In this document: in pieces, positions 1 through 64,000 of the stretch
How the letters are laid out: each line of letters opens with the position of its first letter
Numbering within the stretch: the first letter of the stretch is position 1
DNA from: Candidatus Aenigmatarchaeota archaeon
Lineage (GTDB): Archaea; Aenigmatarchaeota; Aenigmatarchaeia; QMZP01; QMZT01
Reading direction: 5' to 3'
NCBI GenBank assembly: GCA_026397315.1
Contig: JAPLVC010000004.1
Span: forward strand, 32,001 to 96,000
DNA length: 64,000 bases
Translations under genes and position numbers: made by a program
The notes under the pieces: model-generated
The model's input: only the letters and a program-made list of their open reading frames with translations
Told to the model about the DNA's origin: nothing
Database searches by the model: none

Positions 1-1
1 C

Positions 2-553
2 GAGGAAAAGGGAGACACTTACTATTCCCCGAAGATGGTTCTCAAAAACATGAAGGCCAACTGCATCGAAGCCGCGATTTTCGCCGCGGCCGCGCTGCGC
101 TTCCACGGCTTCCCGCCGCTTCTCCTCGACCTCACTTCGTCGAAGGAAGACACAGACCACGTCATCGCCGTCTTCAGGCATAAAGGCCACTGGGGCGCGA
201 TAGGCAAGTCGAAATACACTTTCTTCACATACCGCGAGCCTGTTTACAAAACGATACGCGAGCTGGCCATGTCGTATTTCGACCTATACTTCAACTACTG
301 GGGCAAGAAGACCATGCGCGGCTTCTTGAAGAAACCGCTCAACCTGAAAATTTTCGACAGGAAGAACTGGATGAATTCTGAAAAGCGCGTGTTCTACATC
401 GCCACTTACCTGGATAAAATACCGCATGAAAAAATCCTCAGGAAAGGCATGGCAGTGAGCCTGCGGAAGGTGACGGATATCGACAGGGAAGCTGGCGAAC
501 TCTGGATACGCAGAAAAGGCGTCATGAAGAAGCTGAAGAAAAAGGGATACTGA
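2..553 (+). CDS. Conserved hypothetical protein, transglutaminase/papain-like fold suspected (5'-truncated by window)
   Basis: Frame open from position 2; motifs ANCIEAA..DHVIAVFR..WGAIGKS are consistent with a Cys-His catalytic arrangement. Confidence 0.6.
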   Translation, partial: EEKGDTYYSPKMVLKNMKANCIEAAIFAAAALRFHGFPPLLLDLTSSKEDTDHVIAVFRHKGHWGAIGKSKYTFFTYREPVYKTIRELAMSYFDLYFNYWGKKTMRGFLKKPLNLKIFDRKNWMNSEKRVFYIATYLDKIPHEKILRKGMAVSLRKVTDIDREAGELWIRRKGVMKKLKKKGY

Positions 554-586
554 AGCTTTTTCTGCTGACGAAAGCAAATTATTATT

Positions 587-1177
587 ATGAACGCCTCACA
601 GGGAGAGTTCGCCGTGAAGCTTGCGAGAAAAGCGCTGGAAGCCTGGACGGCGAAAGGCGAGATGGTCAAAAGGCCGGACAAGATTAGCAGGGAATTTCTC
701 GATAAGTCAGGCGTCTTCACCACGCTCCACACGTATCCGGAGCGCGAGCTGCGGGGCTGCATAGGCTTCCCGACGCCGGTCATGCCGTTGGTCGACGCGA
801 TAATCGAGTCCGCCGTGAGCGCGGCGCAGGACCCGCGCTTCCCCGACTTGGAGAAGGAAGAGCTGAAGAAGATAATAGTCGAGGTGTCAATCCTGACCAA
901 GCCGCAGAAGATAAACGCCAAAAAACCCGAGGATTACGCGAAGAAAATAATCATAGGCCGCGACGGCCTGATAATACGCAAGGGCTTCCATTCAGGACTT
1001 CTTCTGCCGCAGGTCGCGACCGAATACGGCTGGGACGCCAGAACTTTTCTCGAGCATCTGTGCATGAAAGCCTCGCTGCCATCGGACGCGTGGCTGTCAC
1101 CAGCGACTGAGATATTCAGCTTCCATTCGGAAATATTCAGCGAGAAAAAGCCCAACGGCAAAATAGAAAAGACATGA
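587..1177 (+). CDS. AMMECR1-domain protein (TIGR00296-like)
   Basis: GVFTTL..LRGCIG, DPRF, EVSILT and GLLLPQVA motifs. Confidence 0.93.
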   Translation: MNASQGEFAVKLARKALEAWTAKGEMVKRPDKISREFLDKSGVFTTLHTYPERELRGCIGFPTPVMPLVDAIIESAVSAAQDPRFPDLEKEELKKIIVEVSILTKPQKINAKKPEDYAKKIIIGRDGLIIRKGFHSGLLLPQVATEYGWDARTFLEHLCMKASLPSDAWLSPATEIFSFHSEIFSEKKPNGKIEKT

Positions 1178-1231
1178 TTTTCCCTCTTACAGCCTTTTTA
1201 TAACACTGCACCAATTTCTTACAGATAGGCC

Positions 1232-1513
1232 ATGGCAAAACTTGTCATAAAAAAGAACATGTCGAAGGAGAAATTCGACAGGAAAAAAATAGCGAGAGGT
1301 ATAGAGGAAGCTTCCAAGAGGGCGAAGCTGAAGGGATTCAAGGCGAAGTATATCGCCACAAAGGTTTCAAAGAGGGTAGAGAAAGAATTCAGCAAATGCG
1401 CGGAAATAAGAACATCCGAAATCCGCACGTGCGTCCTGAAAGAACTGGAGAAGGAAGACAAAAAAGCCGCAGAAGAGTTCAGGAGCCACAGGAAAGACAT
1501 ATTGTTTAAATAA
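1232..1513 (+). CDS. Stand-alone ATP-cone domain protein
   Basis: N-terminal VIKKN..KEKFDRKKI and IRTSEIR..VLKEL pattern; 93 aa. Confidence 0.8.
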   Translation: MAKLVIKKNMSKEKFDRKKIARGIEEASKRAKLKGFKAKYIATKVSKRVEKEFSKCAEIRTSEIRTCVLKELEKEDKKAAEEFRSHRKDILFK

Positions 1514-1594
1514 ACCCTCTAACATCGCTGCCCGAAAAGATTTTATCAGGATTTTTTACATCCATTCATGCCCGCCTTTTTCAAAGAAAATTAG

Positions 1595-1862
1595 CGCCGG
1601 GAACAGGATTCGAACCTGTGTGGGCCTGCGAGCGAAAGACGCGCTTTCCGCGTCGTTTACTTTTCGCCCACCGGATCTCCTGAAAGGATTACTGGGGTTG
1701 CTCCTCATATTCCGCCGATCAGAGTCAAGCCATGAAGTCATCGCAAGCGAATGGCATGCTCACGCATGCCGACTGCCCGCTCTTAAGATCCAGTTTTCAA
1801 GTCCGGCGCGTGCGTAGGCCAGCAAAGTTTCCTTTACCGGTTTACCACTCCGCCATCCCGGC
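1595..1862 (-). tRNA. tRNA-Ser(UGA) precursor with three introns (1812-1842, 1677-1795, 1628-1663); mature 82 nt, CCA not encoded
   Basis: Acceptor GCCGGGA/TCCCGGC with G73; anticodon stem CCGGA/TCCGG with CT-TGA-A; T arm ACAGG-TTCGAAT-CCTGT; long variable arm GGGC/GCCC; each insertion is bounded by a BHB-like 4-bp helix plus 3-nt bulges. Confidence 0.92.
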
Positions 1863-1885
1863 GTAATTCTAATTAAGTAAAGCTT

Positions 1886-1903
1886 TGCTTTAAATGTTTT
1901 CCG
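1886..1903 (-). promoter_or_regulatory. BRE/TATA promoter of the tRNA-Ser gene
   Basis: Minus strand GGAAAACATTTAAAG about 27-32 nt upstream of the tRNA 5' end. Confidence 0.6.
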
Positions 1904-2024
1904 GGAATCCGTGGTCAAAATCCCGAATTCGGGTTACCCTGACGATGTGAATTGAACATATGCGTTTCTGGGCATATTCCTGATCATAATATGTGTTTAA
2001 ATAGTTTACTACGATATAGTAATT

Positions 2025-2597
2025 ATGTTTAAGACTACAGACATGTACTCCGTCTTAAAAACCAGAATTAGAAATCCAATTTGCAGATACAGATACCTAG
2101 ATAATAAACTATATGAACCAAGTTCATTTTATATTAACCTCGGTAAAGGAAGTGTTGGTTTGGATGGTTATCATCCAGATAAAAAAGTGTCAAGGCCGCG
2201 CAGATTCCTTCCCGGCACAGTTGTAGAAGAAGTTCCCGACACGGATACCGTAAAACGACTGAGAGCTTATACTGGTCAAGTCGAAATTCCACTGATGAGA
2301 GAGTTCGTTCCCATGGCCATCAAAGGTTTAGGTAGAATAGGAGAAACTGCTGCTTGTAAATATGGATTTAAAGGCGACGTTGAATTAGATATCAGACACG
2401 ACGCTGGGATTATCCGTAACTCTCCTAACAAAAATTTCTATGGAGAGGTTGAAGCAACAACGGATAAGCTTCAGCTGGTCATGCCCATGATTGATACGGT
2501 TCAGACAATGCAAGAAGCTTTAATTGGTTACAGAGAAGGTGCGGAACAATTTTTAACGGATTTCGTATCCGGAATGAACCGTAAAATTTTTGTATAG
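2025..2597 (+). CDS. Hypothetical protein (AT-rich singleton next to tRNA)
   Basis: 190-aa ORF preceded by TTTAAATA; codon usage more AT-rich than neighbours. Confidence 0.6.
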   Translation: MFKTTDMYSVLKTRIRNPICRYRYLDNKLYEPSSFYINLGKGSVGLDGYHPDKKVSRPRRFLPGTVVEEVPDTDTVKRLRAYTGQVEIPLMREFVPMAIKGLGRIGETAACKYGFKGDVELDIRHDAGIIRNSPNKNFYGEVEATTDKLQLVMPMIDTVQTMQEALIGYREGAEQFLTDFVSGMNRKIFV

Positions 2598-2634
2598 GTT
2601 AAATTTTAATTTGCGCCCAAGAGCGCGGCTTGCC

Positions 2635-2841
2635 TTATTCTATTTTCAGGTCGTGCTTGAAGTCGTTCTTTTCGGCTTTCTGCAGCGGCCACGCTTCGTC
2701 TATTATCATGTCGGGTATGCTTTGGTCCAGGACCGGAAAAGCGAGCTCGCATCTCCTGCACAGGACGAACATGCCTTTTTCGTGTATGTCTCCCTTGCAC
2801 CTGGGGCACGCCATCAGCTCGAACAGCTTGGAATCTATCAT
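2635..2841 (-). CDS. Trm112-family protein
   Basis: LFELMACPRCKG..CRRC..FPVLDQSIPDMI. Confidence 0.85.
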   Translation of the reverse strand: MIDSKLFELMACPRCKGDIHEKGMFVLCRRCELAFPVLDQSIPDMIIDEAWPLQKAEKNDFKHDLKIE

Positions 2842-2887
2842 ACCATTTAAAAATTAGTTGGCGGTTTTAAATGCGTTTTTAAGGCGT

Positions 2888-3178
2888 TTAAACATCCAAA
2901 CCGGAGCTTTTTTCGAGCTCTTTCTTCGCCTGCTTCTTTTCCTTCTTTATTTCTTCCTTGAGCTTGGGTAGCTTCATCAGGAAACCGCACTTCGGGCATG
3001 TGAAAGAGAACGGTCTTATCCAAGGCGTTTCCTCGTGCTTCGCCAGGCCGCACTCCGGACAGACGTAATCCATGTGCGCGGTTTCAGTCCCGCTGGGCAC
3101 CATCACGCGCATCTTGCCCTTTTCCTCGCCTTTCGAGTTCTTCATTACCCTGTTGCTGACGAACTTGTATTTGTTCAT
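2888..3178 (-). CDS. Zinc-ribbon hypothetical protein
   Basis: YVCPECG and FTCPKCG pairs, Lys-rich tail. Confidence 0.7.
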   Translation of the reverse strand: MNKYKFVSNRVMKNSKGEEKGKMRVMVPSGTETAHMDYVCPECGLAKHEETPWIRPFSFTCPKCGFLMKLPKLKEEIKKEKKQAKKELEKSSGLDV

Positions 3179-3210
3179 AGTAATCATTATTGCGTTGCCT
3201 TCTTAAAAAT

Positions 3211-4587
3211 TCATGCGGTTTCCTGGGGCACGAAACTGTGCAGCTTTCTCCTGTGCCTCAGCCAGTATCCTGACTTGAACAGCACGTATGCCAGCAGGAA
3301 ACCAGCGAAGTTTCCTATCGGGAAGCCGAGCCACACGCCGTCGAGCCCCATAAACGAGGCGAAAAAATACGACATGGATATGACGACAATCCACCGCGTT
3401 ATGTTTATCACCAGCTGGAGGTCTGTCCTCCCTGCCGCCTGCAGCGCGCCGCCGAGGACGAAATTGAGACCCATGAAAACGTAGCCGAGAGCTATTATCC
3501 TGAAATACATCGCGCCCGTAGCAAGGATTGCCGGGTCGTTCGTGAACGGGGCGAAAAGCATTTCCGGCGAAAAAAACCATATCGCCGAGAAGAAAAGCAT
3601 GAAGAGTATCGTGGCGTAAGAAGCCTTCTTCACTCCCTCGTGCGCCCTGTCCGGCTTCTCCGCGCCGAGGTTCTGGCCGACGAACGGAATGAGTGCTATC
3701 ATGAGGCCTATCGAAGGAAGGATGGCTATAGATTCCAGGCGTATGCCCACGCCGAAAGCCGCTATCGCAGACATCCCGAACGTGCCGACGAGCCCCATCA
3801 GGAGGAACATGCCTATGCTGTTGAACGACTGGCTTATCGACGAGGGAAGGCCTATGGAGAATATTTTTTTCACCAGCTTCGAGTCGAATTTGAAGCACTC
3901 CATCTTTATGCACAGCGACGTCTTGCCTGAGAATATGTGGTAAAAATTCAGCACAGCGACTATCGCTATCGTCGCAACCGTCGCTATCGCAGCGCCTGCG
4001 ACGCCCATGGCGGGGACCGGCCCGAAGCCGAATATCAGGAGCGGGTCGAGTATCACGTTCGCTACGACGCCGGCAACGAGGTTCTTCGTCGGCGTGATCG
4101 TGTTGCCGTCCGCCTGTATTATGCCCTGCGATATCATGCCCAGGAACTGCAGGATGAAGCCGAAGAATATGATGTTCATGTACTGCAGCGTCATCTCGAG
4201 CGTGGAACCGCTTATGCCCATCAGGCCGAATATCTGCCTCGAGAACAATAGTCCCACGGCCGCCACGGCCGCGCCTGAAGCGAGAGCCATCACTATCGCG
4301 TGCATCGATATGTTGGCCGCATCTTTATTCCTGCCCGCGCCTATGGAATGGGAGATAAGCGCCGTCGAGCCGATGTTAAGCCCGGACGCTATGGCTATCG
4401 AGATGAAGAATACCGGGAACGTGACGCTTATCGCAGCGAGCGCGTCGGAGCCCATCATGCTCACGAAGAACGTGTCCGTGAGATTGAAGGCTATCTGCAG
4501 CGAAGTGCCTATTATCACGGGAAGGGCGAGCATGAAAAGCGTTCTTGTCGTGTCGCCTTTAGTCAGATCCCTTTCGCCTCTTTTCAT
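3211..4587 (-). CDS. MATE-family efflux transporter
   Basis: DLTKG..LALP, DTFFVS..ALAA, NVILDPLLIFG..MGVAGAAIAT; about 12 TM (upstream TTG start at 4620 possible). Confidence 0.95.
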   Translation of the reverse strand: MKRGERDLTKGDTTRTLFMLALPVIIGTSLQIAFNLTDTFFVSMMGSDALAAISVTFPVFFISIAIASGLNIGSTALISHSIGAGRNKDAANISMHAIVMALASGAAVAAVGLLFSRQIFGLMGISGSTLEMTLQYMNIIFFGFILQFLGMISQGIIQADGNTITPTKNLVAGVVANVILDPLLIFGFGPVPAMGVAGAAIATVATIAIVAVLNFYHIFSGKTSLCIKMECFKFDSKLVKKIFSIGLPSSISQSFNSIGMFLLMGLVGTFGMSAIAAFGVGIRLESIAILPSIGLMIALIPFVGQNLGAEKPDRAHEGVKKASYATILFMLFFSAIWFFSPEMLFAPFTNDPAILATGAMYFRIIALGYVFMGLNFVLGGALQAAGRTDLQLVINITRWIVVISMSYFFASFMGLDGVWLGFPIGNFAGFLLAYVLFKSGYWLRHRRKLHSFVPQETA

Positions 4588-4686
4588 ATTCCTGAGTTTT
4601 CCCAGCACAATCGCACCCAATGCCTTGAATTATACTTGTATTGCGGAACTTCCTTATTAAATTGAGGTTCGCTATCCGAACCATCG

Positions 4687-5595
4687 TCAGAAAATGACCC
4701 CTGCAATGAAAGCTACCATGGCTATGAACATCCCTATTTTCAAACGCCTGCTTATGCGCGTGTAGCCCTTTTTCTTTCGCTGCTCTCTCAGCACGGAGTA
4801 GATGCAGGAGACGAACAGCGCGTCCGCCACAAGGACGACAACAAAGTAGCTTGCCCTGAGATAGCCGAAATAATAGGGAATCGCTGAAAGCACGACGGCC
4901 ACCAGCAAACAGAATAGGGCTATGACTATCATCATCCTCTCGTTGTAGCGCAGCCTGGCTCCGTCGTCTGTCATGCTGAAGCGCTCGCCGCGTTTTTTCT
5001 TCCCGGAAGACGCGATTCTTTTCAGGAAGCTCTTCCTGTCGCCTTCCATGTCCTCCATGTCCTTGACTATCTCCCTCGATACGTTCACCATCATCGCGAG
5101 CGCGGTCAGGACGAGCGCGAAGCCTATCCTGTCATTGAAGAAAGCGGCCGCGCCGAAAAAGAACACAGACCCCACAAGATAGCCGATCGTTATGTTGCCT
5201 ATGAAAACCTTGTGCTGCAGCGTCCACGAGTAGACGACGAGCAGCGCGGTGTTTAAGATGGCTATGAAGAAGCAGGCCCAGCTTATGGTGAGCGCGCAGA
5301 AGTTGCCTAGCACGAAGAGCAAGACAGCAAACACGAGCGCCCCGCGTCTCGATACCGCGCCTGAAGGGATTGGTCGGCGCGGCCTGTTGACCTTGTCCGC
5401 CTCGACGTCGAAGTAGTCGTTTATCACGTTGCCTGCGCCGGTTATCGCGACGACGGCCAGCGCAACCAGCATGAACTGCGCGCTGAACAGGCCGTTAATG
5501 CCTCCGATAGCGATGAGCGCGCCTATCAACGCTCCAGCAGCCGCCATTAAGCAGTTGCCCGGCCTCATCATGCCCAGCATCTCGACTAAGTCCAT
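4687..5595 (-). CDS. Digeranylgeranylglyceryl phosphate synthase (UbiA family)
   Basis: MRPGN, INDYFDVEADKVNRPRRPIPSG, REIVKDMEDMEGD motifs. Confidence 0.9.
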   Translation of the reverse strand: MDLVEMLGMMRPGNCLMAAAGALIGALIAIGGINGLFSAQFMLVALAVVAITGAGNVINDYFDVEADKVNRPRRPIPSGAVSRRGALVFAVLLFVLGNFCALTISWACFFIAILNTALLVVYSWTLQHKVFIGNITIGYLVGSVFFFGAAAFFNDRIGFALVLTALAMMVNVSREIVKDMEDMEGDRKSFLKRIASSGKKKRGERFSMTDDGARLRYNERMMIVIALFCLLVAVVLSAIPYYFGYLRASYFVVVLVADALFVSCIYSVLREQRKKKGYTRISRRLKIGMFIAMVAFIAGVIF

Positions 5596-5649
5596 AATAT
5601 AATCTTTGAGCCAATTCGTATAAAAATCCGGAAAACGATCGCGCACGCC

Positions 5650-5829
5650 TTAAACTGTCTTGCGCTCTTTCTTGATTGCCCTCAGCTGCTTCTTGCGGCA
5701 TTTCCTGCACTTGATTTTCTTCGCCTTCACTTTCACCGGGTCGGCCCTGATGCGCGCGCCGCATGCCTGGCAGATGAATATGTGCGTGAAAAGCCTCGCC
5801 TCAGCCTCGGGGAATTTTAGTTTGCTCAT
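5650..5829 (-). CDS. rpl40e: 50S ribosomal protein L40e
   Basis: KFPEAEARL..ICQACGAR..KCRKC..LR. Confidence 0.92.
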   Translation of the reverse strand: MSKLKFPEAEARLFTHIFICQACGARIRADPVKVKAKKIKCRKCRKKQLRAIKKERKTV

Positions 5830-5899
5830 CAAAACACCATAATATACACATATACTCCATGTATATATTTAAATTTATGTCGGACTTCCGGCCGGACCT

Positions 5900-7426
5900 T
5901 CAGAGCTTCAGGAATCCCTTGCCAGCCCTCTTCAGCGAGATGTGCCTTTCCCAGTCTTCCGTCTTCTCCGGGTAGTCCTCCCTGAAGTGGCAGCCCCTCG
6001 ATTCGGTGCGCGCAAGAGCGGCGCTAACGACGAGCCTCGCCGCCAGAAGTATGTTGTTTATCTCGATTATCTCTTCGTTGACGCCTTCTTTCTTGGACAT
6101 GTAAGCCTGCATGAGCGATATCTCCCTGAGCGCTTTTATCAAATCTTTCTCGTTCCTCACTATGCCCGCGTGCTTCCACATAACCGACTTCAGTCGCGTC
6201 TTCAGCTCCGTCGGGCGGTCGCTGGCGACGCTCATCTGCCTGGTATTTACAAAGCCAATCTCCCTGCCGACGTTGTAGGCATGCGCCGATTCCGCCGCTC
6301 GCGATGAGAACACAAGCGACTCGAGAAGCGAATTCGACGCGAGCCTGTTCGCGCCGTGCACGCCGGTGCACGCCACTTCGCCAAAAGCGTAAAGCCCTGG
6401 GACGTTCGTTTTTCCGTCGATGTCCGTCTTCAGCCCGCCGCAGGTATAATGGGCGACAGGCTCGACGGGTATCCTATCTTTAGTGATATCGATGCCGTTC
6501 TCGAGGCACGTCCTGTAAATCGTCGGGAATCGTTCTTTCACGAACGCCTTGCCAATATGAGTCATGTCAAGATAAACCGTGCCGTTTCTCAGCTCACTGA
6601 ACATCGCGCGCGACACCTCGTCCCTGCGGGCAAGCTCCTCGACGAAGCGCTTCCCGTCATCGTTAACCAGCTTCGCGCCCTCGCCGCGGACCGCTTCGGA
6701 TATCAGAAAGAAAGGCTTTCCCTTGCGGCGAAGCGCCGTGGGATGGAACTGCACGAACTCGATATCCTCCACGTCACAGCCTGCGCGGAAGCCCATAGCC
6801 AGCCCGTCGCCGGTCGCGATTTCGGGATTCGAAGTGTTCTCGTAAATCTCGCACAATCCGCCAGTCGCGATAGCGACGGCTTTCGCGAAGAATTCAACCA
6901 TCCGTTTTTTGCCGACGTCGAAGACACGCGCGCCTATGCACGCGCCGTCCTTGAGTATGAGGTCGAAGGCCACGTGCTTCTCGAAGATGCGGATGCCGTT
7001 CCTGCGCGCGTTCTCGATCATCGCCTTCTCGATTTCCGCGCCCGTCATGTCGCCGCGGTGGACGATGCGCTTTCTCGAATGCCCGCCTTCTTGCCCTAGT
7101 TGCAGGCCGCCCGCTTTCGCGTCCTTGTCGAACGTCGCTCCCAGCGCCATCAGATTCTCGATCTCGTCTGGCGCCTGCTTCACCATAATCTCGACTGCGT
7201 ACTTGTCGCATAAACCATCGCCGGATTTCAGCGTGTCGCGCACGTGCAGATTGAAGCTATCGGTTTTAGAAAACACGGCCGCAATGCCGCCCTGGGCGAA
7301 GTTAGTGTTCGATTCGACGGCGTCTTTCTTCGTGACCAGACAGACACTGCCATACTCCAAGGCCTGCAGCGCGAAGTTGAGTCCTGCAATCCCGGAACCT
7401 ATGACCAGAAAATCAGACTTTATCAT
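5900..7426 (-). CDS. nadB: L-aspartate oxidase
   Basis: IGSGIAGL, AQGGIAA, EGGHS, QFHPT, LISEAVRGEG, GVHGANRLASNSLLE, ESRGCH. Confidence 0.96.
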   Translation of the reverse strand: MIKSDFLVIGSGIAGLNFALQALEYGSVCLVTKKDAVESNTNFAQGGIAAVFSKTDSFNLHVRDTLKSGDGLCDKYAVEIMVKQAPDEIENLMALGATFDKDAKAGGLQLGQEGGHSRKRIVHRGDMTGAEIEKAMIENARRNGIRIFEKHVAFDLILKDGACIGARVFDVGKKRMVEFFAKAVAIATGGLCEIYENTSNPEIATGDGLAMGFRAGCDVEDIEFVQFHPTALRRKGKPFFLISEAVRGEGAKLVNDDGKRFVEELARRDEVSRAMFSELRNGTVYLDMTHIGKAFVKERFPTIYRTCLENGIDITKDRIPVEPVAHYTCGGLKTDIDGKTNVPGLYAFGEVACTGVHGANRLASNSLLESLVFSSRAAESAHAYNVGREIGFVNTRQMSVASDRPTELKTRLKSVMWKHAGIVRNEKDLIKALREISLMQAYMSKKEGVNEEIIEINNILLAARLVVSAALARTESRGCHFREDYPEKTEDWERHISLKRAGKGFLKL

Positions 7427-7458
7427 TAAGGGTTAATTGTTTGCATGGGTTTAAAATA

Positions 7459-8361
7459 TTACTTGAGCTTCAGCATCCTGTCGAGAGCGCGTCTCGCCTT
7501 CTCCGCGATCGCTGCATCAACCTTAACTTCATTCGTCCCGTCACGGAGGCAAGCGTATACTTTCTCGAGCGTCGTCTTCTTCATGTTCTGGCACGCGCCG
7601 GCAGCTGGATAAAATTTCTTCCCCTTGACCTCGCGGCGCAGCCGCTCGCACATCCCCTCTTCGGTCACGACTATGAATTCCTTCGCTTTGGACGTTTTCG
7701 CGTATTTTATCATGCCGCCCGTGCCGCACACATGATCAGCCAGCTTCAGCACGTCCTCCGGGTTTTCAGGATGGGCCATCACCTTCGCTTTCGGATGTCG
7801 CCATTTGAGCTTCTTCACGGCCTTCGGGTCGACTGCGTCGTGCACGACACAGAAGCCCGGCCACGGTATTATCTTCTTCCTCGTCTTCGTCTGCACGTAT
7901 TTCGCCATGTTGTAGTCCGGCACGAATATGATCTCGTGCGCGGAGACCTCCTCGACGGCTTCCTTGAAGTTCGCCGATGTGCAGCACACGTCTGATTCGG
8001 CCTTCGTCGCGGCGTTCGTGTTTATGTATGCGACCACGCCCGCCCGCGGGTACTCGGTCTTTTTCTGGCGCAGCTTTCCGGCAGTAGCCATCGCGGCCAT
8101 CGGGCATTTCGCTTCGACGTCCGGAATCAGCACGCGCTTCGCCGGGTTCAGCAGTTTCGCCGATTCGGCCATGAAATCCACTCCGCAGAAAACAATGACT
8201 TTCGCTTTCGTTCGCTTCGCTCGTATGGCCAGCTCCAGGGAATCTCCTATGAAATCAGCAACATCATAAATCTCGGGGCGCTGGTAGTTGTGGACGAGGA
8301 TTATCGCATTCTTCGCCTTCTTCAGCTCTTTGATCTTCCTGATGAGCTCCTGAGTTTTCAT
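7459..8361 (-). CDS. nadA: Quinolinate synthase
   Basis: HNYQ, GDSL, FCGVDFMAE, CPMA, CCTSAN, FCVVH, AHPE, CQNMK. Confidence 0.96.
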   Translation of the reverse strand: MKTQELIRKIKELKKAKNAIILVHNYQRPEIYDVADFIGDSLELAIRAKRTKAKVIVFCGVDFMAESAKLLNPAKRVLIPDVEAKCPMAAMATAGKLRQKKTEYPRAGVVAYINTNAATKAESDVCCTSANFKEAVEEVSAHEIIFVPDYNMAKYVQTKTRKKIIPWPGFCVVHDAVDPKAVKKLKWRHPKAKVMAHPENPEDVLKLADHVCGTGGMIKYAKTSKAKEFIVVTEEGMCERLRREVKGKKFYPAAGACQNMKKTTLEKVYACLRDGTNEVKVDAAIAEKARRALDRMLKLK

Positions 8362-8444
8362 GATGGCACCTGACCTTTTGATATTCTGGCTTCAGGATAC
8401 ATAAATAAATTAATTGCTAACTCCCAACGCATTATCGTGAGACA

Positions 8445-8963
8445 ATGGAGGTAATGGAGTCCGCGGCAGCATCGCTGCCCAAATATCCGCGCATAAAATG
8501 CAACCAGAACAGCATACACCTTCTTTACGGCGGGGGCTTCATGCCGGAAGAAAACGCGAACGCAGAATATCTGGGCAGGCTCATAGTCAAAACGCCGACC
8601 ACCGAGCTTTACAGGGCTATGTTCTTCAAACCGCTGGAAGGCACGCCCCGACTTTTCATGATCGACTCGAATATCCTCGGGTGGCACGCGCAAGGTTCGG
8701 ACATACGCGACCTTGCCTTGGATCCGCCGCTGAACAAATATTACAGGAACGCCAGTTTGATAGTCGTTGGCCCGGACGAGGCTCTCGTGGAAAAATATTT
8801 CGAATTTTTCAAGGGAGACTCGGGCTTCATAGAGGACTCGTTCCTGCAGTCAGGCACGGACAGGCATTTCGCCATAATAGACTTCACACTGAAGCACACG
8901 CTGATTTCCTACGAGAATACAAGGGAAGCCCTGCTCAAAAAGGGGCTTAATCATTCAATCTGA
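8445..8963 (+). CDS. Hypothetical protein
   Basis: Fills the gap between nadA and pop5; true start may be 8541. Confidence 0.55.
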   Translation: MEVMESAAASLPKYPRIKCNQNSIHLLYGGGFMPEENANAEYLGRLIVKTPTTELYRAMFFKPLEGTPRLFMIDSNILGWHAQGSDIRDLALDPPLNKYYRNASLIVVGPDEALVEKYFEFFKGDSGFIEDSFLQSGTDRHFAIIDFTLKHTLISYENTREALLKKGLNHSI

Positions 8964-8997
8964 TTGTTTTTCAAGAAACAATAATCCAACGGCAGTT

Positions 8998-9360
8998 CTA
9001 AAGCTTTTCCTTCCCGGACTTCAGCGTGCCCGAGACGCGCACGGTCTGGAATATCGCCTTCGAATCGCCTATCTGGCGGACGAGCGCTAAAGCGAACTTC
9101 ACGTCGTCCACGTATTTGTGCGAGCACTGGATGACGCCTTCCCTGTCGCTCCACAGGTTGCGGATGACCCACGGCTTCGCCTTCGCCATGCCGCTCTCGC
9201 CCATCCAGCCGAGCATCGAGCCCATGATGGCATTGCGCGCTTCGGAAAAATCGAGCCTCATGCTGGACTGGATCCTGAAGAATACGTATCGTTTCCGCTC
9301 GACCTGGCTGGGCATGTGCTTCAGCCTCGACGGCTTCTTTGCATGCGTCTTTTCGGCCAT
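8998..9360 (-). CDS. RNase P protein component Pop5/Rpp14 family
   Basis: RKRYVFF..GVIQC..VKFAL..VSGTLK. Confidence 0.9.
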   Translation of the reverse strand: MAEKTHAKKPSRLKHMPSQVERKRYVFFRIQSSMRLDFSEARNAIMGSMLGWMGESGMAKAKPWVIRNLWSDREGVIQCSHKYVDDVKFALALVRQIGDSKAIFQTVRVSGTLKSGKEKL

Positions 9361-9396
9361 GTTTGATTATTCTCCTCCGTTGTTATTATATTGCAT

Positions 9397-9425
9397 ATAT
9401 AATCTGTAATATAATCTGTAATATA
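9397..9425. repeat. 12-bp tandem repeat (ATATAATCTGTA x2.4) in a divergent promoter region
   Basis: Direct reading of 9397-9408, 9409-9420 and 9421-9425. Confidence 0.8.
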
Positions 9426-9503
9426 TAATTAGGGGTTTGTTCCTACTTATGAGTATTTAAAACCTATCTACATATAAAAAGTATCAAAAATAATTACTTA
9501 GGA

Positions 9504-9971
9504 GTGTTAAAAAAGCAACAATTTAATTTGATGAAATTTCCAGAGGACTTTTATATGATCGCTGCCGATTACAGGGAGCCGGTGAACCTGGACTCGATTG
9601 AAATCAACCTTACGGCGAGCATGATATGCTCCAACATGAACCGCCTCTGCATACTCTACCTTCTCAAGAAATCTGACAAAAACTGCATGCAGGCCGAGAA
9701 GATCGCCTCGACTCTTGGAATCTCGCACCGCACTGTTCTTTACCATCTTGACATTCTCAAGGACTACGGCCTGGTCGAGGTAAGAGAGTTCAGAAAAAAG
9801 GGTGCGAAGCTGCTGCGTTCCGTGTGGGGACTCAGCGAGGAGAACGGGACCAGCGTCGAAAAGGTATTCGGCCGCATCTGCAAGAAATTCGACATTAAAG
9901 AGATAGAAAAAATGCTCGGCGAGAACTGCGGTGCCACACTATCCAGGAAAAGAAACCCGATGGACAACTAA
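9504..9971 (+). CDS. ArsR-like winged-helix transcriptional regulator
   Basis: NRLCILYLL..IASTLGISHRTVLYHLDILKDYGLV. Confidence 0.85.
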   Translation: MLKKQQFNLMKFPEDFYMIAADYREPVNLDSIEINLTASMICSNMNRLCILYLLKKSDKNCMQAEKIASTLGISHRTVLYHLDILKDYGLVEVREFRKKGAKLLRSVWGLSEENGTSVEKVFGRICKKFDIKEIEKMLGENCGATLSRKRNPMDN

Positions 9972-10055
9972 GATAAAATCATCCAAGCCAGTCTAATTTT
10001 CATGCAAGCCTCATTTTAGTTCTAAAATATTATCGGGCACAAGCGGCTTGGTATC

Positions 10056-10076
10056 AAACCAGTTTCATACTGGTTT
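10056..10076. promoter_or_regulatory. Palindrome AAACCAGT-N5-ACTGGTTT, candidate operator upstream of the giant gene
   Basis: Perfect 8-bp inverted repeat in the ~350-bp intergenic region. Confidence 0.45.
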
Positions 10077-10324
10077 CAAATAACCTACAACCATCCCGGG
10101 AATTTTTTTCATGGATGTTTTATTTTCCTATTTGTGAGTGAATACACTTTTTGCAACATTTTTCTTGGAACAAAGTAGGTTTATAAACGTTTCGAAAATT
10201 TTCGGTAAGTATATAAAGATTCATCCGAACGTCAAAGCAATGCATGAACTTTTAGTACACGATTTAGCAGGTTTTGAGTTAGAGTTTTATAATATAGAAA
10301 AGGATTTTTGGTGAGGTGAGTCAG

Positions 10325-13300
10325 ATGAATACGAATAAGATGAAGGCATACGTCGGCGCCGTAGGCGCGACGAAACTGACTGCCATAATCGTTATGGCTT
10401 GTATTCTGGGGGTTTTCGCTGTCTCGATGGCTAGCGTTTTTGCCGAATCCAATGCTCAAATCTACACAACGGATATCGAAGGTATAGCGAAATTAGATTT
10501 CACCCCTGATTCAATAGTATATATACACGGCACGAGTTTCTCACCTAACTCGTCAATAAGCATCACCCTCACCAGGCCAGGCCAATATTCATATTCAGAA
10601 TCCTGTGGTCCAGAATATTGCGATATATCGAACATTTTTGGCGGTCCACCTGAAATAGAAACAGGTTTCGACGCACCACAGACCTCGAATGAAGAGGGAG
10701 ATTTCGTTTATAGATATGACTTAGACGGTATAGTCGGAGAATACACAGTCACAGTCACCGATGGCGCAGATGTAAAGACTTTTGTTTTCACCGACGCGAG
10801 AAATATTAACTGGGCCAAATTGAACGGAACAAGTACTGTAACAGTTCTACCCAGCACTAGCATCACAGCTTCTGTGAATGTTACAACAACCAGTACAGAT
10901 CATGACTGGAAATGCACAAAATATAAAATAGAGGGTGGAAGTAACATCACTGTAAATCACGGAAACCATTATGGACAAGGTACATACATAGAATCATTTT
11001 CTATAACAGCACCTGCGACACCTGGCATCTATGATGTCAGTTTTTGGGCCTTTGATGATAATGATTGCACAAGTGGCCAAAGTATTGAAAAGAAATTGGT
11101 AGATGGCATAACAGTCACATCACCTGCTATTTGCGGTAATGGTGTAAAAGAAGGCTCTGAAGGATGCGACGATGGTAACACAGCAAATGGCGATGGTTGT
11201 AATTCCGGTTGTCAAGTAGAAACTGGATGGGCATGCACAGGGACACAGCCGAGTGTTTGCACTCCTGCCTGTGGTAATGGTATTATAACTTCACCTGAAA
11301 CCTGCGACGATGGCAACACGGCCAGTAGTGATGGATGTAGCAATGTTTGTCAGACAGAGAATGGCTGGACGTGCACAGGCACTCCAAGCGTTTGCACTGT
11401 AGCAAACCAGAATCTTACGCAGTCCTGCGGCATAGACATGGCGCTTGTGATAGACGTTTCCGGCAGCATAGACAGCACAGAACTTGCACAGATGAAGACG
11501 GCTCTTAATAGTTTTGTTGACGCATTCCTTCCGAACACACCGACGAAAATAGCTGTCATCAAGTTCGATACGACAGCAACAGTTATTCACGCATACTCAA
11601 ATGATGCCACATCCCTGAAGAACGCCATTAATGGCGCAAGTGGCGGTGGATACACCAACTGGCAGGATGCTCTTCTTGACACCCATTCATTGTATGACCA
11701 CAGGATTGACAAGCCTGATTTGTACGTTTTCGCTTCTGACGGAGAACCGAACAGATACGGCGACCCGGCAGTAAGTGCCACGACACCTGTAGCTGTCGCA
11801 CACGCTGTTACTGAAGCGAACCACATAAAACTTCACGGCATCAGAATAATAACGCTTGGAATAGGAACAGGAGGCAGCTCATCTCTTATAAACAACCTCA
11901 AGGCGATTTCAAGCAATGACGCTTATTACGACACGAATTTCGAAACTATTGCAGATGACCTCGCCGACCTTGCCAACGATTTGTGCGGCGGGACAATAAA
12001 CGTCCAGAAATTCGTTGACGGCAACACCGCTGCCGACTGGCAGTTCGCTGTCACTGGCGGAACTTCGAACCCACCGTCAGGTTACACAGGAACTGACGGC
12101 TTTATCACTTTTGACATAGACACCAGCGGCGGAAATGCGACCGTCAGCGTGACGGAAACAGTACAGAACGGTAATAGTTTCACGAGCGCCCACTGTTATA
12201 GTGATTCGCAGCACCAGAACGAAGTCGGAACACCGGGACAGGGAACAGTGGTCAGCATACAAGTCGGTGCGAACGACGCGATTTACTGCGAGTTCAACAA
12301 CCACCACAACGTTTGCTCTGAATACTCGACAGAAGGCAGCTGCAACGCGCAGACTGGCCTTTGTACATGGTGCCCGCAGTGTAATCAGCATCATCAATGG
12401 AGTAGCCTGCTTGGCGGAGACCAGTGCGTCCCTGCAGGTGCATGCCCGAACCCCTACACATGTGAATACGGGGAATGCGGCGCCGAATGCGAAGATGACG
12501 AAAGACCTTGCACGGCATACTGCGACCAGAGTCTGAATTATTATGGGGCAGGAATTTGCGGAAATGATTGCACCTGCAATTATCCATCACCAACTCCCTG
12601 CGACGATGGTGACAAATGCACGACAGACGGATGTAGTAATGCTAATGGATGCGCACCACATGAACCAGTCGACTGCAACGACAATAATATATGCACGATA
12701 GATTCATGCGACCCATCAGTCGGCTGTTCTAACGTAAGGATACCTACCGAAACTTCTTGCACCGACCAGATAGACAACGATTGCGACGGCAAGACAGACT
12801 GCGCTGACACCGATTGTGCGGGAACTCCTACATGCTTCTACCAGAGACCGTGCGATGCCCCAACCGATATCTGTCAATGGAACAAAGTTCTTCCGCTTGG
12901 CTCAGAGAACTGCTGCGGCTGCAATCTCGGTTTCAATACCTATTGGCCGCTTAACACTCAAGCAAGCGCAGAATGCACTTTCACTGCTGATGCAAACATG
13001 AAACAGAAACTTTACATCTCGGTGAACAACGATGTGATAAGATGCACGCTTAACGGAAACGTAATTTTCGAAAACCAACAGCACGAAGGCTGTGCGGAAA
13101 TAAATCCTAGAAACGGTTATACCGTTCCTATTAGTCCGACTGCCGGTGTAAACACAATAATTTGCGAAATAAATGACAGAGGTTCGATGACGCACTTCGA
13201 TGCATGCGTTGTTGAAAAACAATGTTTTAACAACGCTGATTGTGACAATGGTTTATACTGCGACGGCATTGAATATTGCGATCAAAACAATCAGTGTCAG

Positions 13301-16300
13301 CCAGGAACTCCTGCTGACTGTTCAGACCAATTTTTCTGCACCGTTAATGAAAGATGTGAAGAAGGAACGAGTACATATGAATGTTTATCTGACCCACTTG
13401 ACTGCTCCGGAAACGACATCCAAGGAATAGCGACTTGCACGAACGACCCTGACAACTACGCATGGACTTTTGATTTCAGAAGCCTCTTCACAAGCATCTG
13501 CGATGACGATAACAATGTTTGTACGAGTGGTAGTGAAGACATATCACACACATGCGCAGATGCTAATGCGACCGACGGCGGACCGGTTATTCTGCCTCAG
13601 GGAGGCGTGAGCACATGCACGGCTGAGTGCGATAGCTATGGAACGGAATGCCAGCCGTACCTTAACCCAGCGAATGATTATTGTTATTACAATGGACAAT
13701 GTAACACGAATCCGACAGTATGCCAGTGTGCTTATTCAGGCGTGCCATGCCCGGACCCTGGTTACATAGATGAAAATAGGATCTGCCACTATGGCGAGAG
13801 ATCCTGCACCGCAAACGGATGTGTTTATCGATACAACGACCCAATGGGCTGCAAGGACATCTGCGATCCGGTTTTGGGACCGCAGGACACGACAGGCCCG
13901 ATCACCGACATTCTTAAGATAACGCCGAACCCGACTTGCGGTAAGATAAGCTTCAACGCGACCATAACCGAGAACTGCACCAACATCTCGGACGGACTAT
14001 ATGCGATAGATATTGGGATAGATTTCTGCCCGTTTCCGGGTTACGGAGGCTATCAGGTTCTTCCGCTTGACGACAGCTCATATGATGGAGACAAAATGCA
14101 GGAGCTTGTAGGCAAGATTAACCTGATGCTGACGGGCTACAACGACGGACGCCACACCCTTTACGTCAGGGGCAAGAACACTGACGGCACATGGGGCAAC
14201 TGCGATTCATACGGCTTCGCCTTGGACACTCTGGCGCCCGCGACAGAATCGCAGAGCATAACGCCCAACATGGCGTGCGGCAGCAATCCTTACTTCGTAG
14301 CGAGAATTTGCGACCCATTCAACGAGTCAGGCATGTGCGGCGCGGAATACTACATAGATGATTTCACACAGGGAAACGGCGAAGGAATACCGATGTACCC
14401 GGTCGACGGACAGTGGAACGACGCATGCGAGTACGTTTACGCGTGGGTTGACATAAGCCAGGTTTCTGAAGGGACGCATTACATAAAGGCTCACGGCATT
14501 GACTGCACAGGATGCAACTGGGGCAAAATTGAGAACTTCGCTCCGGTATGGTTCATAAAAGACACTGTAGCTCCGGTATCGACAAAGACTGTCGGAACGC
14601 CGAAGATACAGTGCAGCAGCGACGTGGGAGAGTGCTGGTTCATAACCCAGGGCACTGAGATAACCATGAACGCCCAGGACTCTGATCCGGGCTTCGGCGA
14701 ATACTCAGGAAACCTGAACATATCTTCGCACTACCCGTACTACCAGGGATACGTTAACATTTATTACAGACAGAGATGGAAGGAGAACTACGATTCAGAA
14801 GAGTGGGGAACGTGGAGCAGCTGGACTCTTTACACGGGTCCGTTCAAGTTCACGGAAGACTCACTCCACGAGATAGAGTACTACTCTACGGACGCCTGTG
14901 CCAACAACGAAACATCGAAATTCGAGCTTGACATAGTCGACACTCAGCCACCCGAGACCGCAAAAGACGTCTTGGGCCCGAAAGTCGCAGGCGACGGCAA
15001 CCCGATACACTACTACATAACAGATGACAGCACGATAAAACTTACATGCACAGACCCGCAGCCTCACCCGGTAGACCAGGTCACTCTTAACTGGGCGGTT
15101 TACTACAGTGAGAACTGCACGAACCCGACATGGAGCAGCGAGCCGATAATGAGCGGCCATGAGCAGGGCGGCTACAAGGAGATAACGAACCTTCAGGACT
15201 CGTGCCACAAGATTGTTTACAGCTGCGTCGACGCGCTCAACAACGTTGAAACAGAGCACGTCGAGATAGACGCGGTCGACAACAAGTATCCGCTTGTAGA
15301 AAAGGCGGTAGACGAGCCGAAGGTGCCATACACACTTCCCATCCAATACATGGGCACGGAACCGTTTGATGTGGCAGACCAAGCATGGTATGTCAACCAG
15401 AACACGCTGATAACGCTGACATGCACCGACCAGCTGCCTCATCCGGTCGACGATGTCAAGATATACTACAAATATTATGTGGACGGCGTGCAGCATCAGA
15501 ACTGGACGGAATACACCGCACCATTCACATACAACGAGGACACGTACCACAATCTCTACTACTACTGCGTTGACGCCCTTGGAAACAAGGGACCGACGCA
15601 CGTCGAATTGGACGTGGTTGACACGCAGGCTCCGACCTCGGTGAAAACGCTGACAGGCGCGAAGCACGCATGCACACCTGAAGAGGCGAGCATGTACGGC
15701 ATAGCGGACTGCTCGTTCATAACGCACGACACAAAAGTCGAGCTGTCCTGCACCGACGGCAACCCGCACCCGGTTGATGACGTCGAGCTTCACTACAAGA
15801 TTGAGTGGAAGCTGAACTGGGAAGGCAGCTGGCAGACCCTTAGGGACCAGACAGTAGAAGACAATTACACGAGCTTCTACTACGAGGATCTTCCGGTAGA
15901 ATACCAGGATTCGTTCCACAAGCTCACTTGGTACTGCGTAGATGCGCTTGACAACACGGAGAGCCAGCACGTAGAATTGGACATTGTTGATACACAGGCG
16001 CCGCAGACCGTGAAGACGGTCTCGATGCCGAAATACGCAGGCCCGATAGGCAGCGGCATAGACTACTACATAACCAAGGATACTGTAATCAATCTGACAT
16101 GCACAGACGGCAACCCGCACCCGGTTGACCATGTAACCCTTAACTGGAAAATTTACTGGAGCAGCGAATGCGGACCAAACGCTGTCTGGAGTATAGATCC
16201 GATAGCAAGCGGTGCAGAGGGAGACGGCAACGTTCTGATAACCAACCTCGGCGATTCATGCCACAAGCTTGTCTACAACTGCGTCGACCAGCTCGGCAAC

Positions 16301-19300
16301 GCTGAAAACACACAGGTCGAGATAGACGCGGTCGACAACCAGGCGCCAATCGGAACAAAGAACGTTGGCCAGCCTAACGTGCCCTGCGTCGGCGAAGTAG
16401 AATGCACGCAGTTCGACTACTGGGTTCGTGACCACGTCACGACGGTAACGCTTGACTGCACCGACGCACAGCCGCATCCGATCGGCGGAGAGCTGATGTG
16501 CTACAAGATGGGCTACGACGTCCCAGCGACGCCAGACCTTACACAGCAATATTGCACGCAGTTCGGCGGCAAAATGGAAGCTGACGGATACTGCTGCGTA
16601 GACGTCGATGGCAGCAAGAACTATGTATTCAATTTCACGGAAGATTCCGTGCACACACTGGGTTACTACTGCAAGGACGCATTCGGAAACGCCAACGGCC
16701 TTGACACGGAGACGTTCAAGGTAGACTCGATCGCTCCTAACACAACAAAGACTTATGAGGGACCGTTCTACACCGATGGCAAGTCAGACTGGATAGACAC
16801 CGTATCAACGGTAAAACTTACTGCAACTGATGGCGGAGAGATATGCCACGTAGACGGCACGACCACATACTACGCGGTCACACAGGTGAACGAATCGTTC
16901 TGCTACGATCCGGCAGCGAACTGCCAGCAGATGCACACATACGAGCAAGGCGTCTGGAACACATACACTAGCGCATTCCCGGTCGCTGAGTCATGCCACC
17001 TGATAGAGTTCTACAGCGTGGACGTGCTCGGCAACAAGGAACCGATAAAGCACCAATGCGTGTTCTCAGACCACACAGCTCCAGCCACAAACAAGACTTA
17101 CGGAACACCGCTAGTGGAAGCTGTCACAGGAGGTTATCCGAAGTGGATAACTTCAGCGACACCGATAACCCTTACAGCTGAGGACCAGCTGCCGCACCCG
17201 TCCGGACTGAAAGAAACAAAGTACAGGGTGACGCTTGTGAACGACCTGAACTGCTACGAAGCGTGCAATGCAGAAAGCATCGGCGCATGGAACACCTACA
17301 CGGTGCCGTTCACAATCACGGAAGACTCCTGCCACATGATAGAGTACTTCAGCATAGACAACGTCCAGAAGACCGAGCCGGTCAAGAAGCAGTGCATATT
17401 CGTGGACAACAAGGCGCCGATATCGAACAAGACGTTCGACGGCTTCAACGTCCCGTGCAGCGAACTGACTTGCAGGACTGAAGGCAGCTGTGATTACTAC
17501 ATAAACCAGAACACGAAGATAATACTCAGCTGCACCGACCAGCTCCCGCACCCGGTCGACGACGTCAAGATATACTACAAATACACTGTTGACGATCAGC
17601 CACACGAATCATACTCGGACTGGACGCTATACACTGCTCCAATACAATATAATGAAGATTCGAAACACACTCTCGAATGGTACTGCGAGGACGCCCTTGG
17701 AAACAGGGAGCAGACTCACACCCAGATAGAGAGAGTAGACACAACACCTCCGACGACAGTCAAGACGTTCAGCAAACCGACATACCCTGAAGATTTGAAC
17801 CAGAACGGAACAATAGACAACGAGCAGGAACAGAATTACTGGGTCACTTCGGACACTGCGATAACGCTGACCACGACTGACGGCGGACCAATATGCGCAG
17901 CAGGCTCTTCAAAGCTTTACTACACGGTAAAGTGGGACAAGAACTGCGACGGCGACTTCAATGATTTCGGCGAAGTCGTGATAAATAATCAACACGTGCA
18001 TGTGAACGCAACCACGTGCGAACTCAAGAAGACCTTGTATCTGGAAGGCGAGTGCCTGCATGAGATAAGATGGCATGCAGTCGACGCTCTTGGAAACGTT
18101 GAAACAGAACACGTGCAGCAGCACAAGGTCGACAACAGTCCTCCGCACATACTGATACTTAAGCCGGTCGACGGCTGGTATTCGAAGGGCGAGGACATAC
18201 CCGCGATAGCTGAAGTCAAGGATCTCAACAGTGCGGACAGCCCGTGCGAGCAGTTCAGGAACAACTGCAACGAGCTCGGCGAGAACTGTGCGGTAGGCAT
18301 CGAGGACGGAGCGCAGTGCTACGCCTTCCTTGTGAACCTTGAGTTCCTTAACATGAACCCGATGGAAATATTCGACCTGAGCGACGTGACGAGATATAAT
18401 CTCGAAACGAACGGAACGCTCCTTTACAATGCGGCAGCGCAGGAATGCCAGGGCTATGCAGTAATCCCCGAGAACAGCGACGTGCAGAGCGGCATCCACA
18501 TATTCGTCGTCGAAGCTGAAGACAGCCTCGGCAACTACGCCAACAGCATCGACGAGATAAGGCTTGCGATAGACCAGGCATGCGGCGGCGGCTGCTGGAG
18601 CAGCGACCCGTACGACCTGTGCGAGCCACAGTGCGTTGAGGACGTCCTTCAGGACATAATAACGACATGGAACCTGCCGAAGATAGGCATAGACACGAAC
18701 GCACCGGAAGTTGTGATAACGGCACCGGTTGACACAGAGGGCTATTACGTTGACAAGGGACAGCTTGCTGTCTCGGCTGACGTGACCGAGTCCGGCATAA
18801 CGTGCGCGATAACTTCAGGCACGCCGTGCTACGTGAAAATCGACGGGACATCAATCGGAACTCTGTACTATGATAATAACGAGAAGGAATGCACTGGTAC
18901 GCTTGTGGTGCCCGAGGATGTGCCTAACGGCATGGAAGTTCCATTGACAGTCGAAGTCTCCGACAACTGCGGCAACATCGGAAAGGGAGTGGTTTATGTC
19001 ACGGTTGACACCATGAACCCGGCACCGGTGATACTTGCAGCGGAGGACGTCGAGAACCCGCCATACGACACTGATGGCAACTACGACCTTGTATGGACTG
19101 GCGGAACCGACACGAACTTCAAACAATTCGATATAGTAATAGATGGCACGACCTACTACGACGTGACGCAGCCTTACGAAGGCCTTTCGGCCGAGGGCAG
19201 GCACACGTACAAGGTCATCGCTACCGACGAAGTCGACAAGATTGCAACTTCCAACGAAGTGGTAGTCTGGGTCGACACTGTAGCACCTGGACTGGACGTG

Positions 19301-20425
19301 ACGGGAAGCACACCCAACATGGGATTCTTCCTGTTCACATACACCGCGATTGATCCAAACCCGAGCTCCGGCATGCAGCCGCTTCAGGTGATTGGCGGTT
19401 TCGGAGGCATCTGCTCGAACACGCTTCCGGCAGGCTTCTGCATGGTCGCAGGCACGAATGATGCAATACTTAAAGCATGCGACAACGCGGGCAACTGCGT
19501 CAGCCACTCGACTGAAGGCACTGAAACCGACGTGACCCCGCCTTCGATAATCTACTCGAGCCCGAGCGGCAAGATAGAGCAGAACGAAGAGCTTAAACTG
19601 GAAGTAACGACAAACGAGCCGGCATACTGCTATTACGGCACGGAAGACAACTGGGCCACGATGACACAGATGAGCACATCTGTAAACATAGACCATTCGA
19701 TTGACCTTCCAAGCCCGCTTGCAGACGGCCTTTATGTCTACCACGTCCAGTGCAGGGACTTCGCAGGCAACATAATGGACAGCTCGAAAACGATAGTGTT
19801 CTACGTGAACACTGACGGCCAGTACTGCTACAGCACGGACATGACTGCAGGATGGAACACGTTCTTCCTGCCACAGCTGATACTGGACGACATCAACTTC
19901 AACTGCGGCTATGAGCCGTACGAGACAGCTGATGTACTGGGCTCGCTTGAAGGCAAGTACAGCATAGTGTGGTACTACGATGAGAGCGAAGGGTGGCTGT
20001 TCTACACGCCACAATATCCGGAGTTCTCGACACTGACGCAGTTCAGCGACCAGACAAGCAATCCATACTACATAAAGATGACCGGGCCGGCAAAGCTCGG
20101 ACTCCAGTGCGAGGATGAATGTGTCAGCAACTACTGCGGTGATGGCCAAGTCAACGGCGACGAGCAGTGCGAACTTCCTGACGATAATAACAACGAATAC
20201 TGCACCCAGACGACGCAGCAATGCTACCAAGATACTCACAAGACGCAATACAGGGACGCATACGGCTACTGTGATGAATCGTGCGGCTGCATGGAAGATC
20301 AGGAGTGGGGATCGCCCCAGTGCTTAAAGGACAGCTGCGGAGCGACGTGTGGCGGCGACAGCGACTGCTCGCAAGGACAATACTGCAACACAGAAATTTG
20401 CCAGTGTATGAACATACCTGATTAG
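10325..20425 (+). CDS. Giant secreted Cys-rich surface protein (~3366 aa): Myxococcus-type Cys repeats, vWA (MIDAS), about 10 Ig-like repeats
   Basis: N-terminal hydrophobic signal; CGNG..EGCDDGN repeats; DVSGS..T..SDG vWA; CDDGDKCTTDGC repeats; D[TN]xAP...HxxxYxxxDxxxN units; GAGGTGA SD before ATG 10325. Confidence 0.9.
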   Translation: MNTNKMKAYVGAVGATKLTAIIVMACILGVFAVSMASVFAESNAQIYTTDIEGIAKLDFTPDSIVYIHGTSFSPNSSISITLTRPGQYSYSESCGPEYCDISNIFGGPPEIETGFDAPQTSNEEGDFVYRYDLDGIVGEYTVTVTDGADVKTFVFTDARNINWAKLNGTSTVTVLPSTSITASVNVTTTSTDHDWKCTKYKIEGGSNITVNHGNHYGQGTYIESFSITAPATPGIYDVSFWAFDDNDCTSGQSIEKKLVDGITVTSPAICGNGVKEGSEGCDDGNTANGDGCNSGCQVETGWACTGTQPSVCTPACGNGIITSPETCDDGNTASSDGCSNVCQTENGWTCTGTPSVCTVANQNLTQSCGIDMALVIDVSGSIDSTELAQMKTALNSFVDAFLPNTPTKIAVIKFDTTATVIHAYSNDATSLKNAINGASGGGYTNWQDALLDTHSLYDHRIDKPDLYVFASDGEPNRYGDPAVSATTPVAVAHAVTEANHIKLHGIRIITLGIGTGGSSSLINNLKAISSNDAYYDTNFETIADDLADLANDLCGGTINVQKFVDGNTAADWQFAVTGGTSNPPSGYTGTDGFITFDIDTSGGNATVSVTETVQNGNSFTSAHCYSDSQHQNEVGTPGQGTVVSIQVGANDAIYCEFNNHHNVCSEYSTEGSCNAQTGLCTWCPQCNQHHQWSSLLGGDQCVPAGACPNPYTCEYGECGAECEDDERPCTAYCDQSLNYYGAGICGNDCTCNYPSPTPCDDGDKCTTDGCSNANGCAPHEPVDCNDNNICTIDSCDPSVGCSNVRIPTETSCTDQIDNDCDGKTDCADTDCAGTPTCFYQRPCDAPTDICQWNKVLPLGSENCCGCNLGFNTYWPLNTQASAECTFTADANMKQKLYISVNNDVIRCTLNGNVIFENQQHEGCAEINPRNGYTVPISPTAGVNTIICEINDRGSMTHFDACVVEKQCFNNADCDNGLYCDGIEYCDQNNQCQPGTPADCSDQFFCTVNERCEEGTSTYECLSDPLDCSGNDIQGIATCTNDPDNYAWTFDFRSLFTSICDDDNNVCTSGSEDISHTCADANATDGGPVILPQGGVSTCTAECDSYGTECQPYLNPANDYCYYNGQCNTNPTVCQCAYSGVPCPDPGYIDENRICHYGERSCTANGCVYRYNDPMGCKDICDPVLGPQDTTGPITDILKITPNPTCGKISFNATITENCTNISDGLYAIDIGIDFCPFPGYGGYQVLPLDDSSYDGDKMQELVGKINLMLTGYNDGRHTLYVRGKNTDGTWGNCDSYGFALDTLAPATESQSITPNMACGSNPYFVARICDPFNESGMCGAEYYIDDFTQGNGEGIPMYPVDGQWNDACEYVYAWVDISQVSEGTHYIKAHGIDCTGCNWGKIENFAPVWFIKDTVAPVSTKTVGTPKIQCSSDVGECWFITQGTEITMNAQDSDPGFGEYSGNLNISSHYPYYQGYVNIYYRQRWKENYDSEEWGTWSSWTLYTGPFKFTEDSLHEIEYYSTDACANNETSKFELDIVDTQPPETAKDVLGPKVAGDGNPIHYYITDDSTIKLTCTDPQPHPVDQVTLNWAVYYSENCTNPTWSSEPIMSGHEQGGYKEITNLQDSCHKIVYSCVDALNNVETEHVEIDAVDNKYPLVEKAVDEPKVPYTLPIQYMGTEPFDVADQAWYVNQNTLITLTCTDQLPHPVDDVKIYYKYYVDGVQHQNWTEYTAPFTYNEDTYHNLYYYCVDALGNKGPTHVELDVVDTQAPTSVKTLTGAKHACTPEEASMYGIADCSFITHDTKVELSCTDGNPHPVDDVELHYKIEWKLNWEGSWQTLRDQTVEDNYTSFYYEDLPVEYQDSFHKLTWYCVDALDNTESQHVELDIVDTQAPQTVKTVSMPKYAGPIGSGIDYYITKDTVINLTCTDGNPHPVDHVTLNWKIYWSSECGPNAVWSIDPIASGAEGDGNVLITNLGDSCHKLVYNCVDQLGNAENTQVEIDAVDNQAPIGTKNVGQPNVPCVGEVECTQFDYWVRDHVTTVTLDCTDAQPHPIGGELMCYKMGYDVPATPDLTQQYCTQFGGKMEADGYCCVDVDGSKNYVFNFTEDSVHTLGYYCKDAFGNANGLDTETFKVDSIAPNTTKTYEGPFYTDGKSDWIDTVSTVKLTATDGGEICHVDGTTTYYAVTQVNESFCYDPAANCQQMHTYEQGVWNTYTSAFPVAESCHLIEFYSVDVLGNKEPIKHQCVFSDHTAPATNKTYGTPLVEAVTGGYPKWITSATPITLTAEDQLPHPSGLKETKYRVTLVNDLNCYEACNAESIGAWNTYTVPFTITEDSCHMIEYFSIDNVQKTEPVKKQCIFVDNKAPISNKTFDGFNVPCSELTCRTEGSCDYYINQNTKIILSCTDQLPHPVDDVKIYYKYTVDDQPHESYSDWTLYTAPIQYNEDSKHTLEWYCEDALGNREQTHTQIERVDTTPPTTVKTFSKPTYPEDLNQNGTIDNEQEQNYWVTSDTAITLTTTDGGPICAAGSSKLYYTVKWDKNCDGDFNDFGEVVINNQHVHVNATTCELKKTLYLEGECLHEIRWHAVDALGNVETEHVQQHKVDNSPPHILILKPVDGWYSKGEDIPAIAEVKDLNSADSPCEQFRNNCNELGENCAVGIEDGAQCYAFLVNLEFLNMNPMEIFDLSDVTRYNLETNGTLLYNAAAQECQGYAVIPENSDVQSGIHIFVVEAEDSLGNYANSIDEIRLAIDQACGGGCWSSDPYDLCEPQCVEDVLQDIITTWNLPKIGIDTNAPEVVITAPVDTEGYYVDKGQLAVSADVTESGITCAITSGTPCYVKIDGTSIGTLYYDNNEKECTGTLVVPEDVPNGMEVPLTVEVSDNCGNIGKGVVYVTVDTMNPAPVILAAEDVENPPYDTDGNYDLVWTGGTDTNFKQFDIVIDGTTYYDVTQPYEGLSAEGRHTYKVIATDEVDKIATSNEVVVWVDTVAPGLDVTGSTPNMGFFLFTYTAIDPNPSSGMQPLQVIGGFGGICSNTLPAGFCMVAGTNDAILKACDNAGNCVSHSTEGTETDVTPPSIIYSSPSGKIEQNEELKLEVTTNEPAYCYYGTEDNWATMTQMSTSVNIDHSIDLPSPLADGLYVYHVQCRDFAGNIMDSSKTIVFYVNTDGQYCYSTDMTAGWNTFFLPQLILDDINFNCGYEPYETADVLGSLEGKYSIVWYYDESEGWLFYTPQYPEFSTLTQFSDQTSNPYYIKMTGPAKLGLQCEDECVSNYCGDGQVNGDEQCELPDDNNNEYCTQTTQQCYQDTHKTQYRDAYGYCDESCGCMEDQEWGSPQCLKDSCGATCGGDSDCSQGQYCNTEICQCMNIPD
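14560..18140 (+). repeat. About 10 tandem ~110-130-aa Ig-like repeat units inside the giant gene
   Basis: Recurring VD[TN]xAP, CTDxxPHPVD (PHP in 7 units) and DSxHxxxYYxxDALGN. Confidence 0.85.
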
Positions 20426-20427
20426 AT

Positions 20428-20456
20428 GGGCCAAAGAGGCCCTTTCCTCTTTTATT
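20428..20456 (+). terminator. Hairpin plus T-rich terminator
   Basis: GGGCC-AAAGA-GGCCC followed by TTTCCTCTTTTATTT. Confidence 0.6.
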
Positions 20457-20526
20457 TACTATTCAGGAGGAAAAAGAACCCAAAAGGTATATAAAGATAG
20501 ATTACATATAAAAAGTAAGGTAAACT

Positions 20527-21699
20527 ATGAAAAATAACTTCGCATTATCCGGAATCGTTTTTGTATCTTTGATTTTTGTTTTAGCCCAGTCCGCTTACGC
20601 CACCAGTTTTCCATGCGCTTTCGGCGGAACAGTCACAGTCAACGGTAATCCGATTGCCGGAGAACAGGTTACAGCATATCTGAACGGAACTGGAGTGCTT
20701 GTGGGCGAAGGCAAAAACACGAGCGCCGGATATGGCATCTCGATAGTCGATGCCAGCGACCAGTATGTCTTTTTCAAAGTCATGGGCACGCTTGCCAATG
20801 AAGGTTTGCAAAACTGCGTTGAAGGAACTTTCACACAGCTTAACCTTACGGTGGATGACGGTGATAACGATGGCTACAATGTTCTTGAAGATTGCAACGA
20901 CTCGAATGCGGCTGTGAACCCAGGCGCGGCCGAGATTTGCAACGGCATAGATGACAATTGTAATGGTGTTATTGACGAAGGTTTCAGCGACCTCAACACT
21001 TCATGTACTGTAGGCATAGGAGGCTGCGCGAGAACCGGAGTCAAGATATGTTCTGCTGACAAGCTTTCAGTTGTCTGCAGCGTCACTGCTGGAGCACCGA
21101 GCTACGAAGCATGCGGTGACGGCATAGACAACGACTGCAACGGCCTCACCGACGAGATCTGCGGCGGCGGTGGCGGCGGTGGAGGCGGTGGCGGCTCAAG
21201 CGCTTACTGTGGCGACGGCAATCTCCAGAAATACAGGGGCGAAGAGTGCGAGCTGAACATCGCATGCAACGGCACGGGCCTGACATGCAACCTTACAAGC
21301 TGCAAGTGCGTCGAATGCACCGAGAGCTGGGCATGCGGAGAGTGGGGACAGTGCGCTGGCGGCGTTCAGACGAGGACTTGCGTCGACGCGAACACGTGCG
21401 GCACGGTCCTGCAGAAACCATCCGAGAGCCAGACCTGCACCGGAAGCGGCAGCAGCGGCACCCAGATAACGAATCTTGGCGCGATAGTGTGCGGCAACGG
21501 CGTGTGCAACGACGGCGAAACATGCGAGAACTGCCCGGCGGACTGCCAGTGCGCTGGAGCGAACGCGCAGGAAAATCAGGGCTTCAACATATTAGGCGTA
21601 TTCACCGGAGCGCCCGGCTTGAGCCTGCTTGGCCTGCTTGCGCTGGCAATAATCATAGCGATTCTGTTCTTCACGACGCGCAAGAAGAAAAAGAAGTAA
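20527..21699 (+). CDS. Membrane-anchored surface protein with MopE-like (CxxxDxDCxG) repeats
   Basis: Signal peptide; EICNGIDDNCNG and ACGDGIDNDCNG; poly-Gly linker; C-terminal TM plus RKKKKK. Confidence 0.85.
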   Translation: MKNNFALSGIVFVSLIFVLAQSAYATSFPCAFGGTVTVNGNPIAGEQVTAYLNGTGVLVGEGKNTSAGYGISIVDASDQYVFFKVMGTLANEGLQNCVEGTFTQLNLTVDDGDNDGYNVLEDCNDSNAAVNPGAAEICNGIDDNCNGVIDEGFSDLNTSCTVGIGGCARTGVKICSADKLSVVCSVTAGAPSYEACGDGIDNDCNGLTDEICGGGGGGGGGGGSSAYCGDGNLQKYRGEECELNIACNGTGLTCNLTSCKCVECTESWACGEWGQCAGGVQTRTCVDANTCGTVLQKPSESQTCTGSGSSGTQITNLGAIVCGNGVCNDGETCENCPADCQCAGANAQENQGFNILGVFTGAPGLSLLGLLALAIIIAILFFTTRKKKKK

Positions 21700-21700
21700 A

Positions 21701-22132
21701 TTATTTTTCTTCTTTTGCTTTTATTTCATCTTCAGTCTTTACTTTAATCCCGTTCTTCTTCAGCAGCGCGGCCGTTATGCCGTCGCCTTTCACCAGTTTT
21801 CCTGAGAACGAGCCGTCGTAGATTTCGCCTGAGCCGCACGAAGGCGATTTGGCCTTTAGTATCGCTTCCTTGCATCCGGCGAGTTTCGCTATTTTCAGCA
21901 TTTCTGCAGCGCCTTTCGCCAGCGCTTTCTTCACATCCCTGCCGTCGCATGCGAAGGCGCGGCCGTTTATGAGTTCGGTTGCCAGCCTGGGAGTGGTCAG
22001 GCCTCCGAGCTGCTCGGGGCAGACTGGAATCGCCTTGCCTTTCCTGACCATTTCCATGACTTTTTTGCTGGATTTGGAATTGCCGTCATACCTGCATTTC
22101 ACGCCCGCGAGGCATGCGCTCACAAGTTTCAT
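21701..22132 (-). CDS. DUF523 family protein (2-thiouracil desulfurase-like)
   Basis: VSACLAG..CRYDG, PVCPEQLGGL.TPR, LKAKSPSCG. Confidence 0.92.
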   Translation of the reverse strand: MKLVSACLAGVKCRYDGNSKSSKKVMEMVRKGKAIPVCPEQLGGLTTPRLATELINGRAFACDGRDVKKALAKGAAEMLKIAKLAGCKEAILKAKSPSCGSGEIYDGSFSGKLVKGDGITAALLKKNGIKVKTEDEIKAKEEK

Positions 22133-22142
22133 TGAATCACCG

Positions 22143-22721
22143 TCAAATCATTTTTCTTATCTCTTCGTTGAACCTCTTCGCCCTTTCGAGAGACGTTTTT
22201 GCCTTGTTTTGCATGGCAGACAAGCCCATCTCGTAAGTGAACCTGGCCCTTTTCCTTCTTTCGTGAAAATAATCGTCCATTAATCCCTTGGCTTTTTCCC
22301 TGCCGAGCATCTGGGTCGCGTCTTCCTCCGCGTCGGCGAAGTCTTCCACAATCTTCTTCTGAAGTTTGCCCGTGAGGTAGAAATAATAAACGAACGCGTC
22401 GAACGTAACGGCATGGATCGAATCCTCGGTCTTTATTTTAACTCCTTCATTTTCAAGCAGTGCCCTCGCCATGTAAAACATCGAATAATAACTCGCGTTT
22501 ATCACCCACAGGAAGCCGTTGAAATCCCGGAAGCCGGTTGATTCTTTCAGGTTTTTGTCGGTCGAAACTCCAAAAAGCAAAAGAGCTGACTCCAGCGAAT
22601 TTCTGGCGTTGTCCAGGAAGAACTGCACGAACCTGCTGTCGCCTCCCTTCGTTATGACGCCTCTTCTTATGCAACTCTCGGCATTCCTTTTCGCTTCCCC
22701 TATTCTTTTATCATCTAGCAT
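22143..22721 (-). CDS. HEPN-domain protein (putative toxin)
   Basis: SYYSMFY.ARALL, H in EDSIH, R-x4-Y (RARFTY); overlaps the MNT gene. Confidence 0.8.
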   Translation of the reverse strand: MLDDKRIGEAKRNAESCIRRGVITKGGDSRFVQFFLDNARNSLESALLLFGVSTDKNLKESTGFRDFNGFLWVINASYYSMFYMARALLENEGVKIKTEDSIHAVTFDAFVYYFYLTGKLQKKIVEDFADAEEDATQMLGREKAKGLMDDYFHERRKRARFTYEMGLSAMQNKAKTSLERAKRFNEEIRKMI

Positions 22722-23310
22722 TTTTCAGCAACCTGTAATAATTTTCAGCGCCGAACAATAAAATATGGCTGTCCAAAGACTCGTTCATGACGTTTGCCTG
22801 ATCCCTTTTGGCGAGCATTTCGCAAGCGCTTTCGACGGATATCGCATTGCAGTCGAATTTCAGGCTGAACCTGGAAGATATCGTATCCATGAATTTTTCC
22901 GCGGCTTCGGTTTTGTTCCCGTCTTCCAATATGATCAGGGTGTCGACGTCCGAGCCTTTCGTTTCCTTGCATTTCGCGTAAGAGCCGAAAAGCAGCATCG
23001 TAAAGTAGTCCATCTTTATCCCTTCAAGCGCGTCCTTTACGAAAAGTCCGATAGTTTTGTTCTTTTCGAGGAATTCTGCCATCCTAAGGCCTTCCACGTA
23101 GCTTAAAATGGAATGATTTTCCTTGTAGTTCAAAGACACCAGGTTGTGGGTATCCTTTTCCAGCAGCTTGTTCTCAATGAGAGCTTTCACGGATCTGTGC
23201 ATAAGCGGATATGGCTTGCCTGCCGTTTCCGCGACCTGTCTTACGCTAAATTTCTCAGTTATTTTCGAGACAAAAATTTTCATTATTGCCAGCTGAGTCT
23301 TGGTTAACAT
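22711..23310 (-). CDS. wHTH plus minimal nucleotidyltransferase (MNT antitoxin)
   Basis: N-terminal HTH; LFGSYAK..SDVD. Confidence 0.85.
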   Translation of the reverse strand: MLTKTQLAIMKIFVSKITEKFSVRQVAETAGKPYPLMHRSVKALIENKLLEKDTHNLVSLNYKENHSILSYVEGLRMAEFLEKNKTIGLFVKDALEGIKMDYFTMLLFGSYAKCKETKGSDVDTLIILEDGNKTEAAEKFMDTISSRFSLKFDCNAISVESACEMLAKRDQANVMNESLDSHILLFGAENYYRLLKNAR

Positions 23311-23325
23311 CACTATCACTATTTT

Positions 23326-23341
23326 GATATAATATTATATC
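23326..23341. promoter_or_regulatory. Perfect 16-bp palindrome GATATAATATTATATC, likely autoregulatory operator of MNT-HEPN
   Basis: Lies between the minus-strand TATA (~23350-23360) and the ATG at 23310. Confidence 0.6.
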
Positions 23342-23451
23342 TTTTTAGTTATATTTAAGCTTTCATGTTTTTAATATCGCAAAGTATACGCAGGTTATAA
23401 AAAAATATAACCCTGGTATAAAATAAGCAGATTTGAAGGTGACAGTCTCGA

Positions 23452-24144
23452 TTACTCCACTTCCACGCCGGGCATGATCCACTTCCCGCCCAATCGCTTT
23501 CGATTCTCCAGCAGCATCTTGCCGGATATGGCGATTTTGGAGTATTTCGGGTTGAGGCCCAGCAGCCTCGCGAACGAGAGGAGTTCCGACGGCGCCCGCA
23601 GGTCGTACGGGTCGACAGCGCCTGACGTAAGAATGAAGGGAGGCTTGTATTTCCTGACCAGCTTCGCGTTCTCCAGCATGCTCGAGAAAACGTCCGCTCG
23701 CGTCTTCCTGTTAGATATAAGCACGTTCCTCATGTTGAATTCGATAGCTACGTTGTTCTTTTTCGCGAGCTTGGCCATCACAAGATCGATGCCGCCATCG
23801 TTCCTGCCCATTTCCGGGTGCGCTAAAACGTCGATTTCAGGCGTTTCACAAGCGACTCTGTTGACCTCTATGTTGCCTCCGTGGACGAGAATCACTTCGA
23901 CTGCCTTCCGCGCCTTCCTGGCGAGCTTCTGCATCTGGTCGGGGTGGCTGGTCTCGATCTTGAGGCCGAAAGACACGTCTAAGGGGGATTTGGAAGGCAT
24001 GGAGGCGAACTGGTCGCGAAGGGCGGAAACGTCTTCGAGCGACTTGCTTACGAAGCATACGCCTTTCCATCCCATGCGTTCGAGAAGCGTGAGCATGCCG
24101 TTCACGTCGACCTCGGCGTGCACATGATATTCGTAGAAACTCAT
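23452..24144 (-). CDS. RNase P protein component Rpp30
   Basis: VHGG..VNRVACE..IDVLAHPE..D.VMAKLA..VAIE..SGA..LRAP. Confidence 0.92.
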   Translation of the reverse strand: MSFYEYHVHAEVDVNGMLTLLERMGWKGVCFVSKSLEDVSALRDQFASMPSKSPLDVSFGLKIETSHPDQMQKLARKARKAVEVILVHGGNIEVNRVACETPEIDVLAHPEMGRNDGGIDLVMAKLAKKNNVAIEFNMRNVLISNRKTRADVFSSMLENAKLVRKYKPPFILTSGAVDPYDLRAPSELLSFARLLGLNPKYSKIAISGKMLLENRKRLGGKWIMPGVEVE

Positions 24145-24199
24145 GAAACCCCTAATCTATAATTGGTTTAGCGGGGTTTTAAAATAATCAATACAATAA

Positions 24200-24856
24200 A
24201 TGAACGTTATGGCTGGCATGGACGCGGCAACGGACGAATTCTACGAGCGGCGGGAGCGTATGGTATCGGAGCTGGTCACGCAGGGCCTGCTCAGGACTGA
24301 GAAAATAATAAAGGCGTTCCTCGAGGTCCCGAGGCACGTGTTCGGGGGCGAGCAGAACGAACGCTTCGCCTATGGCGATTACCCGATACCCATCCCGGAC
24401 AGCCAGACCGTGAGCGCGCCTCACATGGTCGCGGCCATGACAGAGCTGCTGAGACCTGAAAGGAAGGATAAGGTGCTGGAAATCGGCAGCGGCTCAGGCT
24501 ACCAGGCGGCAATCCTGTCGAAGCTGGTGAAAAAGGTATACACGACGGAGATAAGCCCTGAGCTCGCAGCTTTCGCCAGGTCGAATCTCAAAAAAGCCGG
24601 CGCCAATAACGTCGAAGTCATGCTCGCGGATGGCAGCGAGGGCTACGCTAAAGCGAAGCCATACGATAAGATAATAGTCACCTGCGCCACGCCAGAGATA
24701 TTCGACGCGTGGCTGGCGCAGCTCAAGGTCGGCGGGATTCTGATAGCACCGCTAGGGAGCGGATTCTACCAGGAGCTGATACACATAAAAAAGACTGCCA
24801 AAGGCATTGAAAAAAATAACTACGGCAGCGTGGCTTTCGTGCCGCTGAGAAGGTAA
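24200..24856 (+). CDS. pcm: Protein-L-isoaspartate O-methyltransferase
   Basis: VPRH.F, QTVSAPHMVA, VLEIGSGSGYQAA, PYDKI, VAFVPL. Confidence 0.94.
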   Translation: MNVMAGMDAATDEFYERRERMVSELVTQGLLRTEKIIKAFLEVPRHVFGGEQNERFAYGDYPIPIPDSQTVSAPHMVAAMTELLRPERKDKVLEIGSGSGYQAAILSKLVKKVYTTEISPELAAFARSNLKKAGANNVEVMLADGSEGYAKAKPYDKIIVTCATPEIFDAWLAQLKVGGILIAPLGSGFYQELIHIKKTAKGIEKNNYGSVAFVPLRR

Positions 24857-24861
24857 AAAAT

Positions 24862-25191
24862 TTATTGTAAAGTGTATTTTTCTGGCATGGCGTTCTCAAA
24901 GTTTATGCTCTGTGCTAAAAAGGACATCGAACCGTTTCTATTTGGCACCAAAGACCCTGGCATTATGTCCAGATCTTTTACATCTCCTTTTTGCAAGCCT
25001 CTCATCATGGATGAATATTCTTCAGAACTTAATTCCGTGAGTTTCATCACACCGTTCAATGATTCAGAGCCAATATAAACAGTTTTTGTGGATATGTCCG
25101 CGACTAGATAATTTTGCTCGCCTGTTCTTTTGAAACCTCCGAAAACAAAAACTCTCCTGGCAGATATCGATTCTTCCCTAGTCATTTCCAT
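24862..25191 (-). CDS. Hypothetical protein
   Basis: 109-aa AT-rich ORF directly downstream of 25205-25768. Confidence 0.55.
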   Translation of the reverse strand: MEMTREESISARRVFVFGGFKRTGEQNYLVADISTKTVYIGSESLNGVMKLTELSSEEYSSMMRGLQKGDVKDLDIMPGSLVPNRNGSMSFLAQSINFENAMPEKYTLQ

Positions 25192-25204
25192 CTTTACACC
25201 CTAT

Positions 25205-25768
25205 TTATAACTGAACCGTCGGTCTGGCCTTTCCGGCGCTTATCTGAAACGCCTTTTTACCCTTTTGCCCGTAGAAATCAGTCCAGTACGTCCTGCCATA
25301 TTCGGCCTCGTGAAAAGGTCTCGCTTCAACGCCGTCAAAGCCTGCGTTTTTCAGCATCTCAATGATTATTTTTTTATTCATTGCGCCATTGCCGTTTGAA
25401 ACAGCGTTATCTTCATGTATGGAGAATGAAAATTTACCGCCGGATGCCAGCTTTTTCAGAACCAGCTCGAACAACCTCTGATGGTAATCGCCAGAGTTGA
25501 AACCGTTGTTGTAATAGCCCACGGCCATGTTTGAGTAAACGCCATTTACAGAGCCGTCAGGTATTTTTCCCAAACCCTCGATGAAATCCCCTTCCATGTA
25601 TGCGCAGTTTCCTACGCCTTTGGATCTGGCGTGCCTTTGAGATATTGACTCGTTGATGCCCTTGCTTATGCTGTAAAAATCAATCTGAGGAAATCTTGAG
25701 GCATATTGAAATGCCTTGTCATCCCTGGAGCTGTCTCCTAGATGAACCATTTTGTATTTTCCCATCAT
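25205..25768 (-). CDS. Divergent class I SAM-dependent methyltransferase-like protein
   Basis: YMEGDF..DGSVNGVY..KKLASGGKF..LKNAGF pattern; motif I degenerate. Confidence 0.55.
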   Translation of the reverse strand: MMGKYKMVHLGDSSRDDKAFQYASRFPQIDFYSISKGINESISQRHARSKGVGNCAYMEGDFIEGLGKIPDGSVNGVYSNMAVGYYNNGFNSGDYHQRLFELVLKKLASGGKFSFSIHEDNAVSNGNGAMNKKIIIEMLKNAGFDGVEARPFHEAEYGRTYWTDFYGQKGKKAFQISAGKARPTVQL

Positions 25769-25934
25769 ACCAACCCTTAATATTAACTACTTTATAGTAG
25801 TATTCTATTACTTATAAAGCTTTTTCCGCCCGTTTCTGGACTAAAAAATGGCGATTTTTATTGCTTACGGGTTAGCCGAAGCTATCCGATTTATGAGAAT
25901 AAAAACAGAGAACAAAAAGAAAGGTGCGGCGCCT

Positions 25935-26156
25935 TTACGCGCCTCCGGCCATGCCGATTATCTGCAACGCCACGACCAGGCCGAAAATGATTATGGTTTC
26001 CGGGATGACCGTAATGATAAGACCCTTCGCGAAGAGACTTTCCTTCTCCGCCATGGCGCCTATCGCCGACGTTCCCAGCTCTTTTTCAGCCCACGCCGTC
26101 GCTATCGCACTTATGCATATCGTCGCTGCTGCTGCGATTACTGCTATATCAGACAT
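25935..26156 (-). CDS. atpK: A/V-type ATP synthase proteolipid subunit c (K), single hairpin
   Basis: Two TM helices; AIGAMAEK loop; IPET ion-binding Glu; GGAGGTG SD. Confidence 0.9.
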   Translation of the reverse strand: MSDIAVIAAAATICISAIATAWAEKELGTSAIGAMAEKESLFAKGLIITVIPETIIIFGLVVALQIIGMAGGA

Positions 26157-26332
26157 ATTCACACCTCCGTTTGAACATTATCGCGTTGTTTTTCAGTGCC
26201 GGATACCGTTGAACAATATCCAGATTAATAATTATCACGCATATTTATATACTTTACTTTTGTTACTATTTAATAGTTATTATAGTTAGTCGCATTTAAT
26301 TCGCAAATACGGCCCCTCATGCGCATTTGCTT

Positions 26333-26800
26333 TCAGTATTCCGGATCCTTCTTAATGAATTTGCGCAGCTCGCCCGTTCCTCCGGCCTTCAGCTTGAAAA
26401 GGAGCGTGCTTACCTCTGCCGGCTTCAGTTCCCTGACATCGTCGCCCGTTCCGACAAAAATCGCAGGTTCGGTCTGGTATTCGTCTGCGGGCCGGCTTAA
26501 TGGCTGATCGCCGATGAATTCATAGAAAGGGCCGTTCTCATTGAGCCTCTTGATATCCGTCATGAAGTCTCTCAGCATGACATCATCTGCTATCAGGCCT
26601 TCCCACGCGCTTATGCGGTCCCTTTTTCCTACGCTCCTGCGTTTCCCGTCAGTAAGCCTGACGCAGCTTACGGGCGTTTCCCCGTCGAACTCCAGAACGT
26701 ATCTTTTGCCGTTCTGGTTGTATGCAAAGTGACCCAATAACCCGATGCTGTTTTGGACGGCTTTCACGTATTCGTTTTTGTCGTAGTGGAACTCCGCCAT
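26333..26800 (-). CDS. Hypothetical protein
   Basis: 155-aa ORF with a TATA-like element upstream. Confidence 0.6.
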   Translation of the reverse strand: MAEFHYDKNEYVKAVQNSIGLLGHFAYNQNGKRYVLEFDGETPVSCVRLTDGKRRSVGKRDRISAWEGLIADDVMLRDFMTDIKRLNENGPFYEFIGDQPLSRPADEYQTEPAIFVGTGDDVRELKPAEVSTLLFKLKAGGTGELRKFIKKDPEY

Positions 26801-26884
26801 GTTTTATATTTGTGAAAAAATCTTAAAAAACGGCAGTTATCCAAAAAATTGAAAACAAATAAAAAAAGAGAAAAATGGGGTTGT

Positions 26885-27097
26885 TCACCCCTGCTGCAAA
26901 AGCTCGGTTTCCATGTCTTGGACCGTCATGCCTTCAAGCGCCTGGTCCAGTTCTTGGTCGACCGTGTTGAAAGCCTGGCCTTCAGCGCTTGCCGTTGTTT
27001 TGGCCGTGCCTCCGCCGGTCGCCGGCGTCTGCGTGCAGCCGCTTACCATGACTGTCGCCACGAGCGCCACTAACGCGAGTGCCAGTAGTATTTTCAT
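26885..27097 (-). CDS. Small lipoprotein
   Basis: MK + hydrophobic stretch + VSGC lipobox. Confidence 0.75.
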   Translation of the reverse strand: MKILLALALVALVATVMVSGCTQTPATGGGTAKTTASAEGQAFNTVDQELDQALEGMTVQDMETELLQQG

Positions 27098-27106
27098 TTT
27101 ATCACC

Positions 27107-28024
27107 TTACTGGCCCTCCGAGTTCAGATCTGGCGCGTTGTCGACGTTCTCGCCTCTCTGAAGCCTGTCCTTGACCCTTTCCCTGACGTTCTTCAGCCAT
27201 TCCGGCGCGTTGTTCATGACGTCAGCGCGCTTCTCCGTGTACTTGTTGTACATGTTGGCGAGCTTGTCGCATATGGCGTTGTCGCTGCTGATGGTGCCGT
27301 TGGTGATGTTCTTGCACTTCTCTATTATGTCTGCCCTGCAGTTCGCGTCGTCCAGATGGAGCTTGCAGTAAGCCCAGTTCACAACCTTGCACCTGTTGTC
27401 AGTTGGGTTCTGCTCGCAGAAGGTCTTTATTTTATCAGCGCAGCTTATGCCTTCCTTCTCCGGGTCGCAGATTATGCCTCCGACAGCCTTTATTGTCGCC
27501 TTGCATTTGACGGGGTTGTTCTTGCAGTAATCCTTGACGTTGTCCGCTACCTCTTCGGCTTTCCAGACTTTCGGCGCCTGTATGACGTACGCGTTGTAGG
27601 TCACGCCGTTAAGCGTAAGCGAACCAGCCCACACCTCGCCGTTGCCTTTGACGTAGGAGTTCAGCGAAAGCGAGCCCAGCTGAGTCGTGCCGTTGACGTC
27701 GTACACGTTCGCCGTGGCCGTGCCGTTGCCTATCACCACGTCCTTGAGCCTGTATTTGGTTTCCCCGAAGTGAAGCACGCCAGTCTTTACTATCGTCTCG
27801 GTGCCATTCGCGTCAGTGACGCTCACCCCGGCTATGCCGACTTTTATCATCTCGAAGTCCATCGCATTCGATTGCGACGTCGCTATGCCGTAGCCGAGCG
27901 CTCCCATGGTGTGTATCTTTACGCGCGCCTGGCCCTGAGACCCCAGCGTTTCGTCCGCCATTACCGCCGCTCCTGTCACGCCTATGACCAGAAGGGCGAT
28001 TGCCATTACGAATAATTTTTTCAT
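27107..28024 (-). CDS. Secreted protein with Cys-rich helical C-terminal repeats
   Basis: Signal peptide; YCKNNPVKC, FCEQNPTDNRC and YCKLHLDDANC repeats. Confidence 0.8.
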   Translation of the reverse strand: MKKLFVMAIALLVIGVTGAAVMADETLGSQGQARVKIHTMGALGYGIATSQSNAMDFEMIKVGIAGVSVTDANGTETIVKTGVLHFGETKYRLKDVVIGNGTATANVYDVNGTTQLGSLSLNSYVKGNGEVWAGSLTLNGVTYNAYVIQAPKVWKAEEVADNVKDYCKNNPVKCKATIKAVGGIICDPEKEGISCADKIKTFCEQNPTDNRCKVVNWAYCKLHLDDANCRADIIEKCKNITNGTISSDNAICDKLANMYNKYTEKRADVMNNAPEWLKNVRERVKDRLQRGENVDNAPDLNSEGQ

Positions 28025-28059
28025 TTCAATTGCCTCCTATTTTATATTCAAATATTCTG

Positions 28060-28092
28060 CTGCGGAACCGCCGTGGCGACTCCGTGGAACAT
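28060..28092. promoter_or_regulatory. Three 11-bp direct repeats (CTGCGGAACCG / CCGTGGCGACT / CCGTGGAACAT)
   Basis: One-helical-turn periodicity just upstream of 27107-28024. Confidence 0.45.
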
Positions 28093-28151
28093 TTATGCTA
28101 ATACTATACCGTTTCGCCTATTAGAAAACTCGCTGCAACAATGTGAAACAA

Positions 28152-29006
28152 TCATTTTTTGTAGAAGAGGCGGTTCGTCCTGCCGACGCGTTCTTTCTCG
28201 ACGAGGCCTTTCTTCTCCAGCTTCATGATTATTCTGGTCATCTTCGCCCGCGAGAAGCCCAATTCCTTCTCTATCTTTTTCTGCATTATTCTTCCTTCTT
28301 TCGACAGGATGAAAAGGACCTTGCGCTCGTCCTCCGAGAAGCCGCGCTCGAATTCGCATTTCATCTTCTTCCTGTAATGGCCGACAAGATACGTCACAAC
28401 TGCGATGAAGACTATCGAGATTATTATGCCAGTCGCTAGCGAATAGTCGCTGCTGGTGTTGTAGAACTTGAACGAAAGCATGACGCTCTGCGGGTTTTCC
28501 AGCGTCCAGCTCAGGCAGATTCTCTGGCCGTCGCTTAGCGTCTCGTATCCGTCCGGATAAATCACGTCCCTGTAGACGGCGAAACCCTCAGGCAGGTAGG
28601 CCTTCATGTTCATTACGCTGGTGACGGGAGGCTTGAGGCTCGTCGAAAAGCTGTATATGCCGTTGCCTGCGAAAACAAGGTCATGCGCGACGAAGCTTAT
28701 GACCAGCGTCTTCGTCCCCTCGGGCGCGGTAAACCTTACATTGTATTCGCTGCCTGTCTTTTCGAGCGAGTAGTCCAGGACATTCCCGTCCGCGGTCACG
28801 TAAAGCCCGCTGACGTCGCCGAGCACCGCGTAGTTCAGGGAGCTCGCGTTAAGCGGCGCAGCAAAGCGCATGGATATTCCCTCCTGCACGCTCGCGTCCG
28901 GCATTACGTTGAACGTGATGTTGTATTCGGAAATGTCAAGGGCGCTGACAGTCTGTGCCAGTGAAAAAAACAGCATGATGAGGACGCATAGTTTTAACGG
29001 GTTCAT
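28152..29006 (-). CDS. Membrane-tethered transcription regulator (extracellular domain - TM - C-terminal wHTH)
   Basis: Signal peptide; TM near aa 190-210; SEDERKVL..QKKI..LGFSRAKMTRII.KLEKKGLV..GRTN. Confidence 0.85.
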   Translation of the reverse strand: MNPLKLCVLIMLFFSLAQTVSALDISEYNITFNVMPDASVQEGISMRFAAPLNASSLNYAVLGDVSGLYVTADGNVLDYSLEKTGSEYNVRFTAPEGTKTLVISFVAHDLVFAGNGIYSFSTSLKPPVTSVMNMKAYLPEGFAVYRDVIYPDGYETLSDGQRICLSWTLENPQSVMLSFKFYNTSSDYSLATGIIISIVFIAVVTYLVGHYRKKMKCEFERGFSEDERKVLFILSKEGRIMQKKIEKELGFSRAKMTRIIMKLEKKGLVEKERVGRTNRLFYKK

Positions 29007-29039
29007 GAGTGAATTTTGAGCCGCATACTTAAAAATATT

Positions 29040-30149
29040 TCATGGCTTCGCGCCGATGTCTATGTCGCTCAGCTTGGCCTTTTTCCCTGCTTTTATCCTG
29101 AGCTCGGTCAGAAGCGTTTCTCTCCAGTTTTCCACAATGCCACCGACCTGGCTTTTGATAAGTCTCCTGGTTTCCCTCTCGCCTGATTTTTTGGAGAGAT
29201 TTTCGTATAATTCACCCAAAGGCTTGCAGAAATATCCGCATTCCTCTCCCATGTACGAAAGCCTCAAGAAGTTGGTTATGAGCTGCTGCTTTTCCAAAGA
29301 GTCGTCGCCCAGCTGCGATAATACTTTGGAGAGGCCCATGATCATGCGGTATTCATTCTCCCCCGGGTTTTCTCCGAGAACGAACCTTATGGTTTTTTGA
29401 GCCAGCCTGTAATTCGCCCCAAAGCTTCGATTTATGATTTTCATGGCAGTGCTCATATAATTATGTTTCTGGTAGATTTCCTGGAAGTCTCCCTTGTAAA
29501 AAACGCCTCTTTCCAAGTCTCTTCTGGCAGGAGAGTCTGAAGCATCTTCGATTATTCTCATGAGGCAGATGTTTTCTTTGTCAAGCCCGTCCATTCTCCC
29601 TTCCAGTTTCCTGAGCCTTATTTTCATTGCAATCATGTTTTCTTTGCTCAGGTCGCATCCTCTGAAGGCGTTTTCCACTTTTATCTCCTGGAATTCCCCT
29701 CTTATCTGGCGGTATACTTCCCTGGGAACAAAAGGATCGCCTTTTACGTATAATATGTCCTCCCCCCATTCCGACGTTTCAATGTCAAAAACCGCATTGT
29801 TTTTCCTGAGATATTCTTTCACTGTTTCAAGCGGAATCAGCTGGCCGTATATTTCACTGTTTTTGGCCGGCCGGTGCGGCGTGCCGGAGAGATTCTCATT
29901 TCTCGGAATTTTTCTGTCACGCGCGCCAAGTTTTCTTTCAGCTAAGCCTTCATAATGTTCTTTTATCCTTTCAAACGTTTCTCCGCTGAAATAGAGAATC
30001 CTGTGACCGTCTCCATTCGCGCTTAAAAGTTCTTTGTGAAATTTCGAGCTTCGTGTTGATGGATTAAAATTAACATTGTATTCTTCTTTCATGTATTTTC
30101 TGACATCGGCTAGAGTAGTAGAATCTTCCGGCAAAGCGACAGAATGCAT
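29040..30149 (-). CDS. Hypothetical protein
   Basis: 369-aa ORF with no recognised motif. Confidence 0.65.
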   Translation of the reverse strand: MHSVALPEDSTTLADVRKYMKEEYNVNFNPSTRSSKFHKELLSANGDGHRILYFSGETFERIKEHYEGLAERKLGARDRKIPRNENLSGTPHRPAKNSEIYGQLIPLETVKEYLRKNNAVFDIETSEWGEDILYVKGDPFVPREVYRQIRGEFQEIKVENAFRGCDLSKENMIAMKIRLRKLEGRMDGLDKENICLMRIIEDASDSPARRDLERGVFYKGDFQEIYQKHNYMSTAMKIINRSFGANYRLAQKTIRFVLGENPGENEYRMIMGLSKVLSQLGDDSLEKQQLITNFLRLSYMGEECGYFCKPLGELYENLSKKSGERETRRLIKSQVGGIVENWRETLLTELRIKAGKKAKLSDIDIGAKP

Positions 30150-30174
30150 TAAAAAAGTAGGGTAAAAAATTTTA

Positions 30175-30208
30175 AAAAGGGGACTTGTTCTCAGTCCGTC
30201 CCCCTTTC
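30175..30208 (-). terminator. Hairpin plus poly-T downstream of rps6e
   Basis: Minus strand AAAGGGGGAC...GTCCCCTTTTT. Confidence 0.55.
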
Positions 30209-30215
30209 AAAGCAT

Positions 30216-30806
30216 TTATTCCTTTTTGTGCTCTTTCGCCTCGGCATGCTCAGGCTTGTGCTCTTTGTGCTCGTGCGCCGCTTCAGTGTGAGCTTCCTTG
30301 TGTTCCGGCTTGTGCTCTTTCGCTTCAGTGTGCTCGGCTTTGTGCTCTTCGTGCTTGTGCTCAGCCTTCGCTTCGTGTTTTTCCTCGTGCTTCGCTTCTT
30401 TATGTTCTTCCGCCTTGTGTTCGGCCTTTGCTTCCTCTTTGCCGAAAAGCTTCGCGAGCGAGTCCTTGCCGTAAACGACGGCTTTCATGTTTACCTGGAC
30501 TATGTCTTCCGAGAACGTATTGCCTCTAATAAGCTTCCTGCGCCTCTCGCCCTTTTCCGTCGGGTGGAAACCAGGACCGCTCGTAAGCAGCATCTTTTTC
30601 CTGATGGCTCCCGGTATGTCCTGTCTCATGGGGAAGCCCTGCTTGTCAGAACCGCCGGTCAGCTGGAATTCGTAGCCGTGCAGCCCGAGAAAATCGCCCT
30701 TGACTTTTTCGCCGATTCTCCTGCCGATAAGGCCGGATTCCTTCTCACCGACTTCTTTCTGGAACGTATGCTTCGTCTTCGGATCCGATACAACTATCTT
30801 GAACAC
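30216..30806 (-). CDS. rps6e: 30S ribosomal protein S6e with His/Glu/Lys-rich C-terminal tail
   Basis: FKIVVSDPK, LIG..IG, TGGSDKQGFPM, GERRRK.IRGN, QVN; GTG start. Confidence 0.95.
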   Translation of the reverse strand: MFKIVVSDPKTKHTFQKEVGEKESGLIGRRIGEKVKGDFLGLHGYEFQLTGGSDKQGFPMRQDIPGAIRKKMLLTSGPGFHPTEKGERRRKLIRGNTFSEDIVQVNMKAVVYGKDSLAKLFGKEEAKAEHKAEEHKEAKHEEKHEAKAEHKHEEHKAEHTEAKEHKPEHKEAHTEAAHEHKEHKPEHAEAKEHKKE

Positions 30807-30864
30807 ATTTTCACCTCTCCTCAGGCCGGCCCATACTGCGAGCCATTCCGAGTTGACAATTACT

Positions 30865-31215
30865 TCACTGGTCGCCTTTAAAAAGCTTCACCAGCTGCTC
30901 TCCGAGCCACGGGTGCTGGCTGTAAATTTCCGGAGTGCCATTGTTTAAAAACAGTTCTTTTAGTTTCGCCGCATCAATTTGTCCTACGCGGCCGTTTTCC
31001 ATGTCGAGCAGTGTTTGCTGGCCGCCTTCGATAAAACTAGTGACGGTTATTTTATTGTGACTCAGGGGTTTGCTGTTTTTTACCTGGTTTTCGCTTCTTT
31101 CATATTGTATGCTGCCCACCAGCTTGCCATCGTTGTATATGCCCAAAAGCGCCGCTTCGCTGTGCGCATTTGGCACTATCTGATAGCCTGTCTTTTTATC
31201 TTTTTCTGGTGCCAT
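30865..31215 (-). CDS. Hypothetical protein
   Basis: 116-aa ORF, AT-richer than neighbours. Confidence 0.55.
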   Translation of the reverse strand: MAPEKDKKTGYQIVPNAHSEAALLGIYNDGKLVGSIQYERSENQVKNSKPLSHNKITVTSFIEGGQQTLLDMENGRVGQIDAAKLKELFLNNGTPEIYSQHPWLGEQLVKLFKGDQ

Positions 31216-31255
31216 GAAATAAATCTTGAAAACAAGTTTTTTATAGGGCGCCTGT

Positions 31256-32053
31256 TCACACTTTCTGGGGAATTTTCCTCACGACTGGCGGTTTCCTGGC
31301 CAGTGGAGAGGCGAGCTTCTGCCTCACCTTCTGTGCGTGCATGTCCACCGCGCGCGCGTATTTCTCGCCGTTGTAGGCTCTGAGCGCCTTCATTATGTCT
31401 TTGCGGCCGCCCTTCTTCCACAGCATGTTGGCGCATGAGCCTATGGCGTCCTCTATGCCGTCCGGCTCGAACCCGTCGCCGTCAAGGTCGTATGAATATT
31501 TCCTGAGGCTTGTGGGCATGAGCTGTGCCGGCGTCGAAGCGCCAGTGAATGAGCCTTTAAGCGCGAAAACGTCGGTTATGCCTTTCTCCCTGACAAACTT
31601 CAGGAACTCTGTCGTGTATTCGTAGAAAAGGTCTTTCCTTTCAGTGAAAACGTAGTTGGACATCACGGCGTTTAATATGGGACAATCTCCCTTGTTTTTG
31701 CCGAAAAGCGATTCCACGTTAAGAACGGCAGTTATGTATTCCCTTTTTATGCCCGGGAAAAGCTTCTCCGCCTCGTCCAGCCACTCTTTACGCTTTTCCA
31801 TGAAGTTTATGCTGTCCTGCGTGGACTCGTTCCTCATGTACCTGTGCTCCTTGGGGTTGGTCAGGTCGATTTTATTGTACTTTTTCCTGAGCGGGTTCGG
31901 GTCGAACAGCCTGAACTGGGGATCTTTTACCAGTTCAACAATCTCTTTGTAGCCGTCCTTGTCCAGCCTCTCAATCAGCTTCGCAGTCTCCGCCAGGTAT
32001 TTGTTCTGCGATAACATCAATGAGAGATACATGGCCGTTTCTGCTATCATCAT
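31256..32053 (-). CDS. Lytic murein transglycosylase, MltB/SLT_2 family
   Basis: AVLNVES.FG (catalytic Glu), GSFTGA..AQLMPTS, DLDGDG EF-hand-like loop, DAIGS.AN.L, AL.AYN..YA.AV. Confidence 0.85.
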   Translation of the reverse strand: MMIAETAMYLSLMLSQNKYLAETAKLIERLDKDGYKEIVELVKDPQFRLFDPNPLRKKYNKIDLTNPKEHRYMRNESTQDSINFMEKRKEWLDEAEKLFPGIKREYITAVLNVESLFGKNKGDCPILNAVMSNYVFTERKDLFYEYTTEFLKFVREKGITDVFALKGSFTGASTPAQLMPTSLRKYSYDLDGDGFEPDGIEDAIGSCANMLWKKGGRKDIMKALRAYNGEKYARAVDMHAQKVRQKLASPLARKPPVVRKIPQKV

Positions 32054-32081
32054 TAAGAAGTAGCAAAAGGATTTAAATTGC

Positions 32082-32369
32082 TTAGGAGACGATGATTCTT
32101 TCCACGTCCGCGGCTTTCGCGCCTCTTATCAGCAGCACCTTGTCTTTCGACTTGAAGCCGCTCACGATTTCGACGTCCTTCTTCGTCGCGCGCTTCAGCT
32201 CTTTGACTATCTCCGCGTTCGCCTCTCCTTCGCGCGGAGGCGACGTGACCTCGAGAACGAGCCGGCCTTCCTTGAGCACGAGCGCGAAGCGGCTGGCGTT
32301 CGTCTTGGCCCGGACTTCGATCAGCACGCCTTCAGGCGTTTCTCTTAACGTTACCTTTCCTCCGGACAT
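32082..32369 (-). CDS. DUF167 family protein
   Basis: V.SPPREGEANAE..V.IVSG.KSKDK. Confidence 0.88.
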   Translation of the reverse strand: MSGGKVTLRETPEGVLIEVRAKTNASRFALVLKEGRLVLEVTSPPREGEANAEIVKELKRATKKDVEIVSGFKSKDKVLLIRGAKAADVERIIVS

Positions 32370-32421
32370 AATAACAATATATGTGAATTATATTTTAATC
32401 CCGGACGGTCAAATACGATAT

Positions 32422-33174
32422 ATGGAAATCGAGACTTTCGACCTTTTTTCAAGGCAGACGCCTTTCATCGGCATGGACAGGCAGGCTGCGCTCACCCAAG
32501 CAAAAGTGGCAGTCGTCGGAGCAGGCGGACTCGGTTCGCATGTCGGCAGCCTGCTCGTGCGGGCGGGCGTAGGTGTCGTCCGCATAATCGACCGCGACAT
32601 GGTTGAATACTCGAATCTCCCGCGCACCGCGATGTACGACCGCTCGAACATAGGAAAAGCGAAGGCGTTCGTGGCGTCGCAGAAACTTGGTAATATTGTT
32701 TCCGGCAATCGCGTCGACGGCATGATAGAGAACGTCGCGGCGTCGAATGTCAAGGACGTGCTGGCGGGCTTCGACGTCATCGTCGACTGCACGGACAACA
32801 TGGACTCGCGCTATGTCATAAACAAGTTCTGCGTCAGGAACAAGGTGCCGTGGGTGTATGGCGCCGTCCTTAGGGACGAGGGATTCTCTTCGACTTTCAG
32901 GGCAGGCGGCAGGCCGTGCCTGAACTGCATCTACAGGATGAAGACAAAAGAGACGGAGAAGACGGAAAACGCTGGTGTGCTTGGCCCAGCTGTCGCGATG
33001 GTCGCCTCGTGGCAGGCCATGGAAGTCATCAAGCTCATAACCGGCCTTTCCGAGCCGAACTTCGGCAAAATGCTGAGAATAAAGCTGGACAAGCCCGTAT
33101 TCGAGTTTCTCGAGATAAACAAGCAGGAGGAATGCGAGATATGCGGAAAAAACCTGCCAAAAAACATGGTCTGA
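32422..33174 (+). CDS. ThiF/MoeB/E1-like activating enzyme
   Basis: FSRQ, VVGAGGLGS, DRDMVEYSNL.R, DCTDN, PCLNC and C-terminal CEIC. Confidence 0.92.
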   Translation: MEIETFDLFSRQTPFIGMDRQAALTQAKVAVVGAGGLGSHVGSLLVRAGVGVVRIIDRDMVEYSNLPRTAMYDRSNIGKAKAFVASQKLGNIVSGNRVDGMIENVAASNVKDVLAGFDVIVDCTDNMDSRYVINKFCVRNKVPWVYGAVLRDEGFSSTFRAGGRPCLNCIYRMKTKETEKTENAGVLGPAVAMVASWQAMEVIKLITGLSEPNFGKMLRIKLDKPVFEFLEINKQEECEICGKNLPKNMV

Positions 33175-34334
33175 AAAAACCAGGCGGCTCTAGGGCTAGC
33201 GCAGGCGCAAGGAAATTCATTCTGAAATACGGGGAGCTGTGGCTCAAGTCGGAGTTCGTGCGCAACCGCTTTATTAAAACGCTCGCCGAGAACGTGAGTC
33301 GTCAGTTACGCATGGCGGGAATAAAAGAATTCAGGCTCGAGAGGACGCGCGACATGCTGATTCTCGACTGCGCTAATCCGAAGGCGCCTCAGACGCTTTC
33401 GAAAATTTTCGGTATCACGTGGTTCGCTTTAGCTTTCGAAACGAAGCCGGAGATGAAGGCGATGGAGAAGGCCGTGCTAGCTCTCGCGAAGAAGATCGGG
33501 AGGGAGCAGACGTTCGCGATACGCGCGAGCAGGAGCGACAAGTCGCTGGCGTTCACGAGCAAGGACGTCGAGAACGAGATGGGCAAAAACGTTGACAGGA
33601 AAGTCGACCTTTCGAATCCGGATGTCACGATATTCGTCGAGCTGCGCAAGGGGATGGCTTACGTTTACTCGGAAAAGCTCAAAGGCGCGGGCGGCCTGCC
33701 TTACGGCGTGACCGGGCGCGTGCTCTCGCTGTTGTCCGGCGGCATCGATTCGCCCGTGGCGAGCTGGCTCATGATGAAGCGGGGATGCTCTGTCGATTTT
33801 GTTCATTATTACGTCAACGAGAGCGGAGTGGCGAAAATCCAAGGGCTCGTGAAGAAGCTGGGCGAATACGCACCCGCGAAGCTCATGTTATATTCCGTCC
33901 CGTTCGCGTCCATCCAGGAAGCGATTGTAAAAAATTGCGACACGCATTTCACCTGCGTGCTCTGCAAGCGGCTCATGTATATCACGGCATGCTCGCTGGC
34001 GAAAGAGACGAAAGCGAAGGCGCTCGTGACAGGCGAGAATCTTGCCCAGGTTGCGTCGCAGACTCTGGACAATCTCGTCGCTAACGACGACGCTGTTTCA
34101 ATGCCGAAGTTCAGGCCGCTGCTGACGATGGACAAGACGGAGACCATCGCGCTCGCAAATAAGATAGGGACTTATGATTTATCGATAAGGGAAGCGCACG
34201 CGTGCAGGTTCGTGCCTCGCAAGCCGGCGACCAACGCAAAGAAGGAAATCATAGACCGCGAGGCGAATAAAATAAAGAATCTGGACAAAATCATCGCTAA
34301 AGCGATTGCGTCTTCCATAAAAAGCACGGTGTGA
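33132..34334 (+). CDS. thiI: tRNA 4-thiouridine synthase (THUMP + PP-loop)
   Basis: KYGELWLKS, GGLP.G, LLSGGIDSPVA, CVLCKR, TGENLAQVASQT; GGAGG SD before 33132. Confidence 0.93.
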   Translation: MRDMRKKPAKKHGLKKPGGSRASAGARKFILKYGELWLKSEFVRNRFIKTLAENVSRQLRMAGIKEFRLERTRDMLILDCANPKAPQTLSKIFGITWFALAFETKPEMKAMEKAVLALAKKIGREQTFAIRASRSDKSLAFTSKDVENEMGKNVDRKVDLSNPDVTIFVELRKGMAYVYSEKLKGAGGLPYGVTGRVLSLLSGGIDSPVASWLMMKRGCSVDFVHYYVNESGVAKIQGLVKKLGEYAPAKLMLYSVPFASIQEAIVKNCDTHFTCVLCKRLMYITACSLAKETKAKALVTGENLAQVASQTLDNLVANDDAVSMPKFRPLLTMDKTETIALANKIGTYDLSIREAHACRFVPRKPATNAKKEIIDREANKIKNLDKIIAKAIASSIKSTV

Positions 34335-34394
34335 AAATGACACACTCCCACGTCCTAAAGGACGGGGTATCCCGGAAGGAGGAAGGTGAAAAAC

Positions 34395-34601
34395 ATGGAT
34401 AAAAAAAGCATTTTGGTAAGGGCGAGAGAACGATTAGATACGACGCTCATAGTATTTGAGTTAGTTCTGAGTGTGTTGTTCAGTTTAGTGGGGCATCTCA
34501 CAGGAAGCATGTATCTTCGTGGAATTGGAGTCGGATTGATAATTGCTTGGGTGACAAGCACATTAGCCTATCTTAGAGTAGGGAAAAAGGAGGGCGTTTG
34601 A
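34395..34601 (+). CDS. Small 2-TM membrane protein
   Basis: Two hydrophobic helices; SD upstream; AT-rich. Confidence 0.65.
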   Translation: MDKKSILVRARERLDTTLIVFELVLSVLFSLVGHLTGSMYLRGIGVGLIIAWVTSTLAYLRVGKKEGV

Positions 34602-34602
34602 A

Positions 34603-34788
34603 ATGGAATATAGAACAAAGAGGCATATAACAAACACATTGCTTTATGCAGCAATCATAACAGCAATAATGGGAATCATACTCCAATACACGAAAATTGG
34701 AACTATTATTTTTGCTTTTATAAGTGTTGGGTTATTGGCTGCTGACAGATATACAGAGAATAAGCATTTGAAAGAAGAGGGGCGATAA
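34603..34788 (+). CDS. Small 2-TM membrane protein
   Basis: Two hydrophobic helices; GGAGG SD; AT-rich. Confidence 0.65.
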   Translation: MEYRTKRHITNTLLYAAIITAIMGIILQYTKIGTIIFAFISVGLLAADRYTENKHLKEEGR

Positions 34789-34854
34789 AATGCAAACTAA
34801 ACAAGCCTCACTTCCTACCAAGCCTAAAGATTTGAGTATCCATGAGGCGATTTA

Positions 34855-35373
34855 ATGGCCAGAAAGAAATTCGTTAACGCCCTGTTCATCGGCCGTTTCC
34901 AGCCTTTACACGACGGTCATATGGAAGTCATAAGAGACGCCGCTGGTTCGAGCGACAAGCTTACGATAATTATTGCCGGGCCCGGGAAGCCCGACGCCAG
35001 AAACCCTTTCTCTTTCTCCGAGCGTAAGCGCATGATAAAGCTCGCGCTTTCATCCGCTAAAATCAAAAATTATGTTGTCCGCGAGCTGCGCGACGTGAAC
35101 GCAGACAAGCGATGGAGCGCCGCGATAGCGCGCCTTGGACGCTTCGATATCGCATACTCGCGCAATCCATGGACGTCCCGCTGTCTGAAAGCGGCGGGCA
35201 TCCCGGTCGCGAAGCACAAATTCTACGCGCGCTACAAGAACTGCGGCAGGGCGATACGCGAGCGCATCATGCATCGCAAGAGCTGGAGCACTCTGGTGCC
35301 GCCTGCTGTCTACAAATACGTCCAGAAGATAAACGGCGAGAAAAGGATACGTGGCAGTTTACCTGAGAAGTAG
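34855..35373 (+). CDS. Nicotinamide-nucleotide adenylyltransferase (archaeal NadM type)
   Basis: ALFIGRFQPLH.GH, NPFS..ER..M, IR..I...W..LVP..V. Confidence 0.88.
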   Translation: MARKKFVNALFIGRFQPLHDGHMEVIRDAAGSSDKLTIIIAGPGKPDARNPFSFSERKRMIKLALSSAKIKNYVVRELRDVNADKRWSAAIARLGRFDIAYSRNPWTSRCLKAAGIPVAKHKFYARYKNCGRAIRERIMHRKSWSTLVPPAVYKYVQKINGEKRIRGSLPEK

Positions 35374-35883
35374 CTTCCCGTTCCTGTCCATCTCTTCGGC
35401 GCGGATTCTTGTTGACGAGATGGCGGTCTTGTCGCTGGCCAGGACCATCGGAACCTCTACGACGTCAAGCGGCCTGAGTCCCACGTCCTCGCGGATGAGG
35501 TTTATGCCGCGCGCTCCTGGCAGAGTTTCCGTGCTCACTATGATGGCTTCCACGCTGCATCCCTTTTTAGCCAGCTCCTGGTCGAAGAAGTTGTCCAGTC
35601 TGCTTATATCATAGCGCTTCCTTTCTATTCTGAGCGACGAGAGGAACTTCGCTAGCGACCTCTTCCGCTCGTCGTACTGGCGGATGCCGCGCTTGCCCTT
35701 GCGCCACGCGTATTCGTCGGTGACGAGGCCTATCTGGCAGAAATGCGCTCTCTCGAAAGCTTTCCTTAGCAGCGCTTCGTGGCCTTTGTGAATAGGAATA
35801 TCGAAAGTTCCTCCTATGCAGGCGACATTGTATTTTCTTCCTGTTTTAATGCGTATCGCTTTTTTCTTATTCTTCAGAGGCAT
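35359..35883 (-). CDS. coaD: Phosphopantetheine adenylyltransferase (archaeal/eukaryotic type)
   Basis: GGTFD..HKGH, IIVSTET..GA..IN..R...GL.PL, ISSTRIR. Confidence 0.88.
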   Translation of the reverse strand: MPLKNKKKAIRIKTGRKYNVACIGGTFDIPIHKGHEALLRKAFERAHFCQIGLVTDEYAWRKGKRGIRQYDERKRSLAKFLSSLRIERKRYDISRLDNFFDQELAKKGCSVEAIIVSTETLPGARGINLIREDVGLRPLDVVEVPMVLASDKTAISSTRIRAEEMDRNGKLLLR

Positions 35884-35961
35884 GTTAACGAGAAATTTTG
35901 GTTTTGCTGATTTAAAAACAATGCGACGCGGAACGTCGTGAAACTTATTAGATGGCGCCGT

Positions 35962-37212
35962 TCATCCGAGGATGTTGGGCCAGAACGTCGTCACGACGAG
36001 CAGGCCTGACAGCAGGATGAGGATTACAGTCGACGCCGTGACAACCACGTTATAGAATCTGCTGTTTGTGTATTCCCCCATTATATGCTCGTTGTTTATC
36101 AATTTCACCACGGCAACGAGGATGATGGGAAGCACTACCCCGTTCACGACCTGGGAAAGCAGCATGATCCACACGAGCGGCAGGTCGGGAAGCAGTATCA
36201 CGCCGACTGAAAAGGCGATTATCGCGCCTATTATCGTGTAGAAATGCTTTGCCTCGCCGAATTTCCTGTTGAGGCCGGATTCCCAGCCGAACGCCTCGCA
36301 GACGTAGAACGCCGTCGCCAGCGGGAGTATGAAAGCCCCGAAAAGCCCGGCGCCGAAAAGCCCGACCGCGAACAGCGCTTTAGCGAGCGTGCCCGCCAGC
36401 GGCTCAAGCGCGATGGCGGCATCCGCGGCGTTGTTTATCACTATGCCGTTCGTGAAAAGCAGGGCCGCGCAGCAGACTATGATGAAGAACGATACCACGT
36501 CGGTCATTACGCATCCCAGCATGACTTCGACCTTCGAATAAGCGTAGTCTTTCGCGTTTATCCCTTTCTCAACTATCGACGACTGCAGATAGAACTGCAT
36601 CCAGGGGGCGATTGTCGTGCCTATCAATCCGACCAGGATTATGATGTATGCGGATGAGAGCTGGAACGTGGGCGTGATTAACTGTCTCCCCACTTCCCCC
36701 CAGTCCGGGTTGGCCATGACGCCTGATATGATATATGACACGTAGAAGAGTATCATCAGCAGGAATATCTTCTCCAGGGACTTGTAATTGAATTTCAGCA
36801 GCAGCAAGGCAACAGTGATCGCGCAGAGCGGGACCAGTATGAACCTGCTGAGGCCGAATATCTCGCCGGCGGCCGCGATGCCCGCGAACTCCGAGACCGT
36901 AGTGGCGAAGTTCGCTACCAGCAGGCCGACCATGATGAAGAAAGTCACCTTGACGCCGAAATTCTCGCGAATCAGGTCCGAAAGCCCCTTGCCGGTGACG
37001 GCTCCCATCCTCGCGCACATCTCCTGGACTATTATCAGGAGAATGGTTATCGGAATAAGCGTCCAGAGAATCGGATAGCCGAACTGCGCGCCGGCGACGG
37101 AATACGTCGTTATGCCTCCTGCATCGTTATCCACGTTCGCGGTTATCAGTCCCGGGCCGATTATGCCAAGAAAAATGATGAGTTTCTTCTTGTCAAGTTT
37201 CGGGAATTTCAT
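35962..37212 (-). CDS. NRAMP-family divalent cation transporter, Mg2+ (NRMT) type
   Basis: GPGLI..DNDAGGI, QEMCARMG.VTG.G, TM6 GTTIAPW. Confidence 0.9.
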   Translation of the reverse strand: MKFPKLDKKKLIIFLGIIGPGLITANVDNDAGGITTYSVAGAQFGYPILWTLIPITILLIIVQEMCARMGAVTGKGLSDLIRENFGVKVTFFIMVGLLVANFATTVSEFAGIAAAGEIFGLSRFILVPLCAITVALLLLKFNYKSLEKIFLLMILFYVSYIISGVMANPDWGEVGRQLITPTFQLSSAYIIILVGLIGTTIAPWMQFYLQSSIVEKGINAKDYAYSKVEVMLGCVMTDVVSFFIIVCCAALLFTNGIVINNAADAAIALEPLAGTLAKALFAVGLFGAGLFGAFILPLATAFYVCEAFGWESGLNRKFGEAKHFYTIIGAIIAFSVGVILLPDLPLVWIMLLSQVVNGVVLPIILVAVVKLINNEHIMGEYTNSRFYNVVVTASTVILILLSGLLVVTTFWPNILG

Positions 37213-37244
37213 TCTTTCGACCTGTCATATTTAACAAAGTAGCC

Positions 37245-38567
37245 TTAATTGGATTGCACGGGTTTGCTTGCATTCCCGTTGTTCCTGAAGCCGTGCTTTC
37301 TCCTTTCCGGCGCGAAATATCTTTTTCTCTTCCATGCTCTGGGCAAGACCTCTGAAATGACGTCGTTGGCCTTAACCACGCCTTTGAGAACGCCGTTCTC
37401 GTCCACGACCGGCACGGTGAAAAGGTTGTACTTGACCAGCGCTTTTGCAGCGTCCTCTTTTGACGTGGTGGTCTGCATGCTTATTATCTTGTTCTTCATG
37501 AGCTTTTCTATCTTTTCGTCGGCCGGGGCGGTCACGAGGTTGCCGACCGGAAGGTAGCCCAGAAGCTTCTGTTTTTCGTCCACCACGTACATCCTGTAAA
37601 CTTTATCGGACGAAGGCTTCAGTTTCCTCATGAGCTCTATGGTGTTCTCCGCGGTGTAGCTGCTCGGTATCGCTATGAACTCGGTGTGCATTATTGAGCC
37701 GACCGAAGTGTCAGTGTATCCCAGTATTTCTTTGACTCTTCTTGCGGACTCCGGCTTCATGCTGTGGAGAATCTCGTTTTTCATGTCATCCGTCATGAGG
37801 CTGATCAGGTCGGCCGCATGGTTCGGCGGGATGTTTTCAAGTATCTCCAGTATGCTGTTCATCTTCATGGACTTGAGGAACGATTTCTGGATTTCGGGTT
37901 CCGACTCGATTATTGTCTTGGCGGCCTTATCCCTGTCGAGCGAATTGAAAACGAGTTCTCTCTCCTTGTAAGTGAGGTCTTCCATGAGGTCGGCGATGTC
38001 GGCGGGATGGAGGTCGGCTATCTTGCTCTTCTTGAGCTTTATGTGAAGCTTCTGGATTTCCGGGTCGAGCGACTCCACGAATTCCCACGGTATGATATGG
38101 TCTTTCATCTTGCCGACAAACGTTTCGCTGAGCTTCTCGCCGGCAAGCGAGCGCAGGAGGCTTTTCGCGCCCACGCACACGGCAACTATGCAGAACATGC
38201 ATCCGACTTTGCCGAGGAAAACATCATTGACTCTCACCACCTTGAGCCCGTCCACGTCTATGATTTGCTTGTCTATCAGCTTGCTCACTGTAAATTCTTT
38301 TTCCTTTTCAAACGTCGGCTCAATCTCGCTTTCAAGCGAATTCAGATGAATGTCGGCTTCAAGGCCCCGCGTCTTCGTGCTGTCCTTTATTTCCTTCACA
38401 AGGCTCCACGGGATCTTCTTCCTGTAATTATTTTTTGATATGTAGATGACGTGGCTTATCTCCGCATATTTTTCCCCGTCATTGAATCCCATGTCTACAA
38501 GTATGCCTATTTTTTTGTCTGCTGAATCCAATACCGGTTTTCCCTTCAACTGGCTGAAATAGACCAT
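37245..38567 (-). CDS. PRC-barrel + MgtE N-terminal + CBS protein (no membrane domain)
   Basis: DKQIIDVDG.KVVRVND, LHPADIAD, VGSIM..EF, VPVVDE..L.GVV. Confidence 0.88.
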   Translation of the reverse strand: MVYFSQLKGKPVLDSADKKIGILVDMGFNDGEKYAEISHVIYISKNNYRKKIPWSLVKEIKDSTKTRGLEADIHLNSLESEIEPTFEKEKEFTVSKLIDKQIIDVDGLKVVRVNDVFLGKVGCMFCIVAVCVGAKSLLRSLAGEKLSETFVGKMKDHIIPWEFVESLDPEIQKLHIKLKKSKIADLHPADIADLMEDLTYKERELVFNSLDRDKAAKTIIESEPEIQKSFLKSMKMNSILEILENIPPNHAADLISLMTDDMKNEILHSMKPESARRVKEILGYTDTSVGSIMHTEFIAIPSSYTAENTIELMRKLKPSSDKVYRMYVVDEKQKLLGYLPVGNLVTAPADEKIEKLMKNKIISMQTTTSKEDAAKALVKYNLFTVPVVDENGVLKGVVKANDVISEVLPRAWKRKRYFAPERRKHGFRNNGNASKPVQSN

Positions 38568-38713
38568 AAGTTCAACTCGTAAACCTTATTTATAATCTTT
38601 CCCCAACCTGCCTTATTAAGGCAATTTCATCCGTCCTAATTGTCGGCTGCACGTGGCCGGCGGTTAAGCGATATTTAAAAAAAATTAATTAGCAGCCACG
38701 ACGAATTATTAAT

Positions 38714-39322
38714 ATGCTGCAGGAAATCCTTATCGTCACTATTTCGCTCTTCGCGATCGTTGACCCGATCGCTGCCGTGCCGGTCTTCATCTCGACTTTC
38801 GGCGGGGCGGACAGGAAGAAGCGACGAAAGGCTGCGATAGATGCGGTGCTCGCTGCTTTCGCGCTGCTTGTCGTATTTGCGCTAATAGGCATGCCGCTGC
38901 TGAACTACCTGAACATCTCCATATCAGCGTTCATGATAGCGGGCGGGCTCCTGTTGCTGTTCCTGGCCTTCGAATTTCTTCTGGGCCAGCTTCCGAAGTC
39001 TAGAACCGTGGAGAGCGAGCCCGGCGACGCCGTCGTTCCCATAGGCACGCCGCTTCTGGCAGGGCCTGGAGCGATAACGTCAGTCATATTTTTCACGCAC
39101 CTTTACGGTTTCACGATAACGTTCGTGGCGACCATTATAGTGATGGTCATATGCCTGGCGGCTTTCCTGATGAGCCACAAGCTCGAGCGCGTCATAGGCA
39201 AGAACGGGTTGAAGATAATCACGAGGATAATGGGCCTTATTACGGCCGCCATTGCGATAAGCTTCATAGAGAAGGCATTCATAGGGTACGGAATTTTACA
39301 TGCCGTAGCGCCCATGATTTAG
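38714..39322 (+). CDS. MarC-family membrane protein
   Basis: LFAIVDP, F.IAGG.LL, VVPIGTPLLAGPGAI, TRIMGL. Confidence 0.92.
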   Translation: MLQEILIVTISLFAIVDPIAAVPVFISTFGGADRKKRRKAAIDAVLAAFALLVVFALIGMPLLNYLNISISAFMIAGGLLLLFLAFEFLLGQLPKSRTVESEPGDAVVPIGTPLLAGPGAITSVIFFTHLYGFTITFVATIIVMVICLAAFLMSHKLERVIGKNGLKIITRIMGLITAAIAISFIEKAFIGYGILHAVAPMI

Positions 39323-39543
39323 CTATAACGGCGAATCCCTTCTTGTGCATAGCTTCTGCGTAGTTTTTGCCGCTACCCCATATTATAATTACATATTAAT
39401 ATATTAATTAATATATATACTTAAAAATTAAGTTTTTAAAATATCTAAATATTGTTTTTAAAAACTAATAACAATAGAAAAGTATTTAAGTATGTTCAAA
39501 TAAAATATTATTTGCCGCTCAGTATAAAATGGGGTGATGGGGA

Positions 39544-40587
39544 ATGGAGAATTGTGCTCAGAATGAATTTGAATCTCACCAGGCCAAGATTATGGTTTTT
39601 GGCTGTGGTGGCGGTGGTAGCAACACCATAAACAGGCTGACGAACATGGATATACAAGGCGCGGTGACAATAGCTGCCAACACGGATGCCAGGCATCTTG
39701 CCGTCACAAACGCCCACAAAAAACTTCTCATAGGAAAAGACATCACGAGAGGGCTAGGAGCAGGTGGTTACCCTGAAGTCGGAAGGAGAGCGGCCGAAGA
39801 ATCCAGGGAAGACATAAAGAAACTATTAACCGGCTGCGATTTGCTGTTCGTGACGTGTGGGCTTGGCGGCGGGACCGGAACAGGTGCGGCACCAGTGGTG
39901 GCCAAGGTCGCCAAGGAGCTAGGCTCGATAGTGATAGGCACTGTCACGCTGCCTTTCAAAATGGAAGGCGCGAGAGTAGGCAAGGCGGAAGACGGTCTGC
40001 AGCGACTCAGGGACGCATGTGACACTGTCATTGTTATAGAGAACCAGAAGCTCGTCCAGCTTGCAGGCACCAGGCCGCTTGGAGAGGCGTTCGCAGTCGC
40101 GGACGGCCTCATAGCGACGATGATAAAGGGCATAACGGAGACGATATCTCAGCCTTCGCTCGTGAACCTCGACTACGCAGACGTCAAGACCATAATGAAC
40201 TCAGGCGGCGTCGCGACAATAGGAGTCGGCATATCAGACACGAAGAACCGCGCTTACGAGGTCGTGGAGCAGGCGCTGAAGAACCCGCTGCTTGACGTCG
40301 ACTACGAAGGTGCGACAGGTGCGCTGATACAGGTAATCGGCGGAGACGACATGACACTCGACGAGATAAACATCGTCGGCGAATCGATATCCAAGAAGAT
40401 GAATCCCGACGCGACGGTCATGTGGGGCGCCAGGATCCTGCCTGAATTCAAGGGCAAGCTTCAGGTCATAACGATAATAACCGGAGTGAAGTCGCCTTAC
40501 ATAATGGGCAAGACCCAGGAAGCGAAGCAGGTGAAATCTGCTGCCGAGAACTTCTCGAAGGAGTTCGGCATCAGGGTTTACGCTTGA
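39544..40587 (+). CDS. ftsZ: Cell division protein FtsZ
   Basis: GCGGGGSN, NTD, GLGAGG.PE.G, GLGGGTGTG, NLDYADV. Confidence 0.97.
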   Translation: MENCAQNEFESHQAKIMVFGCGGGGSNTINRLTNMDIQGAVTIAANTDARHLAVTNAHKKLLIGKDITRGLGAGGYPEVGRRAAEESREDIKKLLTGCDLLFVTCGLGGGTGTGAAPVVAKVAKELGSIVIGTVTLPFKMEGARVGKAEDGLQRLRDACDTVIVIENQKLVQLAGTRPLGEAFAVADGLIATMIKGITETISQPSLVNLDYADVKTIMNSGGVATIGVGISDTKNRAYEVVEQALKNPLLDVDYEGATGALIQVIGGDDMTLDEINIVGESISKKMNPDATVMWGARILPEFKGKLQVITIITGVKSPYIMGKTQEAKQVKSAAENFSKEFGIRVYA

Positions 40588-40634
40588 ATGTAAACACACC
40601 CAAACGTGTCATAGCTTTACCCAGGGAAAGGGCG

Positions 40635-40683
40635 GGCCGCTGGCGAATCCGGGCGGCCTTTAACTTTCCTCTCATTCTTTTTT
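40635..40683 (+). terminator. GC hairpin plus T-tract after ftsZ
   Basis: GGCCGC...GCGGCC followed by a T-rich run. Confidence 0.5.
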
Positions 40684-40684
40684 A

Positions 40685-41098
40685 TTATTTTATTTTGCCG
40701 AAGTCGCCGTTTATTACGACTGGCCTTACCGCCTCTATCTCGGACTTGTAAAATTCTATTTCCGGGATGGGGTTCATCAGGAAAATCTTCTTGTTCAGGA
40801 CGTGCGCGAAGCCGATCTCCATCAGCGTATTGCCGCCTATGTAATTTTTGACGCCTCTCCTGTCGTAATTGAGCACGAGAATCGCGTCGCTCTTCTTTAT
40901 CTTATTCCAGAACCTGCGTATTGCATCCTTTTCGTTCTTGTCTAAGAGCGTTAGCCTTTCCTTCTCCTTTTCGTTTTTGCCGGCGTATGAGCCGATGAAA
41001 TCGGATATGAGAACCTCGTGGCCCAGCTTCTCGAGCTTCTCTTTCGTCTCCAGCATCTTCTCGGCGAAAACCATGCTTGAGCAGACCGCGATTTTCAT
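40685..41098 (-). CDS. Nucleoside 2-deoxyribosyltransferase-like hypothetical protein
   Basis: KI.VC.SM.F, SDAILVLN, YIGGNTLMEIGFA..L.K.IF. Confidence 0.7.
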   Translation of the reverse strand: MKIAVCSSMVFAEKMLETKEKLEKLGHEVLISDFIGSYAGKNEKEKERLTLLDKNEKDAIRRFWNKIKKSDAILVLNYDRRGVKNYIGGNTLMEIGFAHVLNKKIFLMNPIPEIEFYKSEIEAVRPVVINGDFGKIK

Positions 41099-41184
41099 GG
41101 TTATTGGATGATTCGTTGAAATAAAAATTCATCAAAGATGCTTTCCTGCCGCAACGTTTATTATCTTTATGGACAATTATCGTG

Positions 41185-42201
41185 ATGAGGATTTCTGTGC
41201 TTTCCGGGACAAGTTTGTTTGAAAAGGTGCGCTCCCTTTACGAAAACGACGAGGCTGAGCTGCCTAAATTCACCGGTAAAAAGGACGGAAAAAACGCTGG
41301 CGCTTTGAGCCGCGGGAAAAAATACGCGGGCAGGAAGCGCAAGAAAGAGCTTTATGTTGATTCTAAGGACAGTGACGAAGCGGAAGAGAAGGATTACGAT
41401 ACCGAATTCTCTTCCGAGAGCAGCGAGTACGTGAAAGCCGGCCATAAGAAACGCGAGGACCGGGTGAGGGTCGAAGTCGAGCCCAGCGCCGCCGCGCAAG
41501 GCGTGCAGTTCGTCGAAGTCGCGGGGAAAGCCGTCGCTAAAAAAGCCGCGCTTTCCGAAGCCAGGAGCGCGGTCAACGAGATGCTGTCCAGCGCGAACGT
41601 GAGAGACGCTAAGTACGCCGACGAGCTCAACAGCACGACCGTCCCCGACGCGGGCTTTCGTTACGGCAGGCGGGCGGGCCTTGTCAAGATAGAATACAAC
41701 GACCCCGTGTTCATCAACAACCAGTGGACCTACCAGCGCATATTCATGAAAAACAACGTGGGCGAATCGAACGTTTATGATTTCACCGTCAAGAAGGCGG
41801 GCACCAGCGGCCTCGAGACGCAAATCAGGTATGACGACAAGTTCCAGACTTTTTATTTCGAGTCGCTCAACGGCGTGCGCGACGGCAGGAACCAGACATA
41901 CTGGGAGGTCTGGGTCAACGGCAACATAGTCGAGGACGCGCTGGACAAGAAAGAAGTCAAAAAGGGCGACGTCGTCGAGTGGAGACTGGCGAACGAGCGC
42001 GAGTCGTTCTGCGGCGGCGGTGGTTACGAAGAGCGATACACTAGGCCGGAGATGCGCTCCAAAATAAGCGTCGAGGCCGAAGCCATGAACCAGATGTACG
42101 GCGCTGGTTTCGGTTACGGCTCAGGCTTTATCACGCCGACCATGCCAACATTTTCCATCAGCAATTACGGCTTCTCGGGAAGGCCGCTGCAGAACATCTG
42201 A
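41185..42201 (+). CDS. DUF4430 (transcobalamin C-terminal-like) domain protein
   Basis: YFESLNGV..YWEVWVNG..VKKGDVVEW. Confidence 0.65.
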   Translation: MRISVLSGTSLFEKVRSLYENDEAELPKFTGKKDGKNAGALSRGKKYAGRKRKKELYVDSKDSDEAEEKDYDTEFSSESSEYVKAGHKKREDRVRVEVEPSAAAQGVQFVEVAGKAVAKKAALSEARSAVNEMLSSANVRDAKYADELNSTTVPDAGFRYGRRAGLVKIEYNDPVFINNQWTYQRIFMKNNVGESNVYDFTVKKAGTSGLETQIRYDDKFQTFYFESLNGVRDGRNQTYWEVWVNGNIVEDALDKKEVKKGDVVEWRLANERESFCGGGGYEERYTRPEMRSKISVEAEAMNQMYGAGFGYGSGFITPTMPTFSISNYGFSGRPLQNI

Positions 42202-42207
42202 AGCGGC

Positions 42208-42579
42208 TCACATGAACCTGGCTTTTTTTGCCTGGGAGGCATCGATTTCCTTCAGTTCAGCGTCCTTGGCGGTGGGCTCGAAATATTTTACTTTCTTGTT
42301 CATGCGTCTCGCTAGGTCCACGTCCTCTAGCATCTCCCTGTTCATCTCGCCGATTACCCACACTTCCGACGCCTTCTTTATCTGGCCTAACCTCTCTTTG
42401 TCCCTCGCTTCCTTGTCGTTCGTTATCCTCGTCACCTGCGCGAAGTCGGCGGCCACGTTCGGATAAACCGGAATAAGTTTCATGACCGTCGCCATGCGCA
42501 TCGCCTTGAAGCGCTGGCCGAAATCATTCTTTGAAATTGAAATGTAAACTATATTGCTCACTTTTTCATCCAATGCCAT
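42208..42579 (-). CDS. Small nucleoside deoxyribosyltransferase-like fold protein
   Basis: VYIS..IKKASEVWVIGE....M..D...A....KKVKYF. Confidence 0.6.
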   Translation of the reverse strand: MALDEKVSNIVYISISKNDFGQRFKAMRMATVMKLIPVYPNVAADFAQVTRITNDKEARDKERLGQIKKASEVWVIGEMNREMLEDVDLARRMNKKVKYFEPTAKDAELKEIDASQAKKARFM

Positions 42580-42949
42580 AAGACCACCCCTCTGAAACCC
42601 GTTCAAAACAAACGCTTCCCAGAAAAATAATTGGTCACGAAATTATTTAAAACTCACACACGTAGAAGTAAGAGGATTCAGGGATGCGCAATATTTCATC
42701 CGAACTTTTTATCGGGGAACTGCGCGCGAAAGCCGGAAGAGTGCCCGGCATTTGCGGACCAAGCCGCGCGCTGAAATACAACCCGCGCGAAGAGCATTTT
42801 GGAAATAATATCGACTCTACATGCTGATTTGAAGCTGAATTTCACGAAAATACGCACGAAAAAGCAGAATGAAAATTTGTGCCGAAAACTAAGGGAATCT
42901 CCTCGTCTTCAGCACCTAGTTGACGTTCGCTTCAGTCATCGTTTGACAG

Positions 42950-43627
42950 TCAGGCAACATTTTTCTCGTCACAAACGTTCCCGTATTTCCCGTGTCCGTT
43001 GCCGTTGTGATTTCCATGGTTGCCATTCCTCGTTTCTATATATCTCTTCAGACAGGTTTCCATTATCTTATCGAGCTCCGCGTTTACTTCGCTGGCCTTG
43101 TATTCGTTTTTCCTGGACATCTTATTTTGGATTTTGTCCATTCCATTCTCGTACCTGAAGTTTATCTTCTCGTCGATGTCCATGCCGCTGGTCATCACAT
43201 CTTTCATCAGGCCGTAGTATTTTTCCTTCACCTTTTCGAAAGCTTTCTCATTTTCGTACAGTTCCTTCTCTAACGCCTTCTCCTTTTTGTGCTCCTTGTA
43301 TTTTTTGTCCATCCGGTCTATCATTTTACCCAGCGATATCACGCCCAGCACTCCGAACAGGTCGTGCAGCCATTCTATCCCGTCCTTGCCGGACGTTAGC
43401 ATGTATGCGCTGCCGAAGCCTGCCGCGTGCAAGCTCCATGAGCTGGTCCAGTCGTATACCTCTTTTATAGCTTTTTTTGTCGCCTTAGAAGCCGTCACTG
43501 CATAGTCGCAGAGTTTCTGGATGTCAAGACCGTTTTCATACGCCGCGTTGTCGTCGACCGCTGGATACCACGTGTCGTTTCTGACGCCGCTGAGTCCTTT
43601 TGTCTTGTACTCCCTGTCTGTCGTCAA
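42950..43627 (-). CDS. Hypothetical membrane-associated protein
   Basis: Likely TTG start at 43627 after GAGAGG; central hydrophobic hairpin; Lys/Glu coiled-coil tail. Confidence 0.6.
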   Translation of the reverse strand: MTTDREYKTKGLSGVRNDTWYPAVDDNAAYENGLDIQKLCDYAVTASKATKKAIKEVYDWTSSWSLHAAGFGSAYMLTSGKDGIEWLHDLFGVLGVISLGKMIDRMDKKYKEHKKEKALEKELYENEKAFEKVKEKYYGLMKDVMTSGMDIDEKINFRYENGMDKIQNKMSRKNEYKASEVNAELDKIMETCLKRYIETRNGNHGNHNGNGHGKYGNVCDEKNVA

Positions 43628-43800
43628 CCAGGCGCCTCTCTGGGCACCTGTTGAGTCATTCACTTTAAAGCTATGGTTGCAAGCTTTAAAACTCTTTCTG
43701 TTGGCCGACATATATCGGTTTTTAGCGAAAAAACTCCAACTCATTCGTGAGTAGCCCGCTTGCGATTGGTTTTTTTATTGGCTCCGCCAAATATAATAAT

Positions 43801-44769
43801 ATGATAAAAATTCTCGCCCTCGAGAATGGCAAAAAACTAATAAAAGACCTGCCCGTATCGAGACTGAAATCATTCCTCAGGGAAAACAAGAACAAGGTCT
43901 GGATAAACATGGAGAACCCCACGGACCAGGAATACAAAATACTCACCGAGATTTTCAACTTCCACCCGCTCGAGATAGATGACTGTAAAAAGAGACTGGA
44001 CCTGCCCAAGATAGACGAATTCGAGGATCACATATTCATCGTGTTCCACAGGTTCTCCTATGATTTTCAGAGGCATATAATGAAGCTGAAGGAGTTCGAC
44101 ATATTTCTCAACAACCATTACATAATCACTTTCCCCAACGAGCCCTCGGAAACCATAAGGGACATGATGCAAAGGACAACGAAAGACCCGTCTTTGTTTG
44201 CGAGGGGCACAGAATTCATACTGCACAGCATAATGGACAGGGTGGTCGATGATTATTTTCCGATACTCGACCACTGGGACGAGGAAATGGAGAAGCTCGA
44301 GAACGACGTGGTCACGGGCAATATCAAAAGGACGATGAAGGACATGCTCAAGATAAAAAGGGACATAAGAAAATTCAAGAAGAGCATGGGGCCGCAGAGG
44401 GACGTGATGAACAAGCTCTCGCACCGCGACCTGCCTTTCGTTTCTGAAAAGGCGAACATATATTTCCGTGACGTCTACGACCACGTGCTGCGCTCGTATT
44501 CGATAGTCGAGGACCAGCGCGACATGATAACCACGATATTCGAGGCATATCTTTCGAGCGTGTCGAACAAGCTGAACGAGATAATGAAGACGCTCACTAT
44601 CATAGCAACGATTTTCATACCGCTCACTTTCATCGTGGGCATCTACGGCATGAACTTCCGCTACATGCCTGAACTGGACTGGCAGTTCGGTTATTACATG
44701 GTCTGGGCCGTGATGATAATCGCAATCACCGTCATGCTCATCTATTTCAAGAGAAAGGGCTGGGTATAA
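43801..44769 (+). CDS. corA: Magnesium/cobalt transporter CorA
   Basis: FHPL.IDD, DxxVD.YFP, NEIMKTLT, YGMNF..MPEL. Confidence 0.95.
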   Translation: MIKILALENGKKLIKDLPVSRLKSFLRENKNKVWINMENPTDQEYKILTEIFNFHPLEIDDCKKRLDLPKIDEFEDHIFIVFHRFSYDFQRHIMKLKEFDIFLNNHYIITFPNEPSETIRDMMQRTTKDPSLFARGTEFILHSIMDRVVDDYFPILDHWDEEMEKLENDVVTGNIKRTMKDMLKIKRDIRKFKKSMGPQRDVMNKLSHRDLPFVSEKANIYFRDVYDHVLRSYSIVEDQRDMITTIFEAYLSSVSNKLNEIMKTLTIIATIFIPLTFIVGIYGMNFRYMPELDWQFGYYMVWAVMIIAITVMLIYFKRKGWV

Positions 44770-44810
44770 ACACTCGCATATAATTTTAATCCCGCTTACA
44801 TATTTTTACC

Positions 44811-46070
44811 ATGGACTTCGACAAGGACTTCGACATTGAGCTCTCGGATTTCAATATCAAGAAGCGCGACCTCTCGTTCCGTTACTGGATTTTCGAATAC
44901 GGAGGCAGCGTCGAGGGCTGCGGCATAAGCGATGGAGTGGCTTACTTCGGCTCCTGCGATTATTTCATATACGCCGTGGACGCGGAAACAGGGAAGCTGA
45001 TATGGAAATTCAGGACAGGCGATTGCGTCCCCAATTACGCGCCGGCGTTTTATGGCGACAACTTGTATCTGAGTTCTTATGATAGTTATCTCTACTGCCT
45101 TAACAAGAAAACGGGCAGCGAAGTGTGGAGATTCAAAGCAGGCGACAAATGCTGGTCGCCGCCAACCTGCTATGATGGCATAATTTACTTCGGCTCCAAG
45201 GATAGTTACGTTTACGCAGTTGACGCAAAGAGCGGCCGCGAGGTATGGCGCTTCAAGACGGGCGACATGGCAATCACCACGCCGACAGCTTACAGAGACA
45301 AGCTCGTCATCGGCAGTTACGACGGCTTTCTTTACGTGCTTGACAGGAAAACCGGGAAGGAAACCGGCAGGTTCAAGACGGCCGGGAACATAGTAAACAT
45401 GATCGAATTCGCCATCGACAAGAACATGATTTACTTCGGCTCGTTCGACAACAACATGTACGCCCTGAATCTCGACACGCTAAAAGAAGTGTGGAGGTTC
45501 AAAGCCGGATATGGCATCACGTGCGTCCCGCTCGTTGAGAACAAAAAATTATATTTCGGCAGCCAGGATCACAACTTGTATTGCCTCGATGCGGAAACCG
45601 GCAAGGAAATATGGAGATTCAGGGCGGGCGACAGGATAGGCTCCTCAACATCCGCGATTATAGAAGGAAAAATATATTTTGGCTCCAAAGACCACAATTT
45701 CTACTGCCTGGATTCTGAAACAGGCGAGGAGATCTGGCGTTTCAGGGCCATGAACGAGATCTGGTCGCCTGTGACAGTTTACAAGAAGAGCGTGGTCTTC
45801 GGTTCCATCGATTGCCATCTTTATAGGCTTGACGCAAAAACAGGAAAGAAAATATGGGCTTTCCTGACGAGCACAAAAACAGTTGCCACTTACAAAGTCT
45901 CCGAAGAGGTCTCCGCCGAGATAACGGTCAGGCAGGAAGATGCCGGCGAAAAGGACGACGAGAAATACGACCTCACGACCAGCGTTCCCATCGACCTGAA
46001 AAGCGAATACTCGTTCAAGAGCGAATATGCCTTCAAGTCCGAATACCACACCAAAAGCGAGTACGTGTAG
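44811..46070 (+). CDS. PQQ-like beta-propeller repeat protein with KSEY C-terminal repeats
   Basis: Eight YFGSxD..Y.LD..TG.E.WRF-type blades; no signal peptide. Confidence 0.88.
   Translation: MDFDKDFDIELSDFNIKKRDLSFRYWIFEYGGSVEGCGISDGVAYFGSCDYFIYAVDAETGKLIWKFRTGDCVPNYAPAFYGDNLYLSSYDSYLYCLNKKTGSEVWRFKAGDKCWSPPTCYDGIIYFGSKDSYVYAVDAKSGREVWRFKTGDMAITTPTAYRDKLVIGSYDGFLYVLDRKTGKETGRFKTAGNIVNMIEFAIDKNMIYFGSFDNNMYALNLDTLKEVWRFKAGYGITCVPLVENKKLYFGSQDHNLYCLDAETGKEIWRFRAGDRIGSSTSAIIEGKIYFGSKDHNFYCLDSETGEEIWRFRAMNEIWSPVTVYKKSVVFGSIDCHLYRLDAKTGKKIWAFLTSTKTVATYKVSEEVSAEITVRQEDAGEKDDEKYDLTTSVPIDLKSEYSFKSEYAFKSEYHTKSEYV
45999..46070 (+). repeat. 4 x 18-bp coding repeat (KSEYxx)
   Basis: KSEYSF-KSEYAF-KSEYHT-KSEYV*. 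Confidence 0.85.
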
Positions 46071-46086
46071 CTTGTTTTTCAGTTTC

Positions 46087-47220
46087 TCAGATGTGTTTCG
46101 TTGCCTTGGCGGCGATGTAGGTTACGGCCATCACCAGCGGGAAAACGTAGAGCGCGGTGAACGTGCCCAAGCCGAGAGTTATGAAAATTAGCGGTACCTG
46201 CGCTCCCACGATTGTCGCGAGGTCGTTGCTCCAGCCCATCGTGCCGATGACCTTGCCCTTCTCCTCGACTGCGAACGTTTCGCTTATTCTGGAATACATC
46301 CATACATCGATGAAACCGCCTGCAATGCCGATGAGCATCGCTGCAAGATAATACATCGGAAGCGAATTCGCCATGACCATCGTCGTCGCGGCGAGCAGGT
46401 GGAAGGCGATGCATGCGGGCACCCAGTATCGTCTCAGCTTCCTGTTGGATATCCTGCCAATCACCAGGTTGCTCAGGGCGAACAGCACGACTTCCGCCAC
46501 GACGATCAATGACACCGTGCTTCTAGAAAGGCCGAGCGTCTGCAGCGCGTAGCGCGCGAAAAAGAAGACGAACGCCGAGAACATGGCGATGTCCATGGTC
46601 TTGAAAATTATGTATGCGGGAATCTTTTTCATGTACGAGAATGATGGTTTTGCGGAGGCGTGACCATCGTACTTCTTCGCGAACCTGAACATCAGCAGCA
46701 CCCATATCACGCCGACCGCGAATATCAGGTAGAACGCCGGCTGTATGCCGAACGTGTCGATGAAGAAGCCCGGTATTAAAAGGCCCGCGATCCAGCCGAG
46801 ATTGCTCAGCCCGCCATATGTGCCGACCTTTTTATCCGGATTGTCCTTGACCTTTCTCAGCGAGTAAATTATTATCGTCACGAACATGAGCGCGCTCGCC
46901 ACGCCGCCGATTATCTTCAACGACGTGATCGCCAGCAAATCCGACGTCTGTCCTATGAGGAACAGGCACACGAACGAGATGACGCCTGCTATCATCATGT
47001 ATTTCCTTTCGCCGTGCTTGTCCGTCAGATGCCCTAGCACGGGCTTGAGAATGAAAGAAAACACGTCGCCTATCGACAGCAGGAAGGCGAACATCGCTAT
47101 CGAGATGTTCAGCGAAGAAAAATACATGGTCGGTATGAGCATGGCGAATGCCATGAACAGCGTCTGGAAAAAGCCGAACATTGCCCCCGAAAAAAGTCTC
47201 GCCCTGGAATCATCAGCCAT
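46087..47220 (-). CDS. MFS transporter
   Basis: About 12 TM; motif A GHLTDKHGER. Confidence 0.88.
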   Translation of the reverse strand: MADDSRARLFSGAMFGFFQTLFMAFAMLIPTMYFSSLNISIAMFAFLLSIGDVFSFILKPVLGHLTDKHGERKYMMIAGVISFVCLFLIGQTSDLLAITSLKIIGGVASALMFVTIIIYSLRKVKDNPDKKVGTYGGLSNLGWIAGLLIPGFFIDTFGIQPAFYLIFAVGVIWVLLMFRFAKKYDGHASAKPSFSYMKKIPAYIIFKTMDIAMFSAFVFFFARYALQTLGLSRSTVSLIVVAEVVLFALSNLVIGRISNRKLRRYWVPACIAFHLLAATTMVMANSLPMYYLAAMLIGIAGGFIDVWMYSRISETFAVEEKGKVIGTMGWSNDLATIVGAQVPLIFITLGLGTFTALYVFPLVMAVTYIAAKATKHI

Positions 47221-47301
47221 TTACGACACCAAAACCCTTTTCAACATCTTTGTGGAAATTACATATAAGCTTTTTTTGCGGCGACTCACGAATGAGTAAC
47301 T

Positions 47302-48201
47302 TCATCTCGGTTTTTTCCTCTTGCCGTTGCCGTTATTTTTCATTTTCTTGCGCAGCTTTTCCATAAAAGACGCGTTTTCCCCGCTCGTCAAAGCTCTCGC
47401 CGCGCCTATCGCGGTCGCGAATTCCGCGTGCTCCGGGACGACCGCCCGTCCTCCGAACGTCCGCACGGCTTCCTGCAGCTTTTTCATGAGAGTCTTGTTC
47501 CTCGTGACCTTGCCTATGAAAACTATATCCTTTTCAAGGCCGTGGTTCTTCGCGGCGAATACGGAAAGCGTCCCGACTATCTCCCCGACCATGTGTATCA
47601 GGCCGAGCGCTATGTCGTTTTCGCTGGTCTCGTCGCAGAGCTTGCCGAAATTTGCGGCAGTCGCGTCCGCAGAAAGCTCGCCTATGCCCCTGCCGACGAT
47701 GTCCTTCACGGTCAGGTTTATTTTCTTAAGGCTGCCCTTGCTCGCGAGGATCTCGAGGTTGTTTATGTCCTCCTTGTTGAGAAGCAGTTTGAAAAGGCCT
47801 TTCAGCGTTCCGCCGCCAACGCCTGTTCCGCCGGCGTGCTTTATGACCTTGCCGCCTTCGGTGACCGCGACCATCGCCGTACCTGTTCCGATGCTCACGA
47901 CGAAGCATCTTTTCTTGCCCGTCAGCACCATGCCGCCCAGCCCGATTGCCTTAATCTCCTCGACCTTCCTGACAGGGATGCCCAGCAGCGAACTGTTGAG
48001 CTTGACGGCCCCGCCGCCAGTCGCGGCGACGGCCGTGATCCGGTCTATCTTCATCCTGTTCTCGGTGATTATCTTGCCCAGGCAGCCAGACGCGGAAGCG
48101 ACCGCGTCGCTCGCGTGTATGGCGGTGAAATTGCTGGTTTTGCCGTTTCTCAGAAGCACGCCCTGCGTCGTCGAGCCGCCTATGTCTATGCCTATAATCA
48201 T
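47302..48201 (-). CDS. Type II (CoaW/Fumble-like) pantothenate kinase
   Basis: GIDIGGST, ATGGGA, E..A...G, SIGTGT, GGTGVGGGT..GL, TAANFGK. Confidence 0.85.
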   Translation of the reverse strand: MIIGIDIGGSTTQGVLLRNGKTSNFTAIHASDAVASASGCLGKIITENRMKIDRITAVAATGGGAVKLNSSLLGIPVRKVEEIKAIGLGGMVLTGKKRCFVVSIGTGTAMVAVTEGGKVIKHAGGTGVGGGTLKGLFKLLLNKEDINNLEILASKGSLKKINLTVKDIVGRGIGELSADATAANFGKLCDETSENDIALGLIHMVGEIVGTLSVFAAKNHGLEKDIVFIGKVTRNKTLMKKLQEAVRTFGGRAVVPEHAEFATAIGAARALTSGENASFMEKLRKKMKNNGNGKRKKPR

Positions 48202-48276
48202 ATAGATAATTCAATGACTGGGATATAAAAACAGTTTTGAAAGCGCGGGCTCGCGCTTGATAATTTTATCAATATT

Positions 48277-48411
48277 CTACTTGCAGAAAGGGCATTGCCC
48301 CATGTTCCCAGAGCAGCTAACTGGTTTCTTCAGCTTGCCGCAGAAACTCTTCTTGCCCAGGAACCACTGGCAGGAGCTTTCTGCTCCCGGAAAGTCGTCA
48401 GCATCTACCAT
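48277..48411 (-). CDS. 44-aa Cys-rich small protein (not in ORF track)
   Basis: MVDADDFPGAESSCQWFLGKKSFCGKLKKPVSCSGNMGQCPFCK; TTTAAATA about 25 nt upstream of the ATG. Confidence 0.6.
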   Translation of the reverse strand: MVDADDFPGAESSCQWFLGKKSFCGKLKKPVSCSGNMGQCPFCK

Positions 48412-48562
48412 GTTTAAACATTGGTATTCAATATTTAAAAGTTCACTACTCACAAGTTACTCATTTATGAGTTGGTAAATGACGCCTGCCTGAGGGGGAT
48501 GACCGCGTTGCTCGCGTGCATCGAAAGCTTTATATATTTAATCACTAATTAATAGTAACATA

Positions 48563-49279
48563 ATGTGTTTTGGAGGTATGCTTATGAATGGCGAAATTCG
48601 CGAAATAGGCGGAATGAACGTTGTCATTGACCCGAGCGTAATTGATGCTGATGGAAAAATAGGCATGTATACGACAGGCACGGCAGCAACCGGTCGTCTG
48701 ATAAAAAACGTGAGAATAAGGCCGAAAAAAGTTTTCATCTCATCTCACGGCGATCTGGAAATACAAGACCAAAATCTCGGCACTAGGAAATTCAGAAAGC
48801 TTTTGAATTATTTGGGCCAAAACACGAATGGCTTTTCTGCATACGGAACGCATGATGGGGGAGAAATGGTTTGTGAACTGCCCATGGAAGACAATAATAC
48901 CGCTAAAATCAGGATATCCCTCGAGAACCTCGGAAAAAGGAGAAAGGGTCTTCCGGGCCTTTTTGGAATAAAGAGGACGTACGGCGATGTTCAGGTCTCT
49001 TCTGAGAAACCTTATTCGGCGCATATTAACAATAATCTCACAGGCAAACCGTTAGGAGAAGGCGGCGATTGGCCAGGCACGGGCAGAAGTACCACGGAAA
49101 TTGATCCCGTCCTTTACATTTCCGAACATCCGGAGATAAGAAGGAGAAGGGAAACAGCACATGGCATTGCAGATAATGGCTACAATGCTGTTGGCCAATA
49201 TCTTCCCAAACCAAAGAGAAATGTGATGGGAGCCGTAACAAATTACGACATACTCTCAAATGGTTTCAGGGGCATTTAG
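48563..49279 (+). CDS. Hypothetical protein (AT-rich singleton)
   Basis: 238-aa ORF; GGAGGT suggests a start at 48584. Confidence 0.6.
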   Translation: MCFGGMLMNGEIREIGGMNVVIDPSVIDADGKIGMYTTGTAATGRLIKNVRIRPKKVFISSHGDLEIQDQNLGTRKFRKLLNYLGQNTNGFSAYGTHDGGEMVCELPMEDNNTAKIRISLENLGKRRKGLPGLFGIKRTYGDVQVSSEKPYSAHINNNLTGKPLGEGGDWPGTGRSTTEIDPVLYISEHPEIRRRRETAHGIADNGYNAVGQYLPKPKRNVMGAVTNYDILSNGFRGI

Positions 49280-49358
49280 GATTTTGCAGCCCCTCGTTTT
49301 CATTTTTCATTTCATCATTTTTATGACTCAGAAATGGCTTACGGAAATGCTAGTTAAA

Positions 49359-50954
49359 TCAGATTATCGCGAATAAACCCAGCAGCGCCAGCACGACGCC
49401 GAGGAATCCCTCGCCTCCGATGAGTCCGGCTGCGATTAACTGGCCTTTCTCCGTCCATCCTTTCCTGTCGGCAACGTATCGCAGCACGCCGCCTGTGAAT
49501 AATGGGAATGATAGTTCTATGGGCACATAAAGGCCGATGCCAAACGCTATGGGTGCGATGCCTTGTTTGAAGTAAAGCGAGGCCAGCGTAAGCAGTCCGC
49601 CCGCGATTATGCCGTATACCATGAACTCCGATATGCCGCCCGCAGCGACGATGGACGAAAGCGCGACGGCCTGCGGCGCCGGGAGATTGACGCTACCCAG
49701 CTTATACATGTGGTCCAGCGCGACCAGCACTATGCCTATGACAATCCCTGATGAGAACACGCTTATGATCTGCGCTTTTATCTGGTCCTTCGGATTCGTG
49801 CCTACCAGGTGGCCCGCCTTGAGATCCTGCATGAAGTCGCCCGCCATGCCTGCGGATATGCACAGTATCGCGGCCAGCACGACCGCGACTACCGGGTCGA
49901 GCTGCACGAACAAAAGGACGATTATGAGTATGGCCATCGCGAAGACTTCCATGGGGTCGATGTTTATCTCGCCCGTTATCCTTGCGGCAATGTAGCTCAC
50001 GAGGAACGCGCCGAAAATCGACACTATCGCTATCGCGACGTTAAGCCGCAGGGCGATGCTCAGCAGCACTGCAAAAGCGATGATGGCGACGAACCACCAG
50101 CGACTGCGCTTTTCCTTCTTCCACGCGCCCTTCAGCATGGGCACGAATGCAGGCAGGCCCTTGAGCAGGAAGTAGACGACGCTAGCGCCAATTATCACGC
50201 CGATGCCGAAAGGCTTCGTCACCGTCATCATCGCGGCTATTTTGTCGGCGAACATGCCTGACGCCACGAGCGCGGGCACGAGCGCGAAATACGATACGAG
50301 CGCGCCGGCGAACCATATGGCCGTGAATTTGAGCCCGATCAAAAAGCCGCCTGAGAAAATCGCCAGGCTTATGCTCGCGCCGAAGGAGAAATATTTGGCA
50401 GCGGAAAGTTTCAGCGTGTCGAGGTTGAAGAACGAAGGAATCGCCTGGAAATAGTCGCGGACAATCGTGAACAGCCCGGCTAGGCCGAAGAACGCGAACA
50501 TTATTTTTGCCTGTTTGCCGCCTTTGTCCCCGGCTTCAAGGACTTTCGCCGTCGCCGCGCCGTCGGGATAGGGCAGTTTCAGCTTTACAATCATCTCCTC
50601 GCGCAGCGGTATGGTGAACAGCACGCCCAGAAGGCCGCCGACTATCGCGATGAACGTGACCTCTAAAATTGAGATGTCCAGGCCGAGCATCCATATGGCG
50701 GGCACGGTGAAAATTATGCCGGCCGCGAGCAGGCCGCCCGTCGATGCGGCGGTAGCAGCGACGTTGACCTCGTTCTTGTTTGTCTTGCCAAAAAGCTTTA
50801 ACAAAGCGAACGACATTATGGTCGCGGTTATGATGGGCCAGTATACGCCTCCGACCTTCAGGCCAGCGTACGCCGAATACATGCACACGACAGCCGAGAG
50901 AACCACGCCGATAAGGACGGCTTTCCACGTGAATGCCGAATTCTCTTTTGCCAT
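49359..50954 (-). CDS. OPT/YSL-family oligopeptide transporter
   Basis: YAGLKVG, E.N, IFTVPA, LPYPDG.A.A, MQDLKAG, APQA, AGLIGGEG. Confidence 0.93.
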   Translation of the reverse strand: MAKENSAFTWKAVLIGVVLSAVVCMYSAYAGLKVGGVYWPIITATIMSFALLKLFGKTNKNEVNVAATAASTGGLLAAGIIFTVPAIWMLGLDISILEVTFIAIVGGLLGVLFTIPLREEMIVKLKLPYPDGAATAKVLEAGDKGGKQAKIMFAFFGLAGLFTIVRDYFQAIPSFFNLDTLKLSAAKYFSFGASISLAIFSGGFLIGLKFTAIWFAGALVSYFALVPALVASGMFADKIAAMMTVTKPFGIGVIIGASVVYFLLKGLPAFVPMLKGAWKKEKRSRWWFVAIIAFAVLLSIALRLNVAIAIVSIFGAFLVSYIAARITGEINIDPMEVFAMAILIIVLLFVQLDPVVAVVLAAILCISAGMAGDFMQDLKAGHLVGTNPKDQIKAQIISVFSSGIVIGIVLVALDHMYKLGSVNLPAPQAVALSSIVAAGGISEFMVYGIIAGGLLTLASLYFKQGIAPIAFGIGLYVPIELSFPLFTGGVLRYVADRKGWTEKGQLIAAGLIGGEGFLGVVLALLGLFAII

Positions 50955-51075
50955 TAATTTTCAAATTGCACAAGGTCGCTTATATAATGCGCTGTGACAT
51001 TTACGCGATTTGTCGAATTTTCCGGGCGCAATGACAATATTTAAAACTTATTTTCAAGCTTTAACTCGTGCAATC

Positions 51076-51435
51076 ATGTCAAAAAATTACATCGCCAAGA
51101 CAGCCTTTTGCGCATGGCTTGGCCTGACAGCCCTCGCCAACACATCATGTAACAGCATGGAAAATTTATACGATTCCCTTCTGGGAAGAACATCACAGAC
51201 ATTTTACAGGGATGTGAATGGCGATGGTGTGCCAGATAAGACTACGATTACAAGACAAAAAATTCTGGGAATTTTTTGGAAAAGTTATCCCGACAATCCC
51301 ATTCCAAAAATCGGCGAAGAGATAAAAATCGAAACCCTGTACGGTACCAAAAACGGCAAAGGGCCTTATCTTCCGTGGGAGCAGTTCGACGAATACAAGA
51401 AAACCGGAAAGCTTCCGACCGGAACTCACGAATGA
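51076..51435 (+). CDS. Putative lipoprotein with DxNGDG loop
   Basis: Signal-like N-terminus ending LANTSC; RDVNGDGVPD. Confidence 0.6.
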   Translation: MSKNYIAKTAFCAWLGLTALANTSCNSMENLYDSLLGRTSQTFYRDVNGDGVPDKTTITRQKILGIFWKSYPDNPIPKIGEEIKIETLYGTKNGKGPYLPWEQFDEYKKTGKLPTGTHE

Positions 51436-51444
51436 AGATTGTGG

Positions 51445-51978
51445 CTATTTCTTTTCATGTTGCTTCTTCATGAAGAACTCGCACGCCGGGCATCCCAGCT
51501 CGCCCTGCTTGCAGTGCGGGCAGGCGATTTTTCCGTACACGATGGGATTTCCAGCGAACATTATTATCAGCGGCCATATTGCAAGCCCTATGACAAACAG
51601 GCTGAAGTCAGGCCAGCTCGCGTATGTCAGATACGCGCCAGCCGCCAAAGCAATTATCGTGGGCAGCATGGTCGGGATGAAGTTTTTCGCAGTCAGCTTG
51701 TTCTCGTTGAACTTCCTCTTCTCGTCCTTCTTGAAAAAAACCTTCGCTAGTTTCCCCTTGCCGCAGACGCAGCGTTTGTCGTAGTAGTAGCAGCGCACGC
51801 ATCCTCCTCTGAGCACCTGTATCTCGAGGAACGCCACGTATATGAAAAGCAGCAGCGAGAACAGCGGCAATATCATGTATGTCAGGTATAATCCGGCGGC
51901 GTATACGGAAAATGATGCGAAATAGTAAACGAGCATCATCCACACAGGATAGCTTTCAAACTTCTTGTCATTAGCCAT
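51445..51978 (-). CDS. 4-TM membrane protein with Cys clusters
   Basis: CVRCYYY..RC.CG and CPHCKQ...CPAC. Confidence 0.75.
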   Translation of the reverse strand: MANDKKFESYPVWMMLVYYFASFSVYAAGLYLTYMILPLFSLLLFIYVAFLEIQVLRGGCVRCYYYDKRCVCGKGKLAKVFFKKDEKRKFNENKLTAKNFIPTMLPTIIALAAGAYLTYASWPDFSLFVIGLAIWPLIIMFAGNPIVYGKIACPHCKQGELGCPACEFFMKKQHEKK

Positions 51979-51989
51979 AGCAAACCACC

Positions 51990-52259
51990 TCATTTTCTGA
52001 AGACTTTCTTCAACCACAATTTTTTGAAGAATGGAAGCGTCAGTGTCGACAGCATGAAAGCGACCGCTGGAACGATTGCGTTGAGCCAAGGATAAGGGAT
52101 GGCGATGGCCTGCATGTAAAAGCCGATTGCCATGTAAGTGAATAAGACAAGAAGACCGCGTCGCGTATAACTAGTCTCCCATGCCTTGTCTGCCTCGACG
52201 CGCACATTTCTTTCCTCTATACTTATTATCCGTTCTTCGAGTTTGTCTGAATCTGCCAT
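51990..52259 (-). CDS. Conserved small membrane protein
   Basis: RN.RVE.DKAWETS.TRR plus 2 TM. Confidence 0.75.
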   Translation of the reverse strand: MADSDKLEERIISIEERNVRVEADKAWETSYTRRGLLVLFTYMAIGFYMQAIAIPYPWLNAIVPAVAFMLSTLTLPFFKKLWLKKVFRK

Positions 52260-52274
52260 TTACATATACCTCGT

Positions 52275-53513
52275 TCAGTAAACCGGGAAATGCCTGCAGA
52301 GTTCCTTTACCTCTTCCCTGACCTTCGCTAGCGCCATGTCGTCCTTGTGGTTGTTTATTGCCTTGTTGATGAGGTCTGCGACGTGCTTCATCTCGCCTTC
52401 CTTCATGCCGCGCGTCGTTATTGTCGGGGTTCCAAGACGGATGCCGCTCGGGTCGAATGGGGAGCGCGTGTCGTAAGGGACCGTGTTCTTGTTCACGGTT
52501 ATGCCCGCCTTGTCGAGCGAGGTTTCCGCTTCTCCACCACTCAGGCCCTTTTGCGTCAGGTCAATCAGTATTAGATGGTTGTCCGTGCCTCCAGATACGA
52601 GAGCGAAGCCGTGCGCCATTAGCGCGTCTGCTAGCGCCTTCGCGTTTTTGACAATTTGGTGGGCGTATTCCCTGAACTCGGGTTTCGCAGCCTCTCTGAA
52701 CGCGACCGCTTTTGCCGCAATCGCGTGCTCGTGAGGACCGCCCTGCATGCCGGGGAAGACGGCCTTGTCAATATCTTTTGCGAAGCGCTCTTTGCACATA
52801 ATTATAGCGCCTCGCGGGCCGCGCAGCGTCTTGTGCGTCGTCGTCGTGACGACGTCGGTGAACGGGAAAGGCGACGGGTGAACGCCTCCGACGATGAGCC
52901 CTGCGATGTGCGCGATGTCCGCCATCGATATCGCTCCGCATTCCTGCGCAATCTCGGCGAATGCTTTGAAATCGATTTTCCGAGGATAAGCCGTAGCTCC
53001 GGACAAAAGGATTTTCGGTTTTTCCTGAAGAGCAATTTTTCTCACTTCATCATAATCTATGAGATGCGTCTTGGGGTCGACGCCGTACTGCGCGATCTTG
53101 TAGGCGCGGCCTGAAAAATTGACCTTGTGGCCGTGCGTGAGGTGGCCGCCCTGCGACAGGTTCATGCCCATCAGCGTGTCGCCGAAATTCATCAGGGCGA
53201 AGTAGACTTCGATGTTCGCCGGCGAACCGGAATACGGCTGGACATTCACGTGCTCGCAGCCGAACAGCTTCTTCGCGCGTTCTATCGCTATATTTTCGAC
53301 AATATCGATAAACTCGTTGCCGCCGTAATAACGTCTCCCGGGATAGCCTTCGGCATACTTGTTGTTGAAGACCGAGCCCAGCGCCTGGAGGACGGCCCTG
53401 CTGGGAAAGTTCTCGGAAGGAATCAGTTCGAGACCCTCGTTTATCCTTTTCGTCTCCTGTTCGCCGAGGCCGAAAATCTCCGGGTCAGCATCCTTCAGAT
53501 TGTCCTTCCACAT
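52275..53513 (-). CDS. glyA: Serine hydroxymethyltransferase (bacterial type)
   Basis: [46 protein letters not shown]. Confidence 0.97.
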
Positions 53514-53544
53514 AAAATCACCATTCCCATTGCATGCGCTAGCT

Positions 53545-55068
53545 CTATCTCGACGGCCCTTCGTCCATGTCGACCTTTATGTATTTCGCCAGCATCGGAT
53601 GCACGCGCTTCACTTCCTTGTAAAGCTCCCACGCCACGCGCCTGTATGAGATATGCCCTTCCTTGGACGAGCGCAACTTGATGAAATGGTAAAGCTCGCG
53701 CAGGTTCCACGTGAACAGAGTTCTCTTTCGGAATGCGAGCGGCACGACGTATTGCGCCTCGTGGGGGAAGCGCTCCGCAATCTTCTCGTAGGCCTGCTTC
53801 GCGTGCTCCATGGCAGCGCGGAACTGCTTTTCGAAGCCCGCGTCGATTATTTCCTGGGGAATGTCATAGCCGTTCGCCGTCGTCAGCGACTGATTGGTTT
53901 GCGTGCATATCCTGTGTCGCTGGATGTCGCGGAACGCGCCGTAATCGACGAGTATGTCGAAAGTGTAGTAAGCATGCTCCAGTTCGCGCAGAGGCGAGTC
54001 ATGCCTTCCCATGCGTTTCATGGACTCGTCGAATACCCGTTCCTTTTCAGCGGCGTCCATTTTCTTGACCCGCTTCAGCACGTACGCGTAAGGCTCGTGC
54101 GAATATTTGTAAATCATGGAGGCGATGATTTTGTTCTCCGCGTCCTGGTCGTATTCGACCAGCGTCACGCTTTTCTGGTCGTGCGTTTCGTCGCTTTTGC
54201 CGTGCCCGCTCACAAGCTCTTCCATGGACCTGTCGGTCTCGCGGATGTAATGGTTCGCGTCCGCGTATTTGATAAGCGTGGGAATTATTTTAAGCACTTC
54301 GGATTTCATGTCCGTGCCGATTTTGTTCATCTCGGACAGCGGATGGGACATGAGTTTAGTCAGCATGCGCTCCAGCGTGCGCGCGTTGACAGTGATGGAC
54401 ATGTTGGTGAGAGTCGATGCAGGAAGGACGTAGCGCACTGCGTCGCACGCCCTTGCTTTCGTGATGCCCTCATACTGTTTCTCGTTCATTCCCATCGGTC
54501 GCGGGAAGCGCTGTTCCATATGTTTCAGCATGTGCGGCATTATTTCCAGGTAAGTATCAAACAGCGAGCTGCACGTTTTCGAGTATAGCTCGGCGAATTC
54601 CGATTCCATGAGATTCGCCGGCTTGTAGAACTTGTCGCGGTCGAATATCTGGTAGCGGGTCGATTTCTCCGTGTAGGAAGCGAGTCTTGAATCTTCGATT
54701 GCTTTCGTCGCGAGTATCGAAACGTTCTCGGCAGCGATGCTCGCTATCGCGTGCTCAGCTACGGACGAATGGCCGTAGCCCACGACCCACTGCTCGTGGA
54801 ACTTGCGCGCCTTCTCCTTAGCCTGCGCATAGTCTATGCCTTTTTCGGAATAGACATTCACGACCTCGCCCATGTCGATGTCCTTGCTCTTTATCAGTTT
54901 CAGCAGGTTGTCGCGGAAGCTCGCCGGGCTGCGCGACACGTAAGCGAAAAGCACGGCGACGACCTCGGGCGGGAGGTTATATATTACATAGATATCCTTG
55001 TCTATGCTTGTCACATGGTTGTTCAGAATCGCCTCGTCTTCCTTTGAAAAATTTGATTTGCCTTCCAT
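53545..55068 (-). CDS. thyX: FAD-dependent thymidylate synthase, tandem-domain (507 aa)
   Basis: [24 protein letters not shown] in domain 1; DIQRHR, AQYVVP, N.RELYHF.LRS in domain 2. Confidence 0.9.
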
Positions 55069-55196
55069 TCTGCAAAACCCCTGCCAAACCCCGATGAAAA
55101 GATTATCCGTTCAAATTTTATAAGCGTTTTCGCTAGCTGTGCCGTTACCAGTGACAAGTAAGTAATTTAAAATTAACAAATAAGATATGACTGATT

Positions 55197-55559
55197 ATGT
55201 ACGAGGCAGCCAGCAGTAGTTCGCTAGACGATATCACATTAAAGAAAGGTTTCATGCAATTTCTGAAGGACAAAATAGGCAACATTGAAGATATGGGAAA
55301 CGGAAGAACATACCCTGCACCTATTTTGCAGACTGAACATTTTAAAGTCCATTACAAATGCAACGTCGAAAAAGGAGAAGTCGAAGAATGCGTCAGGCAA
55401 ATACTGGACATGACGGGCGGCTGGCGGCCGGCGGATGCGGAGGAAAATGCGAGATTAGATGCGATGACATTCTTCAGCCCGGACGGCAAAAAAAGAAAAA
55501 CAGTCGAGATAGAACATTACGATGACGAAACTTACATTGCCGTCTTTGATATGCAGTAA
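55197..55559 (+). CDS. Hypothetical protein
   Basis: 120-aa ORF with TATA upstream. Confidence 0.55.
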   Translation: MYEAASSSSLDDITLKKGFMQFLKDKIGNIEDMGNGRTYPAPILQTEHFKVHYKCNVEKGEVEECVRQILDMTGGWRPADAEENARLDAMTFFSPDGKKRKTVEIEHYDDETYIAVFDMQ

Positions 55560-55607
55560 GACCTGAAAATAATTTAAGCATGGATGCTTATTCTTTATCG
55601 TGGTTGC

Positions 55608-56531
55608 ATGGATTCTTACGAAGTCATAATCATCGGCCTCGGCCCAGCAGGCTGCACCGCGGGCATTTACGCCACGCGTTTCGGACTGAAAACTCTTGTC
55701 ATCGGAAAAGAGCCGGGCGGACAGGCGAACGAAGCTCACAAGATCGACAACTACCCGGGCATGCTGGGGGTGAAGGGCGCGGATATAATGAGCAAGTTCC
55801 GCGAGCATGCCAAGGCACTGGGCGTGGAGATTATTTATACCGAGGTCGTGGACATAAAGAAGAAAAGCGACGGCTTCATTGTAAAGACGGAGAGCGGAGA
55901 ATACGAGGCGAAATCGGTCATAATAGCGACCGGCAAGAAGCGCAGGCAGGACATTCCCGGCGAGAACGAGCTGCGCGGACGAGGGGTTTCTAACTGCGCC
56001 ACGTGCGACGCGCCTTTCTTCAAGAACAAGGTCGTGTGTGTAATCGGCGGCAGCAACTCGGCAGTCATGTCTGCGCTCATGCTGGCCGAGCACGCCAAGA
56101 AAACATACCTTACTTACAGGAAAGGCAAGGATGACATGCGCGCCATGCCGACATGGGTGACGTCGGCGGAGACGAACCCCAAGATAGAGATGATATTCAA
56201 CGCGATTCCGAAAAGGATAGAAGGCAAAGAATTTGTCCAGGCTATACTCTTCGACAAGGAAGGCAAGGAATTCAGCCTGAAAGTCGACGGAGTTTTCGTC
56301 GAGAATGGTGCTATACCGCAGACTGAGCTTGCGCTCAAGCTTGGCGTCGCAGTCGAAGAAAAGAGCGGCAAGATAAAAGTCGGGCCCGACATGGTGACGA
56401 ACGTCAAAGGCGTGTTCGCAGCGGGAGACGTGACCAACGGATCGGCGGACTTCGAGCAGATAATAATCGCCGCCGCCGAGGGAGCGAATGCAGCGAGATC
56501 GGCTTACAAATACGTCAGGAAGCGCGACTGA
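55608..56531 (+). CDS. trxB: Thioredoxin reductase
   Basis: IIG.GPAG, NYPG, GVSNCATCD, VIGG.NSA, GVFAAGD. Confidence 0.93.
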   Translation: MDSYEVIIIGLGPAGCTAGIYATRFGLKTLVIGKEPGGQANEAHKIDNYPGMLGVKGADIMSKFREHAKALGVEIIYTEVVDIKKKSDGFIVKTESGEYEAKSVIIATGKKRRQDIPGENELRGRGVSNCATCDAPFFKNKVVCVIGGSNSAVMSALMLAEHAKKTYLTYRKGKDDMRAMPTWVTSAETNPKIEMIFNAIPKRIEGKEFVQAILFDKEGKEFSLKVDGVFVENGAIPQTELALKLGVAVEEKSGKIKVGPDMVTNVKGVFAAGDVTNGSADFEQIIIAAAEGANAARSAYKYVRKRD

Positions 56532-56535
56532 TTCC

Positions 56536-56605
56536 GGAGGCCAGGAGTGAGCAAAGCGAACGACGATGGCTCCCTTTTCGCTTAAGCCTTTGTGAAAAAG
56601 GCTTA
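56536..56605. repeat. Intergenic double stem-loop (REP-like element / terminator)
   Basis: GGAGGCCA...TGGCTCC enclosing GTGAGCAAAGCGAAC; perfect TAAGCCTTT-GTGAA-AAAGGCTTA. Confidence 0.5.
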
Positions 56606-56681
56606 CAAAACTCTAATAAATCTTAATTGTAAATAAAATACTACATTTATTTTCAAACTGAAAAATCGGGTGGGTGGTTGT

Positions 56682-57929
56682 ATGGTGGAAAAGGTTGATC
56701 CTTTCGAGTCTGCGCAGAAGCAGCTCAAGAAGGCGATAAACGTCCTGAAGATGGGCGACGATGTTTATGAAGTTCTTAAAAATGTCGCTGAATATCTTGA
56801 GGTTTCAATTCCTGTTAGGATGGACAACGGGAAGATTCGCGTTTTCAAAGGCTACCGTGCGCATCACAACAACATGCGCGGTCCCTACAAGGGCGGCATA
56901 CGCTTTCACCCCGATGTCAACATAAGCGAGGTCAAGGCTCTCGCGTCCTGGATGACTTGGAAATGTTCCGTCGTCGGGATTCCGTACGGCGGAGCGAAGG
57001 GCGGCGTCGTGTGCAACCCGAAGGAAATGAGTGAAGGCGAACTCGAACGGCTTTCTCGCGGATACATACGCGCGGTCGGCGATTTCATCGGCCCGAAGAA
57101 AGACATACCAGCGCCAGACGTCTACACGACGCCCAAGATAATGGCGTGGATGATGGACGAGTTCTCGAAAAGGAAGGGTTATAACGCGCCCGGCGTGATA
57201 ACGGGCAAGCCAGTGGATGCGTTCGGTTCCGAGGGACGCGACGAAGCGACGGGCTTAGGCCTCTACGTCATCACCAGGGAGCTGCTCAAACACCTCAAGC
57301 TTGACCCGAAGAAAATGACGGCCGTGATACAGGGTTACGGAAATCTCGGCCATGTGGTCGCGGACAGGTATGACAAGATGGGAATAAGGGTCATCGCCGC
57401 TTCGGATTCGAAAGGCGGCATATACAATCCCGATGGCCTCAGGCCGGCTGACATAATGACCCAGAAGGACAAGACCGGTAGCGTCGTGGGCCTTAGGGGC
57501 ACGAAGCAGATAACCAACGATGAGTTGTTCAGCCTGAAGTGCGACATCCTCACGCCATGCGCTCTCGAGAATGTTATAACGAAAGAGAACGCGCCCAAGA
57601 TACAGGCGAAGTTAATCATCGAAGGCGCGAATGGCCCGACGACGCCGGAAGCGGACGAGATTCTTTTCAAGAGGGGCGTGACGCTCGTGCCGGACATACT
57701 CGCGAATGCGGGCGGCGTGACCGTGTCGTATTTCGAATGGGTCCAGAACAACATGAACTATTACTGGCCGAAGGAAGAGGTCAACGAAAAGCTCGACAGG
57801 ATAATGACCAAAGCCTTCCGCGGCGTCGCTGAGATCATGGGCAAATACAAGGTCGACATGAGAACCGCTGCATACATGCAGTCCGTAAAGCGCGTTGCAG
57901 AGGCTATGAAACTCAGGGGCTTCGGGTAG
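56682..57929 (+). CDS. gdhA: Glutamate dehydrogenase (Glu/Leu/Phe/Val family)
   Basis: GPYKGGIRFHP, MTWKC, GGAKGG, DIPAPDV, EGANGP, PDILANAGGV.VSYFEW.QN. Confidence 0.95.
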   Translation: MVEKVDPFESAQKQLKKAINVLKMGDDVYEVLKNVAEYLEVSIPVRMDNGKIRVFKGYRAHHNNMRGPYKGGIRFHPDVNISEVKALASWMTWKCSVVGIPYGGAKGGVVCNPKEMSEGELERLSRGYIRAVGDFIGPKKDIPAPDVYTTPKIMAWMMDEFSKRKGYNAPGVITGKPVDAFGSEGRDEATGLGLYVITRELLKHLKLDPKKMTAVIQGYGNLGHVVADRYDKMGIRVIAASDSKGGIYNPDGLRPADIMTQKDKTGSVVGLRGTKQITNDELFSLKCDILTPCALENVITKENAPKIQAKLIIEGANGPTTPEADEILFKRGVTLVPDILANAGGVTVSYFEWVQNNMNYYWPKEEVNEKLDRIMTKAFRGVAEIMGKYKVDMRTAAYMQSVKRVAEAMKLRGFG

Positions 57930-57937
57930 GTGCTGAG

Positions 57938-58264
57938 ATGACAGCAGTAGTGGCAGAACTTAGCGATTCGAATTTCAACGATTTCGTTGCGAAGCACAAG
58001 GTCGCGCTGGTGGATTTTTACGCCGACTGGTGCGGCCCGTGCCAGGCCATGAAACCGGTCATCGACGAGCTAGCCGGCGAGATGAAAGGCAAAGTCTCTT
58101 TTGCGAAAGCGAACATGGACAAGGCCGGCGCTACTGCGAACAAATACGGCATCATGTCCATACCCACGCTGCTCATATTCAAAAACGGCAAGATGATGGA
58201 CAGGCTCGTCGGAGCGTTCCCGAAGGACATGATAAAGCAGAGACTCGCCAAAATGGTCGAGTGA
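57938..58264 (+). CDS. trxA: Thioredoxin
   Basis: DFYADWCGPC, SIPTL. Confidence 0.96.
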   Translation: MTAVVAELSDSNFNDFVAKHKVALVDFYADWCGPCQAMKPVIDELAGEMKGKVSFAKANMDKAGATANKYGIMSIPTLLIFKNGKMMDRLVGAFPKDMIKQRLAKMVE

Positions 58265-58374
58265 AAGAGTGATAACCGGCGACATCAGGAAACGGATAGC
58301 AGAAAACGTTTAAACATTACGCGGGTTACGCAACTTCTGAAAGCATAAATAGTTAAATAATAATTAAATATAAC

Positions 58375-61300
58375 ATGGGTAGGGCTACTTTCAGGGGTGG
58401 GTTGATCGTTTTTTCTGCACTTTTGTTGTCTTTCTTTTTTGTGTCCGTTTTGCCTTCGCTGGCATATTTCGCATTTGACGTTCCGGTCGTTGATAACCGC
58501 GACTTGGGCCTTTTCGCGAAAGGCGAACCTATGGACTTCAACATCAACATGACTTTCGACTACCCGTTCCCGCCCGCGGAGAACGCAACGCAGCTAACGG
58601 CCGAGGTCTGGAGAAACGGCGAGATGCTGCAGTCGAAGACGCTCACCTTGAGCAAGTTCCTTGAGAAATATAAAATCGCCAGCAACGGCAAATACGCGTT
58701 CCGCCCCATATATTTCAACTTCTCGGTTTTCGTCGAGGCCAAGAACGTTTCCTACTCGCCGACGACGTTCACATACGGCGTGCGCCAGTCGAGGAGAACG
58801 CCCTACGAGAACGAGGATGACAAGAAATGGAAGGTTTCCGGCAGGATTGTGCAGGGCACACAATATGGTTTCGACATATACAACAACTATTGTTCCGGCC
58901 CGTGGGATTTCAACGAACAAGCTTGGCCCGTATCACGCGGATATATGTGCTACAGGCAGGCGGGCGACGAGGAGTGCAGGAAAGGTGGCGTGTCGGCCAT
59001 AGAGTGTAAGGCCACTTACGGCAGCACCGGCACCGCCCCCTGCGCCTTATGTTGCAGCCCCAGATGTCAACTGTCCAACACCGATTGTGTGTGCATGAAA
59101 TCCGGCTTAAACGAAGATTGTGATACGGAGAATATGCCATGCACCAAGTTCCAACAAAATCCGCAGCAACATTGGGTCACGGTACAAAGCACATGCTGCG
59201 TGGAGCAGGAAATTTTAGGTTACACATGTTCCGCGTCAATCAACGGAATTTGTTTAAAGAACAATGAAGCGGGAAGTCACGAAGAAACTATTGAAATATC
59301 GAGGGGCACTTGGGACGAGGTTTCCGGCGAGACTTCATGGACAGCGCCGGTGCAAAAAGGAGCTGTCCTTTATTTCGAAGTCGGTGACAGCAGGAACGTG
59401 CCCAACGACCCAATCGCGTCGCCGGCAGTGCCTAACATGAAATGGTCTTCCGCGCATTCGTGGAAATTCGAGACCTATGTGATACCCACGCAAAGCGTGA
59501 ACGGCAAGGTGCTCAGGGTTTACCCGGACGACGGCATGAGATATTTCTTTTACAAGCTTGATGCAAACAACAACTGGGTGCCTGCAAGCACTCAGAACTG
59601 GTCCTGCGTTACGGGCCAGTTCGACAATACCGTCCTTGCGGACGGCAAGACTCCTACAAAAATAAACGGCTGCCCGATTTCTCTTTATATGAATAAAAAT
59701 TCGTGGTATAAGCTCGAGTTCTATCTTTACAACGACCCATGGGGCAGGAGCGAAGGCGGCGGAGAAAGCAGCGACAGCGAAAACCCGCTAGGCCTGAGAA
59801 TCGAGGACTACCAGACCAAGTCAGCGTCCCTGCTTGACATCCTCGGGACCGGGAGCATCATGAGCAGCGAGCCGCCGGGAGACGACGGCGCGGTCATAGG
59901 CGGCTCCGCGACAGTATTTGCGAACGAGGGCCTCAAAGAAATAAGGGACTTCAAGATGTTCGCCACCACGCACTCGGTCGACAGCTGCTCCAGCGGCGTC
60001 GACTGCTCGATGAGGGCAGCCTGCGGCAACTCTGATTACAACGGGGTGAAGACGAACAAGTATGGTTGGATACTCAACCACGCCATTTACCCGTTCGAGT
60101 GGAGCGACGTGGGCGGCGTTTCGACGACGAAAGCCGGCTACATAACCAGCACCGGCAAGAACGGCGGGGAAAAAATGGCCATCGACGCGCCGAGCATAAC
60201 ACCCGTGAACGGATACGGGAGATACAAATACACCAACATGTGGTTTGACGACAACACGAGGCATTACATCGGTGGCATTTACAAATGCGCGAAGGAATGG
60301 CCTTCATGGGCGGCTGACTGTCCGGAAGAGAATAACAGATACAGCTACGCGAGAGGCTCTGACCAGATAAAATGCTGCTACGTCAGTTCGACCGTCACTG
60401 GCACCGACCAGAAAGTGACCATCGAATATGACACTAGATACCAATACATTATAAACTTCCTTCCCGGCGCGGGCGACAAGCTCTGCGTCGCTTCGGAATA
60501 CAACGCAGGCAGCGGGGCTGCCATGCAGACGGTCTATCAGTCCAATTACACGAACGCGCTGTGCGACACGAAGACGGGAAGCCGCTGCTGCTACTGCAGG
60601 CCCGGATGGGGCTGCAAGATGGACTGCTCCAACGAACTTAACATGACGGCTTCCAGCAAGTTCGCGCTACCGTTCCCGGCAATAGGACCTTTCTGGGAGA
60701 TTAAGAACGCGCGCATAAGATTCGAAGCTACAGAGCCGCCGGTCGTCATCAACCTTACGTCGGAAGGCAACGCCCAGGACGGGTGGGACATAAAGGCGAA
60801 TCTCGGCGACAGGGCGACGCTGATGCTGGACAAGAACTATACCATACCTCTCAACCTTTACAATGATTTCGGCCTCAAGGCGCCTGATGAAATGCTGACT
60901 GGCGCGAGGGATACACTGAGGCTTTCGCTCAACACTTCCACGACGCTCAGCGGATTTTACATACCATTCTGCAGGATGGAAAACGGCAACACCAGAATAT
61001 CCTGCGACTACACGTTCCACACGGTAGACTGCACTAAGGAAGGCGTCAGGAGCAGCTATTACGATGAAGAAACGTATCCCGCTACCAAGGGCAAGGGCGC
61101 GTGCAAAGCGGGCGTCAGGACATGCGTCAAGTTAGGCGAGAACAACCTTAGGTGGGTCTACGACACCACGAACGACATGCCCGTCTACCCTGCGCCGGAA
61201 ACGTGCAACGGCAAGGACGACGACTGCAACGGGCTGGTCGACGATGTGAAGACTTTCGACATGATAATAAATGAAATAATAAGCGCTGGCGGCAAGAAAA

Positions 61301-64000
61301 ACCCATACCAGGTCACGAAGTGCGCCTGTTTCATGGGAGCTGCGTCGTCTGACGAACGTTGCAACAACATAGACGACGACTGCAACGGCGTCGTGGACGA
61401 CAGCTCTGTTACAATGTGGTCTAACACCTGCGACAGCGCCGTCAAGCAATGTGTGAAAGAAGGCAGCCCGTACGAGTGGTGCAAGAGCCTTTACAACTCA
61501 ACGCAATGCTCGCTTACACAAACGCAGATAACAGTGACGGGCAACGTTACTGTGAACACGTGCACGGAAAAGATGCGCGCCTGCATGGACAACGCTCACG
61601 TTCTGCCGTCCGGTACACAGGTCAAATTCACATACGAAGAATGCAAACAGTTCTACAACAACTATTCCTGTTTCTTTAATGAGAAGAAAATCGTCGCGCT
61701 GGGCGACACGTGCAGGTGCACGCTTTCTAATCCGCAGCCTGAAACGTGCAACGGCGTTGACGACGATTGTAACAACATAATAGACGACGTGGAAAACGCC
61801 ACAACATGTGGCTGCGCTTTCCTTATGAACACGTCACTTGTCGCTAACCTGAAGGCATCCGGCGACGTTTCCTGCGACGGCATAGATTCCGACTGCAACG
61901 GCGCGATAGACGACGGGGCGAAAAATTGCGCGTGCACAGGGAGACCGGCGATAGACGTGGTTGAAATAAAAGGCAAGGTCAAGGAGATGTGCGACGGCAT
62001 AGACAACGACTGCAACGGCCTCACCGACGAGGCGTTCCCGCAGGTGGGCAAGCCGTGCGGCTACGGCCTGTGCTCGGGCGGCATATACGTCTGCGGAGTG
62101 CACGGCGACAAGGCCGTGTGCAACACCACTGTCAATCCGGACGAGACTTTCAACGGCAAGGCCATAAAGCTCAACTACGCCGAGACGTGCGATCTCAGGG
62201 ATAACGACTGCGACTATTCGATTGACGAGGACTGCTCCTGCACGCCGGAAAGCGCTGTCAAGCTGTGCGGCTACCAGAGCGGCATTTACTACAAAGATAA
62301 AACGCAGCTCACGCAGACGTGCAATCAGGCCATGACCGAGCTGAAGAAGCTCATCACGTGGGCCGAAGCGCCTGAGAACGTGAAATACAGGCGCATGCTC
62401 ACGGTCAGGAACAACGAAAACGTGGCGCTGGAAAACTACCCGATAAACTTCAGCCTGAACACTTTCATGTTGAACCAGACCAAGAAGATGCGTCCGGACG
62501 GCGGCGACCTGAGAATATTGCCAGCCGACGGAGAGAAAAATCTCGACTGGAACAACTCCAATCCATTCGTCAGGGCGCAGACGACCATATGGTTCAAGGC
62601 TAGCCTCCCGGCAAACCAGGAGAAGAAATTCTACGTTTATTACGGCAATCCCACAGCGACGTACAAACCGGTCACGCTTAGCGAAGTCACGGGACTCACT
62701 TACGGCATAGGAGTCTTCCTTTTATGCCATTTCGAAGGCACGACCGCTTGCGAGGGAAACATGGTGCCCAGATATGACAACGGCGTGACATTCCAGAGCG
62801 CACAGAGGGAGCTTCTGGGCGAAGTGGTCGATACGCAGGGAGCCTTCATAAACGGCTTCGACAAGCTCACTTACCCGACTTCCGAGAACTTCAACAAGAA
62901 CCGCGGCACGGTAATGATGTGGTTCTATCCTGAAGACGTGACGGAAGATCATTACCTGTTCTATTCTACCGACCTTTCGGGCAATCCGCAGTTCGGCCTG
63001 CATTTCAACGAGAACGGCACGTTCTTCGAGGCGTACGACAAGCTCGGCAACGCCCGCAGGATAAACGGCGGAATAGTCAATATCGGCTGGCATCACATAG
63101 CCGTCACATGGGACAACCTCAAGGGCACGAAAATATACATGGACGGAGCCCTGAGAAACAGCACATCCGCTTCATGGGAAGCGAATGACATAGGCGTTGA
63201 TGTGTACGTCGGCGGCGACGGGACGTCAAAGACGGCTTATTCGCTAATCGACGAGCTGGCGGTCTACTCGCAGGAGCTCGACCAGGCATCCATACGCGAG
63301 AAGATGCGCTATTACAAGCCTTATGTGACGATGGGTCCTGAGGAGACTCTGAACGAAACCGTGGCTACGACCGAAACTGATGTGTATGAAAAATGCACGG
63401 TAATGCTGCAGAACATAAGCGCGGACGAGGCGAAGAAGGCGACGATACTCAGCCTCTGCGATACTGTAAGGATATGCAGCAAGACCGACTTCCCGATAAA
63501 TTCCATAAGCGAATGCACGTTCGGCGTGCAGACGTGCGCTAGCGGTCAATGGGCCGCATGCACGGCAGTCCAGCCGAAGACCGAAGTGTGCAACCTTAAA
63601 GACGACGACTGCAACGGGCTGATAGACGATGTCGCGGTGCCGGAAACATGTGCATGCTCAAACGGCGGCGAGCCCGGCATCGAGTTGTGCAACGGCATTG
63701 ACGACGACTGCAACGGCAAGATAGACGATGTGAGAGGCATGGACACGGCGTTCTCGACGCACTGCGGATGCTACGACCAGATCGTCAACATCACGCAGAA
63801 GAACTCGGAGAAAGAAACGCTGTGCAATGCCATAGACGACAACTGCGACGGCACTATAGACGAGGGCATAGAGAAGTGCGCGTGCGCGGGAACGTCTTTC
63901 AATTCAGCTCTCAACTCAGTGGGGCCCGCTGTCGGAGAAGAGAAGTGCGACGACGTGGACAACGATTGCAACATGGTAATAGACGACCCGTGGATACAGG
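58375..64000 (+). CDS. Second giant secreted Cys-rich protein (>1875 aa, 3'-truncated): at least 10 MopE-like repeats, DUF2341, LamG domain
   Basis: ATG 58375 MGRATFRGGLIVFSALLLSFFF; frame apparently open to the window end (spot-checked, hence absent from the track); CNGxDDDCNG repeats from 61200; DGGDLR..IWFK..YVYYGN (~62390-62660); WHHIAVTWD..IYMDG..IDELAVY (~62720-63300). Confidence 0.9.
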   Translation, partial: MGRATFRGGLIVFSALLLSFFFVSVLPSLAYFAFDVPVVDNRDLGLFAKGEPMDFNINMTFDYPFPPAENATQLTAEVWRNGEMLQSKTLTLSKFLEKYKIASNGKYAFRPIYFNFSVFVEAKNVSYSPTTFTYGVRQSRRTPYENEDDKKWKVSGRIVQGTQYGFDIYNNYCSGPWDFNEQAWPVSRGYMCYRQAGDEECRKGGVSAIECKATYGSTGTAPCALCCSPRCQLSNTDCVCMKSGLNEDCDTENMPCTKFQQNPQQHWVTVQSTCCVEQEILGYTCSASINGICLKNNEAGSHEETIEISRGTWDEVSGETSWTAPVQKGAVLYFEVGDSRNVPNDPIASPAVPNMKWSSAHSWKFETYVIPTQSVNGKVLRVYPDDGMRYFFYKLDANNNWVPASTQNWSCVTGQFDNTVLADGKTPTKINGCPISLYMNKNSWYKLEFYLYNDPWGRSEGGGESSDSENPLGLRIEDYQTKSASLLDILGTGSIMSSEPPGDDGAVIGGSATVFANEGLKEIRDFKMFATTHSVDSCSSGVDCSMRAACGNSDYNGVKTNKYGWILNHAIYPFEWSDVGGVSTTKAGYITSTGKNGGEKMAIDAPSITPVNGYGRYKYTNMWFDDNTRHYIGGIYKCAKEWPSWAADCPEENNRYSYARGSDQIKCCYVSSTVTGTDQKVTIEYDTRYQYIINFLPGAGDKLCVASEYNAGSGAAMQTVYQSNYTNALCDTKTGSRCCYCRPGWGCKMDCSNELNMTASSKFALPFPAIGPFWEIKNARIRFEATEPPVVINLTSEGNAQDGWDIKANLGDRATLMLDKNYTIPLNLYNDFGLKAPDEMLTGARDTLRLSLNTSTTLSGFYIPFCRMENGNTRISCDYTFHTVDCTKEGVRSSYYDEETYPATKGKGACKAGVRTCVKLGENNLRWVYDTTNDMPVYPAPETCNGKDDDCNGLVDDVKTFDMIINEIISAGGKKNPYQVTKCACFMGAASSDERCNNIDDDCNGVVDDSSVTMWSNTCDSAVKQCVKEGSPYEWCKSLYNSTQCSLTQTQITVTGNVTVNTCTEKMRACMDNAHVLPSGTQVKFTYEECKQFYNNYSCFFNEKKIVALGDTCRCTLSNPQPETCNGVDDDCNNIIDDVENATTCGCAFLMNTSLVANLKASGDVSCDGIDSDCNGAIDDGAKNCACTGRPAIDVVEIKGKVKEMCDGIDNDCNGLTDEAFPQVGKPCGYGLCSGGIYVCGVHGDKAVCNTTVNPDETFNGKAIKLNYAETCDLRDNDCDYSIDEDCSCTPESAVKLCGYQSGIYYKDKTQLTQTCNQAMTELKKLITWAEAPENVKYRRMLTVRNNENVALENYPINFSLNTFMLNQTKKMRPDGGDLRILPADGEKNLDWNNSNPFVRAQTTIWFKASLPANQEKKFYVYYGNPTATYKPVTLSEVTGLTYGIGVFLLCHFEGTTACEGNMVPRYDNGVTFQSAQRELLGEVVDTQGAFINGFDKLTYPTSENFNKNRGTVMMWFYPEDVTEDHYLFYSTDLSGNPQFGLHFNENGTFFEAYDKLGNARRINGGIVNIGWHHIAVTWDNLKGTKIYMDGALRNSTSASWEANDIGVDVYVGGDGTSKTAYSLIDELAVYSQELDQASIREKMRYYKPYVTMGPEETLNETVATTETDVYEKCTVMLQNISADEAKKATILSLCDTVRICSKTDFPINSISECTFGVQTCASGQWAACTAVQPKTEVCNLKDDDCNGLIDDVAVPETCACSNGGEPGIELCNGIDDDCNGKIDDVRGMDTAFSTHCGCYDQIVNITQKNSEKETLCNAIDDNCDGTIDEGIEKCACAGTSFNSALNSVGPAVGEEKCDDVDNDCNMVIDDPWIQ

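What the first reader, a model, noticed from the sequence alone, without database searches (positions are those of the whole stretch)
1677..1795. Anticodon intron of tRNA-Ser may encode a C/D-like guide or chaperone RNA antisense to the 16S rRNA 5' end
Seen: the 119-nt intron reads, on the minus strand, GCGATGA (C-like, 1744-1738) - CTTCATGGCTTGACT - CTGA (D', 1722-1719) - TCGGCGGAAT - ATGAGGA (C'-like, 1708-1702) - GCAACCCCAGTAAT. It also has a perfect GGCATGC-GTGA-GCATGCC hairpin. On the plus strand, three segments resemble the conserved archaeal 16S 5' region as I recall it (AUUCCGGUUGAUCC...GCUAUYGGRGU...AAGCCAUGCRAGUC): ATTCCGCCGATC (1709-1720), TACTGGGGTT (1690-1699) and AAGCCATGAAGTC (1727-1739). 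Known: the intron-encoded box C/D RNA precedent is euryarchaeal pre-tRNA-Trp, which guides methylation of tRNA itself. Eukaryotic U3 is a C/D RNA that pairs with the SSU rRNA 5' end. Inference: the excised intron may act in trans on pre-16S rRNA, as a dual methylation guide or a U3-like folding chaperone, coupling tRNA splicing to ribosome biogenesis. Caveats: there is no canonical CUGA D box after the second guide, the matches are short and use G-U pairs or bulges, and this organism's 16S is not in the window.
Basis: partly seen in the sequence, partly recalled or inferred. Interest (0 to 1): 0.88.

Follow-up and report, generated by a model that had tools for sequence, protein, structure and literature searches.

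The report
Circular tRNA intron guiding decoding-site methylation
The intron cut out of this tiny archaeon's serine tRNA persists as a circular RNA that most likely guides methylation of the ribosome's decoding site (16S A1408) and of its own tRNA, making it an archaeal counterpart of the intron-borne snoRNAs of eukaryotes.

Summary
The intron is real, and it is a box C/D guide RNA, but its target is not the 16S 5' end. The host is an Aenigmatarchaeota (DPANN) tRNA-Ser(UGA) gene. Three metatranscriptomes from three studies hold exactly this 119-nt intron as a circle. The boxes are in rotated order: the 'missing' D box sits at the intron's 5' end, and the true C box is 1741-1735. The 12-nt D' guide makes 10 Watson-Crick pairs with native 16S helix 44, pointing at A1408 (E. 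coli numbering). It beats the 5'-end site in 15/15 genomes, and guide and 16S change together in one family. Guide plus box are identical over 14 nt to Nanoarchaeum equitans sR13, where Am1408 is proven. The second guide pairs across the intron/3'-exon junction and points at the tRNA's own U39 in 47/47 relatives. An invariant GGCGG loop probably adds yeast-type extra pairing at 16S 1399-1403 (unresolved). The same sR13 RNA sits in 16S introns in other lineages, one copy per genome. Methylation itself is not shown here.

The parts
1595..1862 (-). tRNA-Ser(UGA) gene, class II, interrupted three times (D-loop, 37/38, variable arm)
   Evidence: Sequence; relatives lacking the two smaller introns give the exon junctions; missed by ARAGORN and Rfam
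1677..1795 (-). 119-nt anticodon-loop (37/38) intron; excised as a circular RNA
   Evidence: 149-nt (119+30) contigs with a back-joint 1794 to 1676/1677 and no exon cover in 3 RNA runs of 3 studies
1786..1794 (-). D guide, complementary to the last 2 intron bases plus tRNA 38-44; N+5 = U39
   Evidence: 9 bp with one G-U here; N+5 pair A:U39 in 47/47; position -3 pairs with the last intron base in 46/47 (three Watson-Crick types); position -7 follows tRNA base 41
1781..1784 (-). Box D (AAGA, degenerate), at the intron's 5' end (rotated order)
   Evidence: GA at this fixed place in 47 of 64 introns; first base pairs with C-box position 6 in 43/47, with A-U, U-A and G-C types
1743..1780 (-).
   Evidence: Folds; a stem of variable sequence and length in 46 of 47 relatives
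1735..1741 (-). Box C (AUGACUU; RUGA conserved, last three bases variable)
   Evidence: RUGA 12 nt upstream of D' in all 64 (part of the search pattern); canonical AUGAUGA or AUGAGGA in some relatives
1723..1734 (-). D' guide, complementary to 16S 1405-1414 (G000 C7:77611-77620); N+5 = A1408
   Evidence: 10 Watson-Crick pairs, best rRNA site; 25 of 27 genomes with both sequences pair fully; 14 nt of guide plus box identical to Neq sR13
1719..1722 (-). Box D' (CUGA)
   Evidence: CUGA 42, CGGA 17, CCGA 5 of 64; C pairs with C' position 6 in 64/64
1712..1716 (-). Invariant GGCGG in the D'-C' loop; probable extra pairing with 16S 1399-1403
   Evidence: Present in all introns found by the BLAST search that did not require it; cofold gives guide duplex plus 5 bp, -21.6 kcal/mol; target not proven
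1702..1708 (-). Box C' (AUGAGGA)
   Evidence: RUGANGA-type in all 64
1691..1695 (-). CCAGU, can mask the U39 guide inside the intron or circle
   Evidence: Paired with the intron's 5' end in the circular fold; partly conserved in the family
1670..1678 (-). Self-target across the 3' splice site; U39 = 1675
1812..1842 (-). D-loop intron, about 31 nt (ends inferred, plus or minus 1)
   Evidence: Absent in G001, G002, G004
1626..1661 (-). Variable-arm intron, about 36 nt (ends inferred, plus or minus 2)
   Evidence: Absent in G012, G021, G022

Best explanation
The intron is a box C/D guide RNA of the Nanoarchaeum sR13 family, stored in rotated order inside pre-tRNA-Ser(UGA). Step 1 (inferred): L7Ae, Nop5 and fibrillarin load on two local kink-turns, D-stem-C and D'-loop-C'. 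[quoted passage not shown] Step 3 (shown in close relatives): splicing releases the 119-nt intron as a stable circle. Step 4 (inferred, strongly): the D' guide pairs with 16S 1405-1414 and directs 2'-O-methylation of A1408 at the decoding site, perhaps also 1409 as in N. equitans. Step 5 (inferred, weaker): GGCGG in the D'-C' loop pairs with 1399-1403 just upstream and helps the guide invade helix 44. My odds: A1408 guide 0.85, U39 guide 0.7, extra pairing at 1399-1403 0.5.
For: Circular intron in 3 RNA runs of 3 studies, depth 185 in one, no exon cover. Core in 57/371 genomes, 0 reversed controls, always in the tRNA-Ser(UGA) 37/38 intron. Helix 44 is the best rRNA site; 34 of 2000 shuffled guides reach 10 pairs anywhere in 16S+23S. 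It beats the 5' site in 15/15 genomes; guide -11 and 16S 1414 are A:U in 19 and U:A in 8 genomes. Am1408 was measured in N. equitans and assigned to sR13 pairing with 1405-1415 (PMC5389701); the guide and box are identical over 14 nt (PMC3491384). The complete sR13 form, with its anti-Shine-Dalgarno guide, sits in the same tRNA intron at 13 other loci. In G062 a second guide containing GGCGG pairs with its own 16S at 1399-1408, N+5 = C1402. U39 and kink-turn covariation. Fibrillarin, Nop5, L7Ae and the splicing endonuclease are in the genome. Extra pairing between D' and C' is known in yeast (PMC3116282).
Against: No methylation, protein binding or target pairing was measured here. The C and D boxes are degenerate and the 3n-3b kink-turn pair is mostly not U-U. 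G012 and G021 have guides with 3 and 2 mismatches to their own 16S. The 1414 covariation is one event in one family, not eight. The C'-D spacer across the circle junction is 36 nt, not 12. The circular contigs are from close relatives (95-99+% alike), are contigs, and show no strand. GGCGG fits several rRNA sites equally well.
Confidence: 0.8

Rival explanations
1. Single-guide RNA: only the A1408 guide works. The match of the intron's 5' end to the 3' exon is a splicing-related fold or a duplication relic, not a U39 guide.
For: Degenerate D box; the segment also pairs inside the intron with CCAGU; an intron start resembling the anticodon stem would be complementary to the 3' exon automatically.
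Against: A GA-ending box lies exactly five bases past the base that pairs with U39 in 47/47; its first base covaries with the C box; position -3 tracks the last intron base rather than base 37 (46/47 versus 19/47). The tRNA-Trp intron guides Um39 in the same way.
Confidence: 0.2
2. Binder or checkpoint rather than methylase: the circle clamps 16S 1399-1414 on both sides of C1404 and holds helix 44 open, or exposes a base for another enzyme, with methylation secondary or absent.
For: Bipartite pairing leaves C1404 single-stranded; 1404 is modified in Haloferax (PMC2584109); a folding-delay role was proposed for sR13.
Against: The N+5 pair is Watson-Crick in every genome tested, D'/C' are near consensus, and the same guide methylates A1408 in N. 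equitans. An RsmA/Dim1 homologue is present, so the RNA is not needed to replace that checkpoint.
Confidence: 0.1
3. One reading: a dual guide or U3-like chaperone for the 16S 5' end.
For: 9 bp to the native 5'-region site and 12 bp with a bulge to nt 1-13. The base before GGCGG is a pyrimidine in 61/64, which fits 16S nt 14-19 or 3-10 better than 1399-1404. In some relatives the second guide covers the central-pseudoknot strand near U912.
Against: Weaker than helix 44 in 15/15 genomes; the invariant guide positions -2 and -3 mispair there; in family f5 the guide change breaks a pair there but keeps it in helix 44. The nt 1-13 duplex needs the D' box melted. Segment 3 does not match and is not conserved.
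Confidence: 0.07
4. Chance matches in a functionless intron.
For: Matches are short; two relatives have decayed guides.
Against: Conservation across at least 13 families with freely varying stems, identity to sR13, one copy per genome, stable circle.
Confidence: 0.02

Closest known systems
Nanoarchaeum equitans box C/D sRNA sR13 (PMC3491384, PMC4644070, PMC5389701)
   Same: D' guide plus D' box identical over 14 nt; same target 16S 1405-1414, N+5 = A1408; 12-nt C-D' spacer; DPANN host.
   Different: sR13 is a free-standing 54-nt gene in normal order whose second guide targets A1534. Here it lies in a tRNA intron, in rotated order, with the second guide aimed at tRNA U39, a 10-nt loop carrying GGCGG, and degenerate C and D boxes.
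Box C/D RNA in the euryarchaeal pre-tRNA-Trp intron (Haloferax volcanii; Pyrococcus sR50; PMC2584109 suppl. 4, PMC7994747)
   Same: 37/38 intron, circular after splicing, one guide pairs across the intron/3'-exon junction and targets U39, followed by a D-type box, a hairpin and a C-type box.
   Different: Both tRNA-Trp guides target the host tRNA (C34, U39) and the boxes are in normal order. Here the host is tRNA-Ser, the order is rotated, and the other guide targets rRNA. No sequence homology was shown.
N. equitans tRNA-Met intron RNA and permuted sRNA24 (PMC3491384)
   Same: Stable tRNA-intron RNA with a D-hairpin-C motif; a rotated C/D RNA that is circular in the cell.
   Different: No target was predicted for either; sRNA24 is not in a tRNA intron.
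Yeast snoRNAs with extra base-pairing, such as snR70 (PMC3116282)
   Same: A short conserved element between D' and C' complementary to rRNA just upstream of the guide target.
   Different: Eukaryotic and tested; here only predicted, 5 bp, with rival sites.
U3 snoRNA (own knowledge)
   Same: C/D-type RNA pairing with small-subunit rRNA.
   Different: U3 does not methylate, has a long 5' domain pairing with the 5' ETS and 18S 5' end, and is needed for cleavage. None of this is seen here.

Membership tests
Archaeal box C/D sRNA | Two C-type and two D-type boxes able to form kink-turns | tested here: met
   D'/C' near consensus with the C-G pair in 64/64; D/C degenerate but GA conserved, closing stem present, first stem-II pair Watson-Crick in 43/47
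Archaeal box C/D sRNA | Guide of 9-12 bp upstream of a D-type box with a Watson-Crick pair at N+5 | tested here: met
   10 bp to 16S, N+5 = A1408; 9 bp to pre-tRNA, N+5 = U39
Archaeal box C/D sRNA | About 12-nt spacers between C and D', and C' and D | tested here: inconclusive
   C-D' is 12 nt in all 64; C'-D is 36 nt across the circle junction here, 12-13 nt in several non-rotated relatives
Archaeal box C/D sRNA | Exists as a stable small RNA | tested here: met
   Circular 119-nt RNA in three metatranscriptomes of close relatives
Archaeal box C/D sRNA | L7Ae, Nop5 and fibrillarin encoded | tested here: met
Archaeal box C/D sRNA | Binds L7Ae and directs 2'-O-methylation | not testable with these tools
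   Needs biochemistry or RiboMeth-seq
Neq sR13 family | D' guide to 16S A1408 | tested here: met
Neq sR13 family | D guide to the anti-Shine-Dalgarno end (A1534) | tested here: not met
   Absent here; present in 13 other tRNA-Ser intron copies (one of them, L290, divergent) and 28 16S-intron copies. This copy is a derived form.
tRNA-Trp intron guide (sR50 type) | Intronic guide for host U39 across the 3' splice site | tested here: met
tRNA-Trp intron guide (sR50 type) | Host is tRNA-Trp; second guide targets C34; normal box order | tested here: not met
   Host tRNA-Ser(UGA), second guide to 16S, rotated order
U3-like chaperone | Conserved complementarity to the small-subunit rRNA 5' end outside the boxes | tested here: not met
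   Best site is helix 44 in 15/15; the 5'-end duplex needs the D' box; only GGCGG remains ambiguous
BHB-spliced 37/38 tRNA intron | Cut after base 37 and before base 38, 4-bp central helix, circular product | tested here: met
   Bases 32-35 pair with CAGG at the intron end; circle junction at the predicted place; endonuclease gene present

The most novel reading that the evidence does not exclude
In Aenigmatarchaeota the decoding-site guide sR13 has no gene of its own. It rides in protein-spliced introns and has moved between tRNA-Ser and several 16S rRNA introns while swapping its second guide (A1534, U912, G902, C1402, tRNA U39). In this order it has become a rotated circle that first gates splicing of its own tRNA and then clamps helix 44 with eukaryote-type extra pairing, so that tRNA-Ser splicing is the only source of a small-subunit maturation factor.
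Probability: 0.35. Interest if true: 0.85.

Novelty: new variant of a known kind. Interest (0 to 1): 0.68.

Why it matters
Known archaeal tRNA-intron guides modify only their own tRNA. In the papers I could search I found no tRNA intron that guides rRNA modification. This one aims at a decoding-site base whose methylation is proven in another DPANN archaeon, is seen as a circular RNA in nature, and appears once per genome. It gives a long tRNA intron a reason to be kept, offers an archaeal parallel to intron-hosted snoRNAs, and shows how guides are rotated, re-targeted and moved between host introns. Rotated order also explains why standard finders miss such RNAs. Each prediction is testable with a three-protein in vitro assay.

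Tried and rejected
ARAGORN and Rfam found nothing at the locus; whole-segment folding was not better than shuffles (z -1.27). The first collection scan used too loose a pattern and returned mostly chance bacterial hits. A 16S 5'-end pattern and a 23S pattern were mis-specified and gave little; I replaced them with fetched loci. The D guide also matches 23S near native position 955 (11 bp), but that site is a variable hairpin that loses the match in G022; rejected. GGCGG against 23S 2500-2505 looked good here, but the site differs in G062, G278 and G279 while the loop does not, and flanking changes do not covary; not favoured. Reading the AUGA of C' as a D box for GGCGG gives no fixed N+5 (spacing 2 or 3 nt); rejected. 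A target at tRNA base 34 was considered; no tRNA gene matched the D' guide. A genome scan for other C-12nt-D halves with 10 or more rRNA pairs found only this one with a second C box behind it; the scan was narrow and shows no absence. Run X5 gave no cover, which proves nothing. PMC92551 was not held.

Full report
Observation. On the minus strand, 1862-1595 is a class II tRNA-Ser(UGA) gene with three insertions; neither ARAGORN nor Rfam finds it. The anticodon stem is 1806-1802 with 1675-1671, base 37 is 1796 and base 38 is 1676, so the intron is 1795-1677 (119 nt). Bases 32-35 pair with CAGG near the intron's end, as in a bulge-helix-bulge site. The genome is 1.05 Mb; named records that carry the element are almost all Aenigmatarchaeota or unnamed archaea, including its closest relative G003.

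The intron is a real circular RNA. Three metatranscriptomes from three studies (marine sediment, aquatic, groundwater) each hold a 149-nt contig, 119 plus 30, that covers only the intron and joins 1794 back to 1676/1677; neither exon is covered, and depth is 185 in the groundwater run. In two runs the junction carries one extra base, which equals the first intron base of several relatives, placing the circle at 1677-1795. These are contigs of close relatives and show no strand, but the joined form is not in the genome.

Anatomy from 64 orthologues. A BLAST search of 60 relatives and a pattern search of 371 genomes of the phylum recovered the element in 57 genomes by the strict pattern, with no hit for the reversed control, and always in the 37/38 intron of tRNA-Ser(UGA). 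Stems vary freely; four boxes and three short elements do not. A 10-nt loop with invariant GGCGG leads to C' (AUGAGGA, 1708-1702). In 47 introns the D box lies at the 5' end (AAGA, 1784-1781), joined to C by a stem and a 3-nt bulge. Its first base pairs with C-box position 6 in 43 of 47, in three pair types; for D'/C' the pair is C-G in 64 of 64. The order is therefore rotated: D guide, D, stem, C, D' guide, D', loop, C'. Both kink-turns are local, so they can form in the precursor as well as in the circle (inference). Kin are not independent, so these counts overstate the number of events.

Target of the D' guide. The native 16S lies on contig C7. Of 2000 shuffled guides, 34 reach 10 pairs anywhere in the two rRNAs. 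Among 27 genomes with both sequences, 25 pair fully; helix 44 beats the 5' site in 15 of 15; family f5 has U1414A in 16S and the matching A-to-U change in the guide (8 genomes, one event). G012 and G021 carry decayed guides. Am1408 and Am1409 were measured in Nanoarchaeum equitans and assigned to sR13, which pairs with 1405-1415 (PMC5389701). The published sR13 sequence shares 14 identical bases of guide and D' box with this intron (PMC3491384).

Target of the D guide. Bases 1794-1786 pair with the last two intron bases and tRNA 38-44; the fifth base before the D box pairs with U39 in 47 of 47. Position -3 pairs with the last intron base in 46 of 47 (C-G, A-U, U-A) but with base 37 in only 19, so the target is the unspliced precursor; position -7 follows base 41. 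The tRNA-Trp intron guides Um39 across the same junction (PMC2584109), and in vitro work favours action in trans (PMC7994747). Because this duplex uses the 3' strand of the anticodon stem, methylation should precede splicing (inference).

The GGCGG loop. With the boxes held unpaired, the intron cofolds with 16S 1392-1419 as the guide duplex plus five pairs at 1399-1403, leaving C1404 free (-21.6 kcal/mol). G at the fourth place suits both U1400, found in this order, and C1400, found in G278 and G279. Yeast snoRNAs use conserved elements between D' and C' in this way (PMC3116282). In G062 a GGCGG-containing guide with a D box pairs with its own 1399-1408 and points at C1402, and both guide and loop have an A opposite that genome's C1404U change. 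Rivals remain: helix 18 (522-527, six Watson-Crick pairs), 16S nt 14-19 or 3-10, and 23S 2500-2505. I could not separate them by covariation.

Origin. Seventeen introns lack the U39 guide. Several have a D box near the 3' end with a second 16S guide: U912 in f7 and f11 (tested on this genome's 16S), G902 in f3, C1402 in G062; G025 keeps both a U912 guide and the U39 guide. A scan for short-loop forms found 41 archaeal loci in sR13 form, with the anti-Shine-Dalgarno guide (divergent in L290): 13 in the same tRNA-Ser(UGA) intron and 28 in introns near the 16S 3' end. Each of 37 genomes tested, this one included, has one copy of the guide; the genomes are incomplete. So this intron is a derived sR13, and the RNA has changed host intron at least once; the direction was not tested. 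Fibrillarin, Nop5, L7Ae, the splicing endonuclease and an RsmA/Dim1 homologue are encoded.

Mechanism and status. Shown: sequence, conservation, pairing, covariation, circular RNA in close relatives, protein genes. Inferred: RNP assembly, Um39 before splicing, Am1408 in trans, extra pairing. The U3-like reading fails its main test and survives only as one possible partner for GGCGG.

Novelty. Intron-borne guides for the host tRNA, rotated circular sRNAs and Am1408 guides are each known. A tRNA intron that guides rRNA methylation, and an sR13 that lives in tRNA and rRNA introns, I did not find in the held papers; most subscription papers are not held. I class it as a new variant of a known kind. 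I reached this reading before consulting earlier notes. Later look-ups showed that this scan had described the same element in other genomes, and the 16S-intron form; those notes are not independent support. Interest 0.68.

Noticed in passing
L032 about 4190-4230 (G000 C7:81267-81298), 23S peptidyl transferase centre: Positions 2497-2504 read U C U C C G C C instead of the usual A C C U C G A U, in nearly all genomes of the order that matched; class-level relatives differ again. The opposite strand near 2448-2453 also looks changed, by eye. One paper search found nothing.
   Followed up: partly
G000 C5:47352-47485 (tRNA-Glu UUC): The intron holds a D-stem-C kink-turn with the same AAGA and AUGACUU boxes and a 9-bp guide whose N+5 is the tRNA's own U34.
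   Followed up: partly
G000 C6:6262-6417 and C7:84511-84603: Two more anticodon introns (ARAGORN's tRNA-Tyr, possibly Thr UGU; and tRNA-Lys CUU) show, by eye, a U39 guide, a D box, a hairpin and a C box. Self-guides may be common in this lineage's tRNA introns.
   Followed up: partly
L185, L020, L027, L031 (G009, G013, G024, G051): Large inserts (D' to GGCGG distance 29-89 nt instead of 2-5) sit between the D' box and GGCGG; they may be nested introns that must be removed before the guide works.
   Followed up: no
L016, L023 (G021, G012): The A1408 guide has 2 and 3 mismatches to the genome's own 16S while all boxes and GGCGG are kept: decay or re-targeting.
   Followed up: partly
L001 about 2910-3050 (G000 16S, next to A1492/A1493): A 141-nt insert interrupts the 16S at the decoding site; it does not carry the sR13 guide in this genome.
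   Followed up: partly
G000 C2:82939-83068: A tRNA gene whose anticodon reads UAU by eye (Ile), unusual for archaea.
   Followed up: no
L237, L248, L323: Contigs labelled bacterium, Rikenella and Hadarchaeum carry the Aenigmatarchaeota-type element; probably mis-binned.
   Followed up: no
L346 (G000 C1:34871-35107): The splicing endonuclease lies in a 398-aa frame, a size like the broad-specificity three-unit enzymes of DPANN (own knowledge); type not tested.
   Followed up: no
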